The notes under the pieces: generated by a model | Told to the model about the DNA's origin: nothing | Seen by the model: only the letters and a program-made list of their open reading frames with translations | Database searches by the model: none | From: Eledone cirrhosa | Lineage: Eukaryota | Reading direction: 5' to 3' | Assembly: GCA_964016885.1 (NCBI GenBank) | Contig: OZ024741.1 | Location: forward strand, 151,342,001 to 151,406,000 | DNA length: 64,000 nucleotides | Made by a program: the position numbers and the translations under genes | In this document: positions 1-64,000 of the stretch, piece after piece | How the letters are laid out: the number at the start of each line of letters is the position of its first letter | How positions within the stretch are numbered: position 1 is the stretch's first letter

Positions 1-55
1 AGCACTCGATGTTTAGGTTCATGTCAGTGCCGCGGTGTAGAGCGAGACAGAGTGT

Positions 56-320
56 AATATAATAATAATACAAGGGCGATTAGTTAAGCCTTCACTACGC
101 TTATTAATTGGTGACGTACGTTTCGCTATTGATCAGCTCAAAGTTCGATCTGACCCGACTCTAGAATCAAAAGCTCGTCGGACCTCTGCTGGTGTAATGA
201 CGGAATGCACATATATATATTCATTCTGTCGAACCTTGAGCTGATCAATAGCGAAACGCGCTTCACCAATCAAATAAACGTAATGAAGACTTAACTAATC
301 GTCTTTGTTTTATTATATTA
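56..320. mobile_element. Fold-back mini-element (PLE pseudo-LTR-like), arms ~56-148 and ~229-320
   Basis: Imperfect inverted repeat (gattagttaagccttcactacg... / ...cgtaatgaagacttaactaatc); the right arm ends next to a TA tract and the element carries an HHR motif. Confidence 0.75.
109..184 (-). ncRNA. Type I hammerhead ribozyme with long stem II (U4->C change)
   Basis: Minus strand: GGT-CCGACGA-GCTTTTGATT...GATCAATAGC-GAAAC GTAC GTC-ACC. Confidence 0.6.
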
Positions 321-338
321 TCATATATACATACATAC

Positions 339-404
<66 letters not shown>

Positions 405-408
<4 letters not shown>

Positions 409-1352
409 TTGAAATGTTGTCTATGATTGCCTATACAATATAAGGTTAGATAGGTCTTTCTGCTAGCCATCGCATTCCTGTGATTTATGAGTATCCACAA
501 TAATGTTGGAGCTACGAATTGTGGCAGGTGATAAAGACTTCTATAAACTATATATATATAAGCAGAAGGGATATTCAATTTGTTGGTAATTCAACAAATA
601 TAAATGTTTATAACTGATTCAGAGCACTATCCAGGGATAACTTGAACCGTTAAGGTATATTATCCTTGGTTATGTCAAAAAACACACTTCGTATTTTATC
701 TGATGATAGCGTACCAAAATGTTGGTACCCTTGACATATATATAATAGAATAAATATGGTTTTATATATATAGTTTCCATTATTTAATATTATTGTATAT
801 ATACATATATATATATATATATAACGAAGGAAATGGATAAGGAACCAGATGGACCATAACGCACCAAAGTACTCAATACATAGGGTAGTAGAGTGGGTAA
901 TAGGAACGAGTAGGACCCCGACGGCTGAGCTCAAGCCGTTTCGACGGCTAATTCTGGACGCAATGATATTAAATAAATGGAAACTATATATATAAAACCA
1001 TATTTATTCTATTATATATATTTCAAGGGTACCAAAATGTTGGTACGCTATCATCAGATAAAATACGAAGTGTGTTTTTTGACATAACCAAGGATAATAT
1101 ACCTTAACGGTTCAAGTTATCCCTGGATAGTGCTCTGAATCAGTTATAAACATTTATATTTGTTGAATTACCAACAAATTGAATATCCCTTCTGCTTATA
1201 TATATATAGTTTATAGAAGTCTTTATCACCTGCCACAATTCGTAGCTCCAACATTATTGTGGATACTCATAAATCACAGGAATGCGATGGCTAGCAGAAA
1301 GACCTATCTAACCTTATATTGTATAGGTAATCATAGACAACATTTCAATGAT
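405..1352. mobile_element. ~390-bp inverted duplication of an HHR-bearing PLE-type element, with a second PLE 3' end (822-958) at its centre
   Basis: 405-796 is the near-perfect reverse complement of 961-1352 (ORFs 321..578- and 1179..1463+ begin identically); both arms carry tattttat-CTGATGA...GA(A/C)ATATATATA-atagaata. Confidence 0.85.
822..958 (-). mobile_element. 5'-truncated PLE pLTR 3' end (family of 37345-38525)
   Basis: Minus strand: CCAGAATTAGCCGTC-GAAACGGC TTGAGCTCA GCCGTC-GGGGT (3' half of HHR), followed by a 3' tail running into (TA)n. Confidence 0.75.
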
Positions 1353-1385
1353 ATATATATATATATATATATATATGTGTATGTA

Positions 1386-2893
1386 TCATCATCATCATCA
1401 TCATCAGGTTTAGCGTCCGTGTTCCACGCTTGCATGGGTTTGGACGGGGGTTTTCCCACTTGAGGCAAGAGTGGTTGTCTTGCTCGCATAGGACTGTCTG
1501 GCGGGTTTTCTACAGTTGGATGCCCTTCCTAACACCAACCACATTTACAGTGTGGGGCTGGGAGGTTTTTACCGTGTTGCCTACACGGCCACATTACAGC
1601 GTGGACTGTCTGGCGGGTTTTCTACAGCTGGATGCCCTTCCTAACACCAACCACATTTACAGTGTGGGGCTGGGAGGTTTTTACCGTGTTGCCTACACGG
1701 CCACATTTACAGCGTGGACTGTGTGTTTTTTGTCGTGACACCTACACGATCTCATTTGTTTCGGCCTGGATGTTGTGGGACCAACATAACTTTACATTGA
1801 AAGGGGCGGTGTGGGTGGGGTGGAGGTGGTGGGACGGGGGTGTGTTTTGATAGAGATGCCTACTGACTGTAGTAGGTTTTTACTTTGTATTTAGGTAAGG
1901 CGGGTCTTCTCTATTACCGAGTACCGCCAAAGGTCTCGGTCCAGTGACATTGTCTTGGAGAGGTGTAAGCGTGTGAGGTCGGAATTTATCAGCTCGTCCC
2001 ATGTTTTTCTGGGTCTGCCTACTCCGTGGCTACCGTCTATCTTTATTGCCCTGCACTTTGTTATACAGCTGTCGTCTTTCATGCGCATCACGTGACCGTA
2101 CCAACGTAGCCTTCTCTCGAGTAAACAACATCTGATCCCTCTTATTTCTAATTTTTTCCTTAGTTCGTTTATGCTTTGCCGTTCACGTATATTACTATTG
2201 CACATCCAGCGGAGCATGCAAGCTTCGTTCCTCTCTAGTCTGCGTATATCCTCTGCACACAATGCCCAGGTCTCACTGCCATGCAGCATTGCTGTTCGTA
2301 TGCAGGCATCGTATAACCTGCCTTTCATTTTTAGGGAGAACCCTCTAGCGGCTAATAGTGGTATAAGCTCTCTGAACTTTTTCCATCCAGTTCTGACTCT
2401 AGCTACTGTACTTTCAGAGCACCCTCCCCCACTGCTGATTTTGTCACCCAGATAACGGAAGCTGTCCACTATTTCTATAGAACCCTCTGCGCAGTTGAAG
2501 GAGCTAGTATTTTGTGGGCACTTGCTGCTACTTATTGCACCAGAGCACCGGCCACATGTAAAATCTATGTTCTTAGTTAGCTCACCTGTGATCCCACTAC
2601 ATCTTTTATGCACCCATACTTTGCATTTGGGACATAAAATGGAGTTTCTACCTACGCCTTTCCTACACACTGAGCATGGCCATTTCCCCGATGGGACCGC
2701 CGCCTTATTTTCTTTCCTACAAACTAGAACTTTAGTCTTAGCCAGGTTAATTTTAAGGCCTTTTGATTCTAGGCTGTGCTTCCACGTTTGGAATTTCTTC
2801 TCTAGTTCGGTCATTGATTCAGCTATGAGCGTTAGATCATCTGCGTATAGGAGTTCCCATGGGCAGCCGGTCTTGAACTCCTCTGTTATAGCC
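1386..2893 (-). mobile_element. RTE/BovB-type LINE, 5'-truncated: RT C-terminus, 3' UTR and (GAT)n tail
   Basis: The frame upstream of ORF 1891..2814 reads ELLYADDL; INLAKTKVL, FRYLGD, LHGSETW, RLRWYGHVMR and GRPRKTW are typical RTE motifs; Cys-rich PHD-like insert; tcatca repeat at 1386-1405. Confidence 0.92.
1491..1715. repeat. ~112-bp tandem duplication in RTE 3' UTR
   Basis: ggactgtctggcgggttttctacag starts at 1491 and 1603; a third unit start at ~1716. Confidence 0.9.
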
Positions 2894-2957
2894 TGAAGGG
2901 CAATAATAAATAGTAGGGGGCTAATATATATATATATTTATATCGTTCGATTGCTAC

Positions 2958-2995
<38 letters not shown>

Positions 2996-3006
2996 TTCGA
3001 TTGCTA

Positions 3007-3094
<88 letters not shown>

Positions 3095-3281
3095 CCAACT
3101 GGTGGTCGCCTTTAGTCGATGCCACCTGCTAATCATTGTAATGTGTGTTTGTATATATATATATACCTATAAATCTACGGACCAATAGTAATAATATTTA
3201 TCTATTTAGACACATACACGTAAATATAAGCACCTCCCCCCACATATATATATATACAAACACACATATATATATATATAC

Positions 3282-3334
<53 letters not shown>

Positions 3335-3449
3335 TAATATATATATATATATTTAGATTAATTATAATATATATATATTTAGATTAAATATAATATATAT
3401 ATATTTAGATTAAATATAAGCATACCCCCCCCCCTACATATATATACAT

Positions 3450-3488
<39 letters not shown>

Positions 3489-4384
3489 TAATATATATTT
3501 ATATATATATATATATATATAAATTAATATATATATATTTAGATTAATTAATATATAATATAAATATGTATGTATAGATGCATATGTGTGTATATGTATA
3601 TATATGTATACTCATGCGCATACATACACTCTGTTTTTGTTGTATATGAAATAGTAAACCAACATAATAATGGAGAAGATTGAAGTAAATGCTTTCATTC
3701 AAAGCCACACACGCACAGACACATATGCGCGCGCACGTGCACAGAGACACAGACATACACACACATATATACATATATATATATACATATGCCTATTTCG
3801 TTTTTGGTAATATATATTATCAATCTACGTGAAGGTGCTTGGCTTTGTATTTGGAGTGTTTTGATCAGAAACCTAGCCTCGTGATTTTGCCTTCCATCGA
3901 TATATTGTATCCATGGGAAAGTTATATTATTGCATGTTCCTGTGGTGCGCTCAGCTTGAAAAGAAATGAGTTGTTTCTGTTATGTAAAGGCCTATACTTG
4001 TTACGCAAAAGGTCTCATTACCTATCCAAGACAATGCATGTCTATTCAATGTGGTATGCCTTCCTGATGTTTGCGCTCTCTGATTTAAAAACATGCCGAC
4101 TTTAACCTTGCCTTCGAGTTCTATAAACATGTATATGTCCAGAATTGATGTAAATTCTTCCTTAATATAACTTCCTCACTTCCTCTCTATCGCTGATGAC
4201 AGGATATTACTTGTTTGTATCGTTTCATTCCAATAATAATTTGATTTACGGAATTTCCCGACGCTATCCAGTGTTATTTCTAAATTTCCCTCTCTCCTCT
4301 CTCGCTCTGTCTCTCTCGAAAGCGCGCACACACACACAGACACACCCAGACACACAGTCTCTCTCTCTTTATATATATATATGT

Positions 4385-4610
4385 GGTGGCACGTGGCCTA
4401 GTGGTAAGGGTGTTAGACTTAAGATCATAATATGGGTTCGATTCCTGAGTTGCGTGTTGTGTTCTTGAGCAAAACGCTTCATTTCACGTTGCCCCAGTAT
4501 ACTCAGGGGAAAATGAGTACCAGCAATAGCTGAGGGTTTAACCCTACGATGGACTGGCGTCCTGTCCAGGGGGAAGTCTTGTACACTCAGTCGCTTCACG
4601 CCTTCTTACT
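4385..4610 (+). mobile_element. tRNA-derived CORE-like SINE
   Basis: A box tggcctagtgg, B box ggttcgattcc, CORE-like tgtgttcttgagcaaaac. Confidence 0.8.
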
Positions 4611-4644
4611 TAAGACAGACTTTAGACTTTATATCTATATATCT

Positions 4645-5095
4645 ATATCCGAAAGAGTCGTGACCCGACGGCTGAGCTCTTGCCGTTTCCTCAGCTAGTT
4701 TCAGGCTGTTTGAATGTTCTTTGTCGACAAGTCGATAGTTTGTCGTGGCATAGTGTGTTCGGTCATTTGGCAAGATATAGAAAAGGTCGGATAGTGCCGG
4801 GATAGATGTCTCATAAACGTCGAAAAGTGCTCTACTACTGTAGTAGGAACTATATATATGAGGATCGAACCAGTATTAGACTAGTTAGACCATTATCAAA
4901 ACAGAGTACTCGATACTTGGGAAAGTAGAGTGTGACTATATTAGAAAGTGTCGGGACCCAACGGCTGAGCTCTTGCCGTTTCAAAAGCTAGTTCCACTGA
5001 ACTAGCTATCGGGCCCCGACTTTTTCTAATATAGTCACACTCTGTTACCCCAAGTATCCAGTACTATGTTAAATATTGTTTATTACTGGTTTAAT

Positions 5096-5100
<5 letters not shown>
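4645..5100. mobile_element. PLE pLTR fragments (two HHR 3' halves) with fold-back
   Basis: gacccRacggctgagctcttgccgtttc at ~4662 and ~4955; inverted arms gagtgtgactatattagaaa / tttctaatatagtcacactc. Confidence 0.65.
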
Positions 5101-5149
<49 letters not shown>

Positions 5150-5150
<1 letters not shown>

Positions 5151-5705
5151 AGGTGAGTTTTGTTGTAGTACAATAAAGCAATGCAGATATCGGATAAGAA
5201 GCACTCTACAGTTTGTAGGACTGGAGTATATTATTAAACCCTTCAATATACAAACCTTAACTTTACATTATTTTTCTCTTCGTTAATTTTAAAATTCTTT
5301 TAATTTATACATTATCTTCCAACGGTTTTCAACCTCTCTATGTAAAACAATATATCTTTCTCAGTTATAAAAGCTATCTTTCTCTCTCTATCACCCATCT
5401 CTCCTCCTATCTCATCCTTCCTCATTATACTCCTCCCTCTCCACTTTTTACTCTCATCTCCTCCTCTTTTTCACCCCCCCCCCCTCAAAATAATTTTTTT
5501 TTTTCCCCCAATATCACACATCAATCTAAAACTACTTTTCATATATTGATTTAAAACTGCACTATCCACAAGTGTTTTTTAACCTTCATATCATGTCTTC
5601 CTGTTTTATCTGATGAAAACACAAATATTATTGCATGATGATATTTGTTTTTGAAATGCGCATAATAAAATACTTGGAACTCTTTTAACCATCTTTTGTT
5701 CTTAT
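5150..5705 (+). mobile_element. PLE-type 3' UTR/pLTR fragment (inverted homologue at ~48940-49450)
   Basis: Pyrimidine-rich UTR ending in an HHR then (TA)n; matches the reverse complement of 48940-49450. Confidence 0.7.
5602..5672 (+). ncRNA. Type I hammerhead ribozyme, intact core
   Basis: TGTTTTAT-CTGATGA-AAACACAAATAT...ATATTTGTTTTT-GAAAT GCGC ATA-ATAAAATA. Confidence 0.8.
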
Positions 5706-5755
5706 ATATTATATATATATGTATATATATATATGTGTATATATATATATATATA

Positions 5756-5946
5756 TAGGAACGAGTAGGACCCCGACGGCTGAGCTCAAGCCGTTTCGAC
5801 GGCTAATTCTGGACAGAATTAGCCGTCAAAACGGCTTGAGCTCAGCCGTAGGGGTCCTACTCGTTCCTATTACCCACTCTACTACCCTAAGTATTGAGTA
5901 CTTTGGTGCGTTATGGTCCACCTGGTTCCTTACCACATTTCCTTCG

Positions 5947-5950
<4 letters not shown>
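5756..5950. mobile_element. Fold-back PLE pLTR end (family of 37345-38525)
   Basis: aggaacgagtaggaccccgacggctgagctcaagccgtttcgacggctaattctg is followed at once by its reverse complement, which continues to the 3' tail and (TA)n. Confidence 0.8.
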
Positions 5951-5996
<46 letters not shown>

Positions 5997-6420
5997 TTAT
6001 TATGAGTTTGAAGAATAGTCAGTCAAAATTTATCCAATTTTTTCTTCTTAGTCCGTAGAAATTAACTAGATAAATAATCATTTAAACGGCGTTAAGTTTA
6101 AAATGTATCTTTGAAGAAATACCAGATAAATGTTATCGATATTCCTTTATGAGGAACAGTCAGATAAAATTTACCTAATCTTTCCTCTTAGTCCGTTGAA
6201 ATGGAGCTAAACCTAAAATGTAAGTTGAAGAAAAATATAGATAAACGTTACCAAACATTCTCTCACGCCCAACTATCAATAGTTTCGTTCGTATTTTGTG
6301 GAAATGTCTAATTGTTACATTATCCATGAGGCTTAGAGCTATTCAAGAGACTCCCCACAGTTAGGACCGATATTTCCAAAGTGATCATCGTTAGTAACGA
6401 ATATATATATATATATATAT

Positions 6421-7073
6421 GAATGTATGTATAGTATATTTGGCAACATACCGTATATTTAATTATAAACATTTTGAATACCTTGCACTATCATTTTTAA
6501 TGTAGTGACTATGTCACTTACTTCTTGTTTTGGCAAAGGAAGGGAGAGAAGCTGACAGATTCTGTTTAACGCTGTTGGCGATCCTCAGAGCATCGTACGC
6601 CCCTCCCCGCCTTTGCTGAAAATTATAGAGGCTGGATTCTTATAGAATTCCAGTAATAATCAGGAACTGATTATACAGAGCGATTGCCGGTCCATCAAAA
6701 ATTAAAAATTAGGATTGGTGCTCTGAAATAGCGATGTATACATAAATGTATGTATAGTATATTTGGCAATATACCGTATGTTTAATTAAAAACATTTTGA
6801 AGACCTTGCGCTATCATTTTTAAAGTAGTGCCTATGTCACTTACTTCTTTTTTTCGGCAAAGGAAGGGAGAGAAGCTGACATATTCTGTTTCACGCTGTT
6901 GGCGATCCTCAGCTTCTCTCCCTTCCTTTGCCGAAAAAAGAAGTAAGTGACATAGTCGCTACTTTAAAAATGATAGCGCAAGGTCTTCAACATGTTTTAA
7001 ATTAAATATACGGTATATTGCCAAATATACTATACATACATTTATGTATACATCACTATTTCAGAGCACCAAT

Positions 7074-7075
<2 letters not shown>
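6421..7075 (-). mobile_element. Retrozyme-like / non-autonomous PLE: direct repeat (324-nt period) plus inverted arm, two HHRs
   Basis: 6421-6588 repeats at 6745-6912; 6912-7075 is the inverted copy; minus-strand HHRs at ~6551-6592 and ~6871-6917; TA tracts on both sides. Confidence 0.8.
6871..6917 (-). ncRNA. Type I hammerhead ribozyme
   Basis: CTGAGGA-TCGC CAACA GCGT-GAAACA GAATA TGTC-AGC; the sister copy 6551-6592 has stem I GCT/AGC and stem III ACAG/CTGT but G12->T. Confidence 0.7.
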
Positions 7076-7133
<58 letters not shown>

Positions 7134-9684
7134 CGTATACTTTTTTTTTATATACGGTACATTACAATGAGTAATTAGATCGAATAACTCTAATACTTAT
7201 CAGCGAATTGGATAGAATCGGGTGGAATACTCAACCACGTAAACCCCTATACTATAATGCAATCAGTAGTTATTTCTTTTGATAAAAAGTTGGAATACTC
7301 TTCGCCGAAACCAGTGGAGGTCCATTTACAATGGCTATAATTTGTGTAATGCGGGTGTCTGCGAATGTGTTTATTTATTTATTTATCTGTGAAAACATAA
7401 TTGTTATTCTAATAGCAGTAAATCTTCATTATAATTTCTACATATTGTATTTCTGTAATTAACTAATGTCGCTGTTCAATCTCTTCTTAATTTATTTTTA
7501 TGATGGAAAGTTTTACAATTTTGTCTTTGGAAATTACCGCTATTTTATATTTGTGTCTCTTTTTTCGTTTCATCTTTACATTTTTGAAATGTCATTGCTG
7601 TGTTGTTGTTGTAGGTGGTTGTAGCGTTGCTGTTTATATTGTTGCTACTGCTGTTGTAATATTTGATGTTGTTGCTGTGATGTCGATTTTATTTTTAGTG
7701 GTGGTATTGTAGATGATATTGTTTGTTGGTGTTGTGCCTGTTGATATCGTTCTTTTTGGCATTGTTGTTGTTGATTATGTTATTTTTATTGTCGTTGTTA
7801 CTGATAGTTATGTTAATATCATTGTTATCGTTGATTCGTCTCAAATTACTTCTGATTGAACCGACGTATAATCGAAGGCATCCCATCCATGATAGTCCTG
7901 CATTTTGTATATAAAAGACTTAATGTTTTATCCATTTTCGTCTTTAATACGAGAGTGTACGTCTTTACTATTCTATCTATCGAGCCACCACATCGAGATT
8001 CCCTTGGCTCAAGTTTGCCGTTGGGGCTATTTCGTACCCGATCAGCTCTGGTTGAAGACATTCTGTCCCTGACCATCTCGTCTTTTTTTTATCAGGGACT
8101 AAATTTTCAAATGCTCGCTTTCATATTTTAGAAGTTTGTATTTGATTTGATATATTACTTGCAATGTGTGTAGTAGAAAAATGATGTAATGCACCATGTC
8201 CTTACTTTATAAAAACAGTATGTTTTAATATAAGCAAGATTTGGCCGCGGTATATTTCTAGTAGCAACAACAATTACGTCGTGCAAAGATTCTGAAATGT
8301 TTATTTTTTATTTCCGGCGAACCACGGTGCAGATAAAAATATTCAAGCCCATTTTTATGCTTAAAGTAGAAAAAGAAAAGTACCAATCTATGAATATATA
8401 TAATTTAAATTACAAAAAATTATTAAGTATTTGTTTCATTAATAAATCAGTTTGCATTTTCGTCTTTATTTTCTCAGTTTGGAAGAATGCTTAGAGCATC
8501 GAACGATATTTATCCTGTTCCAAATAGTTGAAATGTCATCTTGATCACGCAAGGATACGAAGTCATACAACAAAGAGGCGGTACAAATACTGTAACACAT
8601 TTTATCCGATGCTCTAACTATTCCATAACACAGCACCGTTATTCTAATTTATCTCAAATAGAACATTTTTCTAACTGGAATTGTTAAAAAGAAAAAGAAG
8701 TCTTTCAGCATTTAAAACAACAGTTCAATGATGTTTCCATTGGGATAATAGCAATATAGGAAAAAATGTAAAGAACAAATATATTAAAATGTTATAGCAA
8801 CGTAAACATATTTCGGTGAGAAAAGTTTCAACTGTTGTTGCTATTGGAATAACATTAAAACTTCAACAATTAAAAACGTTTAATTATCTGAAAAGGAAAA
8901 TGTCTATAATTTCAATGGGAAAAAAACGATTATATATATATATATATATTAAAATAACAGATTATATATATATATATTCCAAGAGTTAAATTCACACAAT
9001 TAACGTGTTTATTTACATTTCTACAAATGTAATCATTTATAGAATACTTTGAAATATTTGTATGTTTGTAATTATATATTTATGTAATAGACTTACATAT
9101 CTTTATAGAATTGTGTTACTCTCAGTTATTATTCCTGGGTAATGAATTGTTTTCTTTTCTAGATTCTGAGATTGTCTTTCACTTAATGCCACTATGTTTC
9201 CGAGCTTTCGAATTGTGTATTTCGTAGGTCATGTTTATCTATTTTCAGTTGTTCCAGTTCAAATTCCACCTCATACACAGTAAAAACGATTGGTGTGATA
9301 GGACTTGGCCCTTCGCATTAAAACACCGAATATTCTATGAAATTCTGCCTCACAGAAAGCCGGTTAAACATACGGAGATATAATCCATAACAATAACATA
9401 AATTCCTGGTTTTAGTCTAAAGATTATGACAACGACATCGCCATAGATACGAAAGCATAAAACATGGGTATGTTGGGAATGCTCGAGTAGAGGTTGCTTG
9501 AAACCAGCAGTGAGTTGGGAGAGTCTGAGCTGAGGTAGTATGGGATTGGCCATGAGTTGAGAGTTCGTTTGTGTGGAGGTAGCCTGAGATCAGCTGTGAT
9601 TTGGGAGTGTTTGAGTTGAGAGCTGAAATGAAAATGGTATACAATGATTGTATATGCAATCTGATATATTTATAGGTGTGTTAA

Positions 9685-9900
9685 TGCACAAGCTTTTGTG
9701 GTTAGGATGTTTGGATCATGATCGTAAGGTTGTAAGTTCGATTCCCAGGAGCGCACCGTGTTCTTGACCAATGAAATATATTACACGTTGCTTTTGTTCA
9801 CTCAGCTAGTAAAAAAGGGGTTGTACAGGTAATTCAGACGATCAGCTTTTTCATACACCTTGTCACGCTCAGCTCCATGTTAATTACACGAGTATGCTGT
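9685..9900 (+). mobile_element. Degenerate tRNA-derived CORE-like SINE
   Basis: tgtggttagg...agttcgattcc...gtgttcttgacc. Confidence 0.6.
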
Positions 9901-10119
9901 TCCACTGTTCAAACAAATAGCACATCCGGCGCGAAGACCGACAGAGATTCAACTGGAAGCAGTTCTTTATTTTATCGCCAGCCGTATTTAACTGGTACAT
10001 TATCTAATTGACCTGAGCAGAATGAAAGACCGATTCAACCTATGTGAGATTCCCATTGAAATATTATTATTAATATTATATTTATATATATATACACATA
10101 CATATGTACATACATGCGT

Positions 10120-10207
<88 letters not shown>

Positions 10208-10703
10208 GTCAGTCCCTTGACTTCTGTTAGTCCTCGGAGGGATCCTTCGGAAGCAGCAGCACACACTCAAAATAGTCTATCAACGGCGGCCGTCAACAAA
10301 TCTGGTATCGTCATTTGCATCCATTCTTTGACAATGTCCAGCCAGTTTTTTTGTTGGCGGCTCCTCCTGCATCCACCTTCAACCAAAGTACTTTCAGACC
10401 AAGTACAGAGTGTACAAATTGGTGGTAGTCTCCGTCCTCCTATATAGGTGGGAGACCTGGACTCTTTTGGCAGAAATATAGAGAAGGATCCAGGCATTCG
10501 AGGACAACTGCATGAGAAAACTCCTTCGTATCTCCTTTTGGGAACGTCAAACCAATAAATACGTGCAGAGTAAGGTTAAAGGTTTTGGCGGTCACCAGGA
10601 ACCTCTCCTCGCCACTGTCAAGAGAAAGAAACTGGCGTGGTTTGGCCACGTCACACGACATGACAGCTTGCGCAAGATCATCATGCACGGCACCGTTGAG
10701 GGT

Positions 10704-10708
<5 letters not shown>
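10208..10708. mobile_element. RTE 3' fragment with inverted 5' part
   Basis: Plus strand 10480-10708 IQAFE..LAWFGHVTRH..GTVEGG; minus strand 10385->10208 VEGGCRRSRQQKNWLD continues the same protein. Confidence 0.8.
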
Positions 10709-10751
<43 letters not shown>

Positions 10752-10838
10752 CCAAATGTGAATAAGGTTCATTGATTATTCACGGAATATAGTTTTACAA
10801 TAGATTAAAAGCATTCAACGAAGAAGTTTTCCGGAGTT

Positions 10839-11134
10839 ATTAATATTATTCAAAATATTAATAACTGGAGATATTTAGATAATAAAAATAAATATTTTAT
10901 TATATATATTTCGGAGGTACTGTCCTCATCAGATAACATATGTGAATTGATGTATGACATACCTTGACTGCCAAGACTGAAATTGAACCATCAACACAGT
11001 TGAGGTATGTCATACATCAATTCATATATTTTATCGGATGAGGACGTACTGAAAAATCATCAGAGTACCCCCGAAATATATATAATAAAACATATATTTT
11101 GATTATGTAAATGTCTCCATTTATTAATATTTTG

Positions 11135-11138
<4 letters not shown>
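10839..11138. mobile_element. Fold-back HHR mini-element (homologue at ~54040-54175)
   Basis: Inverted arms; minus-strand CTGATGA-GGACAGTACCTCC-GAAATATATATA at ~10893-10938; plus-strand CGGATGA...GAAATATATATA at ~11025-11090. Confidence 0.75.
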
Positions 11139-11208
<70 letters not shown>

Positions 11209-11648
11209 AATTATTGAGAATCGCATTTCGGCCCACGAAATAACGAAAAACAACCTCCGAGATGTGTGGCAAGTGCTCAATGATTCAGATGAACCAGAGC
11301 TATAACAAACGTTAAAGGCCAAACACACTGAGACGGTGGTTAAACAATCATCCGCATAGCCCAAAAAACGATCAAGTAATTCGGGTCAAAGAAATAAAAA
11401 ATATAAAATATAAAATATAAAATATATAATAAAAAATATAAAATATAAAATATAAAATATAAAATATATATATATATATATGGGGTAACATATTATTGTT
11501 ATAGGTAGTCCACTTAGGTGTAGTCCAGTTAGGGTACACCGAGTAGTGGATTATATCAACGCTTGGCTAAGTTTAACTGAACAAGTCGTTTCCATAGTGA
11601 TGCTGCGAGTACGCGGTGATTTCTATGTTGTTAACACTTGGAGTAATG

Positions 11649-11872
<224 letters not shown>

Positions 11873-11874
11873 TA

Positions 11875-12084
11875 TACGTTATTCCGGGTTGAATCGGAGG
11901 TAACCACAGTAAGTAAGGTACTCAATACATAGCAGAGTATAACAGTTTTAATATAGATGAGATTCTACAGGACTAGAACTGTTTCATTCATTAGAAATCA
12001 TCAGGAATCAAATGGGATTCCTGATGATTTCTAATGAATGAAACAGTTCTAGTCCTGTAGAATCTCATCTATATTAAAACTATA

Positions 12085-12150
<66 letters not shown>

Positions 12151-12360
12151 TATAGTTTTAATATAGATGAGATTCTACAGGACTAGAACTGTTTCATTCA
12201 TTAGAAATCATCAGGAATCCCATTTGATTCCTGATGATTTCTAATGAATGAAACAGTTCTAGTCCTGTAGAATCTCATCTATATTAAAACTGTTATACTC
12301 TGCTATGTATTGAGTACCTTACTTACTGTGGTTACCTCCGATTCAACCCGGAATAACGTA
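11875..12360. mobile_element. Double palindrome: fold-back HHR element duplicated in inverted orientation around a TA tract
   Basis: 11875-12081 is the reverse complement of 12154-12360; each half is itself a hairpin; four HHR cores in total. Confidence 0.9.
12012..12068 (+). ncRNA. Type I hammerhead ribozyme, intact core (identical minus-strand copy at 12167-12223)
   Basis: ATGGGATTC-CTGATGA-TTTC TAAT GAAT-GAAACAG TTCTAGTC CTGTA-GAATCTCAT. Confidence 0.85.
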
Positions 12361-12366
12361 TATATA

Positions 12367-12432
<66 letters not shown>

Positions 12433-13495
12433 CATTTGCAACCACGCAGCACGCCATGTTTTCATATTCACATATATATATTTTCCTACGCTGTGACCCG
12501 TCTGTTTCTTTCTTACTGCTTCCTCTTTTCTCTGTATCTCTCACTTCCCTTTACCCCCTCTCTGTTAGCCTCTTCCTCACATTTTGCTCACTCACTCACT
12601 CTCTGCTACTCCCTCTCCTACTTCCTCCCGTTTGGCCTGTGCGACATTCTTTCCTCACGCACACTTTGACCAGGCCGGTTGTTCTTTATTCTCTCTCGTC
12701 TACGATTTCACAGAACTTATGTTCACTGATTTCAGGGATTTGACTCCTTCTTCCTCCCGTTTGACCTGTGCGAAATTCTTTCCTTGCTCACATTTCGACC
12801 AGGTTTGATGGTCTTTAAAGCGATGAAATACCAATGAAGCTTGGAAGAACACTGATGAAGGACTAAATTTATTCATATATATATATATTTGTAATTCAAG
12901 ACAAACACAGATGCAAAAGCACAAAGTCTTATTAGTTTCACAGTTGGAAAGAAGTAAATGGAGTTTTCAATGTATCGGACAGTGTGTGTGTTTGTGTGTG
13001 TGTGTGTGAGTGTGTGTGAGTGTGTGTGTTCGTGCGTGTGTGTGTGTATGTGTGGTGTGTGAGTGTGGGTGTGTGCGTGTGTGTATGTGTGTGCAGGTGA
13101 ATGTGTGCTCGCCTTTGAGTAAATAGATATAAAAGAAACTCAATAATAGTTTTGAAAGACAATTAGACACAATATAAACAGTGGGAAAAAAAGTAAATGA
13201 AAACAAACCATCTCGCTTATCTGTATGGAACACCTGAAATGTACTTCCCAGGTAGCATATTCTTTCCTCTTCTCGTTATTTATCTGTTTAAATATATTAA
13301 TCTCTAAAGAAAAGTAGGACTTGTATTGAAAGGTGTCGATAAAGCAGTGACGTTTACATCACTGTTTTTAGTGAGTAATGTACGTCGTGTCTAGATACAC
13401 GGTAAACACATTTGAACACTCAATTAATTCAATTTGAAACTTGATGGAATTCACTTGATTTGGAAGGCTGCTGCATCGGAAACGAGAGGCTATAT

Positions 13496-13653
13496 CAGGC
13501 ATGGGCAACCGTTTTCGAGCAGTGGGTCCCATAGGATATGGCTTATCATGAGGCGGGCCATGCTGCTAAAACATTCAATTTTGGAAGTAGGCGGGCCATT
13601 CAGAAAGCCAAACGGACCGCATGTGGCTCGTGGGTGCAGTTTGCCCATGTTTG
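13496..13653. mobile_element. hAT (Charlie-like) MITE
   Basis: TIRs CAGGCATGGGCAA / TTGCCCATGTTTG; related to 25322-25799. Confidence 0.7.
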
Positions 13654-13814
13654 GGTTTTTTATTCACTGCGATTGCGATACAGTGGAGAAGCAAGATATA
13701 AAATACACATGAATTCACCAATTCCGCATCTGTTATTCAACTAGAAAGTTTCTGATCCAATTTATATCCATTAAATTGATGTTTTTGTTAGACCTCTCTC
13801 AATTCGGATAGTAG

Positions 13815-14100
13815 GTTTTCCAGTGGCTCGAACCACGGAATATCTTCCGTGTGAATTTAATGTGGAACTCAGTGAGAATTCCATATACATGTGCACTCTT
13901 AATGCAATTCTTGGGGAGATTAAGCGAGACAAAGTGTATTACAAGCTGTGTTACAGGTTATCTCAGATTTGCAAGCTGAGTGGAATGGAACTACGTGAAA
14001 TACACTGTCTTGCTCAAAGACAAAGCGCCGTTGGAAACCAAAATTGAATTTACGGTAGTGAGACAAACACTGTAACCACTAAACCACGGGTCTTCACATT
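13815..14100 (-). mobile_element. Degenerate CORE-like tRNA SINE
   Basis: tgtcttgctcaaagaca and aaccactaaaccacg are reverse complements of the CORE and A-box motifs. Confidence 0.6.
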
Positions 14101-14751
14101 CCTATGAGGATAACCACACCAAAATAACACTAAATCTATTCCTAAAACTAACCAAAACGCTAAACGTAACTTCCAAGAAGTTTGACATAGACTCTAATCT
14201 CATTCTATGGTATTTTCAAAACACATTGCTTATCGAAAAGCAGAATATAAAGGAAACCACCTGACAGGATATGTGCTTCTGACACCATTATGCTATTACT
14301 ATTGTTTCTATATCAGCCGCACTTCAGCGGATACAGTTGCGGACTTTAATTACACAGCTACACACCTACTGAATGGCTAATAACAAAATCAGATGTATAG
14401 AAAATGGAATAAACGTTACCAATAGACTTCATTCAGTCTTTTACGGAAGCATAACAGAGTCTCTTACGTAAACGAATAAAGCCGGGAACGGGAAAAATGC
14501 CATCCCTTACGGTAATCACTTCGGTTTAGTACTGAAAAACTCACAGACCTTTACGGAAATATCAAAGGAAAGTAGATTAATGGAAAAAGTTCTTGTTTGT
14601 TACACTTTAGATAACAGTGAGGTATGTAATTATCTAACCTTATCTCATATTTTATCATATATTATGTTGTAAAGGCGAGTGAACGCTCGTAAGGTCGTGA
14701 GTTAGATTTCGGTGGAGCGTTGCAACTTTCTGTGAAACATTATATTATGCG

Positions 14752-14905
14752 TTGCTTTGACGCATTGAGTTACGACCCTTGCTATTCTGAGTTCAAATCC
14801 CGCCGAGGTTAACTTTGCCTTTCATCCTTACGGGGTCGATAAAATAAAGTACCAGTAATACACTGGGTAATTGCTGGCCTTGTGCCAAAAGTAGAAACAA
14901 TTATA
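14752..14905 (+). mobile_element. tRNA SINE, cephalopod-type family with gcctttcatcc...gtcgataaaataaagtacc domain, nested in an older CORE-like SINE
   Basis: B box gagttcaaatcc; the family recurs about 8 times in the window. Confidence 0.85.
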
Positions 14906-15209
14906 TTATGCGTTGCTCCAATCCCTTCAGCTGACAAAAAAGAGTTGTAAATATAATTTCAAAGAACTGTCCTTGTCACACAATATGTCATTCGAATCCC
15001 ATTGAGAATTACTTTAAGGGTGTACATGTTTGTGTAATACTGAACCACATGCACGTTAAATTCACGAACAGTTTTTTTCGTTGGCTGAACAATTAGAAGA
15101 CTTATTGGAATCATTGGAGGTCCGTCATACACACGGATTATATTATATTATATCTCTTTTTACGAATGGATGTCGGAACTTTAAAATGTTTACATTAATA
15201 GAATCTATA

Positions 15210-15335
15210 TGCGCGTGGCTGAGTGGTAAGAGAATTAGATTCGCAATCGTAAAGATGTGAGTTCAATTCCTGGACTGGGCGATACGTAATCTCCTTGAGC
15301 AAGATACTTTATTTCATGTTACTCCTTTTACCTGG
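15210..15335 (+). mobile_element. CORE-like tRNA SINE fragment
   Basis: tggctgagtgg, gagttcaattcc, tccttgagcaagatac. Confidence 0.7.
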
Positions 15336-15597
15336 AGCTACGACCGATAGATAGTATTAATAATTGGAAAGACCAACGGAAACATTGTTTCCTCGCTCCG
15401 ATTTGACGGAAGTCGATCGACTGTCGATATATATCCGTATGTGGTTGACGGCTGAGAGAAACGAGTACGTCAAAGTAAAGTTTTAATATTTATTTATATT
15501 AAGGCTAAAAGATGAGTCTTATTACGCTGGAGTTTCGCCCTGGTAACTTGTGATAAACAGGCCAAACAAAACTCACTTTTTAACCTTAATATAAATC

Positions 15598-15783
15598 ATT
15601 GGCAGTATCGGTAGAGGGTCGGACGCTATGCTTTGACGCATAGAGTTACGGCCCTTTCCATTCTGAGTTCAAATCCCGCCGAGGTAAACTTCGCCTTTCA
15701 TCCTTACGGGGTCGATAAAATAAAGTACCAGTAATTCATTGGGTAATTGCTGGCCTTGTACCAAAAGTAGAAACAATTATATT
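15598..15783 (+). mobile_element. tRNA SINE (same family as 14752)
   Basis: ttggcagtatcggtagagggtcggacg...agtagaaacaattat. Confidence 0.9.
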
Positions 15784-15804
15784 AGATCACATTTTAACGC
15801 TATT

Positions 15805-15935
15805 GGTAACATGTAACCCAGTACAACCTGTCACATGGTCGGGCAACTAAAGAGATAATCCCACCAAGCTTCCTTGATGAGGAGGATGATTTTGGACATC
15901 CCGCATGATGAAAAACAAACAGCCCCTCTAGACAG
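15805..15935 (+). repeat. Dispersed repeat (copies at ~39700-39865 and ~41708-41825), probably an RTE 5' end or RTE-derived SINE
   Basis: Shared caccaag...tgaggagg.tga.tttggaca.cc.gc. Confidence 0.6.
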
Positions 15936-16414
15936 CTATTATGTGTGAGCGTATCGATGTATATAGCAATTCATATATATTTTGTACATCCCCTATGTTG
16001 GTTAGTTCAGGCGCGCACGCTCACTCACACATCCACACTCTCACAGCAACCAGCTTGTCACAGTCCAACACTCATGCTTTAAACCTACGAATACACCTAC
16101 ACACGCGTCACAGACGGACGAACATCCGCATACACACATGTCCACTCTATATACACAATGATTAGCTCCCTCACTAAGCCTCTCTAATGCATAAGGCACC
16201 CCTTGACCAGCAAATCTCCAAATTGGCTGACTGAATACAGGCAGGTGTTTATTTTCATTTTTCTCCATTCCTTCCTCTTTTCACTCTTTATCTTTCTATT
16301 TCATTGTTCTTTTCAAATTCTATGAAGGGCTAGTGTCCGAAACGTTAAAACATTTCCTTTATTTCAAGCATTAAACTAATATATTTGTATCGTTTACACA
16401 CACACACACACATA

Positions 16415-16508
<94 letters not shown>

Positions 16509-16642
16509 CAAGTATAATATTATTTCTCGACCTAGCACAGCTGATATATAAATGTAAGTATGCATACGTACACAAATATATATATACATATACATATGTA
16601 AGCATGGGTTATATCGAACATTAATAGTCGAATATTAACATT

Positions 16643-16832
16643 AATTGTTTCTACTTTTGGCACAAGGCCAGCAATTATCCAGTGCATTACTGGTACTTTA
16701 TTTTATCGACCCCATAAGGATGAAAGGCAAAGTTAACCTCGGCGGGATTTGAACTCAGAATGGCAAGGGCCGTAACTCTATGCGTCAAAGCATGGCGTCC
16801 AACCCTCTACCGATACTGCCAATTCACCGCCC
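16643..16832 (-). mobile_element. tRNA SINE (same family as 14752)
   Basis: Full-length reverse complement of 15598-15783. Confidence 0.9.
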
Positions 16833-16879
16833 TAAATATTAACATTAATATTCGATATATGTGTGTACGTATGTATACT

Positions 16880-16928
<49 letters not shown>

Positions 16929-17418
16929 GCACGCACACGCACACGCACACGCACACACACACACATATATATATATATATACATCAATATATATGTGTGT
17001 GTGAAATAGAGAAAATTCACGAACATACGAAATATATTTTCTTCTTCCAAATTTGTTGTTGCTAACAAATGCAGGCTTGTAAGGAAAACAAGAAAACCAA
17101 AAAGAAAAAGAAAGAAAATCATGGCCACACATTCAATATCCAACCATAACAATATATACTAAATAACAAGATATCATTAGCTATTGATTGGTTTAGCAGA
17201 CGTTAAGATCAGCAGAAGAAATAATAATAATAACGGTTAGAGGAAAAAGGAACCTGATCAAAAGATTGCAAAGAACTCACTCTAAATACCAGGATATAGT
17301 TGGATATAGTTTTCCCAGTTATTAACACGTACTCATAATGCTCATTATGTGGAGGATTTATAAATTAGGTGTAGTTGAAAGCCATGGAAACAAACACATA
17401 CGTACGTACATATATATC

Positions 17419-17561
<143 letters not shown>

Positions 17562-17639
17562 GCATGTGTGTGTGTGTGTATATATATAGACATACACACA
17601 CAGATAAGTCATACATTACATTTCAACTTTCAGTCCAAA

Positions 17640-18190
17640 GAAATATACCCACACAACTAAACTTGCCTATCTTACTAAAATACAACCAAATGAAAACTAT
17701 CTTACAAAAATATCCAATCATAAAAAGTAAATGACGACCAAAATTACTAAAAAAAAAGGGATACTAACGAATGCAAAACTGCAAACCGTTACTAAAGTGC
17801 CCGAAGTAAAACGGTGCCATCGACCTCACTGTAATGTATGCAACTATCTGTTAGAGGGCAATGAATTTAATTTTAAAATAAAAAAAATGACTTATCTTGC
17901 AACTCGAAGAATCAATTATTCATTGTAACGTGTAAAGGCTGCCACAAACATTATATTGGACAAACATGCACTTCTCTGCAGCGTCAAATGGCAGTTCAAC
18001 GCCAACAAATCAGTGACCTGCACACCAGAAAGATTCACCTAAGGCAACATATAGAGAAATGTGAAGGACGAATTCTGCCAAATTTCGATGACTTCCTATT
18101 CTACCAGTGTAGCGAACATTTCACCCAGGAAAAATGTATTCATAAGAAAAGATTCTTCGTAAGTAAATTCAAGGCTAAATTCAAATTTTA
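17640..18190 (+). pseudogene. PLE GIY-YIG endonuclease remnant
   Basis: CHRPHCNVC, then after a frameshift IVTCKGCHKHYIGQT and HLRQHIEKC. Confidence 0.8.
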
Positions 18191-18499
18191 TCACACACAA
18201 AATTCTTTTTTACGTCGATTGTAAGAACCGTATTCTCCTCGATATAAGCGACACAGATAAAACCAGTTGCGTCCCTTGTGTTCAACAGGACCATAAGAGC
18301 CCGACCACGTGAACTGCACAGAAACAAAAATCTTTTTGAAAAAGCTGTAAACCCAGCTGAAACTGGTAAAAGTAAACAAAAATACATCAATAAACAAAAA
18401 TTTACTTGGCACACGAGAATAACATCAATCCAATCTTAATTTATCCCTTTTTTGCCCCAGTGAAGTAATTCGGTAGTTCTTTCAAAATTTCTGAATAAA

Positions 18500-19255
18500 A
18501 ACCCATTGCTTTATTGTAATTGAGCTTTTTTTACAACTGCTGCAATATCATCTTGTATTGGCTCAACGGGCATCTCTTGGACAACCGGAAGATCAACCAT
18601 TTCCTCAATTATTCTCATATTTACATTTGATCGTCTATTGAGAATATTAGAATAGTGCTGTAGCTATCGATTTTGTATGGATGTGACATTAGTAAAGAGA
18701 CATTGGCCATCAACAGATCTCACTGGCGATATAGACGTTGATCTAGAGCAAAACAACTTTTACAGAATAAAAGGCTTTTGTATCTCTGCGGTCTATGGCA
18801 GCTTGCCATTTTTGCCTTTTGGTGCCGCCACTTACCTTTCATTTATCGGAGATTATGAATCTTTAATTTAATAGATTTTTTTTATCGTATCATTTGAAAT
18901 TCTCCCATGGATTGATTTTGTTCAGGTGAGACACATCTTATTGCATCACAAAAATTTTGCAATAAAGTAGAGAAATGAAGGTGTGCTATGGTAATACTCT
19001 TTGGTACACTAGAGCCTCCCTTTCTAGCCTTGACCTGGATTGGAAAATGAAATTTCCTTCGCACTAGCCTATGGTCTGTCGAAAATTCTGATCCTCTCAT
19101 AACTCAGATACTGTAGATATTTTTCAAGTCTGATTGGCATACCAAGAATTAGTCAATAAGAAGCCAGTGCCTAGACCTAGGATGAATCCAGGTTGTTTTA
19201 TAATTATTGTTTTGCTAAAGGAAGGTATTTACTATCACAAGCCGATATTCAGTGC
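18500..19255 (-). pseudogene. RTE APE-endonuclease / RT-linker remnant
   Basis: KTTWIHPRSRHWLLID..MRGSEFSTDHRLV and HYSNILNRRS. Confidence 0.8.
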
Positions 19256-19879
19256 AAATCATAACGGTGACAGCGAGGCTTGAGCAGGTGATATCAGCTG
19301 TGGTAGAATGTTTCACGTCTGCAGTGGCCTAGTATTCACTTTGGTTTTAGACATGGCTCTTTGAAGATCTGTTGTGCCAGCATAGCGAATGCTCTTGTAA
19401 CTCATCTGTTCTGGTGTCGCTATATCGTTGTACAGCAAGGTAGAGAAACTTGTACAGGATCTCCGACGGGAAAAGAGCTAGTTGATGGGAATATACTATT
19501 TGGATGTGCTTCTGGATACCAATCTCACATTTTACGCTTTATAGATGATCATGTCAATGATGATGAAGGTTTCAATCAGACCAGTTCCAACACTGCAGTG
19601 TAAATTGACTGTGCCAGGATCAGGTGTTGATTATTGTTGTTCGATGATCACTTGGAGGAAATTCAAAACCGATTCTGGATCTGAGTGAATGTCGTAGTTT
19701 GGCCAGAAAATGGTAGTGGTAGTTCCTTGTTGGACCTTCTGTCTTCGTGCTATACATCTGTGACACCTCAAACTCCTTGATGATGTACTGTATAACGTAT
19801 AAATATATATATATATATACTTTCATAAATGAAGTTGCATCCAAACCAAAGGATGCAGAGGACAAACATAACGGAAAAC

Positions 19880-21190
19880 AACCAACCTATTTCATATGAA
19901 GATAAAAAGATAAAAAGAGGAAAATAATTCTAGAAACTCACAAAATCATCATAAGTAAAGGACTTTCCCCAAACTAAAACATTCTTACTAGTGCAAAAAC
20001 CCACAAACAAATCTTCAACTCCACTGTTACAAAATGCGGAAGAAGAAATTGTGGCACCTGTTTATTTTTGAAGGGCCAGATTTCAAATTTAAGAATGTAA
20101 AAACCATCAGAATAAAAGAAAATTTCACCCGCAATGTGGAAAACCTCATCGATGTGATTACATACTGTGGATATCTAAAAATGTACATAGGACAGACGGG
20201 TATATTACGCAAAATAATGACCATACACCGTCAATCCATGATAAAAACACGAAACAAATGCCCCTAATTATACACATTGCAACAAGTGCAGGATTAGACA
20301 TATCCAACATCAAAATCTTCCATGTTTACAAATGCTCAGACTCTTTCACTCAACAAAGAAGAAACACAATTGATATAAAACACAATTAAATATGTAATTG
20401 TTCCCCATGCGACAACAAATTGTGCTCTCTAGAAGCAATTTCCACACATGTACGCAAGCATTTGCAGCAACACACCACAATAAAAGGAAAAATCGTTCTA
20501 CTGAAAACCTTTTCCACTACATCTTTCCTCTTTTTTCCTTTTTTACTCCCTTTTTTCCCCCTTCTTCTACAAATCCTTCAGAAACCTATCGTTTGTCCTC
20601 CTCAAAGACGCCTTTCAATCATTTTTATACCTATATATATATGTATATATATATTTCTATTTCTATTTTTATTTTTACTGCCCTTATTCTTGCTTTTATC
20701 TGCAAAACCTAAAAATAATCTTCATCTCTTGATACAAGGGAACGCCACGTACGCACACACACACAAACAGACCACAAGATAAAATAAATATTCTATATCC
20801 ACTCTTAACTATTTTAGCTTACCTAAAAATAACCTGACATTTTGACACACACCTTTGAAACAATTGAACCCTACTTAATTGCTGACACACACGCACGCAC
20901 ACACACGCACATCATAAATGCATTCTGGACTATTATTATGACTATAAAAAGAATTTTCTCTTTCAACAAAGTCAATTCAATTGAATTCTGACCTGTTGAA
21001 CTCTACTTCCACCTTCACTACCCAACCTTCATAAAGAACATATATATATGTAGGAAGAAATTTTGAAAGATAATTTACATATATTCTAAGTGCACACAAA
21101 AACGTTTTTTCATATTTGATAAGATTGATATACCAATCGAAACCGGTAATATTTGACAAAATGTATATCCACTTAATGTAACAAATATAA
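19880..21190 (+). mobile_element. PLE remnant: GIY-YIG fragment (~19970-20350), with a probable 3' UTR ending in an HHR
   Basis: KCGRRNCGTC, VITYCGYLKMYIGQTG; HHR at 21112-21152 (linkage inferred). Confidence 0.65.
21112..21152 (+). ncRNA. Minimal type I HHR with U3-A8 core variant
   Basis: ATAT-TTGATAA-GATTG ATATAC CAATC-GAAAC CG GTA-ATAT. Confidence 0.7.
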
Positions 21191-21266
21191 AATGATTCAT
21201 TCTGTCAGGTTAAAGAAAAAAGTAATCTTTAAATATACCTCCGTGCCTTTTTACTTTTACCGTTTA

Positions 21267-21645
<379 letters not shown>

Positions 21646-21762
21646 ACGTGAAGCTCAGGGCAAGGAATGAAGTACCATCCGCACTTATCAAACTAATGTA
21701 TACAATCTACTTCATGTATTAAACATCTTTCTCCTTTCTCATGAAAAGCTTTTGCTAATCTT

Positions 21763-21818
<56 letters not shown>

Positions 21819-21978
21819 GTATCATCTTTGACCGCCGGTCAGTCAATGGCAACATTGAGGACCGAATAAGTTAGATCGCAGATATAAAAGACAGCGAGAA
21901 GCGAAAACCAACCAAACAGTGAGTCTGTTCTGTTATTAATTCTGGCAATATTACGCAAATATGACCCTCCCCAAATAT

Positions 21979-22015
<37 letters not shown>

Positions 22016-22573
22016 CTATTATAGTAATATTTGCTTTTATGACCATGCTTTAATATTTTAAATGTACACTTATATTTTTATTTTTTATTTTATACTTTAT
22101 ACAGCTCCCAGAGTATATGTTTTTATCAACATCAATTTGAAAAATGTAAATCAATATAGTAAAAGAGGAAAAAGTAATTTATAGGCACCAAATTTAACTT
22201 ACCTGATTTGTATCCACCAGGGAATCTTTTTCTAGTTTATATGTAAATATAATGCATCTTGACCCTTTTATATCGTTTACTGTGCAGCTGTATCTTATAG
22301 AAAGGTGTTGCGGTTATTGTCACTGTTTCAGTTTAATCTACTGCAAAATAAATTAGATGGAAAAACAAAATTTAAAACTATAATGCTGAAAGGCAAAAAG
22401 ATAAATTTCTCGAAATATTTTTCTTCTGAATTTATTGTGCAAACCAAACAAAAAGACACTCCAGCATACACTCATACTTGATATATTAAGAATAAAAAAA
22501 TAATTCTGGATATTGAATTCATAGTCTGTTAGTTAATTATTTAATTGTGCCAAAAGGGGTTTGGAATGCATGT

Positions 22574-22715
<142 letters not shown>

Positions 22716-22789
22716 TGGGCTTTTTTTCATTATTGTGGATTTTTTCCCCATTTTCGTGAGAGTTCCTTGTTCTTTGTTCGTGGCACTAT

Positions 22790-23800
22790 AGATCCTCAGC
22801 GGTTCTAGACAATCACAGTCCCATCTTCTGGATAAAGGGACTTTGGATTTGGATTCTGACTTTAGAATTTTTATAGTAGATTATGTCAATGTAATTGGTT
22901 TAAGAATACTAATTTTTTTACTATAAGATTTATTCGTAATTAGTCCAATGTATATCTTTCTTTGTGGCTGGTGAATGTTGTCTGTTATTTTACCATTGTG
23001 CTGTAGTATGAGTATTTATTCCTACATTTATCCTCTATTTATGTATGGTGTAGATGCGTTGTTTACTAATATTGTCCTTTTTGTATGGTTTGATGTAAGG
23101 CTCTGCAATTGCACGTTCCTGTAATCACATGACCAATTGACAAGAGACTAGCGTACTTGTATGTCTAATATAACTTTGGTGTTGCGAGGTTTACAACTTC
23201 AACGAATGTAATCGAATGTATGAAGCTCTTGGTCATTTGTAGCTTGTTCTTGGGTTTTATAATTATCGGAAGATTTATAATTTATTGTTTTGTATCATAT
23301 TACTATAGCATTGTTTTATATTATGAGATATTGGTTGTATATTTTGTACGTTTTTAATAGATGTTGTATCGGATGCATTTGTTATTGTGTTTTACGGCTT
23401 CTCCTATTCGTTTATTAGAATAACCGTTGTATTATGCAGTGGATTTCGTAATATTATACTTCGTTTGTGAAGGGGTATCTAAATAATCTTCCAAATTAAC
23501 GATTTTGTCATTGATACTTCGTATATGTGTGAACATTCACTATCCTCGTGTAATAGCGTAAACAAATGTGATTTAGCTTTTGTATACTATGTGAATACTT
23601 ATATCTGGGAAAGGAGATATATTACTAAAAGTTTTATTTGTATCAGTGTAGATAGTGAATTTTCGTTCAGCATGGTTTAGTAGTTCCTCTTTTAGTTTTA
23701 GACTAAACATTACATAAACATTACAAGTATCTCGTCCAAGTGTCTGGTTTATGTTTTCTTTCCATTTGTTTTCTATTCTGTGTACGTTCACAGCATATCA
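22790..23800 (-). pseudogene. Highly decayed PLE (Naiad-like) reverse transcriptase
   Basis: LKEELLNHA..ISIHIVYKSKSHLF..YEVSM and NTKVIRH resemble PLE RT segments ISEELL.KAL / RKSLLF / FDVTMG / HPPKVIRH. Confidence 0.5.
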
Positions 23801-25321
23801 CGAAACTATTTCTAACAGATCTAGGTAGATACATGTGATTATGTACAGTGTTAAGTATACCGACAGCTAGTACACACCATGGTATGGCTGTGTTTAAGTA
23901 GTTGCCTTCATCACCATATGGTTCGGAGTTCAATCCCATTGCATGACGCCATTCGAAAATATTTTCTTTCATATATTCCAGCAAAAATGTTTGTGATTGA
24001 AGCAAAAATATTTCTGATTGAAATCAGTCTGGCACCTTGTTGAGAAGATTATGGCTTTTGTTCAGTGGTCGATGTCTTCTGTCAGACAGTTTAGCATGGA
24101 GGGCTTTTTAACTCAATCTACTTTGTTGTAAATATTTGCAACAGGTTTTTGAGTCGGGTATAATACTTCCTCTCTTTTATCCTACTCAAAGGTCCTTAAC
24201 AATGACGTGGACGCCACCCATCGTTCTTTAACTAAGCCAGAAAAGATATGAAATGAATGAAATCATTTGAACTAAAGATTTATAGAAACAGGAGCTCTTA
24301 AATGAGTTTCTTTTTTATTGTTTCTCCACTTCTCTCTGTCTTTCTATCTCTCCTCTATCTCCCGTGTCTTCTTCCCACCCACGCTGTCTGTCTCTCTTTG
24401 TCTATGTTTTGTAATTTTTAGTTTCAATGAAAATTCGATATTGCAACTCTAACAATAAGAAGAGCCATATGCTAATGAATGACCAGAATAGCCGGAGGAG
24501 GAGCGGAGGAGGAGAAAGTGAGTGGGGGACAAGGAGTGTGTGTGTGTGCAAAAAACTAAATTAATATAATTAAAAATAAAAGTCGAAAAGGAAGCCAAAG
24601 AAAGACCCACAAGTAGAAGAAAGAGAATTTAAAACAAAACATCCTTTGTTTTATTGCAATACTACTACAATGACATTACCATCAACAACAACAATAACAG
24701 CAATAGCAACATTGACATCAACACCCACAACAATATCAATAAGAATATCGCAATGAAAACCATATCGGCAGTAACAACACGAAGATCATCAACAACAATA
24801 ACAAGAACAGAAACAGCAATAATAATAATAGGAACAACAATATAAATTCAACAGCAACTACAATATTAATAAATAAATTAGCAATGAAAACCGCATGAAC
24901 AATAACAATAATGACATCAACAGCATAACAATAACAACAATAAGAACATTAATAAAAAGGAAAAAAAGGACACAAAATCAATGTCACGTGTAGCTATAGA
25001 AGAAAATAACGAAAATGAATTAGAAGAATAAAAATCTAACGTCTAAATATTTCAGTCTAACGTATTTCATAAAAGCATTGAAAAAAAAAGTTGCATGGAG
25101 TATATTTGATGAGAGTAATTCCGGTCATCAGGGCCCTGTCATTTAAAGGGTACATCGAGGATTACATTATTCAATATCTCTTTAAGAGAGTACAGTCTGA
25201 TTTAAGAGTGTACAGGCTGCTATTTGTAACAAGAGTTGTATAACAGAGGCCTATATGATGGCATACACGATACGTTTATGTTCAATATACATACAGGCGT
25301 CTCACTATGAATGATTTAAGA

Positions 25322-25799
25322 CAGTCATGGGCAACCTTTTTAGAGAAGCGGGCCGCGTGAGATATGGACAATCATCAGGCAGGCCGCAACCACTAATTTA
25401 CATACGTGCCCACATTTTAAAAAAAAGGGTGAAAACTCAGTTTGTTTTGATTTGTTTCTTCAGAATTCGTACACGTTGTTTTCCTCGATCGTAAAAATAA
25501 TTGTTTCTACTTTTGGCACAAGGCCAGCAATTATCCCAGTGTATTACTGGTACTTTATTTTATCGACCCTGTAAGGATGAAAAGAAAAGTTAACCTCGGC
25601 GGCATTTGAACTCAGATAATAAAGGGAGGTAACTCTATGCTTCAAAGCATGGCGTCCGACCCTCTACCGATACTGCCAATCCAAATAATAAGATAAATTA
25701 CGACTGAAAAGTTGGGGTAAAAAAATCAGAAAGATTTCACTTAGGTGATTTAGGTGAGCCATTCGGGAAGCTTCGCGGGCCGCAGGTTGCCCATAACTG
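25322..25799. mobile_element. hAT MITE with 8-bp TSD and a nested SINE (25497-25683, minus)
   Basis: TIRs CAGTCATGGGCAACCT / AGGTTGCCCATAACTG; TSD ATTTAAGA at 25314-25321 and 25800-25807. Confidence 0.9.
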
Positions 25800-26080
25800 A
25801 TTTAAGATGTGATCATCTAAGTAGCCGGAAGAATGCCAAACACATGTTTCTGGATTTTATCTATAATCGGTGGCATTTACTTACTTGGCACTCAGACAAG
25901 AATAAACTACAAGCTTATATGCTTTTGTGCGCGTGAAACATTGGCAGGGTAAGCTAATTTACATATAGTAGAAAATAAAACATCAGCTAGAGAGACTTTT
26001 CCCTATTATGAATTACAACAGGATAGTGCTGCTGCTAATTAATCCTGACCAGTCAACCCCACACATACATATACATACAT

Positions 26081-26650
26081 ACTACCCCCTATGAGACACG
26101 ATGCGATAGCTAGAACCACCTGGAAGGCATTAAGGAAAACAAAATTAAAACCAAATGATTAGGAATATGTTGAGATAACTGACACTAAGGAATACTGGTG
26201 GAACCTGAAAATTGCCACCAAATTAAAGCACAAACGGCCTGAAATTGTTGTTTGGGACCACACATTGAAAACGTACTCTGTATAGATCAGCTGCCCAATT
26301 GATGTCAACGTTGTAAGAAAAATACATGAGAAGGAGGACATCTACCGACCATTGATTAGGAGTTTGCAGACCCAGTATCCAAGATACACCTTCAGCTTTA
26401 TACCCATAATTATTGGAGCTACAGGTTATATACCAGCCCGCTTGGACCAAAGTATGACTGAACTTGGATTTGTGAATAAAGAGCGCAGTTCCCTAATTCA
26501 TAGACTACTAATGGCCACGATATCTGGCACCTTCAACATTTGCAAATTATTCTTGCGATTCAAGGGATGACAATTTCTTTTCTTTTGCAACCTTGCCACC
26601 AGGAAGGTGGCCGGTCAAAAATGTACACGAAATTTAGAGAACGAGAAACC
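26081..26650 (+). mobile_element. R4/Dong-type (RLE) LINE 3' end
   Basis: MRHDAIA..EYWWNLKI..HKRPEIVVWD..FIPIIIGATG; flanked by (CATA)n on both sides. Confidence 0.85.
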
Positions 26651-27049
26651 TACATACATACATATATATACATACATATATACATACATACATGCATACA
26701 TACATACGTATGCACTTAGGCGTGTTTGTGTAATTAGGAGTATATACACACATGTATTCGTGATTGAGTCTTTGTCTATGTACATGTTTGTGTATTAGAA
26801 GAGACTTTCAAGTATAAAACTATAAAACCATAAAACCGGAAAGCCATGCATATTATCCTAAAAAAAAAAGTTTTCAAAACATTGTGACGTAAATGTGATA
26901 TTAGAAAGGATATCCTTAAGGATATCACTTTGTTATTACATCAAAGCACAACAGGCTGTTTTATTATCTGTGTGGGTCTGTATGCATATATGCATATATG
27001 TATGTATATATGTATGTTATGTATGTATGTATATATGTATGTATGTATG

Positions 27050-28700
27050 TTCTTCTGGTTTTATAATTTCACGAAGTTTTACCAATAGAGAGAGAGTCGG
27101 TTTCTAACATAGACACAAGACTCTCTCATTGGAATTTACACAACATCAACTAGGTAGATATGTATGTATGTCTACATGCATGCATGTGTAGATATGGATG
27201 TTATTGTATGTGTGGATGTGTATGTTTTGAGTTGTATGTGTGCATGTGTATATGCTTTGTATCTGTACATGTGTATATGCAGTTATTAGATGCAACATTT
27301 TTGGAATGTTTTACATAATTTTACTGTTCCATTAATGGATTGTACTTGTAATTTCCTAACTAGTTGTGTTCTTTCTGTTCCTGTGAAGCCTAGCTTCTCA
27401 AGATTTGTATTGAGGCAGTTACTAACATATCCCAGTGCCCCAATAATCACAGGCATAAATCTGAAGGTGTAATCAGGGTGGAGTATCTGCAGATTTCTCA
27501 TCAGTTCTGCATAAATATTCTCCTTTTCACTAATCTTTGATATTATATTGGCATCTGCTGGGCAGCTAATTTCCACTACTGTGCATGTTTTCTTCTCCCT
27601 ATCCCATATCATAATATCTGGTCTGTTATGCCTGCATTTTATTAGTGTTTTTACTGGAACATTCCACCATTACTCTTTCATATTATGTACATGGATGTCT
27701 TCCACATTGTTGTAGCTTTTAATGTGTTTATCATTGGGGCTATCTTTTTTACGAACTGCATTGTACAGTGTTTTGGCCACTACATCATGCCTCATAGGTA
27801 GATAGTACCGCGATGACATCTTTGGACAGCTGCTGATGACATGGGTGATATCCTCGATGTTAGTTCTGCAGAGTCTGCACTTGTTATCACATCTAGGTGT
27901 TTTGCCTGCATCCCTATCTCTTTTGTGAATCAGGTATTTCGTGCTAATCTCCTGTTCTTGGATTGCAAAAGCGTATCCTTCAAAGTGGGAGCCAATATAG
28001 CGGTTGTTGGTCCAAGATAGACTACTTTCCTTATCTATATTACTCTCACTCTGGAGCTTCCTGGCAACATATCCATGCATGATTTTTTGCTGATAGGCAT
28101 ACAGTTTTTCATCCATGGATTCACTGCGATACTGCTGAGCGACATCCCAGGGTGTGAGTTTTTGATTATCACACAGGGAATATCTCTCAAGGAGTTCCTT
28201 CCCAACTCTCATAATCTTATCTGTTTCATGCAGATAGACTTTCTCGAGAAGCGGGCTCCTACCCTTCGAAGTTCGTAGATCTTGTCGGAGAGATATGATG
28301 CGACATTCAAATGTTGTCTGGACTGATGTTAGGCCTCTGCCTCCCTGCCTACGTTTCAAGTAAAGGCGGTCTATGTCACTGTTGATGTGGAAGTTTCCGG
28401 TGTTGTTCAGTATTTTTCGAGTTCCAACATCAACTGCTCGGATTTCGTCTATCGCCAATTGAGTATTCCAAACGTTGGTGTTAGGACAGGCACAGCAAAC
28501 ATATTGTGAGCCAATGTTTTGTTTTGCGGAGAGAGTCCCGATGACCAGATCTTACTTAATCGGGTGTAGTATTCCCTGGTTACGCGTTCTTTATTACAGA
28601 TACCATTATAGGATATGTTCTCATCTATCCCCAGGTATCTGTAGCAGTCCTCATCAGATATCGGTGAAACAGTTAGACCATTGATGACAATGTTGCTAGA
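27050..28700 (-). mobile_element. R4/Dong-type LINE (RT thumb, CCHC knuckle, RLE) with probable 3' UTR at 27050-27150
   Basis: YRYLGI, RLYLKRRQGGRGL, CRLC..HVISSC, RHD, RPDI, VVEISCP, PVIIGALG. Confidence 0.92.
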
Positions 28701-28936
28701 TTGGGTTGTTGTTTTTGTGGTTGACACATCCACATGTTTTGAGTTGTATGTGTGCATGTGCATATGATTTTATGTATGCATGTATGTATGTATGTATGTT
28801 TGTATGCATGTACGTATCTATGTGTGTGCTAGATGTGTGTATGTGTGTAGAGTGTGTACCTATTTTTTTAAATACATAATAAGAACATAATTCAACTCTT
28901 CCACTCTCACTCTCAAACTCACTCTCTAGATACAAA

Positions 28937-29147
28937 CTAGGTGGTGCTGAAAAGATCCTGACTTGGAGCAAAATAAAATACAGGGAGATCAGTTAATTAT
29001 GGTTTTATTCAACATATTCCCCTCTCAGATTGGTACACTTATTGCAGCGTCCCTAGAATCTTTTTAAGCCCCCTAAAATGAATTTAGAAGGCTAGGTCTC
29101 CAGGCTGTGTCAGAAATCAAACCAGGAACTTTTCAGGACCCCTCGTA
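28937..29147. mobile_element. Mariner-type MITE
   Basis: Ends ggtggtgctgaaaagatcctg / caggaacttttcaggacccctcgTA. Confidence 0.7.
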
Positions 29148-29359
29148 TGTGGGTTTATACACTTACACAGATACACACACATAAATATGCATAAACAACA
29201 GTTGACTTAAGAAGCAGAGCCAAAATTTAAAATTTGAAATATGTGCTTCCCAACGTAAATGACAGAAATAATCTCGTCATTTTTCGATACCAGGGGCACT
29301 TTACCGGAATTTTTCACCGGCCATTTATAGTGATCGGCTATATTCTCATAGCCACTTGC

Positions 29360-29424
<65 letters not shown>

Positions 29425-29826
29425 CGTTGAAAAAGATAGAAGGCTAAACAATGCAAAATGGACTGTAAGATGAGGTAAGGAAAAGTAAAAGTAACCTGGT
29501 AATCTTTGTTTTGTTTTGTTGTTGTTGGTCTTCGTTTATCTGTCCAATATTTCGGGACCTAAAAGTGCCTCCATCAGGGTTTAAGGAAACTTCAGTGGAT
29601 GACGTTCCAATTTCCTCTCTTTGGGATAAAATTTTATTTTATCATGGAACGTTATCAACTAAAGGTTCCATAAACCCTGATGAAGGGACTTTTAGGTCCC
29701 CAAAAATTGGACAGATAAAAGAAGAAGAACAACAAAACAAACCAAAGATTATCAGGTAACCTTTACTTTTCGTTTCATCATCTTACAGTCCATTTTGCAT
29801 TGTTTCGTCTTCTGTCTCTTTCAACG
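29425..29826. mobile_element. Fold-back HHR mini-element
   Basis: ~180-bp arms; CC-CTGATGA-AGGGAC TTTTAG GTCCC-(G/C)AAAWATT-GG on both strands, each copy carrying different core mutations. Confidence 0.8.
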
Positions 29827-29912
29827 CTATATATTGTACATTATATAAATATATATATATATAGTAGCAGTAATGTACTGGGTAATTGCTGGCCTTGTGC
29901 CAAAAGTAGAAA

Positions 29913-30023
<111 letters not shown>

Positions 30024-31628
30024 TTAAGTGGTGACTGCCGATACACCATGCACGAATGGTTAAGCAGTTCATTTATGTGTGGAATCTTTGGAGAGATTTA
30101 CCATAGCGACAGGTTGAGTCATGAATTACAAATGAAATTGGATCGACGGAAACTCTTAGGATGCTCGTCGGATGTATGGTACATGTAATTCGAAGGGTCA
30201 ATCTTGTCACAGACTTGTTCTCTCAGATAGTTACGTGAAGAATTATGCTTTGATATGCTCAGCAACATACGTTTGATTCACTAAGCAGGTCGTTTCTTTG
30301 AAACCAACGGAGATCCATTTCATCATTGGAGTTATTTCAAGTTATAGCATTTGTACTTATTTTGAGTGTTTTAGCTTTGTGTGTTATGAATATATTCCAA
30401 ACATTAATGGCATTAATAAACTAAGTTGTTAAATGTCGACACGTAAGCACATTTTTTATTGACTTATCTTGTACTTTAGAACCATGTGTTTGTGATATTT
30501 TTAAAAATTGTTTTTGTATGATTATGACAAAAGTTTCTTTTTTCACATGTTACAGACAAAAGCATACACACACGTATACAAATAAGTATGTACGTACGTA
30601 CATATGTATGTATGTAGGTATGTATGTATATGTATTTCCCTCTTTCACTCCCTCTTTCTAAACACACACACACGCACACACATTTATGTGTGTGTGTGTG
30701 TGTGTATATACGATAATTGAGCTAAGAAGAATAATGAAAATTTAGAATTTGAAAAGTGTGCGTCCCATTGCAAATGATCATCATCACTATAAATAATAGT
30801 TGAGAAAATCTATCGTAAAAGGTGATGTGATGGGACATGTTATTTGGGGCCGAGGGAATGCATTTGATTCTACACCATTGACCAAAGTGGTCAGTTGAAC
30901 GATCGTAGTACACTGAATTAATAAGTACCTAAGTTTTATATATATATATACGTATACTCACACATACATCTATATATAAAATTGATGGCAATATCAGTAT
31001 ATAATAAATATGTCAATTTGCAGAATGTGAATATATATATATATATATATATACATATATGTGCGTGTGTGTGTATGCATAGGTTTTTATAGTGGGCGAA
31101 AAGACCGAAGAAACACAAAGGAAAACAAGACAGAATACAATAAACTACTTTAACGTTCAGAAGTGAAACTCACTCAATAGCATTTCAGAAGCCACTCTCC
31201 TTGTCAAGCTCGCTTGACAGAAATGAAATGCAGCGAACTGGTCATTTGCCCCCCCCCCCCCTTATAGAATATATAAAAAATAATAATAAGTGGATGTACT
31301 GAAGGTATTGTTCACCAATTACTATATACTATATATATGAGTAACAAAGGTGAATATAAATTAATGTAAAAATAAATTATATACAGCGACGCTAGAAACC
31401 ATAAGGAAGATGCTGACGTCAGATTAATGTTGGATATTGATTGTTTGTGTTACCAAACTTCTTTGCATTGCCAGCCTCATATTTTGCTGCATATATTTTT
31501 CATCACAGTACGTATTTATCACGTCAATTATCTATGTATGTATCACGTTAAACGCCGTCATAATACAATTTGGGCAAACTTGGTATTTCAGGTTTCCATG
31601 TTTGTGTATATATATATGTGTATGTTTT

Positions 31629-31711
<83 letters not shown>

Positions 31712-31753
31712 ATGTGTGTCTATGAGTGTGTGTGTGTGTGTATATGGATATTC

Positions 31754-32014
<261 letters not shown>

Positions 32015-32403
32015 TGCTTACTCCTGTTTTTACCAAAACAAACTTTTCCGAACACACACATATATATATATCCAAAATTCAAAATTTGCGTTCGTGTGCA
32101 TTTAGAGAGGATAATGTTACCAAATAACTATAGTCTCTTTCTTCCTCTCAGCTGATTAGAGATATCTTCTGATCACTTGCTATATTCAGAAAGCAAACAT
32201 ATGTATGTGTGTGTTTGTGTATGTATGCACATGTATGTATGTTTTTTTTTATGTATGTTTGCATGTACGTATGCGTATATGTGTGTTTGTATGCATGTAT
32301 GCATGTATGTATGTACGTATGTACATACGTATGTATGTTTATATGTATGTATGAATGTATACATGCTTGTGTCTATGTGTGTGCTTGTATGTGTGTATGT
32401 ATG

Positions 32404-32441
<38 letters not shown>

Positions 32442-32482
32442 AATGCATATATATGTATATATATATATGTATATATGTATAT

Positions 32483-32668
<186 letters not shown>

Positions 32669-32683
32669 GTATATATATATATA

Positions 32684-32812
32684 TTTATTAAAATAACAGA
32701 TTAAAGTTTAAGCAAAGAATCGCTGCTTTCACCCATAACAGGTTTCAGAAGATCCCTTTAAGTGTGAAAGCACCGATTCTTTACTTAAACTTTAATCTGT
32801 GTTTTTAAAAAT
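32684..32812. repeat. ~130-bp hairpin element in TA tract
   Basis: acagattaaagtttaagcaaagaatcg / cgattctttacttaaactttaatctgt; HHR core decayed or absent. Confidence 0.75.
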
Positions 32813-33124
32813 ATTTGCTCTACGGTTCTTATATATTTGATATATATTTATCCTTACCGAGCCCTCTTTAGATTTTAGTCTTAAAATGTATTATTATTAG
32901 TATATATATATATATATATTAGCATGGTGTTGTCTCTTTCTCTTTATTGTGCCGCATCTGCAAACTCCTCACACACACGCACACACATATATATGTGTAA
33001 ACATACAATTATACATATACACACACGTACGTACATAAATACATATATGTGTACATGCATACATATTCCTACTATTTATTGTTATTTCGTCTCGTGGTAA
33101 GGTAGGAACAAGAAGACAATCTTT

Positions 33125-33270
33125 CACAGTTGGTAACGTGAATAACATTTTCCATTAGCCAATAACGTGGTTAATATTTTCAGTCGTTGTTTTACAGTTT
33201 ACATTTAATGTCGTCTGATGACTTTCCTCTTTTGTGCAGCAGGTATTTGGTGAGGATTTCTTTTTCTCGG
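33125..33270 (-). pseudogene. R4/Dong zinc-knuckle fragment
   Basis: EILTKYLLHKR..DIKCKL..ENINHVI. Confidence 0.6.
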
Positions 33271-33772
33271 ATTGCATATAGGTATTTTTCAATGTAGGAC
33301 GTTAAGACATTCTCGGAATTAGGTACCAGACTTTTAGCGTAGTTCATCTCCTCTATTGTCTATGTGAGAGTGTGTGTGTATGAGTGTGTGTTTGTCAAGG
33401 TGAATATGTGTGTGTATGATTCTGTTTGTGTGTACGCGAACATGTGTGGTCTTGAAGTTTATATATCATCTATAGACAATTGACCTGAAATTACTATATA
33501 TATATATATATGCGTTCAATCGTAAAATGAAATTTCGGACCGCCTAATTCTTTAAATAAATTTATTTCCTGTTTGATAAATTTTGCAATCTACTCTATTC
33601 TGAAGAGTTATCTAATTCTTTAGTTAAATTTTGCGTTGTTGATTTTTCTTTGTTCTCTCGGGCAAACACAGACTTATATAAATGGCAGTTTGGTTAGTTT
33701 TGGGTTCTGTCCTACTGCATGGTGTATTGCGCACATGTCTATTGGGAAAATAAATGCCTTGTGAATATACAA

Positions 33773-33789
<17 letters not shown>

Positions 33790-33812
<23 letters not shown>

Positions 33813-34045
33813 ACAGGGAGAAAGAGACGATTATTAGGAAGAAAAATATTTTTTTTTCCTTTTTTATTTCTCTCTCTCTTTTTTCTGGGTTAGAAAATGA
33901 TTAAAACGAAATGTTTTACTTTGTGTGAAGTGTTAAGGTATTAGTTGATTCATTTATTATTTAACAATAACAATTATTTATCTATTTATATATTTAATAA
34001 TTGTCTATTACCGGTTTCAGCATTTTTATGCATTATCAAATGATA
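33790..34045 (-). mobile_element. PLE pLTR 3' end with TTGATAA-core HHR (inverted homologue at 52240-52470)
   Basis: Minus strand: AT-TTGATAA-TGCAT AAAA ATGCT-GAAAC CG GTA-AT. Confidence 0.65.
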
Positions 34046-34084
34046 GTGATATGTATTAATGTGGTGTCGCACATGTTAAAAAAA

Positions 34085-34115
<31 letters not shown>

Positions 34116-34409
34116 AACATATATATATGTATCTATATTTTGAATTTTTGTTAAGTTTTAATATGATATTGTAACGAACTATGTATTCTTACAATCTATA
34201 GAGATTATATCTTGTTAAAGTTTGATATGTCCTATTATACATTTATATCATTAGATATTATGCGTGTATGAATGACATTCACTATTTTGTAATGTTAAAA
34301 TGCTCGAATTTATTCTTTGAATTTTTCATTTGAGCTTATTTTGGGGGACAAACATGTTCGAGATTATCTCAAACATGACATCTATAACTTTGAATGTAAT
34401 ATATATATA

Positions 34410-36760
34410 GTGAAAACTGGGACGGGAACAAAAACAGAGAGGCAGTACAAATAAAGGTTTATTAGTTTCACGCTCTTGAGAGTGGGGAGGGGGGCGTTTC
34501 GGGCATAGGCCCTTCTTCAGGAGAAAAGTGGGTGGGAAAAGAGTTCCGAGGGTGTGTGGGTGAGTGGTGGAGAGACATTTAGAAAGGGGGGGGGGGTAGA
34601 AAAGGGAGGAAAAACGGTGGAAGTGGTGCAAATAAAAATAAAAATAAACATAAAGATAAACAAGTGGTGGAAGGATGTGGGGCGTGTAGGGGTGGTGGTT
34701 GGTGGAGTAGGGAGAAGGAGGTGGGGGTCCGAGCGGGGAAGGTTGAAGGTGGTGTTTGTGTATGTGTGTAGGTGTACGTGTGTGTGTGTGTATGTGAGAG
34801 TTGGGAGAAGAACGAGGTTCCATGTTCAGGAAAAGGTGTGTGGGGGTGGGGTGTAGGTTGATGTGTGCGTGCGTGTGGATGGGGAGGGGTCGGGGGGGAT
34901 TCCGGAGACTGAGTGTCTTGGTGTTTATACGTGGTGTGGATGTAGGTGGCGTGGTTCGAAAAAAAATTGTGAGTGTATGTCCGAGGGTAAGTAACTAAGG
35001 TAGTTCCGTGGAGTGTGCGATGAGCTGGTGGATATTTTTCATGTTATGGAGTGGATAGCTGGAACGATGACCGGTGGTGTGTAATCCGTTGGTTGTGGTG
35101 GTCGGAAGTGGGGAGATGTGGGGTGCGCGCGCAACAGGAAGTGGTCAGAGGGTGAAGGCATAGCAGTAGAGGAGAATGACAGGTGGAGAAAGTCAGTGTG
35201 TGGTGAGGATTGTGTCTGTGTGTGCGGAGTTGCGGTGGTCAGGGGAGAAGATGGCTAGGTGTGAAAGGTGGAGTAGGCAGGGACACATGTGAGGGGATGG
35301 GGTGTGTATTAGTAGAAGTGTTAGTGGGATGTGTGTGTGTGTGAAAGGGTGTGGGTGGAGGGGGAGGGGAGGTGATGTTAGTATTGTTAGTTGAGGGAAG
35401 GTGGCCGGGGTGGGGTGGTTGTTAGTATTGTTAGTTGTGGGCTGGGCCAAGGGGGTGGGCAGTGAAAGGGAGGAGTGTGTTAGTGGGGGATATGTTCGTA
35501 TGTGGGTGTGTCGGGGGGGGGGGGGGGGGGGTAAACAGGGCTGTCGAAGGCTAAAGGAATAAGGGTGAGGGGTTCAGGCCGCGGGGTGTGTGGGTCTGTA
35601 GGGTGAAGATGGTGCGTTGTTCGACCGTGAGGCGGCTGGCTGTTGTTCCGTGGCATTGGAGTAGGCCACAGACTGTGAGATGGTGGGCGGAATGTCCAGG
35701 GGAGCCAAAGTGGCGGGCGATGGGGAACTACCGCCGAGACGAATATCCCGGAGGTATTCAGTGAAACGGTCCGCGAAGTGACGTCCAGTCTGTCCGAGAT
35801 AGATTGCGCTGCACTCAGTGCAGCGAATTCCATAGACTAGGTTGGAGGAGGTGCAGTGGAAGGCGTGCCGGACAGAGAGAGAGAGTGGCCGTTGGGACCC
35901 TGGAAGGTGGTGATGTTGGTGATGTGGGGGCAGGTGTGGCAACGAGGCTTGGAGCTGGGAAGGGAACCGGGGTGGGGGGGAAAGAGCGTTGGTTGGGGTA
36001 TTGGGGGTAGGGAGCTACGGACGAGGAGGGTGCGGAGATTGTATGCGCGTTTGAAGGAGGGGAGGGGTTGGGATGGGAAGATGTTGGAGGTGGAGGGGTC
36101 AGACTGGAGGCGTCGCAAGAGGCGGAAGATGGTGCGGTGGAGGGTTGGTAGGTGATGACGAATGGGAGACGGTGGGTGGGTGTGAGGTGGCATGGGGTGA
36201 GGCTGGTGGAGCGGTGAACAGCACGGGCGCGAGTGAGGGCGGTTTTGACGGGGGGTAACCTCTCCGGATAAAATGGCTGACTAGGAAAGGGGCCTGGGAC
36301 TCAAAGTCAGCATCTCTGCTGCAGAGGCGGCTGGAGGAGTTGGGAGCAGGGAATAGAGTGTTTTGTGTGTGAAGGGTGAGAGGAGGTGAAGTCGAGGTAG
36401 GTGTGGGAGTCGGTGGCTTTGAAGGAGGCGGAGGTGACGAGGGAGCGGTGGGAGGGGTCGATGGCGACGGAGATGTCTAAGAACTGGACGTAGGTGGTGG
36501 AGATAGAGGTCATGAAGTGGAGGGACGGGTGGAAGGAGCAGAAGAGGGAGAGAAAGGAGTCGAGCACTTCTCCGGTGAGGGTCGTGGGGCCGGTGTACTA
36601 GGCAAAGATTTGAGCCCCAACATGGTTAACGAAAAGGTTGGCATAGTTTGGGCCCATTCTTATGCCCATGGCTACCCCCGTGACCTGTCGGTAAAACTCA
36701 CCCGAGAAGGAGAAGCATTTGAGGTTGAGGACTTGCTCGGCGAGGCGAAGAAGGGTGGGG

Positions 36761-36763
<3 letters not shown>
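34410..36763 (-). mobile_element. Penelope-like element (Poseidon-like): frameshifted RT + GIY-YIG, 3' UTR and HHR-like pLTR
   Basis: FYRQVTGVAMGIRMGPNYANLF, FLDISV, KATDSHTYLDFTSSHP, CHTCPH, VYGIRCTECSAIYLGQTGR..RFTE; CTGAAGA-AGGGC CTAT GCCC-GAAACG at 34491-34524. Confidence 0.92.
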
Positions 36764-36846
<83 letters not shown>

Positions 36847-36984
36847 CGTGTGTGTGTATTTCAACATATATATATATCACCTTAACCGAGCAGTTTGTCG
36901 CGCGCCAATCGGCGCCGCTGGTCACAGCACGTCGTGCTGTTGTAGCCATAAGATAACGCCATCCCACTGGCTGGGCGCGCAGGC

Positions 36985-37118
36985 TGGTAGTCATTTCTAC
37001 AGCTGAGTAAACTGGAACAACGTGAAATAAAGCGTCTTGCTCAAGGAAACAACAGAGAAATGAACTCACAACCTTTCGATTGCAAGCCCATGGTCTAACC
37101 ACTAGGACATGCGCCTTC
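36985..37118 (-). mobile_element. CORE-like tRNA SINE
   Basis: Minus strand: tagtggttagacc..gtgagttc..ttccttgagcaagacg. Confidence 0.7.
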
Positions 37119-37136
37119 ACACACACACACACACAT

Positions 37137-37176
<40 letters not shown>

Positions 37177-37190
37177 ACACACACACACAC

Positions 37191-37221
<31 letters not shown>

Positions 37222-37234
37222 CATATATATATAC

Positions 37235-37266
<32 letters not shown>

Positions 37267-37271
37267 GTATA

Positions 37272-37336
<65 letters not shown>

Positions 37337-37344
37337 ACATATAT

Positions 37345-38525
37345 ATAACAAAAGGAATTGTGGTAAAGAACCAAATGGACCATATCGCACCAGAGTACTC
37401 AATACTTAGGGTAGTAGAGTGGGAAATAGGAAAAAGTATGACCCCGACGGCAGAGCTCAAGCCGTTTCGACGGCTATTTCTGGACTAAATTAGAATTTTT
37501 ACCCTGGTGAATAAATAGCCGAACTTTTCAAGGGGGTACTTCCTTATATGGGAAGATTGTAGTTGTCAAGAGGATTGGTTAAAATTTATTGTAAACACAA
37601 ATAAGTCTATCATGGCGTTTGGTGGGAAGTAGAGGTGGCTGAACTTGCCTGTAGAACAATAGGGGAGTGAGTGGAGCGGTCAAGCGTTGAAAGTGATATG
37701 TATACAGCAGATTCTAAGGATAGTGTATGAAGTGGAGGAGGGAGGTTATAGAATAGGTAAATCGAATGAGAGTAGGAGACAATAAAAGATAATAGAAAGA
37801 AATAAAAAAAATATATATAAAATTAGATAGTGAGAAATGAATAAAGAAATCACAATGCTATCTTACAATTACAGGTTAATAAGTTGAGAATAGAAAAAAC
37901 TGATAGAAATTACAAAACCGATACAAACTTAAAAGGGTTTTTAACACATCTGCTATAAGTAGTTAGTAAAACGTATTCGGCCGATTCTTTCTTAAAATAA
38001 CAGGGGTGGGGGAACTGATGAAAGGGGAAAGCAGACGAGAAAGAAAATAGGGGGTGGAAGGAAATGATAGGATGAGACAGGGGGAAGAAGGAGACAAAGA
38101 GGAAAAGAAAAGAGATACATTTACCTATGTAAGTTGGGGTTTCCCCAAACTTATTCGGCAAGTGTGTATGTGGGGGGGGGGGTATCAGCCCTTGTCTACC
38201 CACCCGGGTCGTTATAGGGTTTGAGGGCGAGGTAAGTCCTACGCAATCTGTGTTTGCATGCGGTTACCAGTTCATCTTTCTTGTTTAGGAGTTGGTCCTT
38301 CGAAAACAGCATTTGTAATGTTTCCTCCGAGCATAAGTTACACGGACGGCGTCCTCCCGTGTAAGAGTTAGCTCTGTACAGTAAGCTCCAAGTGAGATTG
38401 TAGGTTATATTGTTATCTTGGAGGTCCCAGATGTGGCCCAAAAGTGTAGTGGCATGTCGCCGGACCGGGTTTCGGAAAGTGTGTCGGTGTTGGTAGAGCC
38501 GGGTCTTGAAGTCTTGAAGTCTTGA
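37345..38525 (-). mobile_element. PLE (Naiad-like) GIY-YIG C-terminus, 3' UTR and HHR pLTR
   Basis: FKTRLYQHRHTF..HIWDL..CNLCSEE..LLNKKDELVTACKH; the 3' end runs into a TA/TG tract. Confidence 0.85.
37441..37537 (-). ncRNA. Type I HHR, U3-A8 variant, long stem II
   Basis: CCCC-TTGAAAA-GTTCGGCTATTT...AAATAGCCGTC-GAAACGGC TTGAGCTCT GCCGTC-GGGG. Confidence 0.75.
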
Positions 38526-38712
38526 AGTCACATATAGATACCTGATAAAAATCATATATATCTCTCTCATATGTATCCTTCACAAATCATGAATAAATTT
38601 TACCAAATATCGGTGCAGTTATATAATCGATCTGGATCTTCAGTGAGGGAAACCGATCTATCAAAACTTACACCAGTTAACATTAGAACCTAAGACGATG
38701 AGAGAAGCACAT

Positions 38713-38790
<78 letters not shown>

Positions 38791-38824
38791 AGTGTGTATT
38801 TATACACACACACACACACACACA

Positions 38825-38890
<66 letters not shown>

Positions 38891-38983
38891 GGAGTTTTTG
38901 TGCGTTCAAGTATGTGTTTAAGGTTACTGTTTCCTAAAATCGACTAACATCCCTTGAATGCAGTGCAGCAGGAAAGTAAAAGA

Positions 38984-39014
<31 letters not shown>

Positions 39015-39607
39015 TGTATGTATGTATGTATGTATGTATGTATGTATGTATGTATGTATGCATGCATGTATGAGCATATATGAATAAATGTATGCAATGT
39101 TTACTATCCTTCATTATTTTTCTTGGCTTGCCTATCTATCTAACTACGGAAGCATTTGTTAATATGACAGTCTCTCTAGCTTACAGCTGAGAGCTCTACT
39201 TAGTGAAGTCAACCATACTTACTAATGGGAATTGTACTTAATGGTGTGTTGTATTTGTGATAAACTGATTGAGTTTCACTGTACTTACATCGCTCAAGTG
39301 TAATAACTGGGTTGAGCTCTATTTACTAACAGACTCCAAAATACACGCTCAAATTTACTTGCTGAGGTGAATATACGTACTGAAGTTTGCTCTAACTCTT
39401 CAGGCGAATTATACGTATTGGTGTGTTCTATTTACTGAGAAGAGATAGAAATACTTAATGGATCTGTTCGTACTGAAATATCTTGCACTCTCTGAGTTGT
39501 GCTGTATTTACTGAGATAAAGTCTAATTTGTGAGTTGATCTGTACTTACGGCCGTCAGCATCTGTTATTGCTCTATATGTGTATGTATATACACGCACAC
39601 ACACACA

Positions 39608-39645
<38 letters not shown>

Positions 39646-40612
39646 GTGTGTGTGTGTGTTTGTTTATATGTAAATATATATATGTGTGTCAGCGCTACAG
39701 GTAACATATAACCTAGTTCAACCCGTGCATGATCCGGTCGTTGACGACTAAAATGACAATTTCACCAAGCTTGCTTTGTGAGGAGGGTGAGTTTGGACAC
39801 CCTGCGGGATGAAAAGCAAAACGCGTCGAAGAACGGAGGAACTCAGGATAGTCAACGGCTATTCAATATTTTTTTTTGTTTTTTTTTGTGAGTCGAAACA
39901 CTCCTAATCTTCATTAAGACATCCCTCTCGGAGAAAGTTACGCTGATATAAAACATGTGACTTTTTTGCATCCAATGATGTAAACCAGTTCTTTTTTTCA
40001 AATGCATTCGATGTTTAGAGAGTGGAACTAGCCCCATGCAAAACCTTTCCTAACTTAAAAAAAGCTTCAAGCACAGGTATTGCTTGATAAGAGACATTTT
40101 TTGCGGTGCATGGTATTGCTAGACTAAAAATCCATGTCCATGATGCATGGTATTGCAGGACTAAAAAGCCATGTCCATGATGTTCATGCTTAAGTATCAA
40201 GCGATGTCGTTAATCGAAATCGAGTTGCAGCCATCATATATTTAACGGTTTATTGAAATTTAAAACTTTGAGATTTCTTTAAAGGATTAGCATCAATGAC
40301 CATCCTTCCGATTGAATTTGAGATGGGCACGTCATAATTCAAAGAATACCGAATAATCCTTGTATCAAATATAGTACTTGTAGGTGTTTTAACCCTAGTA
40401 GTTTGAGTGTGTAATGTGATGTCATTTACTGTGCGAAATTGTATCAGCTGGTTCCAAGTCCTCGCTGAACGGCTTTTATTTCAGAGATTTCCTTCTCCTA
40501 CATAGATTGTCTTCAATATAATACGTTAGTCGTATGTATGTGTATATGTATGTATGCATGTATGTATGTATGTATGTATGTATGTATGTATGTATGTATG
40601 TATGTATGTATG

Positions 40613-41672
<1,060 letters not shown>

Positions 41673-41832
41673 ATGTATGTATGTATATATGTAGGTATGT
41701 ATGTATGTGCAACCCCACCAAGGTTTCTTGGTGAGGAGGGTGACTTTGGACATCCTGCAGGACTAAAAACAAAACCTGTCAAAGGGAAAAGGAGCTCTTA
41801 AGAGTCAATGGCCATCCAAAATCACCGGGTAA

Positions 41833-42544
41833 GATGACCCCTTAGCCTTTGTCGAGGCAGAATTCTACGAGAAGGAAAACTCTGATATAGCACCTGCAAC
41901 CCTGATGGTATCCAATGATGTTGACTTGTTCTTCTTTTTGGTAACTATCATCTTGGTTAAGAGAGTGGGACTGGCTTTGTGCAGTGCCATTGCTCACTAT
42001 AAAAGCTTCACGGCACAGGCATTGCTTTATATCTGGAGATCTCTCTACACTTGTCGTCACATGGTACCACAGGGCCAGCACTATGTGTCAGTAATTGTCA
42101 CAAGTGTAGTGTTTGTACCAGAGTTTTCAAGTCGCTGGCTGGACTAAAAAGTCACACTCGTTCAGCGCATCGGTAGGGGTTCTCCTACATGGATATAAAG
42201 TAGTGGCCATACTCGAAAACGAGTTGGCAGCCACCATATGTATATATATATGTATATGTATGTATGTATATGTATATATATGTAAATATGTATGTATGTG
42301 TATGTATGTGTATGTATATGTGTGTGTATATGTATATATATATATATATATATGTGTGTGTATGTATATGTATGTGTATGTGTGTATGTATATATATATG
42401 TATATGTAAATGTGTATATATATGTATATGTATATGTATGTATATGTATATATATGTGTATGTATATATATGTATACATATGTATGTGTATATATATATG
42501 TATGTATATGTATATATATGTATATATGTATATATGTGTATTTG

Positions 42545-42575
<31 letters not shown>

Positions 42576-42868
42576 TAAAATAACAGATTAACTATATATA
42601 TGTATATGTGTATATATGTATATATATATGTATATGTACATGTATATATGTATATATGTATATGTATGTATATGTATATATATATGTATATGTATATATA
42701 TATATATTTATATGTATATGTGTATATATATGTATATGTATATGTATGTGTATATGTATATATATGTATGTATATGTATATGTATATATATATGTGTATA
42801 TGTATATATATATATGTGTGTGTATGTATATATATGTGTATATGTATGTGTATATATGTGTGTGTATG

Positions 42869-42941
<73 letters not shown>

Positions 42942-42990
42942 TTATATATATATATGTATATGTATATATATATGTATATATGTATATATA

Positions 42991-43031
<41 letters not shown>

Positions 43032-43198
43032 GTATGTGTATAAATATATATGTATGTATATGTATATATATATGTATATGTGTATGTGTATGTATATGTA
43101 TGTGTGTGTATGTGTATGTATATGTATGTGTATATGTGTATATGTATGTATATATATGTATGTATATGTATATATATATATATATATATGTATGTGTA

Positions 43199-43249
<51 letters not shown>

Positions 43250-43404
43250 GTGTGTATATGTGTGTGTGTATATATGTATATATATGTGTGTATATATGTA
43301 TATGTATATATGTATGTGTATATGTATATATGTATATGTATGTGTATGTATATATATGCGTATATGTATATATATGTCTGTATATATATGTATATATATA
43401 TACG

Positions 43405-43437
<33 letters not shown>

Positions 43438-44004
43438 GTGTATGTGTGTGTGTATGTATATATGTATGTGTATATATATGTGTTTATATATGTATATGTA
43501 TATATATATGTATATGTATATTAATATATGTATATATGTATATGTATATGTGTATATGTGTATATGTATGTATGTATATGTGTGTGTCTGTATATGTATA
43601 TGTATATATATGTATTTATATATGTGTATGTGTGTATGTATATGTATATATATATATGTATGTGTATATGTATATATGTGTATATATGTATATATATATA
43701 TGTATATATATATATATGTGTATGTATATGTGTGTATATGTATATGTGTATGTGTATGTATATGTATATATATATATATGTATATGTATATATATATGTG
43801 TCTATATATACGTATGTATATATATGTATGTATATATATATATGTGTATATATGTGTGTATATGTATGTATATATGTATGTATATATGTGTATATGTGTA
43901 TGTATATGTGTATATATATATGTATATATGTGTGTATGTATATATGTATATATATGTATATATGTATGTATATGTGTATGTATATGTATATGTATATATA
44001 TATG

Positions 44005-44061
<57 letters not shown>

Positions 44062-44216
44062 GTGTGTATATGTGTGTGTGTATATATGTATATATATGTG
44101 TGTATATATGTATATGTATATATGTATGTGTATATGTATATATGTATATGTATGTGTATGTATATATATGCGTATATGTATATATATGTCTGTATATATA
44201 TGTATATATATATACG

Positions 44217-44249
<33 letters not shown>

Positions 44250-44892
44250 GTGTATGTGTGTGTGTATGTATATATGTATGTGTATATATATGTGTTTATA
44301 TATGTATATGTATATATATATGTATATGTATATTAATATATGTATATATGTATATGTATATGTGTATATGTGTATATGTATGTATGTATATGTGTGTGTC
44401 TGTATATGTATATGTATATATATGTATTTATATATGTGTATGTGTGTATGTATATGTATATATATATATGTATGTGTATATGTATATATGTGTATATATG
44501 TATATATATATATGTATATATATATATATGTGTATGTATATGTGTGTATATGTATATGTGTATGTGTATGTATATGTATATATATATATATGTATATGTA
44601 TATATATATGTGTCTATATATACGTATGTATATATATGTATGTATATATATATATGTGTATATATGTGTGTATATGTATGTATATATGTATGTATATATG
44701 TGTATATGTGTATGTATATGTGTATATATATATGTATATATGTGTGTATGTATATATGTATATATATGTATATATGTATGTATATGTGTATGTATATGTA
44801 TATGTATATATATATGTATATGTATATGTATATATATGTATATATGTATGTGTATATGTATATGTATATATATATGTGTGGATATATATATG

Positions 44893-44924
<32 letters not shown>

Positions 44925-46293
44925 TCTTCCGGGAGAGATGACCCCTTAGCCTTTGTCAAGGCAGAATTCTAGGAGAAGGAAAACTCTGATATAACACCTG
45001 CAACCCTGATGGTATCCAATGATGTTGACTTGTTCTTGTTTTTGGTAAATATCATCTTGGTTAAGAGAGTGGGACTGGCTTTGTGCAGTGCCTTTGCTCA
45101 CTATAAAAACTTCACAGCACAGGCATTGCTTTATATCTGGAGATCTCTCTGCACTTGTCATCACAGGGTACAATGGGCCAGCACTATGTGTCAGTAATTG
45201 TCACAAGTGTGGTGTTTGTACCAGAGTTTTCAAGTCGCTGGCTGGACTAAAAAGTCACACCCGTTTAGCTCATCAGTAGGGGTTCTCCTACATGGATATA
45301 AAGTAGTGGCCGTACTCGAAAACGAGTTGGCAGCCACCATATGTATATATATATATATATGTATATATATGTATGTATATGTATATATATGTAAATATGT
45401 ATGTACGTGTATGTATGTGTATGTATATGTGTGTGTATATGTATATATATATATATATATGTGTGTGTATGTATATGTATGTGTATGTGTGTATGTATAT
45501 ATATATATATATATGTATATGTAAATGTGTATATATATGTATATGTATATGTATGTATATGTATATGTATTTGTATGTATATATATGTATACATATGTAT
45601 GTCTAAATATATGTATATATATGTATATATATGTATATATGTATATATGTGTATATGTATATATATATATAGATATATATATATATGTATATGTGTATAT
45701 ATGTATATATATATGTATATGTATATGTATATATGTATATATGTATATATGTATATGTATGTATATGTATATATATATGTATATGTATATATATATTTAT
45801 ATGTATATGTATATGTGTATATATATGTATATGTATATGTATGTGTATATGTATATATATCTATGTATATGTATATGTATGTATATATATGTGTATATGT
45901 ATATATATATATGTGTGTATGTATATATATGTGTATATGTATGTGTATATATGTGTGTGTATGTATATGTATATATATATGTATATATATATGTATATAT
46001 CTATATATATGTATATGTATATATATGTATATATGTATATATATATATATGTGTATATATATATATATATGTATGTATGTGTATGTGTATATATATATAT
46101 ATATGTATGTATATGTATATATATATGTATATATATATACGTATATATATATGTATGTATATGTATATGTATATGTGTATGTGTATGTATATGTATGGGT
46201 GTGTATGTGTATGTATATATATGTGTATATGTATGTATATATATGTATGTATGTATGTACATGTATATATATATATATATATATGTATGTGTA

Positions 46294-46326
<33 letters not shown>

Positions 46327-46477
46327 GTATATGTATGTGTGTATATGTGTGTGTAATTATGTATATATATGTGTGTATATATGTATATGTATATATATAT
46401 ATGTGTATATGTATATATGTATATGTATGTGTATGTATCTATATGTATATATGTATATATATGTGTGTATATATATG

Positions 46478-46510
<33 letters not shown>

Positions 46511-47039
46511 GTATATAAGTGTGTATGTGTGTGTATGTATATATGCATGTTTATATATATGTGTTTATATATGTATATGTATATATATATGTATATATAT
46601 ATGTATATATGTATATGTATATGTGTATATGTGTATATGTATGTATATGTGTGTGTATGTATATGTATATGTATATATATATATATGTATTTTTATATGT
46701 GTATGTGTGTATGTATATGTATATATATATGTATGTGTATATGTATATATGTGTATATATGTGTATATATATATGTATATATATATATGTGTGTATGTAT
46801 ATGTGTGTATATGTATATCTGTATGTGTATGTATATGTATATATATATATGTATATGTATATATATATGTGTGTATATATACGTATCTATATATATGTAT
46901 GTATATATATATATATGTGTGTATATATGTGTGTATATGTATGTATATATGTATGTATATATGTGTATATGTGTATGTATATGTGTATATATATATGTGT
47001 ATATGTGTGTATATATATATGTATATATATGTATATTTG

Positions 47040-47076
<37 letters not shown>

Positions 47077-47623
47077 GTATATATATATGTATATGTATGT
47101 ATATGTATGTATATGTATATGTATATATATATATGTATATGTATATGTATATATATGTATATATGTATGTGTATATGTATATGTATGTATATATATATAT
47201 ATATATATCTTCCGGGAGAGATGACCCCTTAGCCTTTGTCAAGGCAGAATTCTAGGAGAAGGAAAACTCTGATATAACACCTGCATCCCTGATGGTATCC
47301 AATGATGTTGACTTGTTATTGTTTTTAGTAAATATCATCTTGGTTAAGAGAGTGGGACTGGCTTTGTGCATTGTCTTTGCTAACTATAAAAGCTTCACGG
47401 CACAGGCATTGCTTTATATCTGGAGATCTCTCTGCACTTGTCATCACAGGGTACAATGGGCCCAGCACTATGTGTCAGTAATTATCACAAGTGTAGTGTT
47501 TGTACCAGAGTTTTCAAGTCGCTGGCTGGACTAAAAAGTCACACTCGTTCAGCGCATCAGTAGGGGTTCTCCTACATGGATATAAAGTAGTGGCCGTTCT
47601 CGAAAACTAGTTGGCAGCCACCA
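41833..47623 (+). repeat. Three direct copies of a ~400-bp decayed RTE zinc-finger 3' end (41833-42237, 44926-45340, 47209-47623) separated by complex (TA/TG/TATG) tracts
   Basis: Near-identical gatgaccccttagcctttgtc...ttggcagccacca; [19 protein letters not shown]. Confidence 0.9.
43225..44850. repeat. 812-bp tandem duplication within low-complexity tract
   Basis: Rare markers (atgcgt, gtctgt, tattaa) recur at an 812-bp offset (43358/44170; ORF ends 43524/44336). Confidence 0.8.
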
Positions 47624-47735
47624 TGTATGTATGTATGTAGGTATGTATGTAAGTATGCATGTATATATGTACGTATGTATGTTTGTATATATTTATGTAT
47701 ATATATATATATACACACACACACACCCACATATA

Positions 47736-47817
<82 letters not shown>

Positions 47818-47913
47818 TATATATATAAATATATATACATACATACATATATACATACATACATATATACATATATACATACATGCATATAAATACATGC
47901 ATACACACACACC

Positions 47914-47969
<56 letters not shown>

Positions 47970-48483
47970 TATTTGTGGGTGTGCAGGTGGGTTTATGGAT
48001 TTGTATGTTTATGTATGTCTATGAGTATATGCCTATGAGTATATGTTTATGTAGTTGAATGTTGCAATAGAGGAAGTCTCGCATAAGATCAGTAAATATG
48101 ATCGGAAGCTGTTTGACTGTATAACTTTAGCTGGTTTATCTATATGTGGCTTAAGAACCTTCAATAACACCGACGTGTCTATTATTTTACTCGCTGAGCC
48201 AATGAGTAGCAAATATTTGTCAGTGTGATACTAGATATCTCTGTAGAAATATTAAAGTACAATTAGCTGTCTATACAATTGGCTGCATTATTTCTTATTG
48301 AGTTAAACCAAAAGTAGACAGAGAATATATGATAATATGCGCACTTTTATGTAGTCGTCTATGTTTCTCTGTTTCTCTTTGTCTTGCTACCTCTCTCTCT
48401 ATTTCTCTCCCAGTCACTCTTTCGCTTTATATATATGTATGTGTGTATGTATGCAGACATACATGCATATATTTGCCTTTATG

Positions 48484-48590
<107 letters not shown>

Positions 48591-48791
48591 ATGTGTGTGT
48601 CTGTGTGTGTGTGCGTATGTGTGTGTCTGTGTGTGTGTAAGAGAGAGACAGAGAGAGACAGAGGGAGAGAAAGAGAGATAATCCCGAGCACTTGGCGCCT
48701 CGGTTAGGATGATACATATCTCTCTACCCAATCTGCATTTCCCCATGCATTGGGTACTCCCATGATTAGAGATCTCTTCTTTCACAGTACC

Positions 48792-48875
<84 letters not shown>

Positions 48876-48913
48876 AAAGACTGCCTGAGTTTTGAACTCA
48901 TTATTATTGATAG

Positions 48914-48939
<26 letters not shown>

Positions 48940-48944
<5 letters not shown>

Positions 48945-49450
48945 AGATCAAAAGATGGTTAAAAGAGTTCCATGTATTTTATTATACGCATTTCAAAGAC
49001 AAATATCATCATGGGATGATATCTGCGTTCTCACCAGATAAAATAGGGAGACATGATATGAAGCTTAAAAAACACTTGTGAATAGTGAAGTTTTAAATTA
49101 ACATATGAAAAATAAATTAAGATTGATGTATGAGATTGGCAAAAAGTGAGGCGGGGTGGAAAGGGTAAGGAAGAGGAAGAAATAAGAGTAAAGGATGGTG
49201 GGGGAGTAGTATAAGAAGGAAGGATGAGATAGGAGGAGAGATGGGTGATGCAGAGAGAGAGATAGCCTTTACAACTGAGAAAAAACTATTGTCTCACAGA
49301 GAGAAATTAAAAAGGCGTTGGAAGATAATAGATAATTTAAAAGATTTTGACATTAAAAGTTAGTGAGGTTTATGCATGAAGAAAAAGGAATTAAGAATAG
49401 TATTAAATTAAGATTTGTATATGAAGGGTTTAATAATATGTGCGAAGAAA
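48940..49450 (-). mobile_element. PLE-type 3' UTR/pLTR with HHR (family of 5150-5705)
   Basis: Minus strand: ttttat-CTGGTGA...GAAATGCGTATA-ATAAAA. Confidence 0.7.
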
Positions 49451-49587
49451 AGAATTTATATATATATATATATATATACCCGAAGTATCGAGTATTCTGG
49501 TAGGTAATGGTCTAACTGGTTTTTACCACCTCCAATCTAATATATATATACAGAAAAAATTGCCAACTTGACTGTCACCACACATTA

Positions 49588-49626
49588 TGAACCTGAAGAT
49601 TGCGAAAGCATGAAAGTACTTGTTCA
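49588..49626 (+). ncRNA. Minimal type I HHR, intact core
   Basis: TGAAC-CTGAAGA-TTGC GAAA GCAT-GAAAG TA CTT-GTTCA. Confidence 0.8.
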
Positions 49627-49737
49627 ATTAACATTTAACATTTAATATTCTACCATACTATTTTATTATAATATCATTATAATTTTAAAGGATTGTAAAT
49701 AAAACGAGTAAATCAGACAATGTTGGAATTCCTTTTA

Positions 49738-49807
<70 letters not shown>

Positions 49808-51270
49808 TTTCATTTTCTGTACATTTCGATACATATATGCTTTTATTTCGCGAAAAGTTTCTCATGCAAGCCATCAAGATCGTAAAAATATTCGAAAAGG
49901 TTCCGTTCATATGTACCTTTATTTACAAGAACAGCATTAGAGCTGAATGGCAAAATGCACGGTAGCAGAATTTCAATCAATAAAATGGGAACCAAGTTAA
50001 ACAAATTCTTTGACCTATACTGCAAATAAATATTGCAGGAAAAACCAAACTCGCAATTTAGTTTTATATGAAGTGATACAGAAAGAAGGAACATTCCATT
50101 GGCGTGGGAGTAGCTGAGGGAAAAATTAGAAATAGAGAGTGAAAGAGGAAGTAAAACAAATATCGTTTCTTGCTCTGTGTATTCAGCATGGTTTTCTATT
50201 ATCTCTTCAAATCACTCTTTCTCTCTATGTCGTTTCAATTGATATACTCCCCGCTCTTCTTTTCTTTCTTTTAACATTTTCTGATATAGGGCTAGCGATC
50301 TTGTGTACGTCCTAAAACATTCAATGTCCTCTTCAAATATTCATGCTAATATTGCATAGAAATTGATAAATAAATTACACATTTGACCTAATTGGTCAAT
50401 TGTACATTAGCTCTGACTGAATGAGGACTGTTTACCGAGATTGCCGATGTATTTTTCTGTATTGCGCCAAGTGGAACATAATCAACCATTATGCATTTAA
50501 TGCCGCATTGTTTCTGTATAATGTTTATTTCCAAATTACATGTGATACTGTAGCGCATACTGAGCCAAGTTGACCTGAAATCATTCCATTTATTCTAGCG
50601 AAAAGATTGAATTTATCGTTGCTCTTTAAAGGTCAACTAACGCAAAAATGCACGCTACAATAGCTACAATGTATCATATGAGAATTAAGAACAATATGAA
50701 TAGAATAAAACCAACTGAATGCGGTTTTGTAAGATGTTGTATGCATTTTGTTCTTTGTTAATAACTGGTTATTCTGTTTTACATCACAACTAATAATTTC
50801 GCGATATTATAACTCTTCGGGTAATGCAAAGTAAGATCAATTGTATAGGTTTATGCATGACACACTCTATATATCCTGTATATGTATGTATATATGAAAT
50901 ACACTCTCTACCATTCCGCCATATCACAAAAACGTTATTACCCATACTTCAAATGAAATAAATACTTCTAGACTCTCTTAAATCTGGGGTACATGCAAGA
51001 GCATTCATCTGTTCTACAACAAAAGCATGTGCCGTAAAATAGTTCTGATAATGGCCACCATTACTGTCAAAATCTCAGGTATTCCTTCTTCCCTGTCTTT
51101 TAAAATAAACCAGGTTCCAAATATGGCTCAGTGTGCTGACAATGATTAATGCTGGCCACGCACTAAATCATTCTTTCTTGACCTTTCAGCTAGACAGATA
51201 ACAAAATGGAATGCGGATATACACGGATATATATATATATGATAACAAGGTATCGTTTAAGGTAATCCAT

Positions 51271-51382
51271 CAGTATTCTGACGATTTGATCGCGTATCGA
51301 TTGTAGTTAGGCTCGAGTGATGTAAATCTAACGATCAGCGGCTTTTAGACTCATCCGATTAAAGAAACAATTGTTAATACTG
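51271..51382 (+). ncRNA. Type I HHR with ~63-nt insertion in stem II loop
   Basis: CAGTATT-CTGACGA-TTTGATCG...CGATTAAA-GAAAC AATT GTT-AATACTG, followed by AATAAA and a TA tail. Confidence 0.8.
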
Positions 51383-51430
51383 TAAATAAACCCTATTGTA
51401 CAGTCGCCCATGTTCTTCTTCATTCCTTTG

Positions 51431-51497
<67 letters not shown>

Positions 51498-51547
51498 TAG
51501 ATAGATAGATATATGGAGAATTGGATTGGGTGAGTAGTTGCTAGTTA

Positions 51548-51942
51548 AGGTAGTTTAAAATGGAATGAGAATAAGAAGAAAGCAAGAACGGGGAGAGTTT
51601 TCCTCATCAGTTGGCTACTGGGGGTCTCGGATATTTCAACGCTTTAAAGACAAGACATCTACCCCCAGAGGGTTCAATAACTGGGTAAGTTATTGGGAAA
51701 ACGGAAGAGGGAGGGAAATGGGTTTGTTGTTTTTTTCGCTGTTTTCTCTTTTCTTCCGTTTTCCCTTCTATTTTCCCTCCCTCCTCCGTTGTCCCCATAA
51801 CTTACCCAGTTATTGAACGCTCTGGGGTTAGATATATTGTCTTTAAAGCGTTGAAATATCCGAGACCCCCAGTAGACAACAGAGGAGGAACCCCCCCCCC
51901 CCGTTCTTGCTTCCTTCTTATTGAAATTCTATTTAAAGCTAT
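51548..51942. mobile_element. Fold-back element in TA tract
   Basis: ~170-bp inverted arms (ctactgggggtctcggatatttcaacgctttaaagac / gtctttaaagcgttgaaatatccgagacccccagtag). Confidence 0.8.
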
Positions 51943-52469
51943 ATATATATAAATGGAATAGAATGAAACGAAATTTAATTTCTCACTCTTAGTACGGCAG
52001 TTACTTAAATGTAAGTATGTATGTATATATACGTACATACATATATGTATACAGACGTAAAGTAGTATGTATATATATACATACATGCACACATATATAT
52101 ATGCACGTGTATATATTAATTATAAAATGTAGAGAAGGAGCACACGAGTTGGAATATTTGTAAATAATATTATTCTTTCTTCCCCATTTCCTTAACATGT
52201 TCAACATCACCAACATTTTACACCAATACTAATTCCCCCCTTTGATAATGCATAAAATGCTGAAACCGGTAATAGGCAATTATTAAATATATAAATAAAT
52301 AAATAAATAAATGCCATTGTTAATTAATAAATAAATTAACGAATACCGTAACACTTCACACAAAGTAAACTATTTTGTTTTAAACATTTTCTAACCCAGA
52401 AAAAAGAGAAAAAATTAAAGGAAAAAATATATTTTTCTTCCTAATAATCGTCTTTTTCTCCCTATTTTC

Positions 52470-52612
<143 letters not shown>

Positions 52613-52699
52613 AGCAAAAGAGATATTTAATTTGTTGGTAATTCAACAAATTTATTTATAACAGATTCGAAGCACTCAACAATAAAAACCTGGAGTATA

Positions 52700-53040
52700 A
52701 TATCAATGATATTAATAAATGGAAACTATATTTATAAAACCATATTTATTTTATTATATATATTTCAAGGGTTACAAAAACTTGTGTACGCCCTCATCAG
52801 ATAAAATACAAAATTTGTTTTATAAATAGTGACATAACCCAGAAACCAGTCCTTATCGGTTCAAGTTCCGTTTGGATTGAACCGATAAGATCTGGTTTCT
52901 GGGGTATGTCACTATTTTTAAAACGAATTTTGTATTTTATCTGATGAGGGCCTACCAAAGTTTTTGGCACCCTTGAAATATATATAATAAAATAAATATA
53001 GTTTTATAAATATAGTTTCCATTTATTAATATCATTGATA
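52700..53040. mobile_element. Fold-back HHR element (family of 405-1352)
   Basis: Arms meet at ~52865; plus-strand HHR 52933-52994 TATTTTAT-CTGATGA-GGG...CCCTT-GAAAT ATAT ATA-ATAAAATA, mirrored at ~52747-52808. Confidence 0.85.
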
Positions 53041-53057
53041 TATATATATATCATAAT

Positions 53058-53250
53058 AATAATTGTTTCTACTTTAGGCACAAGGCCAGCAACATACCCA
53101 GTGCATTACTGGTACTTTATTTTATCGACCCCGTAAGGATGAAAGGCAAAGTCAACCTCGGCGGGATTTGAACTCAGATCGTAAAGGGACCTAACTATGC
53201 TAGAAACCATGGCGTCCGACCCTCTACCGATACTTCCAATCCACCGCCCT
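53058..53250 (-). mobile_element. tRNA SINE (same family as 14752)
   Basis: Full-length copy. Confidence 0.9.
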
Positions 53251-53683
53251 CATAATAATAATAAACCGCTATCATAATAATAATAAACGAAAGTCAGTTA
53301 CTTTAGACAATCCCAATTTATTTTGATATAAGTATTTCGAAGATGCAAGGCTTGTGTATAACATAAACCAAAACCTGTTCTCTTCAGAGAAAATCCACTG
53401 GAGATGTAGAAAATATAAGATACGCAGGCAGTCAGACGAGCTGTTCAAATCCTTAGCCAACAAGCATATGAGATTTAAAACCCTCAACACAGAAGATATT
53501 ATATGAGTGGGAGAAATATTACAGTTGGTATTAACGTTTTCGAACTGGCGATAGTGTGATGACATTAGATTTGTAAAAAATTAAAAACAAGAACAAATAT
53601 TGACCGTTAGGCTATTTATTTAAATCTTAAGTTAGATTAAATTAGATACTAGATTAAAAAATATATATTCAAAGATAAAAGTC

Positions 53684-53868
53684 AATAATTGTTTCTACTT
53701 TAGGCACAAGGCCAGCAATTACCAGTGCATTACTGGTACTTTATTTTATCGACCCCGTAAGGATGAAAGGCAAAGTCAACCTCGGCGGGATTTGAACTCA
53801 GATGGTAAAGGGACGTAACTATGCTGGAAAGCATGGCGTCCGACCCTCTACCGATACTGCCAATCCAC
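53684..53868 (-). mobile_element. tRNA SINE (same family as 14752)
   Basis: Near full-length copy. Confidence 0.9.
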
Positions 53869-53880
53869 GTCAATAATGTA

Positions 53881-54000
<120 letters not shown>

Positions 54001-54083
54001 TCGGTGTGGGTGTGGGTATATATATATATATATATATTATTCAGAATAATAATAAATGAAGACATTCACATAATCAAAATATA

Positions 54084-54149
54084 TGTTTTATTATATATAT
54101 TTCGAAGGTACTGTGCTGCTTTTTCAGTACGTCCTCGTCAGATAAAATA
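54084..54149 (-). ncRNA. Type I HHR (family of 10839-11138)
   Basis: TATTTTAT-CTGACGA-GGACGTACTG...CAGTACCTTC-GAAAT ATAT ATA-ATAAAACA. Confidence 0.75.
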
Positions 54150-54208
54150 CATGAATTGATGTATGACATACCTCAGCGGTCTGGATAGTTCAATTCCAGT
54201 ATTGGCAG

Positions 54209-54366
<158 letters not shown>

Positions 54367-54407
54367 ATGTATACATATATATATATATATATAAATATAT
54401 GTATGTA

Positions 54408-55232
54408 TGTTATCTCTTTCTCTTAATTTCGAGTATATTTTTTTGACCGGCCACCTTCCTGGTGGCAAGGTTGTAAAAGAAAAGAAATTGTCATCCATTG
54501 AATCGCAAGAATGTTTTGCAAATTTTGAAGCTGCCAGCTATCGCAGCCATTTGTAGACTATGAATTAGGGAGCTACGCTCTTTGTCCGCAAATCCAAGTT
54601 CAGTCATACTTTGGTCCAAGCGGATTGGTATATAACCCGTAGCTCCAATAATGATGGGTATGAAGCTAAAGGTGTATCTTGGATACTGGATTTGTAAACT
54701 CCTCATCAATGGTCCGTAGATGTCCTCCTTCTCCTGTATATATCTGACAACATTTACACAAGTAGGCAGCTGATCTCCACAACAGAACACGTGTTCAATG
54801 TGTGGTCCCAAACAACAATATCAGGCCAGTTGTGCTTTAATTTGGCGGCAGTTTTTATTTTTAGGTTCCACCAGTATTCCTTAGTGCCATCTGTCTCAAT
54901 ATATTCTTCCTCGTTTGTTGTTAATTTTGTTTTCCGAAGTGAGTTCCAGATGGTTCTAGCTATCCCATCGTGTCTCACGGGGAGGTAGTAGCGAGATGAC
55001 ATTATTTCGCAGCTGGCAACAATGTGGCTTACATCCTCGATCTTTGTTTTACATAACCTACATTTTGTGCAGCAGATATTTGGTAGGGAGTTCTTGTTCC
55101 TGTATTGCATAGAGATATCCCTCAAGGTGTGATGTCATAAACTTGTCGGAACTCCATGCCAGGCTTTTTGAGTGGTTTATCCCCTCTATGGTCTGAGTTT
55201 TACGTCTCAAGTATCCATGCACAACTTTTTCT
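54408..55232 (-). mobile_element. R4/Dong-type LINE 3' end (family of 26081-26650)
   Basis: HGYLRR..AIQEQE..CRLC..HIVASC..RHD..WPDIVVWD..FIPIIIGATG; (CATA)n at both ends. Confidence 0.9.
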
Positions 55233-56632
55233 GTATGTATGTATGTGTATATGTATGTAGATCTGTAGCACCTGTTCATGTGTTCCCACTATGTAATGTA
55301 TTTTGTTCACTCTGATATTAAAATTCGTATTTACAACATATGATTTTGTTAAATCATAGAGTGAGTGGTAAACGGCGATCTTGGATGAAATCTAATTGTC
55401 TGGCTCGTTAAAACTAATATTTACTTTTCCCCAGTAACGGATTTACTTCTTATCGTAAGTTGAATATTATGTGTTTCTATATTAATCCGATTTCTACTTA
55501 TTAGGCACTTCTGCTATTGTTGTCTATATGACATACTTGGTTACATACTTAGTTGAGGTCTATGACGTGATTTTCAAACTGTTTTAATTTAACTGCCAAT
55601 TCTGTACTTTGTTGAAGGAATCTGACAAATTTCCTCTTTGCAAGGTCACGTGACGCTGCTGCATATGTTCGGTCACTGTTTCTTTAACGGACGGGTTCCT
55701 TCGATAGAATTTAGGAATAAAATGCCGTTGATAATCCACGGCGACGTTTCTGACCGTGAAATTTCTTGATTTTTTTTTTTTCAGAAATAAATAGTACTTT
55801 CTGTGATTTAAAAATAAAAGTAAAAATAAAACCTAGTTTCTTTGATTTGCAAATGTATTGACTGTTCACAAGATGATATCTGGAGGTCCGGAGCACCTTT
55901 TCCTGTTTTCCACGCAATTCCGTTTGTCTCAATATGTAACGTATTGTATTTACTCTGCTTTTCTGACTTCCCATCACAACTGGAGCCAGCAGGCCTCGAC
56001 TGAAGAGACAGTAAGCGAATGAATTACCCTCTTCCCATTCGAAGTAGGTAGAAGCCCCACCTTGGACGCGTTCTCTGCCTTCAACTTAATCGCTTCGACC
56101 ACAAACCCAGGTACTGCGGCCCGCAATGCATAGCAAAGTAAGACTAACAATTAACAGGGATTCTTTCAGCAGCTTCCTCTTCGGACCGGTCGCCCTCAGG
56201 ACTTCAGGCGTACTCGAACCCCATACTGCCGAGCTCCCCCATAAGATCGGAACGTTAGCAGCTAGTCTGGGGAAAAATCTCCACGAGGTGGGTGGCTGTT
56301 GCAATGGGTGTCGCTGGCCATTGTCCACGAAAATGCTTTTACGGTCTTGACCGGGGAGCGTAGCCACAACAAAGCCGCGCCCTAAGACCAAAGACCATCA
56401 CTCTCCCTCTTCCCCTTCCCATTATTCTGCGGCCCTTGAGCCTTTGCTTCTCCCTTCTTTTCCGTTTTTAAATTTGTGTCGTGTTGTTCTAATTATTTTA
56501 TAGTAATTCGTTCACGTAGTCACTTATTTATTATTTTATTAAAGAAATGTTCCTCTTATAATAAATTGCCAATAAAAAGAAACGCAGACAGAAAGATATA
56601 AACATATTATATACACATATACTTATACACAT

Positions 56633-56665
<33 letters not shown>

Positions 56666-56783
56666 CACAGACACCCACACCCACACACCTACACACACCT
56701 CACCAAGCGTTAACCTAATATATCCCTTCCACATACTGTACCGATTGTGTTGTTATTTCTGTTTACCTTTTACACACACACAA

Positions 56784-56845
<62 letters not shown>

Positions 56846-58263
56846 ATGTATATATATATATATAAATATATGTATACATATATATATTTGTGTGTGTGTG
56901 TATGTATATATATATATATATAAATATATGCATATATGTATACATATATATATTTGTGTGTGTATGTGTGTATGTATATATGTATGCATGCATGTATGTG
57001 TGTGTGTGCTCACGTATGTGTGTGTGTGTGTTTATGTGTATGTGTGTGTGTGTGTGTGTAGATATATATACTAGTTAATGCATCTAGGAACATAATGGAA
57101 AATATTTTTTTAAATATTGCAATGCACATACATCTAGAGACAGCATAGCAACAAATGTTAACAATATAATAATAACAACAAAGATAAAAGCGACAATAAT
57201 AAAAATGATAATAATAAACAGATTAAAAATATAATACAAATAATGTATATTTCCCCATATATATATCTAATCACTCAATATAACAAAATAACCCGAGAAT
57301 TTCTCTACTATTTTTTTAATTCTATTTTTCTGTCTTCAAGATTCCTCTTGAGAAAACACCTGTTTCTCTTATCGTTATTTCCTGTGATTTGCAACTTTTT
57401 TCTAGTGTTTCACAAATTGTTATATAATTGACGAGATTTTCGTCAATCATTTTGTATTTGGTTTATGTTTATTTCTATATGCGTGTGTGAGAAGGAGGCG
57501 ATTTTTTTGTTTGTCTGTTAACGGTGTATATTTATTGCGTACTCACAGGTAACCTGAATGTTTTGTGGTTATATATATATATTATATGGGGGGTGAGGGA
57601 GAGGGGAAGGCGAAAAAGGTGTCTCGGTGTGTTGAGTCTATTTAATATTGATGTGCTTAATGTTGCTGCTAGTGATGTTGCTGATGCTGTTGTCTACTAA
57701 TAGGTAACCTGCTTTTTTGCGAGTCTTTTATGTGTGTGCAAGTGAATGATAAAGAGATGGTTTTTTGTTTGTGTCTTTCTTGGGTCTGTTGTTGCTGTTG
57801 TTGATAATGTTCATGTTGTTGCTGTTGAAGTTATTGTTTAGGAACAGCTTACGTCATGCTTGTTTCAGCAGAACGTCCATAAGCAAAGACACTTCTGCAA
57901 TGACTATCTCGTACTCATCAAGTTCAAATTGAATAGCAATCATATTTCTAACATCAGCCGAGAATAACCTGCAGTTGTTATTAGCATAGTATATCACCCA
58001 TGCGGACAAACAATACGTTAGTAGCTCGATGTCTATAAAGTTCTTCTAATACTGTCATGTGATAATAAGGGAGGAGGTATTGTCTGTTTATCATGGATAA
58101 ATTTAATCTCATTAATTCTAACAGTTTTTCTTTGTAGAAAGTATTGGCTGTAATCAGTAATACGATGGTTATGTAACCCATAGATATCCATCACAACTTC
58201 CGTAATGGGAGTTTTAGTTTTATTTTGTAATCAAACAAAATATGTTGATGAATTGTATAATTA

Positions 58264-58380
<117 letters not shown>

Positions 58381-58383
58381 CGC

Positions 58384-58484
<101 letters not shown>

Positions 58485-59799
58485 GTATTTCCGTAGAAAA
58501 GGTAAAGGAAAGAACAAGATATATATATATATATACACACACACATATTTATATATATAAATATTTATATATGCATTTGTAAGCGTATATCTACGTGTGT
58601 GTTTGTATTAAATTTGACGATAGACATGAATTTGTTATACATTTATGCAGTTTTCTAAACTGTTAACATTATATTTTGGCATATGTTTACAATATTTACA
58701 GTTTCAGTGATCGTTATCATATGTTTACCTTTTGAATGTATGCATAATCACTCACCGGATTCGAACTAACAACCTTCTTGTCTAAATATGTATACGTGCC
58801 ACTTGCCAAATTGCTGCACCAATATTTAAAGTAGGATCCCGCCAGCTATGACCAACAAGATAGTCATTCGGCCTGCTAGAAATAGTTGCTAAATTCCAAG
58901 GAATCACAAGCTAGCTCTTTCGTTATCCTGTATATTTTGAGAAATACTGCCTATGATTTTTTTAGATAATGTAAAACAATAATCAGTAAATTGAAGAGAT
59001 TTGTCTAATATCACACCACAGCACAAAACATAATACATTATACAACACACCCCTATAATATATCATATAATACTATACCACACCATCACAATATAACTAA
59101 AAAACGCCTCACAGTACAGCGCATTGCAACACAACGTATGACAAGATACACTACACAACAACGCCCCAGAACATCATATCAAAACGCAACACATCACATG
59201 AACAACAACATCAACTGCAAAATATCAACGGCAACAAGATCAACAACAATATAATCATCATCAACAACAATATTAACAACAATAACAGTAACAGCCTCAA
59301 CAACTTCAACAAAAATAACACCAATAGCAGTAACATGGGCATCAGTGTCAACAGCACATCAAGGACACCACAACATCCTCAATGACATAAAACAACGATA
59401 AAACCAACACCAACATCGACATCATAAACAATATCTAAAACACCTGCAACATCAACAGCAACAATAACACCAACAACAACTTCATCATCAATACCAATCA
59501 ACTACAATGATAACAATAATAAATAAACATCAATTTAAATCTACAAAACCTTAAAAAAGCCAAGAGAGGTTTTGAGATATTTTCCAACGTTGCTAATGCT
59601 TTGGGGCTGTGACATGGCGGGAATTGTCAGCGTTCTAGCCATGACGTTGTCATCCTATCTATATAGCTATCCGGTTAAGCCCATTCAATTTTCTCATTGG
59701 GTCTTACAATCTGTCGATCTGCCCTGGCGCTAAATTAAACAACAGATTATAGGAACTGATAACTATGGCGGTAAAATATCTTGGAGAAAAAGAGAGATA

Positions 59800-60173
59800 G
59801 GTAGTGTGAGCAAGATGGAGAGAGAGAGAGAGAGAGAGGGGGGAGAGGGGGGAGAGAGGGAAAGAGAAAGAGTAAGAGGTTTTACAAGAAGGCCATAGAG
59901 AAAGAGCGACTAGAAGTAAAGAAACCGACAGCGAGTGAGATACAAAGGATTATAGACAGGGAGAAGGGAGAGGGGGAGAGGGGTGGGGAGAGAGAAAGGG
60001 AGATAAGGCGAAAGAAAGCGAGAGAGAGAGAGAGAGGCAGAGAGTAAGCCACAGAGAGTGACAGAGAGATTTTGAGAGATTATGAGTGAAAAAAAAACAT
60101 GAAAACACAGCAGAGAGGGACAGAGAGATACAGAAAGACAGCGAGAGAGAGAGAGGGAGAGAGAGAGAAAGAA

Positions 60174-60259
<86 letters not shown>

Positions 60260-60660
60260 TAAAGGTGGACAGACATTTCTGAGAATTAAGGAGAAGAGTC
60301 ATAGAAATAGAGACGACAATAACGAAATAAAGAAGGAGAGAAACAATTAAGAGAGAGAAAGAAAAAGAAGGGAGCTGGAGAGCAGGGACAGGAAGAACTT
60401 TACAGAGAAGAAGAAACACACGGACAGAGAGAGAGAGAGTGAGAGAGTAAGAAAGTAATAGAGATGCAGGTAAACAATGCATAGAGAAACTGAAAGTGTT
60501 GGAGAGTCAAGCGTATGTGAGAGAGGGCTGGAGAGGAAAGACGATATAAGGAGAGGTAGAGAAAAAGAAAGAGAAGGAGAGGGTGTGAGGGGTTGGGCAT
60601 TAGATTAATAGAAATACGAAGAAGTAGCGAGAGAGAAACAGAAAACGACAGACTATCAGT
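59800..60660. repeat. (GA)n microsatellite and polypurine tract
   Basis: Direct inspection. Confidence 0.9.
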
Positions 60661-60739
60661 CAAAATGAATTATAGAATACGTGCGTATATACATGTACAT
60701 GTGTATAATAATAATAATAATAATAATGAAATTATTGTG

Positions 60740-62160
60740 TACAATAGGGAAGCAAGGCGTTCAGAGTATGGTAGATGCCTGATGGAGGTTGCACGTCTCT
60801 GAACAGTTTCCAGGAGGTCAATGTTCTGAGCAAGATAGGGGTTCCAGACTGTTGATGTAAATTCCGAGTGTGGTCGCACCATAGCTATATACAGTTTTAA
60901 ATAGATAGCTGGAGAGCGGTTGACTAAGGTCTTGCTGAGTGATGCCAAGATACCCTCGGCCTTCTTGACAATTTTAGACGCAAATCGCTGCTGACAGTAA
61001 TGCCCAGTTCACGTCTACAAGAAGACTACTTGATATTACTGTTGAGGGGGGAGTATGTGGACGCTGAGCGTTTCCTCCCAAAATGCATGGTGGTACACTT
61101 GTCCACAGTTAGCTTGAGTTGCCAGTCCGTGATCCATTGCTGCATTGTGTCCAAGTCTGATTGGAGGAAAGATTTATAGTGTTCAGGATATGTCATATTT
61201 ATCTCATGGTACAGCTTAATATCATCTGCATATTTCAGCACTGTGGCATTCTTTAAGTTGGCATCTATGCCATTAATATATGCAACAAACAAAAGGGGAC
61301 CAAGAACAGATGCCTGAGGTACACCAGATGACATCTCATAGGGTGAAGAATGCTCTCCTAGAACCGTGACTACCTCTTTACGACTGAGAATGAAAAAGAT
61401 CATCTCTCACACCCATTGCAGAGAGTTTTGCCATAAGTCTTTTGCGTGGCACAGTATTAAAAGCTTCAGCAAAGTCAAGGTAAACCACATTCACCCATGA
61501 ACCGCCATCAGTGATCCGGCTGATGTCTTCAAGAAACTCGATAAGTTGATCACAGCAGCTGGAGTTAGGGATAAATCCAAATTGCGAGGGCCGGTTAAGG
61601 CTGTGATAATTTCAGAAACTCTAGAGTCTTTCTCTGACACAGGATTCCATAAGTTTCGCAATGCAGCTAGAAAGACTGACTGGGCGATTGTGGACATGCG
61701 ACGTGCGGTCACGCTTTCTGAACAGAGGAATGACACTGGCAGTTTTCCACTGCTCCGCAGTAGCACAGTTGTTAAGACAGAATTGAAAGAAGAGTGAACG
61801 CTGGTGCAGAAGGAAGTACCCACCACATTTGAGAAGCAGGTACGTATCACCATCAAGACAAGAACTCGTAAAGTTCAAGCCAGTTTGGGAGTTGTAGCTC
61901 GGTGCAGTAAGAGTTCCAGTGTGCTTTATTCCAATGAAAGCGAGCAGTTTGGAGATGGTTGTGGTTTTTGTTACTGCCCATAAGAAAACAGATTGGCAAT
62001 GATCATAGCATATCAGAGTCATCTAAAGATTCCTTAGTAATAACACTAAAAACCGTTTCAGAAGTAGTGGTGAAGAGTACATCCAATGTGTCGTCACCTC
62101 TTGTTGGGGAGGTGACTACTTGGGACCAGTTCGAGTCCAGCACTAGCTGTATATCAGACT
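60740..62160 (-). mobile_element. CR1-type LINE RT, frameshifted
   Basis: WKTASVIPLF, RPVSLSSCIAKLME, SGVPQASVLGPLLF, YADD, LYIAMVRPH..VWNP..LETVQRRAT. Confidence 0.9.
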
Positions 62161-62278
62161 ATTTCAATGTATGCTTCCTTCATATATCTGTGTATGTGTT
62201 TATATATCTATATATATATATTATATACACATACGAATAAAACAGTTCTAGTCCTGTAGAAGTTATTTATATATTAAA

Positions 62279-62331
<53 letters not shown>

Positions 62332-62334
62332 GTA

Positions 62335-62455
62335 AAAGGTAAACAGAAATAACAACACAATCGGTACAGTATATGGAAGGGATATATTAGGTAAGCGCTT
62401 GATATAGCAGGAAGGGGGTCTTAACGTTTCGGACGCTAGTCTTTCATTAGAAGAA
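62335..62455 (-). mobile_element. Poseidon-type pLTR fragment with decayed HHR (inverted homologue at ~56703-56770; similar motif at ~16320-16350)
   Basis: Minus strand: CTAATGA-AAGAC TAGC GTCC-GAAACGTTAA. Confidence 0.55.
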
Positions 62456-62578
62456 AGAATGAGAAATAAGATAGATTGAGGGGGCGGGCGGGATGGAATT
62501 TGAAAAAAACTCTTTAGATAAAAGTAAGTAACAGGTCCATTTATGTTGACATCTCTTGCAAAACTGTTGGTGCTGGCG

Positions 62579-62627
<49 letters not shown>

Positions 62628-62944
62628 AACGAGTAGGACCCCGACGGCTGAGCTCTATATATATATATAATGTTTTGTGTGCGAGTGTTTATGTTAGGAG
62701 TTTGCTAGTGTTCTTGTGTGCATCAGTGTATGTGTGACTGTGTGTGTGTATGCGTGTGTGTATGTATGTATGTCTATGTGTGTGTGTATGTGTGCACGCG
62801 CGTGTGTTTGTGTGTATGTATAGCTGTTACGTCATTGCTGTTCCTTTAGCAACGAGACGATTCCACTGCTGTGTTAAGAGATAGCAAATTGAATAGCATT
62901 CATAAGCCGACATTACGGTATTGTTTAACATGACAGATTGACTT

Positions 62945-63210
62945 TCATACAATCACATATAGTCACATATAGTCACATATAGTGAAGTGTTGCATCATAC
63001 AGTCACATAGACTCTCATATAATCACATACAATCTCACACAGTTACATACAGTCACATATTTTCACATACAGCCTCATATAGTTGCTTACAGTAACAACA
63101 AGTCACACATAATCGCTTAATGTTACATATAGTCTCATGTAGTCATATACAGTTTCAGACAGTCACATACAGTCTCGAAATATCACATGCAGTCACACAC
63201 AGCCACATTT
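62945..63210. repeat. 10-bp minisatellite (AGTCACATAY)n
   Basis: About 25 degenerate copies. Confidence 0.85.
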
Positions 63211-63397
63211 AATTACACACGTACTATATAGAATCAAGATTAGAAGGTCATTGGGGGGTCCAACCCTTTTACTTTGTTTTGCTGATTCTACCTGAGAATA
63301 AGGTTAATGATTCACCTTTCTGTGAAATATTCGGCTATTTTACAAGCTAATTTCATTATCATCATCATGATAATCTGCATATATATACACACACACA

Positions 63398-63497
<100 letters not shown>

Positions 63498-63541
63498 TGT
63501 ATACATATATATATATATATATTGTTATACTTGGGGAGGGA

Positions 63542-63907
63542 CATATTGTTGTAATAATATTGCCAGAAATAATAACAGAACCCACTCACTGTTTGGTTGG
63601 TTTTCGCTTCTGTTTCATTTATATGTCCATAGTTAATTTATTTGGCAATCAATGTTTATCATTGATTGACCAACGGTTAAAAATACAGATATAAATATAT
63701 ATATATAGTCTATCAAAGTTCTTTCGTTGCGCATCTGCAACATCATCAAAGAACTTTGATAGACTATATACATATATATTTATATCTGTATTTTTAACCG
63801 TTGTCAAATAAATTAACTATGGAGATATAAAAGATACAGAAGCGAAAACCAACCAAACAGTGAGTGTGTTCTGTTATTATTTCTGGCAATATTATTACAA
63901 CAATATG
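63542..63907. mobile_element. Fold-back element with HHR-like motif at the axis (partial homologue at ~21825-21985)
   Basis: ~175-bp arms; at the axis on the minus strand TTGATGA-TGTTGC AGATGC GCAAC-GAAAG AA CTT. Confidence 0.75.
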
Positions 63908-64000
63908 CGGTGGATTGGCAGTATCGGTAGAGGGTCGGATGCCATGCTTTCCAGCATAGTTACGTCCCTTACGGTCTGAGTTCAAATCTCGCCGAGGTTA
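63907..64000 (+). mobile_element. tRNA SINE (same family as 14752), runs off the window
   Basis: gcggtggattggcagtatcggtagagggtcgga..gagttcaaatc. Confidence 0.85.

What the first reader, a model, noticed from the sequence alone, without database searches (positions are those of the whole stretch)
6421..7075. Two-ribozyme unit that would release a 324-nt retrozyme-like RNA
Seen: a direct repeat with 324-nt period and an HHR in each copy on the minus strand (GUC sites at 6554-6556 and 6878-6880), no ORF, and an inverted arm that starts at the second ribozyme's CUGA. Established: metazoan non-LTR retrozymes are short tandem HHR repeats that give linear and circular monomer RNAs. Inference: the consensus yields a monomer of 6554-6877 that could circularise. 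In this copy one HHR has G12->U and the other lost its native stem I at the fold-back, so it is probably inactive.
Basis: partly seen in the sequence, partly recalled or inferred. Interest (0 to 1): 0.75.

Follow-up and report, generated by a model that had tools for sequence, protein, structure and literature searches.

The report
Decayed Penelope-mobilised hammerhead retrozyme copy
This is one aged copy of a small, protein-free jumping repeat found hundreds of times in this animal genome; it carries a predicted self-cutting RNA motif and was likely pasted in by Penelope-type retrotransposon enzymes, a kind of element already described, and this copy is predicted to be unable to release the proposed RNA circle.

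Summary
In detail: a 324-nt direct repeat, two type I hammerhead motifs on the minus strand, and an inverted arm joined at the second CUGA, between TA runs. It is one insertion of a dispersed non-coding family (unit about 318 nt; 549 exact core matches). Hammerhead stems covary, and direct dimers recur (53 matches; 10 fetched dimers have two complete motifs). The anatomy is textbook Penelope-like: partial tandem, inverted arm, TA target, and two fixed 3' ends about 30-35 nt apart (the 'tail'). Of 65 classable inverted insertions, 58 have one end of each kind; 13 of 48 arm pairs cannot be simple fold-backs, so twin priming is likely. Both ribozymes here are damaged (G12U; lost stem I plus a stem III mismatch), so this locus probably makes no monomer. 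Most cDNA arms read through the cleavage site, which fits a circular or an uncut template; circular RNA is untested. No autonomous partner was found among two PLE families examined. Animal retrozymes as non-autonomous PLEs are in print, and this scan noted younger families of the same kind in this and other genomes. New member of a known kind; interest 0.3.

The parts
6401..6420 (.). (TA)n target run, left
   Evidence: sequence; 64% of 173 A/B-type ends in the family have TA-rich flanks vs 25% of 81 other ends
6421..6553 (-). Terminal partial unit (unit positions q1-133, q1 = first base after GUC), ending at 3' end site A, a likely RT start site
   Evidence: family ends pile up at q125-150 (64 of 200 3' ends score at q144 because BLAST runs into the TA tract; true end about q134-136)
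6554..6588 (-). Hammerhead 1 core: CUGAGGA, 3-bp stem II with U-U at its base, UAAA (G12U at 6568), near-palindromic stem III, GUC; predicted dead
6527..6618 (-). Stem I of hammerhead 1: 3-bp core stem, internal loop and long covarying extension
   Evidence: 27-pair structure, 89% of cells paired, 8 pairs with two-sided changes in 12 chosen copies
6554..6877 (-). Full unit (cleavage site to cleavage site), 324 nt here, about 318 in the family; non-coding, branched fold
   Evidence: circular MFE z -6.8 here and -2.4 to -4.5 in four other copies
6708..6744 (-). Internal copy of the 'tail' between site A (about q135) and site B (about q170)
   Evidence: 3' end histogram; loose TA ends at 6708 and 6737 in run X1 contigs
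6878..6912 (-). Hammerhead 2 core: conserved core letters intact, stem III mismatch at 6882, native stem I lost; C3-U4 locked in the palindrome; predicted dead
   Evidence: active fold costs +10.8 kcal/mol against +2.9 and +6.6 in two intact copies
6909..7075 (+). Inverted arm (q1-166) joined by a 4-nt overlap at CUGA, carrying the tail (about 7046-7075) and ending at 3' end site B
7076..7119 (.). (TA)n target run, right
   Evidence: sequence

Best explanation
The locus is one decayed insertion of a dispersed, non-coding, hammerhead-bearing repeat of about 318 nt that was likely mobilised in trans by a Penelope-like RT/GIY-YIG enzyme, i.e. likely a non-LTR retrozyme. Shown: family, ends, covarying hammerhead fold, damage in this copy. 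Inferred mechanism: (1) a dimeric locus is transcribed; tandem motifs would cut as a double hammerhead through the palindromic stem III, and the monomer may be ligated to a circle, or the uncut multimer is used directly; (2) the PLE protein nicks both strands of a TA run and starts reverse transcription inside the RNA at two sites, A (about 135 nt after the cleavage site) on one DNA end and B (about 170 nt) on the other; (3) both cDNAs run upstream, usually through the ribozyme junction, for up to about two units; (4) their 3' ends are joined by microhomology (4 nt here), giving a head-to-head palindrome with the 30-35 nt tail on one arm. Here the A arm ran about 490 nt, past two cleavage sites, and the B arm stopped at the cleavage site. 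The join destroyed stem I of one ribozyme; point changes then hit both. This copy is predicted to release no monomer.
For: Family: 2420 first-look candidates; 549 exact core matches, control 0. Ends: 173 of 200 3' ends in 127 elements fall in two windows; 49 of 55 classable inverted insertions are A+B (p 9e-10; 29 of 33 in the subset chosen by a tail word), plus 9 of 10 in 36 further loci. 13 of 48 A+B pairs cannot arise by fold-back from either arm. This matches published PLE anatomy (Craig 2021 PMC8557442, passages; PMC3846280, passages) and the two internal RT starts with both-strand priming of Frangieh 2024 (PMC11167929, parts 1-2 of 4). Ribozyme: stem II middle pair 64 G-C, 65 A-U, 14 mixed; 8 pairs with two-sided changes; stem III varies in length yet its self-duplex is -6.9 to -13.6 kcal/mol in six dimers. 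One template per insertion: stem II variant matches in 38 of 38 classable within-locus pairs; rare variants shared 12-15% within loci vs 3% between. Intact-looking PLE ORFs exist in the genome (796-aa RT plus GIY-YIG frame).
Against: No autonomous partner sharing the unit was found in two PLE families examined. Rfam hammerhead models gave no match. The stem II covariation may be one inherited event, and the 12 rows were hand-picked. 35 of 48 arm pairs, this locus included, are also compatible with fold-back. Within-locus sharing could come from later gene conversion in palindromes or from subfamilies active at different times; the partner arm is the strictly nearest neighbour in only 29 of 293 pairs. 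Only 6 of 171 arms end within 3 nt of a cleavage site, so the DNA record does not show cleavage in vivo. End calls rest on BLAST boundaries with hand-set windows.
Confidence: 0.85

Rival explanations
1. One reading: intact dimers release a monomer that circularises, and the circle is the template copied round by RT.
For: 112 of 170 arms cross one ribozyme junction and 15 cross two; all subfamilies have homogeneous dimers, which a monomer bottleneck would give; 5' ends are enriched just past site B (16 of 77 at q163-195, p 0.004, window chosen after looking), about one turn; the circular fold is stable; circles are shown for coral, mussel and axolotl retrozymes (PMC7229834, parts 2-4 of 6).
Against: Arms stop at about two units (longest 636 nt); the two close-family trimers have middle units 0-0.7% apart but terminal units 6-8% apart, i.e. 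later local duplication or assembly artefact. In vitro a PLE used unprocessed RNA and did not need cleavage; 8 of 9 Xenopus dimers did not cleave in vitro. One locus carries the same G12 change in both arms (L015), as if a dead ribozyme had been mobilised.
Confidence: 0.4
2. The unit is simply the pseudo-LTR or an internally deleted remnant of an autonomous PLE, spread as 5'-truncated partial tandems from uncut linear transcripts, with no small RNA of its own.
For: The anatomy equals that of autonomous PLEs; retrozyme units are homologous to pLTRs in Xenopus (bioRxiv 10.64898/2026.07.22.740005, parts 1-3 of 5); the two-unit ceiling and the 5' pile-up could mark a transcription start.
Against: In 127 elements, arms longer than one unit re-enter the unit rather than an ORF; 81 flanks show no shared continuation at the junction; the two autonomous families checked share nothing but TA-like words with the unit. 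Descent from a lost PLE remains possible and is compatible with the best explanation.
Confidence: 0.3
3. The inverted arm arose by self-priming fold-back of one cDNA at the CUGA/UCAG overlap, with the tail end set by endonuclease resolution, not by a second priming event.
For: The arm is closer to the internal unit (5 mismatches in 131) than to the terminal one (10 in 131); the junction has a 4-nt overlap; self-priming was proposed for PLE palindromes; this locus is geometrically compatible.
Against: 13 of 48 family pairs are incompatible with fold-back from either arm; fold-back from the A arm does not by itself predict a stop at site B; a PLE protein extends both strands in vitro.
Confidence: 0.2
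4. A MITE-like DNA element or chance palindrome with a fortuitous hammerhead-like word.
For: Inverted ends in TA runs; no Rfam hammerhead match.
Against: The inverted ends are unequal (A vs B), the centre varies from copy to copy, 54 of 127 elements have only one outer 3' end and a variable 5' end; stems covary.
Confidence: 0.02

Closest known systems
Metazoan non-LTR retrozymes (coral, mussel, axolotl; Cervera and de la Pena 2020, PMC7229834, parts 2-4 of 6 read; Li, Clavereau and Pollet 2026, bioRxiv 10.64898/2026.07.22.740005, parts 1-3 of 5 read)
   Same: Non-coding unit of 170-400 nt, low GC (36-38%), one type I hammerhead per unit, short palindromic stem III, U-U at the base of stem II as in axolotl HHR_Amex2, tandem copies, PLEs in the same genome.
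   Different: Mostly 1-2 units per arm and dispersed, with no long arrays seen; head-to-head arms with fixed unequal ends are not described in the parts of those papers that I read; no TSD discernible in TA runs; RNA products untested; this copy is damaged.
EN+ Penelope-like elements (Craig 2021, PMC8557442, passages; Adineta vaga Penelope, PMC3846280, passages; PAc of Frangieh 2024, PMC11167929, parts 1-2 of 4; Cervera and de la Pena 2014, PMC4209133, parts 1-2 of 4)
   Same: Two direct repeats plus an adjacent inverted 5'-truncated copy, a 30-40 bp tail on one end only, AT/TA targets, hammerhead upstream of two internal RT start sites (about 135 and 170 nt after the cleavage site).
   Different: No RT/EN ORF; no sequence-sharing autonomous partner identified.

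Membership tests
Non-LTR retrozyme | Short non-coding unit (about 150-450 nt), GC under 50% | tested here: met
   317-324 nt, GC 0.36-0.38; longest frame 58 codons
Non-LTR retrozyme | Type I hammerhead in each unit | tested here: met
   Core letters and stems I-III with covariation; not recognised by Rfam
Non-LTR retrozyme | [quoted passage not shown] | tested here: met
   53 direct-dimer matches; 10 fetched dimers with both motifs complete
Active retrozyme locus (this copy) | Both motifs complete at this locus | tested here: not met
   G12U in one; stem I lost and stem III mismatch in the other
Non-LTR retrozyme | Self-cleavage in vitro | not testable with these tools
   needs transcription assay
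Non-LTR retrozyme | Linear and circular monomer RNA in vivo | not testable with these tools
   needs RNA data; see Tried and rejected
Non-LTR retrozyme | Long tandem arrays (typical, not required) | tested here: inconclusive
   One trimer among 53 dimer matches; trimers look like later duplications; exact patterns miss diverged arrays
PLE-mobilised insertion | Partial tandem plus adjacent inverted 5'-truncated copy | tested here: met
   73 of 127 elements are head-to-head
PLE-mobilised insertion | 30-40 bp tail on one end only | tested here: met
   58 of 65 classable inverted insertions are A+B
PLE-mobilised insertion | AT-rich or (TA)n target | tested here: met
Autonomous PLE | RT plus GIY-YIG ORF | tested here: not met
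   no ORF continuation in flanks
Non-autonomous derivative of a given PLE | pLTR homology to an autonomous family | tested here: inconclusive
   None in two families checked; each RT search had over 15,000 candidates, of which 150 and 138 were scored

The most novel reading that the evidence does not exclude
The family's insertions record how a PLE enzyme works: a dimer loads on one circular ribozyme RNA at two sites about 35 nt apart, each subunit primed by one end of the cut TA target, so every two-armed insertion gets exactly one A end and one B end, both arms copy the same molecule, and arms tend to stall after about one turn at the loading site. This would be a counted, genome-scale footprint of rolling-circle twin priming for animal retrozymes; the one-tail rule is in print as a description, but I found no twin-priming account of it in my searches.
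Probability: 0.3. Interest if true: 0.55.

Novelty: new member of a known kind. Interest (0 to 1): 0.3.

Why it matters
The locus itself is an ordinary dead insertion. The family adds a further animal retrozyme whose ends tie it to Penelope-type mobilisation, a link proposed in 2020 and argued from phylogeny in a 2026 preprint. The A+B end rule, the same-template signal and the read-through of cleavage sites give simple predictions for the open questions of how PLEs make their tandem/inverted structures and whether retrozyme circles are the templates. Younger families with long arrays, already noted by this scan in the same genome, are better material for that test than this aged one (median 6-7% divergence between arms of one insertion).

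Tried and rejected
Expression: no RNA holder listed; run X5 is of unrecorded kind and contigs cannot show circles, so say nothing on expression; only shows family-like pieces in contigs of organism A and, thinly, organisms B and D. Rfam: only hairpin-driven miRNA matches below gathering scores. Partner search: a high-copy PLE with a 796-aa RT plus GIY-YIG frame and CxxC linker (Neptune-type by my recall of clade marks) and a second family with frames of about 880 aa share no pLTR with the unit. Pile-up of 5' ends at the cleavage site: not seen (6 of 171; most apparent q1 starts continue into the ribozyme); one search's local alignments overshoot into palindromes, so one search's HSP chains were used for lengths. 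Trimers as rolling-circle evidence: rejected for L223 and L237. One search used a mis-registered structure and was replaced. One search stopped with an error at its last test (A-U variant copy), which was not repeated. Rows dropped: 12 duplicate loci; L039 (secondary minisatellite) and L110 (duplicate-like of L109) left out but counted; 18 of 73 and 6 of 16 inverted loci had an unclassable end and are outside the A+B counts. Only the first 100 of 145 places were listed, so that sample covers contigs C1-C9. A sequence look-up among earlier notes found nothing. Supplements of the preprint were not available; they may list related families. Whether the locus lies in an intron was not tested. The organism was not determined; earlier notes call it a cephalopod.

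Full report
Convention: q is the position in the unit window:6554-6877 read on the minus strand; q1 is the first base after the GUC cleavage triplet.

1. Observation. The direct repeat has spacing 323-324 and the inverted arm is 93% complementary. Read on the minus strand the element is: TA run, inverted arm, CUGAGGA motif 2 (6912-6878), one full unit ending in motif 1 (6588-6554), 133 further bases, TA run. Motif 1 has U at G12 (6568). Forcing the hammerhead fold costs 4.3 and 10.8 kcal/mol for motifs 1 and 2, and 2.9 and 6.6 for two intact copies elsewhere. The longest open frame is 58 codons.

2. Family. The genome (3.0 Gb) holds a dispersed family: 2420 first-look candidates, 40 scored; 19 exact full cores; 145 exact 26-mers from the tail side; 549 degenerate core matches; reversed controls 0. 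The usual unit is about 317-318 nt. Segments from different loci differ by 7.8%, arms within a locus by 6-7%, so most sampled copies are old.

3. Ribozyme. Core letters stay at 96-100% in 139-152 aligned segments while N7 varies (part of this sample was selected on the core). The middle pair of stem II is G-C in 64 and A-U in 65 segments, mixed in 14; this may be a single inherited change. In 12 chosen copies a 27-pair structure with a long stem I extension is 89% paired with 8 pairs changed on both sides, against 45-55% for slid controls. Stem III differs in length between subfamilies but remains self-complementary (duplex -6.9 to -13.6 kcal/mol in six dimers), the mark of dimer-acting animal hammerheads (PMC4209133). 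A U-U at the base of stem II is also reported for axolotl HHR_Amex2 (PMC7229834). Rfam models did not match. Circularised units fold better than shuffles (z -2.4 to -6.8, five units, 60 shuffles each).

4. Ends. In 127 distinct elements, 173 of 200 outer 3' ends fall at site A (q125-150; true end about q135) or site B (q164-181), mostly against TA runs, while 5' ends scatter. Seventy-three elements are head-to-head; of 55 with both ends classable, 49 have one A and one B end (p 9e-10 against independent choice), 29 of 33 in the subset picked by a tail word, and 9 of 10 in 36 further loci. The window copy is A on the left and B on the right. This is the published PLE layout: partial tandem, adjacent inverted copy, 30-40 bp tail at one end, TA targets (PMC8557442 passages; PMC3846280 passages). 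Frangieh et al. showed that the tail is the stretch between two internal RT start sites, that both target strands are cut and extended, and that ribozyme cleavage is not needed in vitro.

5. How the arms were made. Thirteen of 48 A+B pairs cannot be fold-backs, because neither arm is contained in the other; 35, including this locus, could be. Arms of one insertion share the stem II variant in 38 of 38 classable pairs (12 unclassable) and share rare variants at 12-15% against 3% between loci, pointing to one template, though conversion or subfamily timing could also do this, and the partner is the strictly nearest neighbour in only 29 of 293 pairs. Of 170 terminal arms, 43 cross no ribozyme junction, 112 cross one and 15 cross two; the longest is 636 nt. 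Only 6 of 171 end within 3 nt of a cleavage site, the window's B arm being one. 5' ends are modestly enriched just past site B (16 of 77, p 0.004, post hoc). So templates were uncut multimers or ligated circles; DNA alone cannot tell which.

6. Tandems. Direct dimers at 310-340 nt recur (53 matches), and 10 fetched dimers have two complete motifs, so loci able to release a monomer are predicted to exist. Two trimers look like later local duplications. A diverged relative (about 80% identity) beside L005 has three to four units at 317 nt that differ by about 1-2%; this could be a roll-around product and was not followed up.

7. Partner. The genome has abundant PLEs with long frames. One has a 796-aa RT plus GIY-YIG frame and its own inverted ends in TA about 36 nt apart by eye; another has frames of about 880 aa. 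Neither shares the unit. No sampled copy runs into an ORF. The partner is unidentified.

8. Comparison. It works like, and at family level meets the sequence criteria of, a non-LTR retrozyme (PMC7229834), and fits the preprint that calls such elements non-autonomous PLE sequences. It is not an autonomous PLE, and this copy fails the two-complete-motifs test for an active locus. Cleavage and circles are untested. A search for cephalopod plus Penelope plus hammerhead ribozyme listed only Craig 2021; one for hammerhead, octopus, retrozyme listed no such family among the 15 of 96 shown. Earlier notes of this scan describe the same two-armed pattern in a younger 422-424 nt family of this genome and in other genomes; I had reached the A+B result before reading them and did not test their loci.

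9. Verdict. Observation confirmed; interpretation partly supported; new member of a known kind. Confidence in PLE-mobilised retrozyme-type element 0.85; in a circular monomer from intact loci about 0.4; that this copy yields the RNA, low. Interest 0.3.

Noticed in passing
window 1021-1057, 10909-10932, 11982-12043, 12192-12253, 34497-34520, 49593-49615, 52763-52978, 54122-54141: Further CUGANGA..GAAA motifs of several unrelated repeat families, some as inverted pairs (13 matches vs 1.46 expected); the genome looks saturated with PLE-type mini-elements.
   Followed up: no
window 5755-5870 (related pieces at 4630-4700 and 4923-4993): A 116-nt near-perfect palindrome between TA runs, from another repeat family; possibly one of the rearranged-hammerhead families of earlier notes, not tested.
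   Followed up: no
L174-L177, upstream of the long frames: The pLTR of the high-copy 796-aa PLE holds a hammerhead-like word with U3-A8 in place of C3-G8, read by eye; its 3' flank region is mostly compound microsatellite, and a second upstream frame of 300-450 aa overlaps the RT frame (frameshift or intron).
   Followed up: partly
L178 (G000:C4:247698000-247706000), minus strand 5916 and 6248: A different hammerhead-bearing repeat with two motifs 332 nt apart: another candidate retrozyme family.
   Followed up: no
L220 3319-4382 / L005 93-839: Diverged relative of the family with three to four units at 317-nt spacing, about 1-2% apart.
   Followed up: partly
L039 1712-2996: A 28-nt piece of the unit (q98-133, a palindromic part) has expanded into a minisatellite of about 45 copies.
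   Followed up: no
L015 (G000:C28:108433674-108436973): Both arms carry the same G12 change and the same loop variant, suggesting that a ribozyme-dead RNA was mobilised or that the arms were homogenised.
   Followed up: partly
window 1891-2937 (-), 17877-18224 (+), 27286-28769 (-), 35574-36280 (-), 38196-38579 (-): Fragments of other retroelements: RT-like frames and GIY-YIG-like pieces (Pfam support weak or absent for those scanned).
   Followed up: partly
window 42100-47300: About 5 kb of compound (TA/TG) microsatellite with internal repeats and strong GC skew.
   Followed up: no
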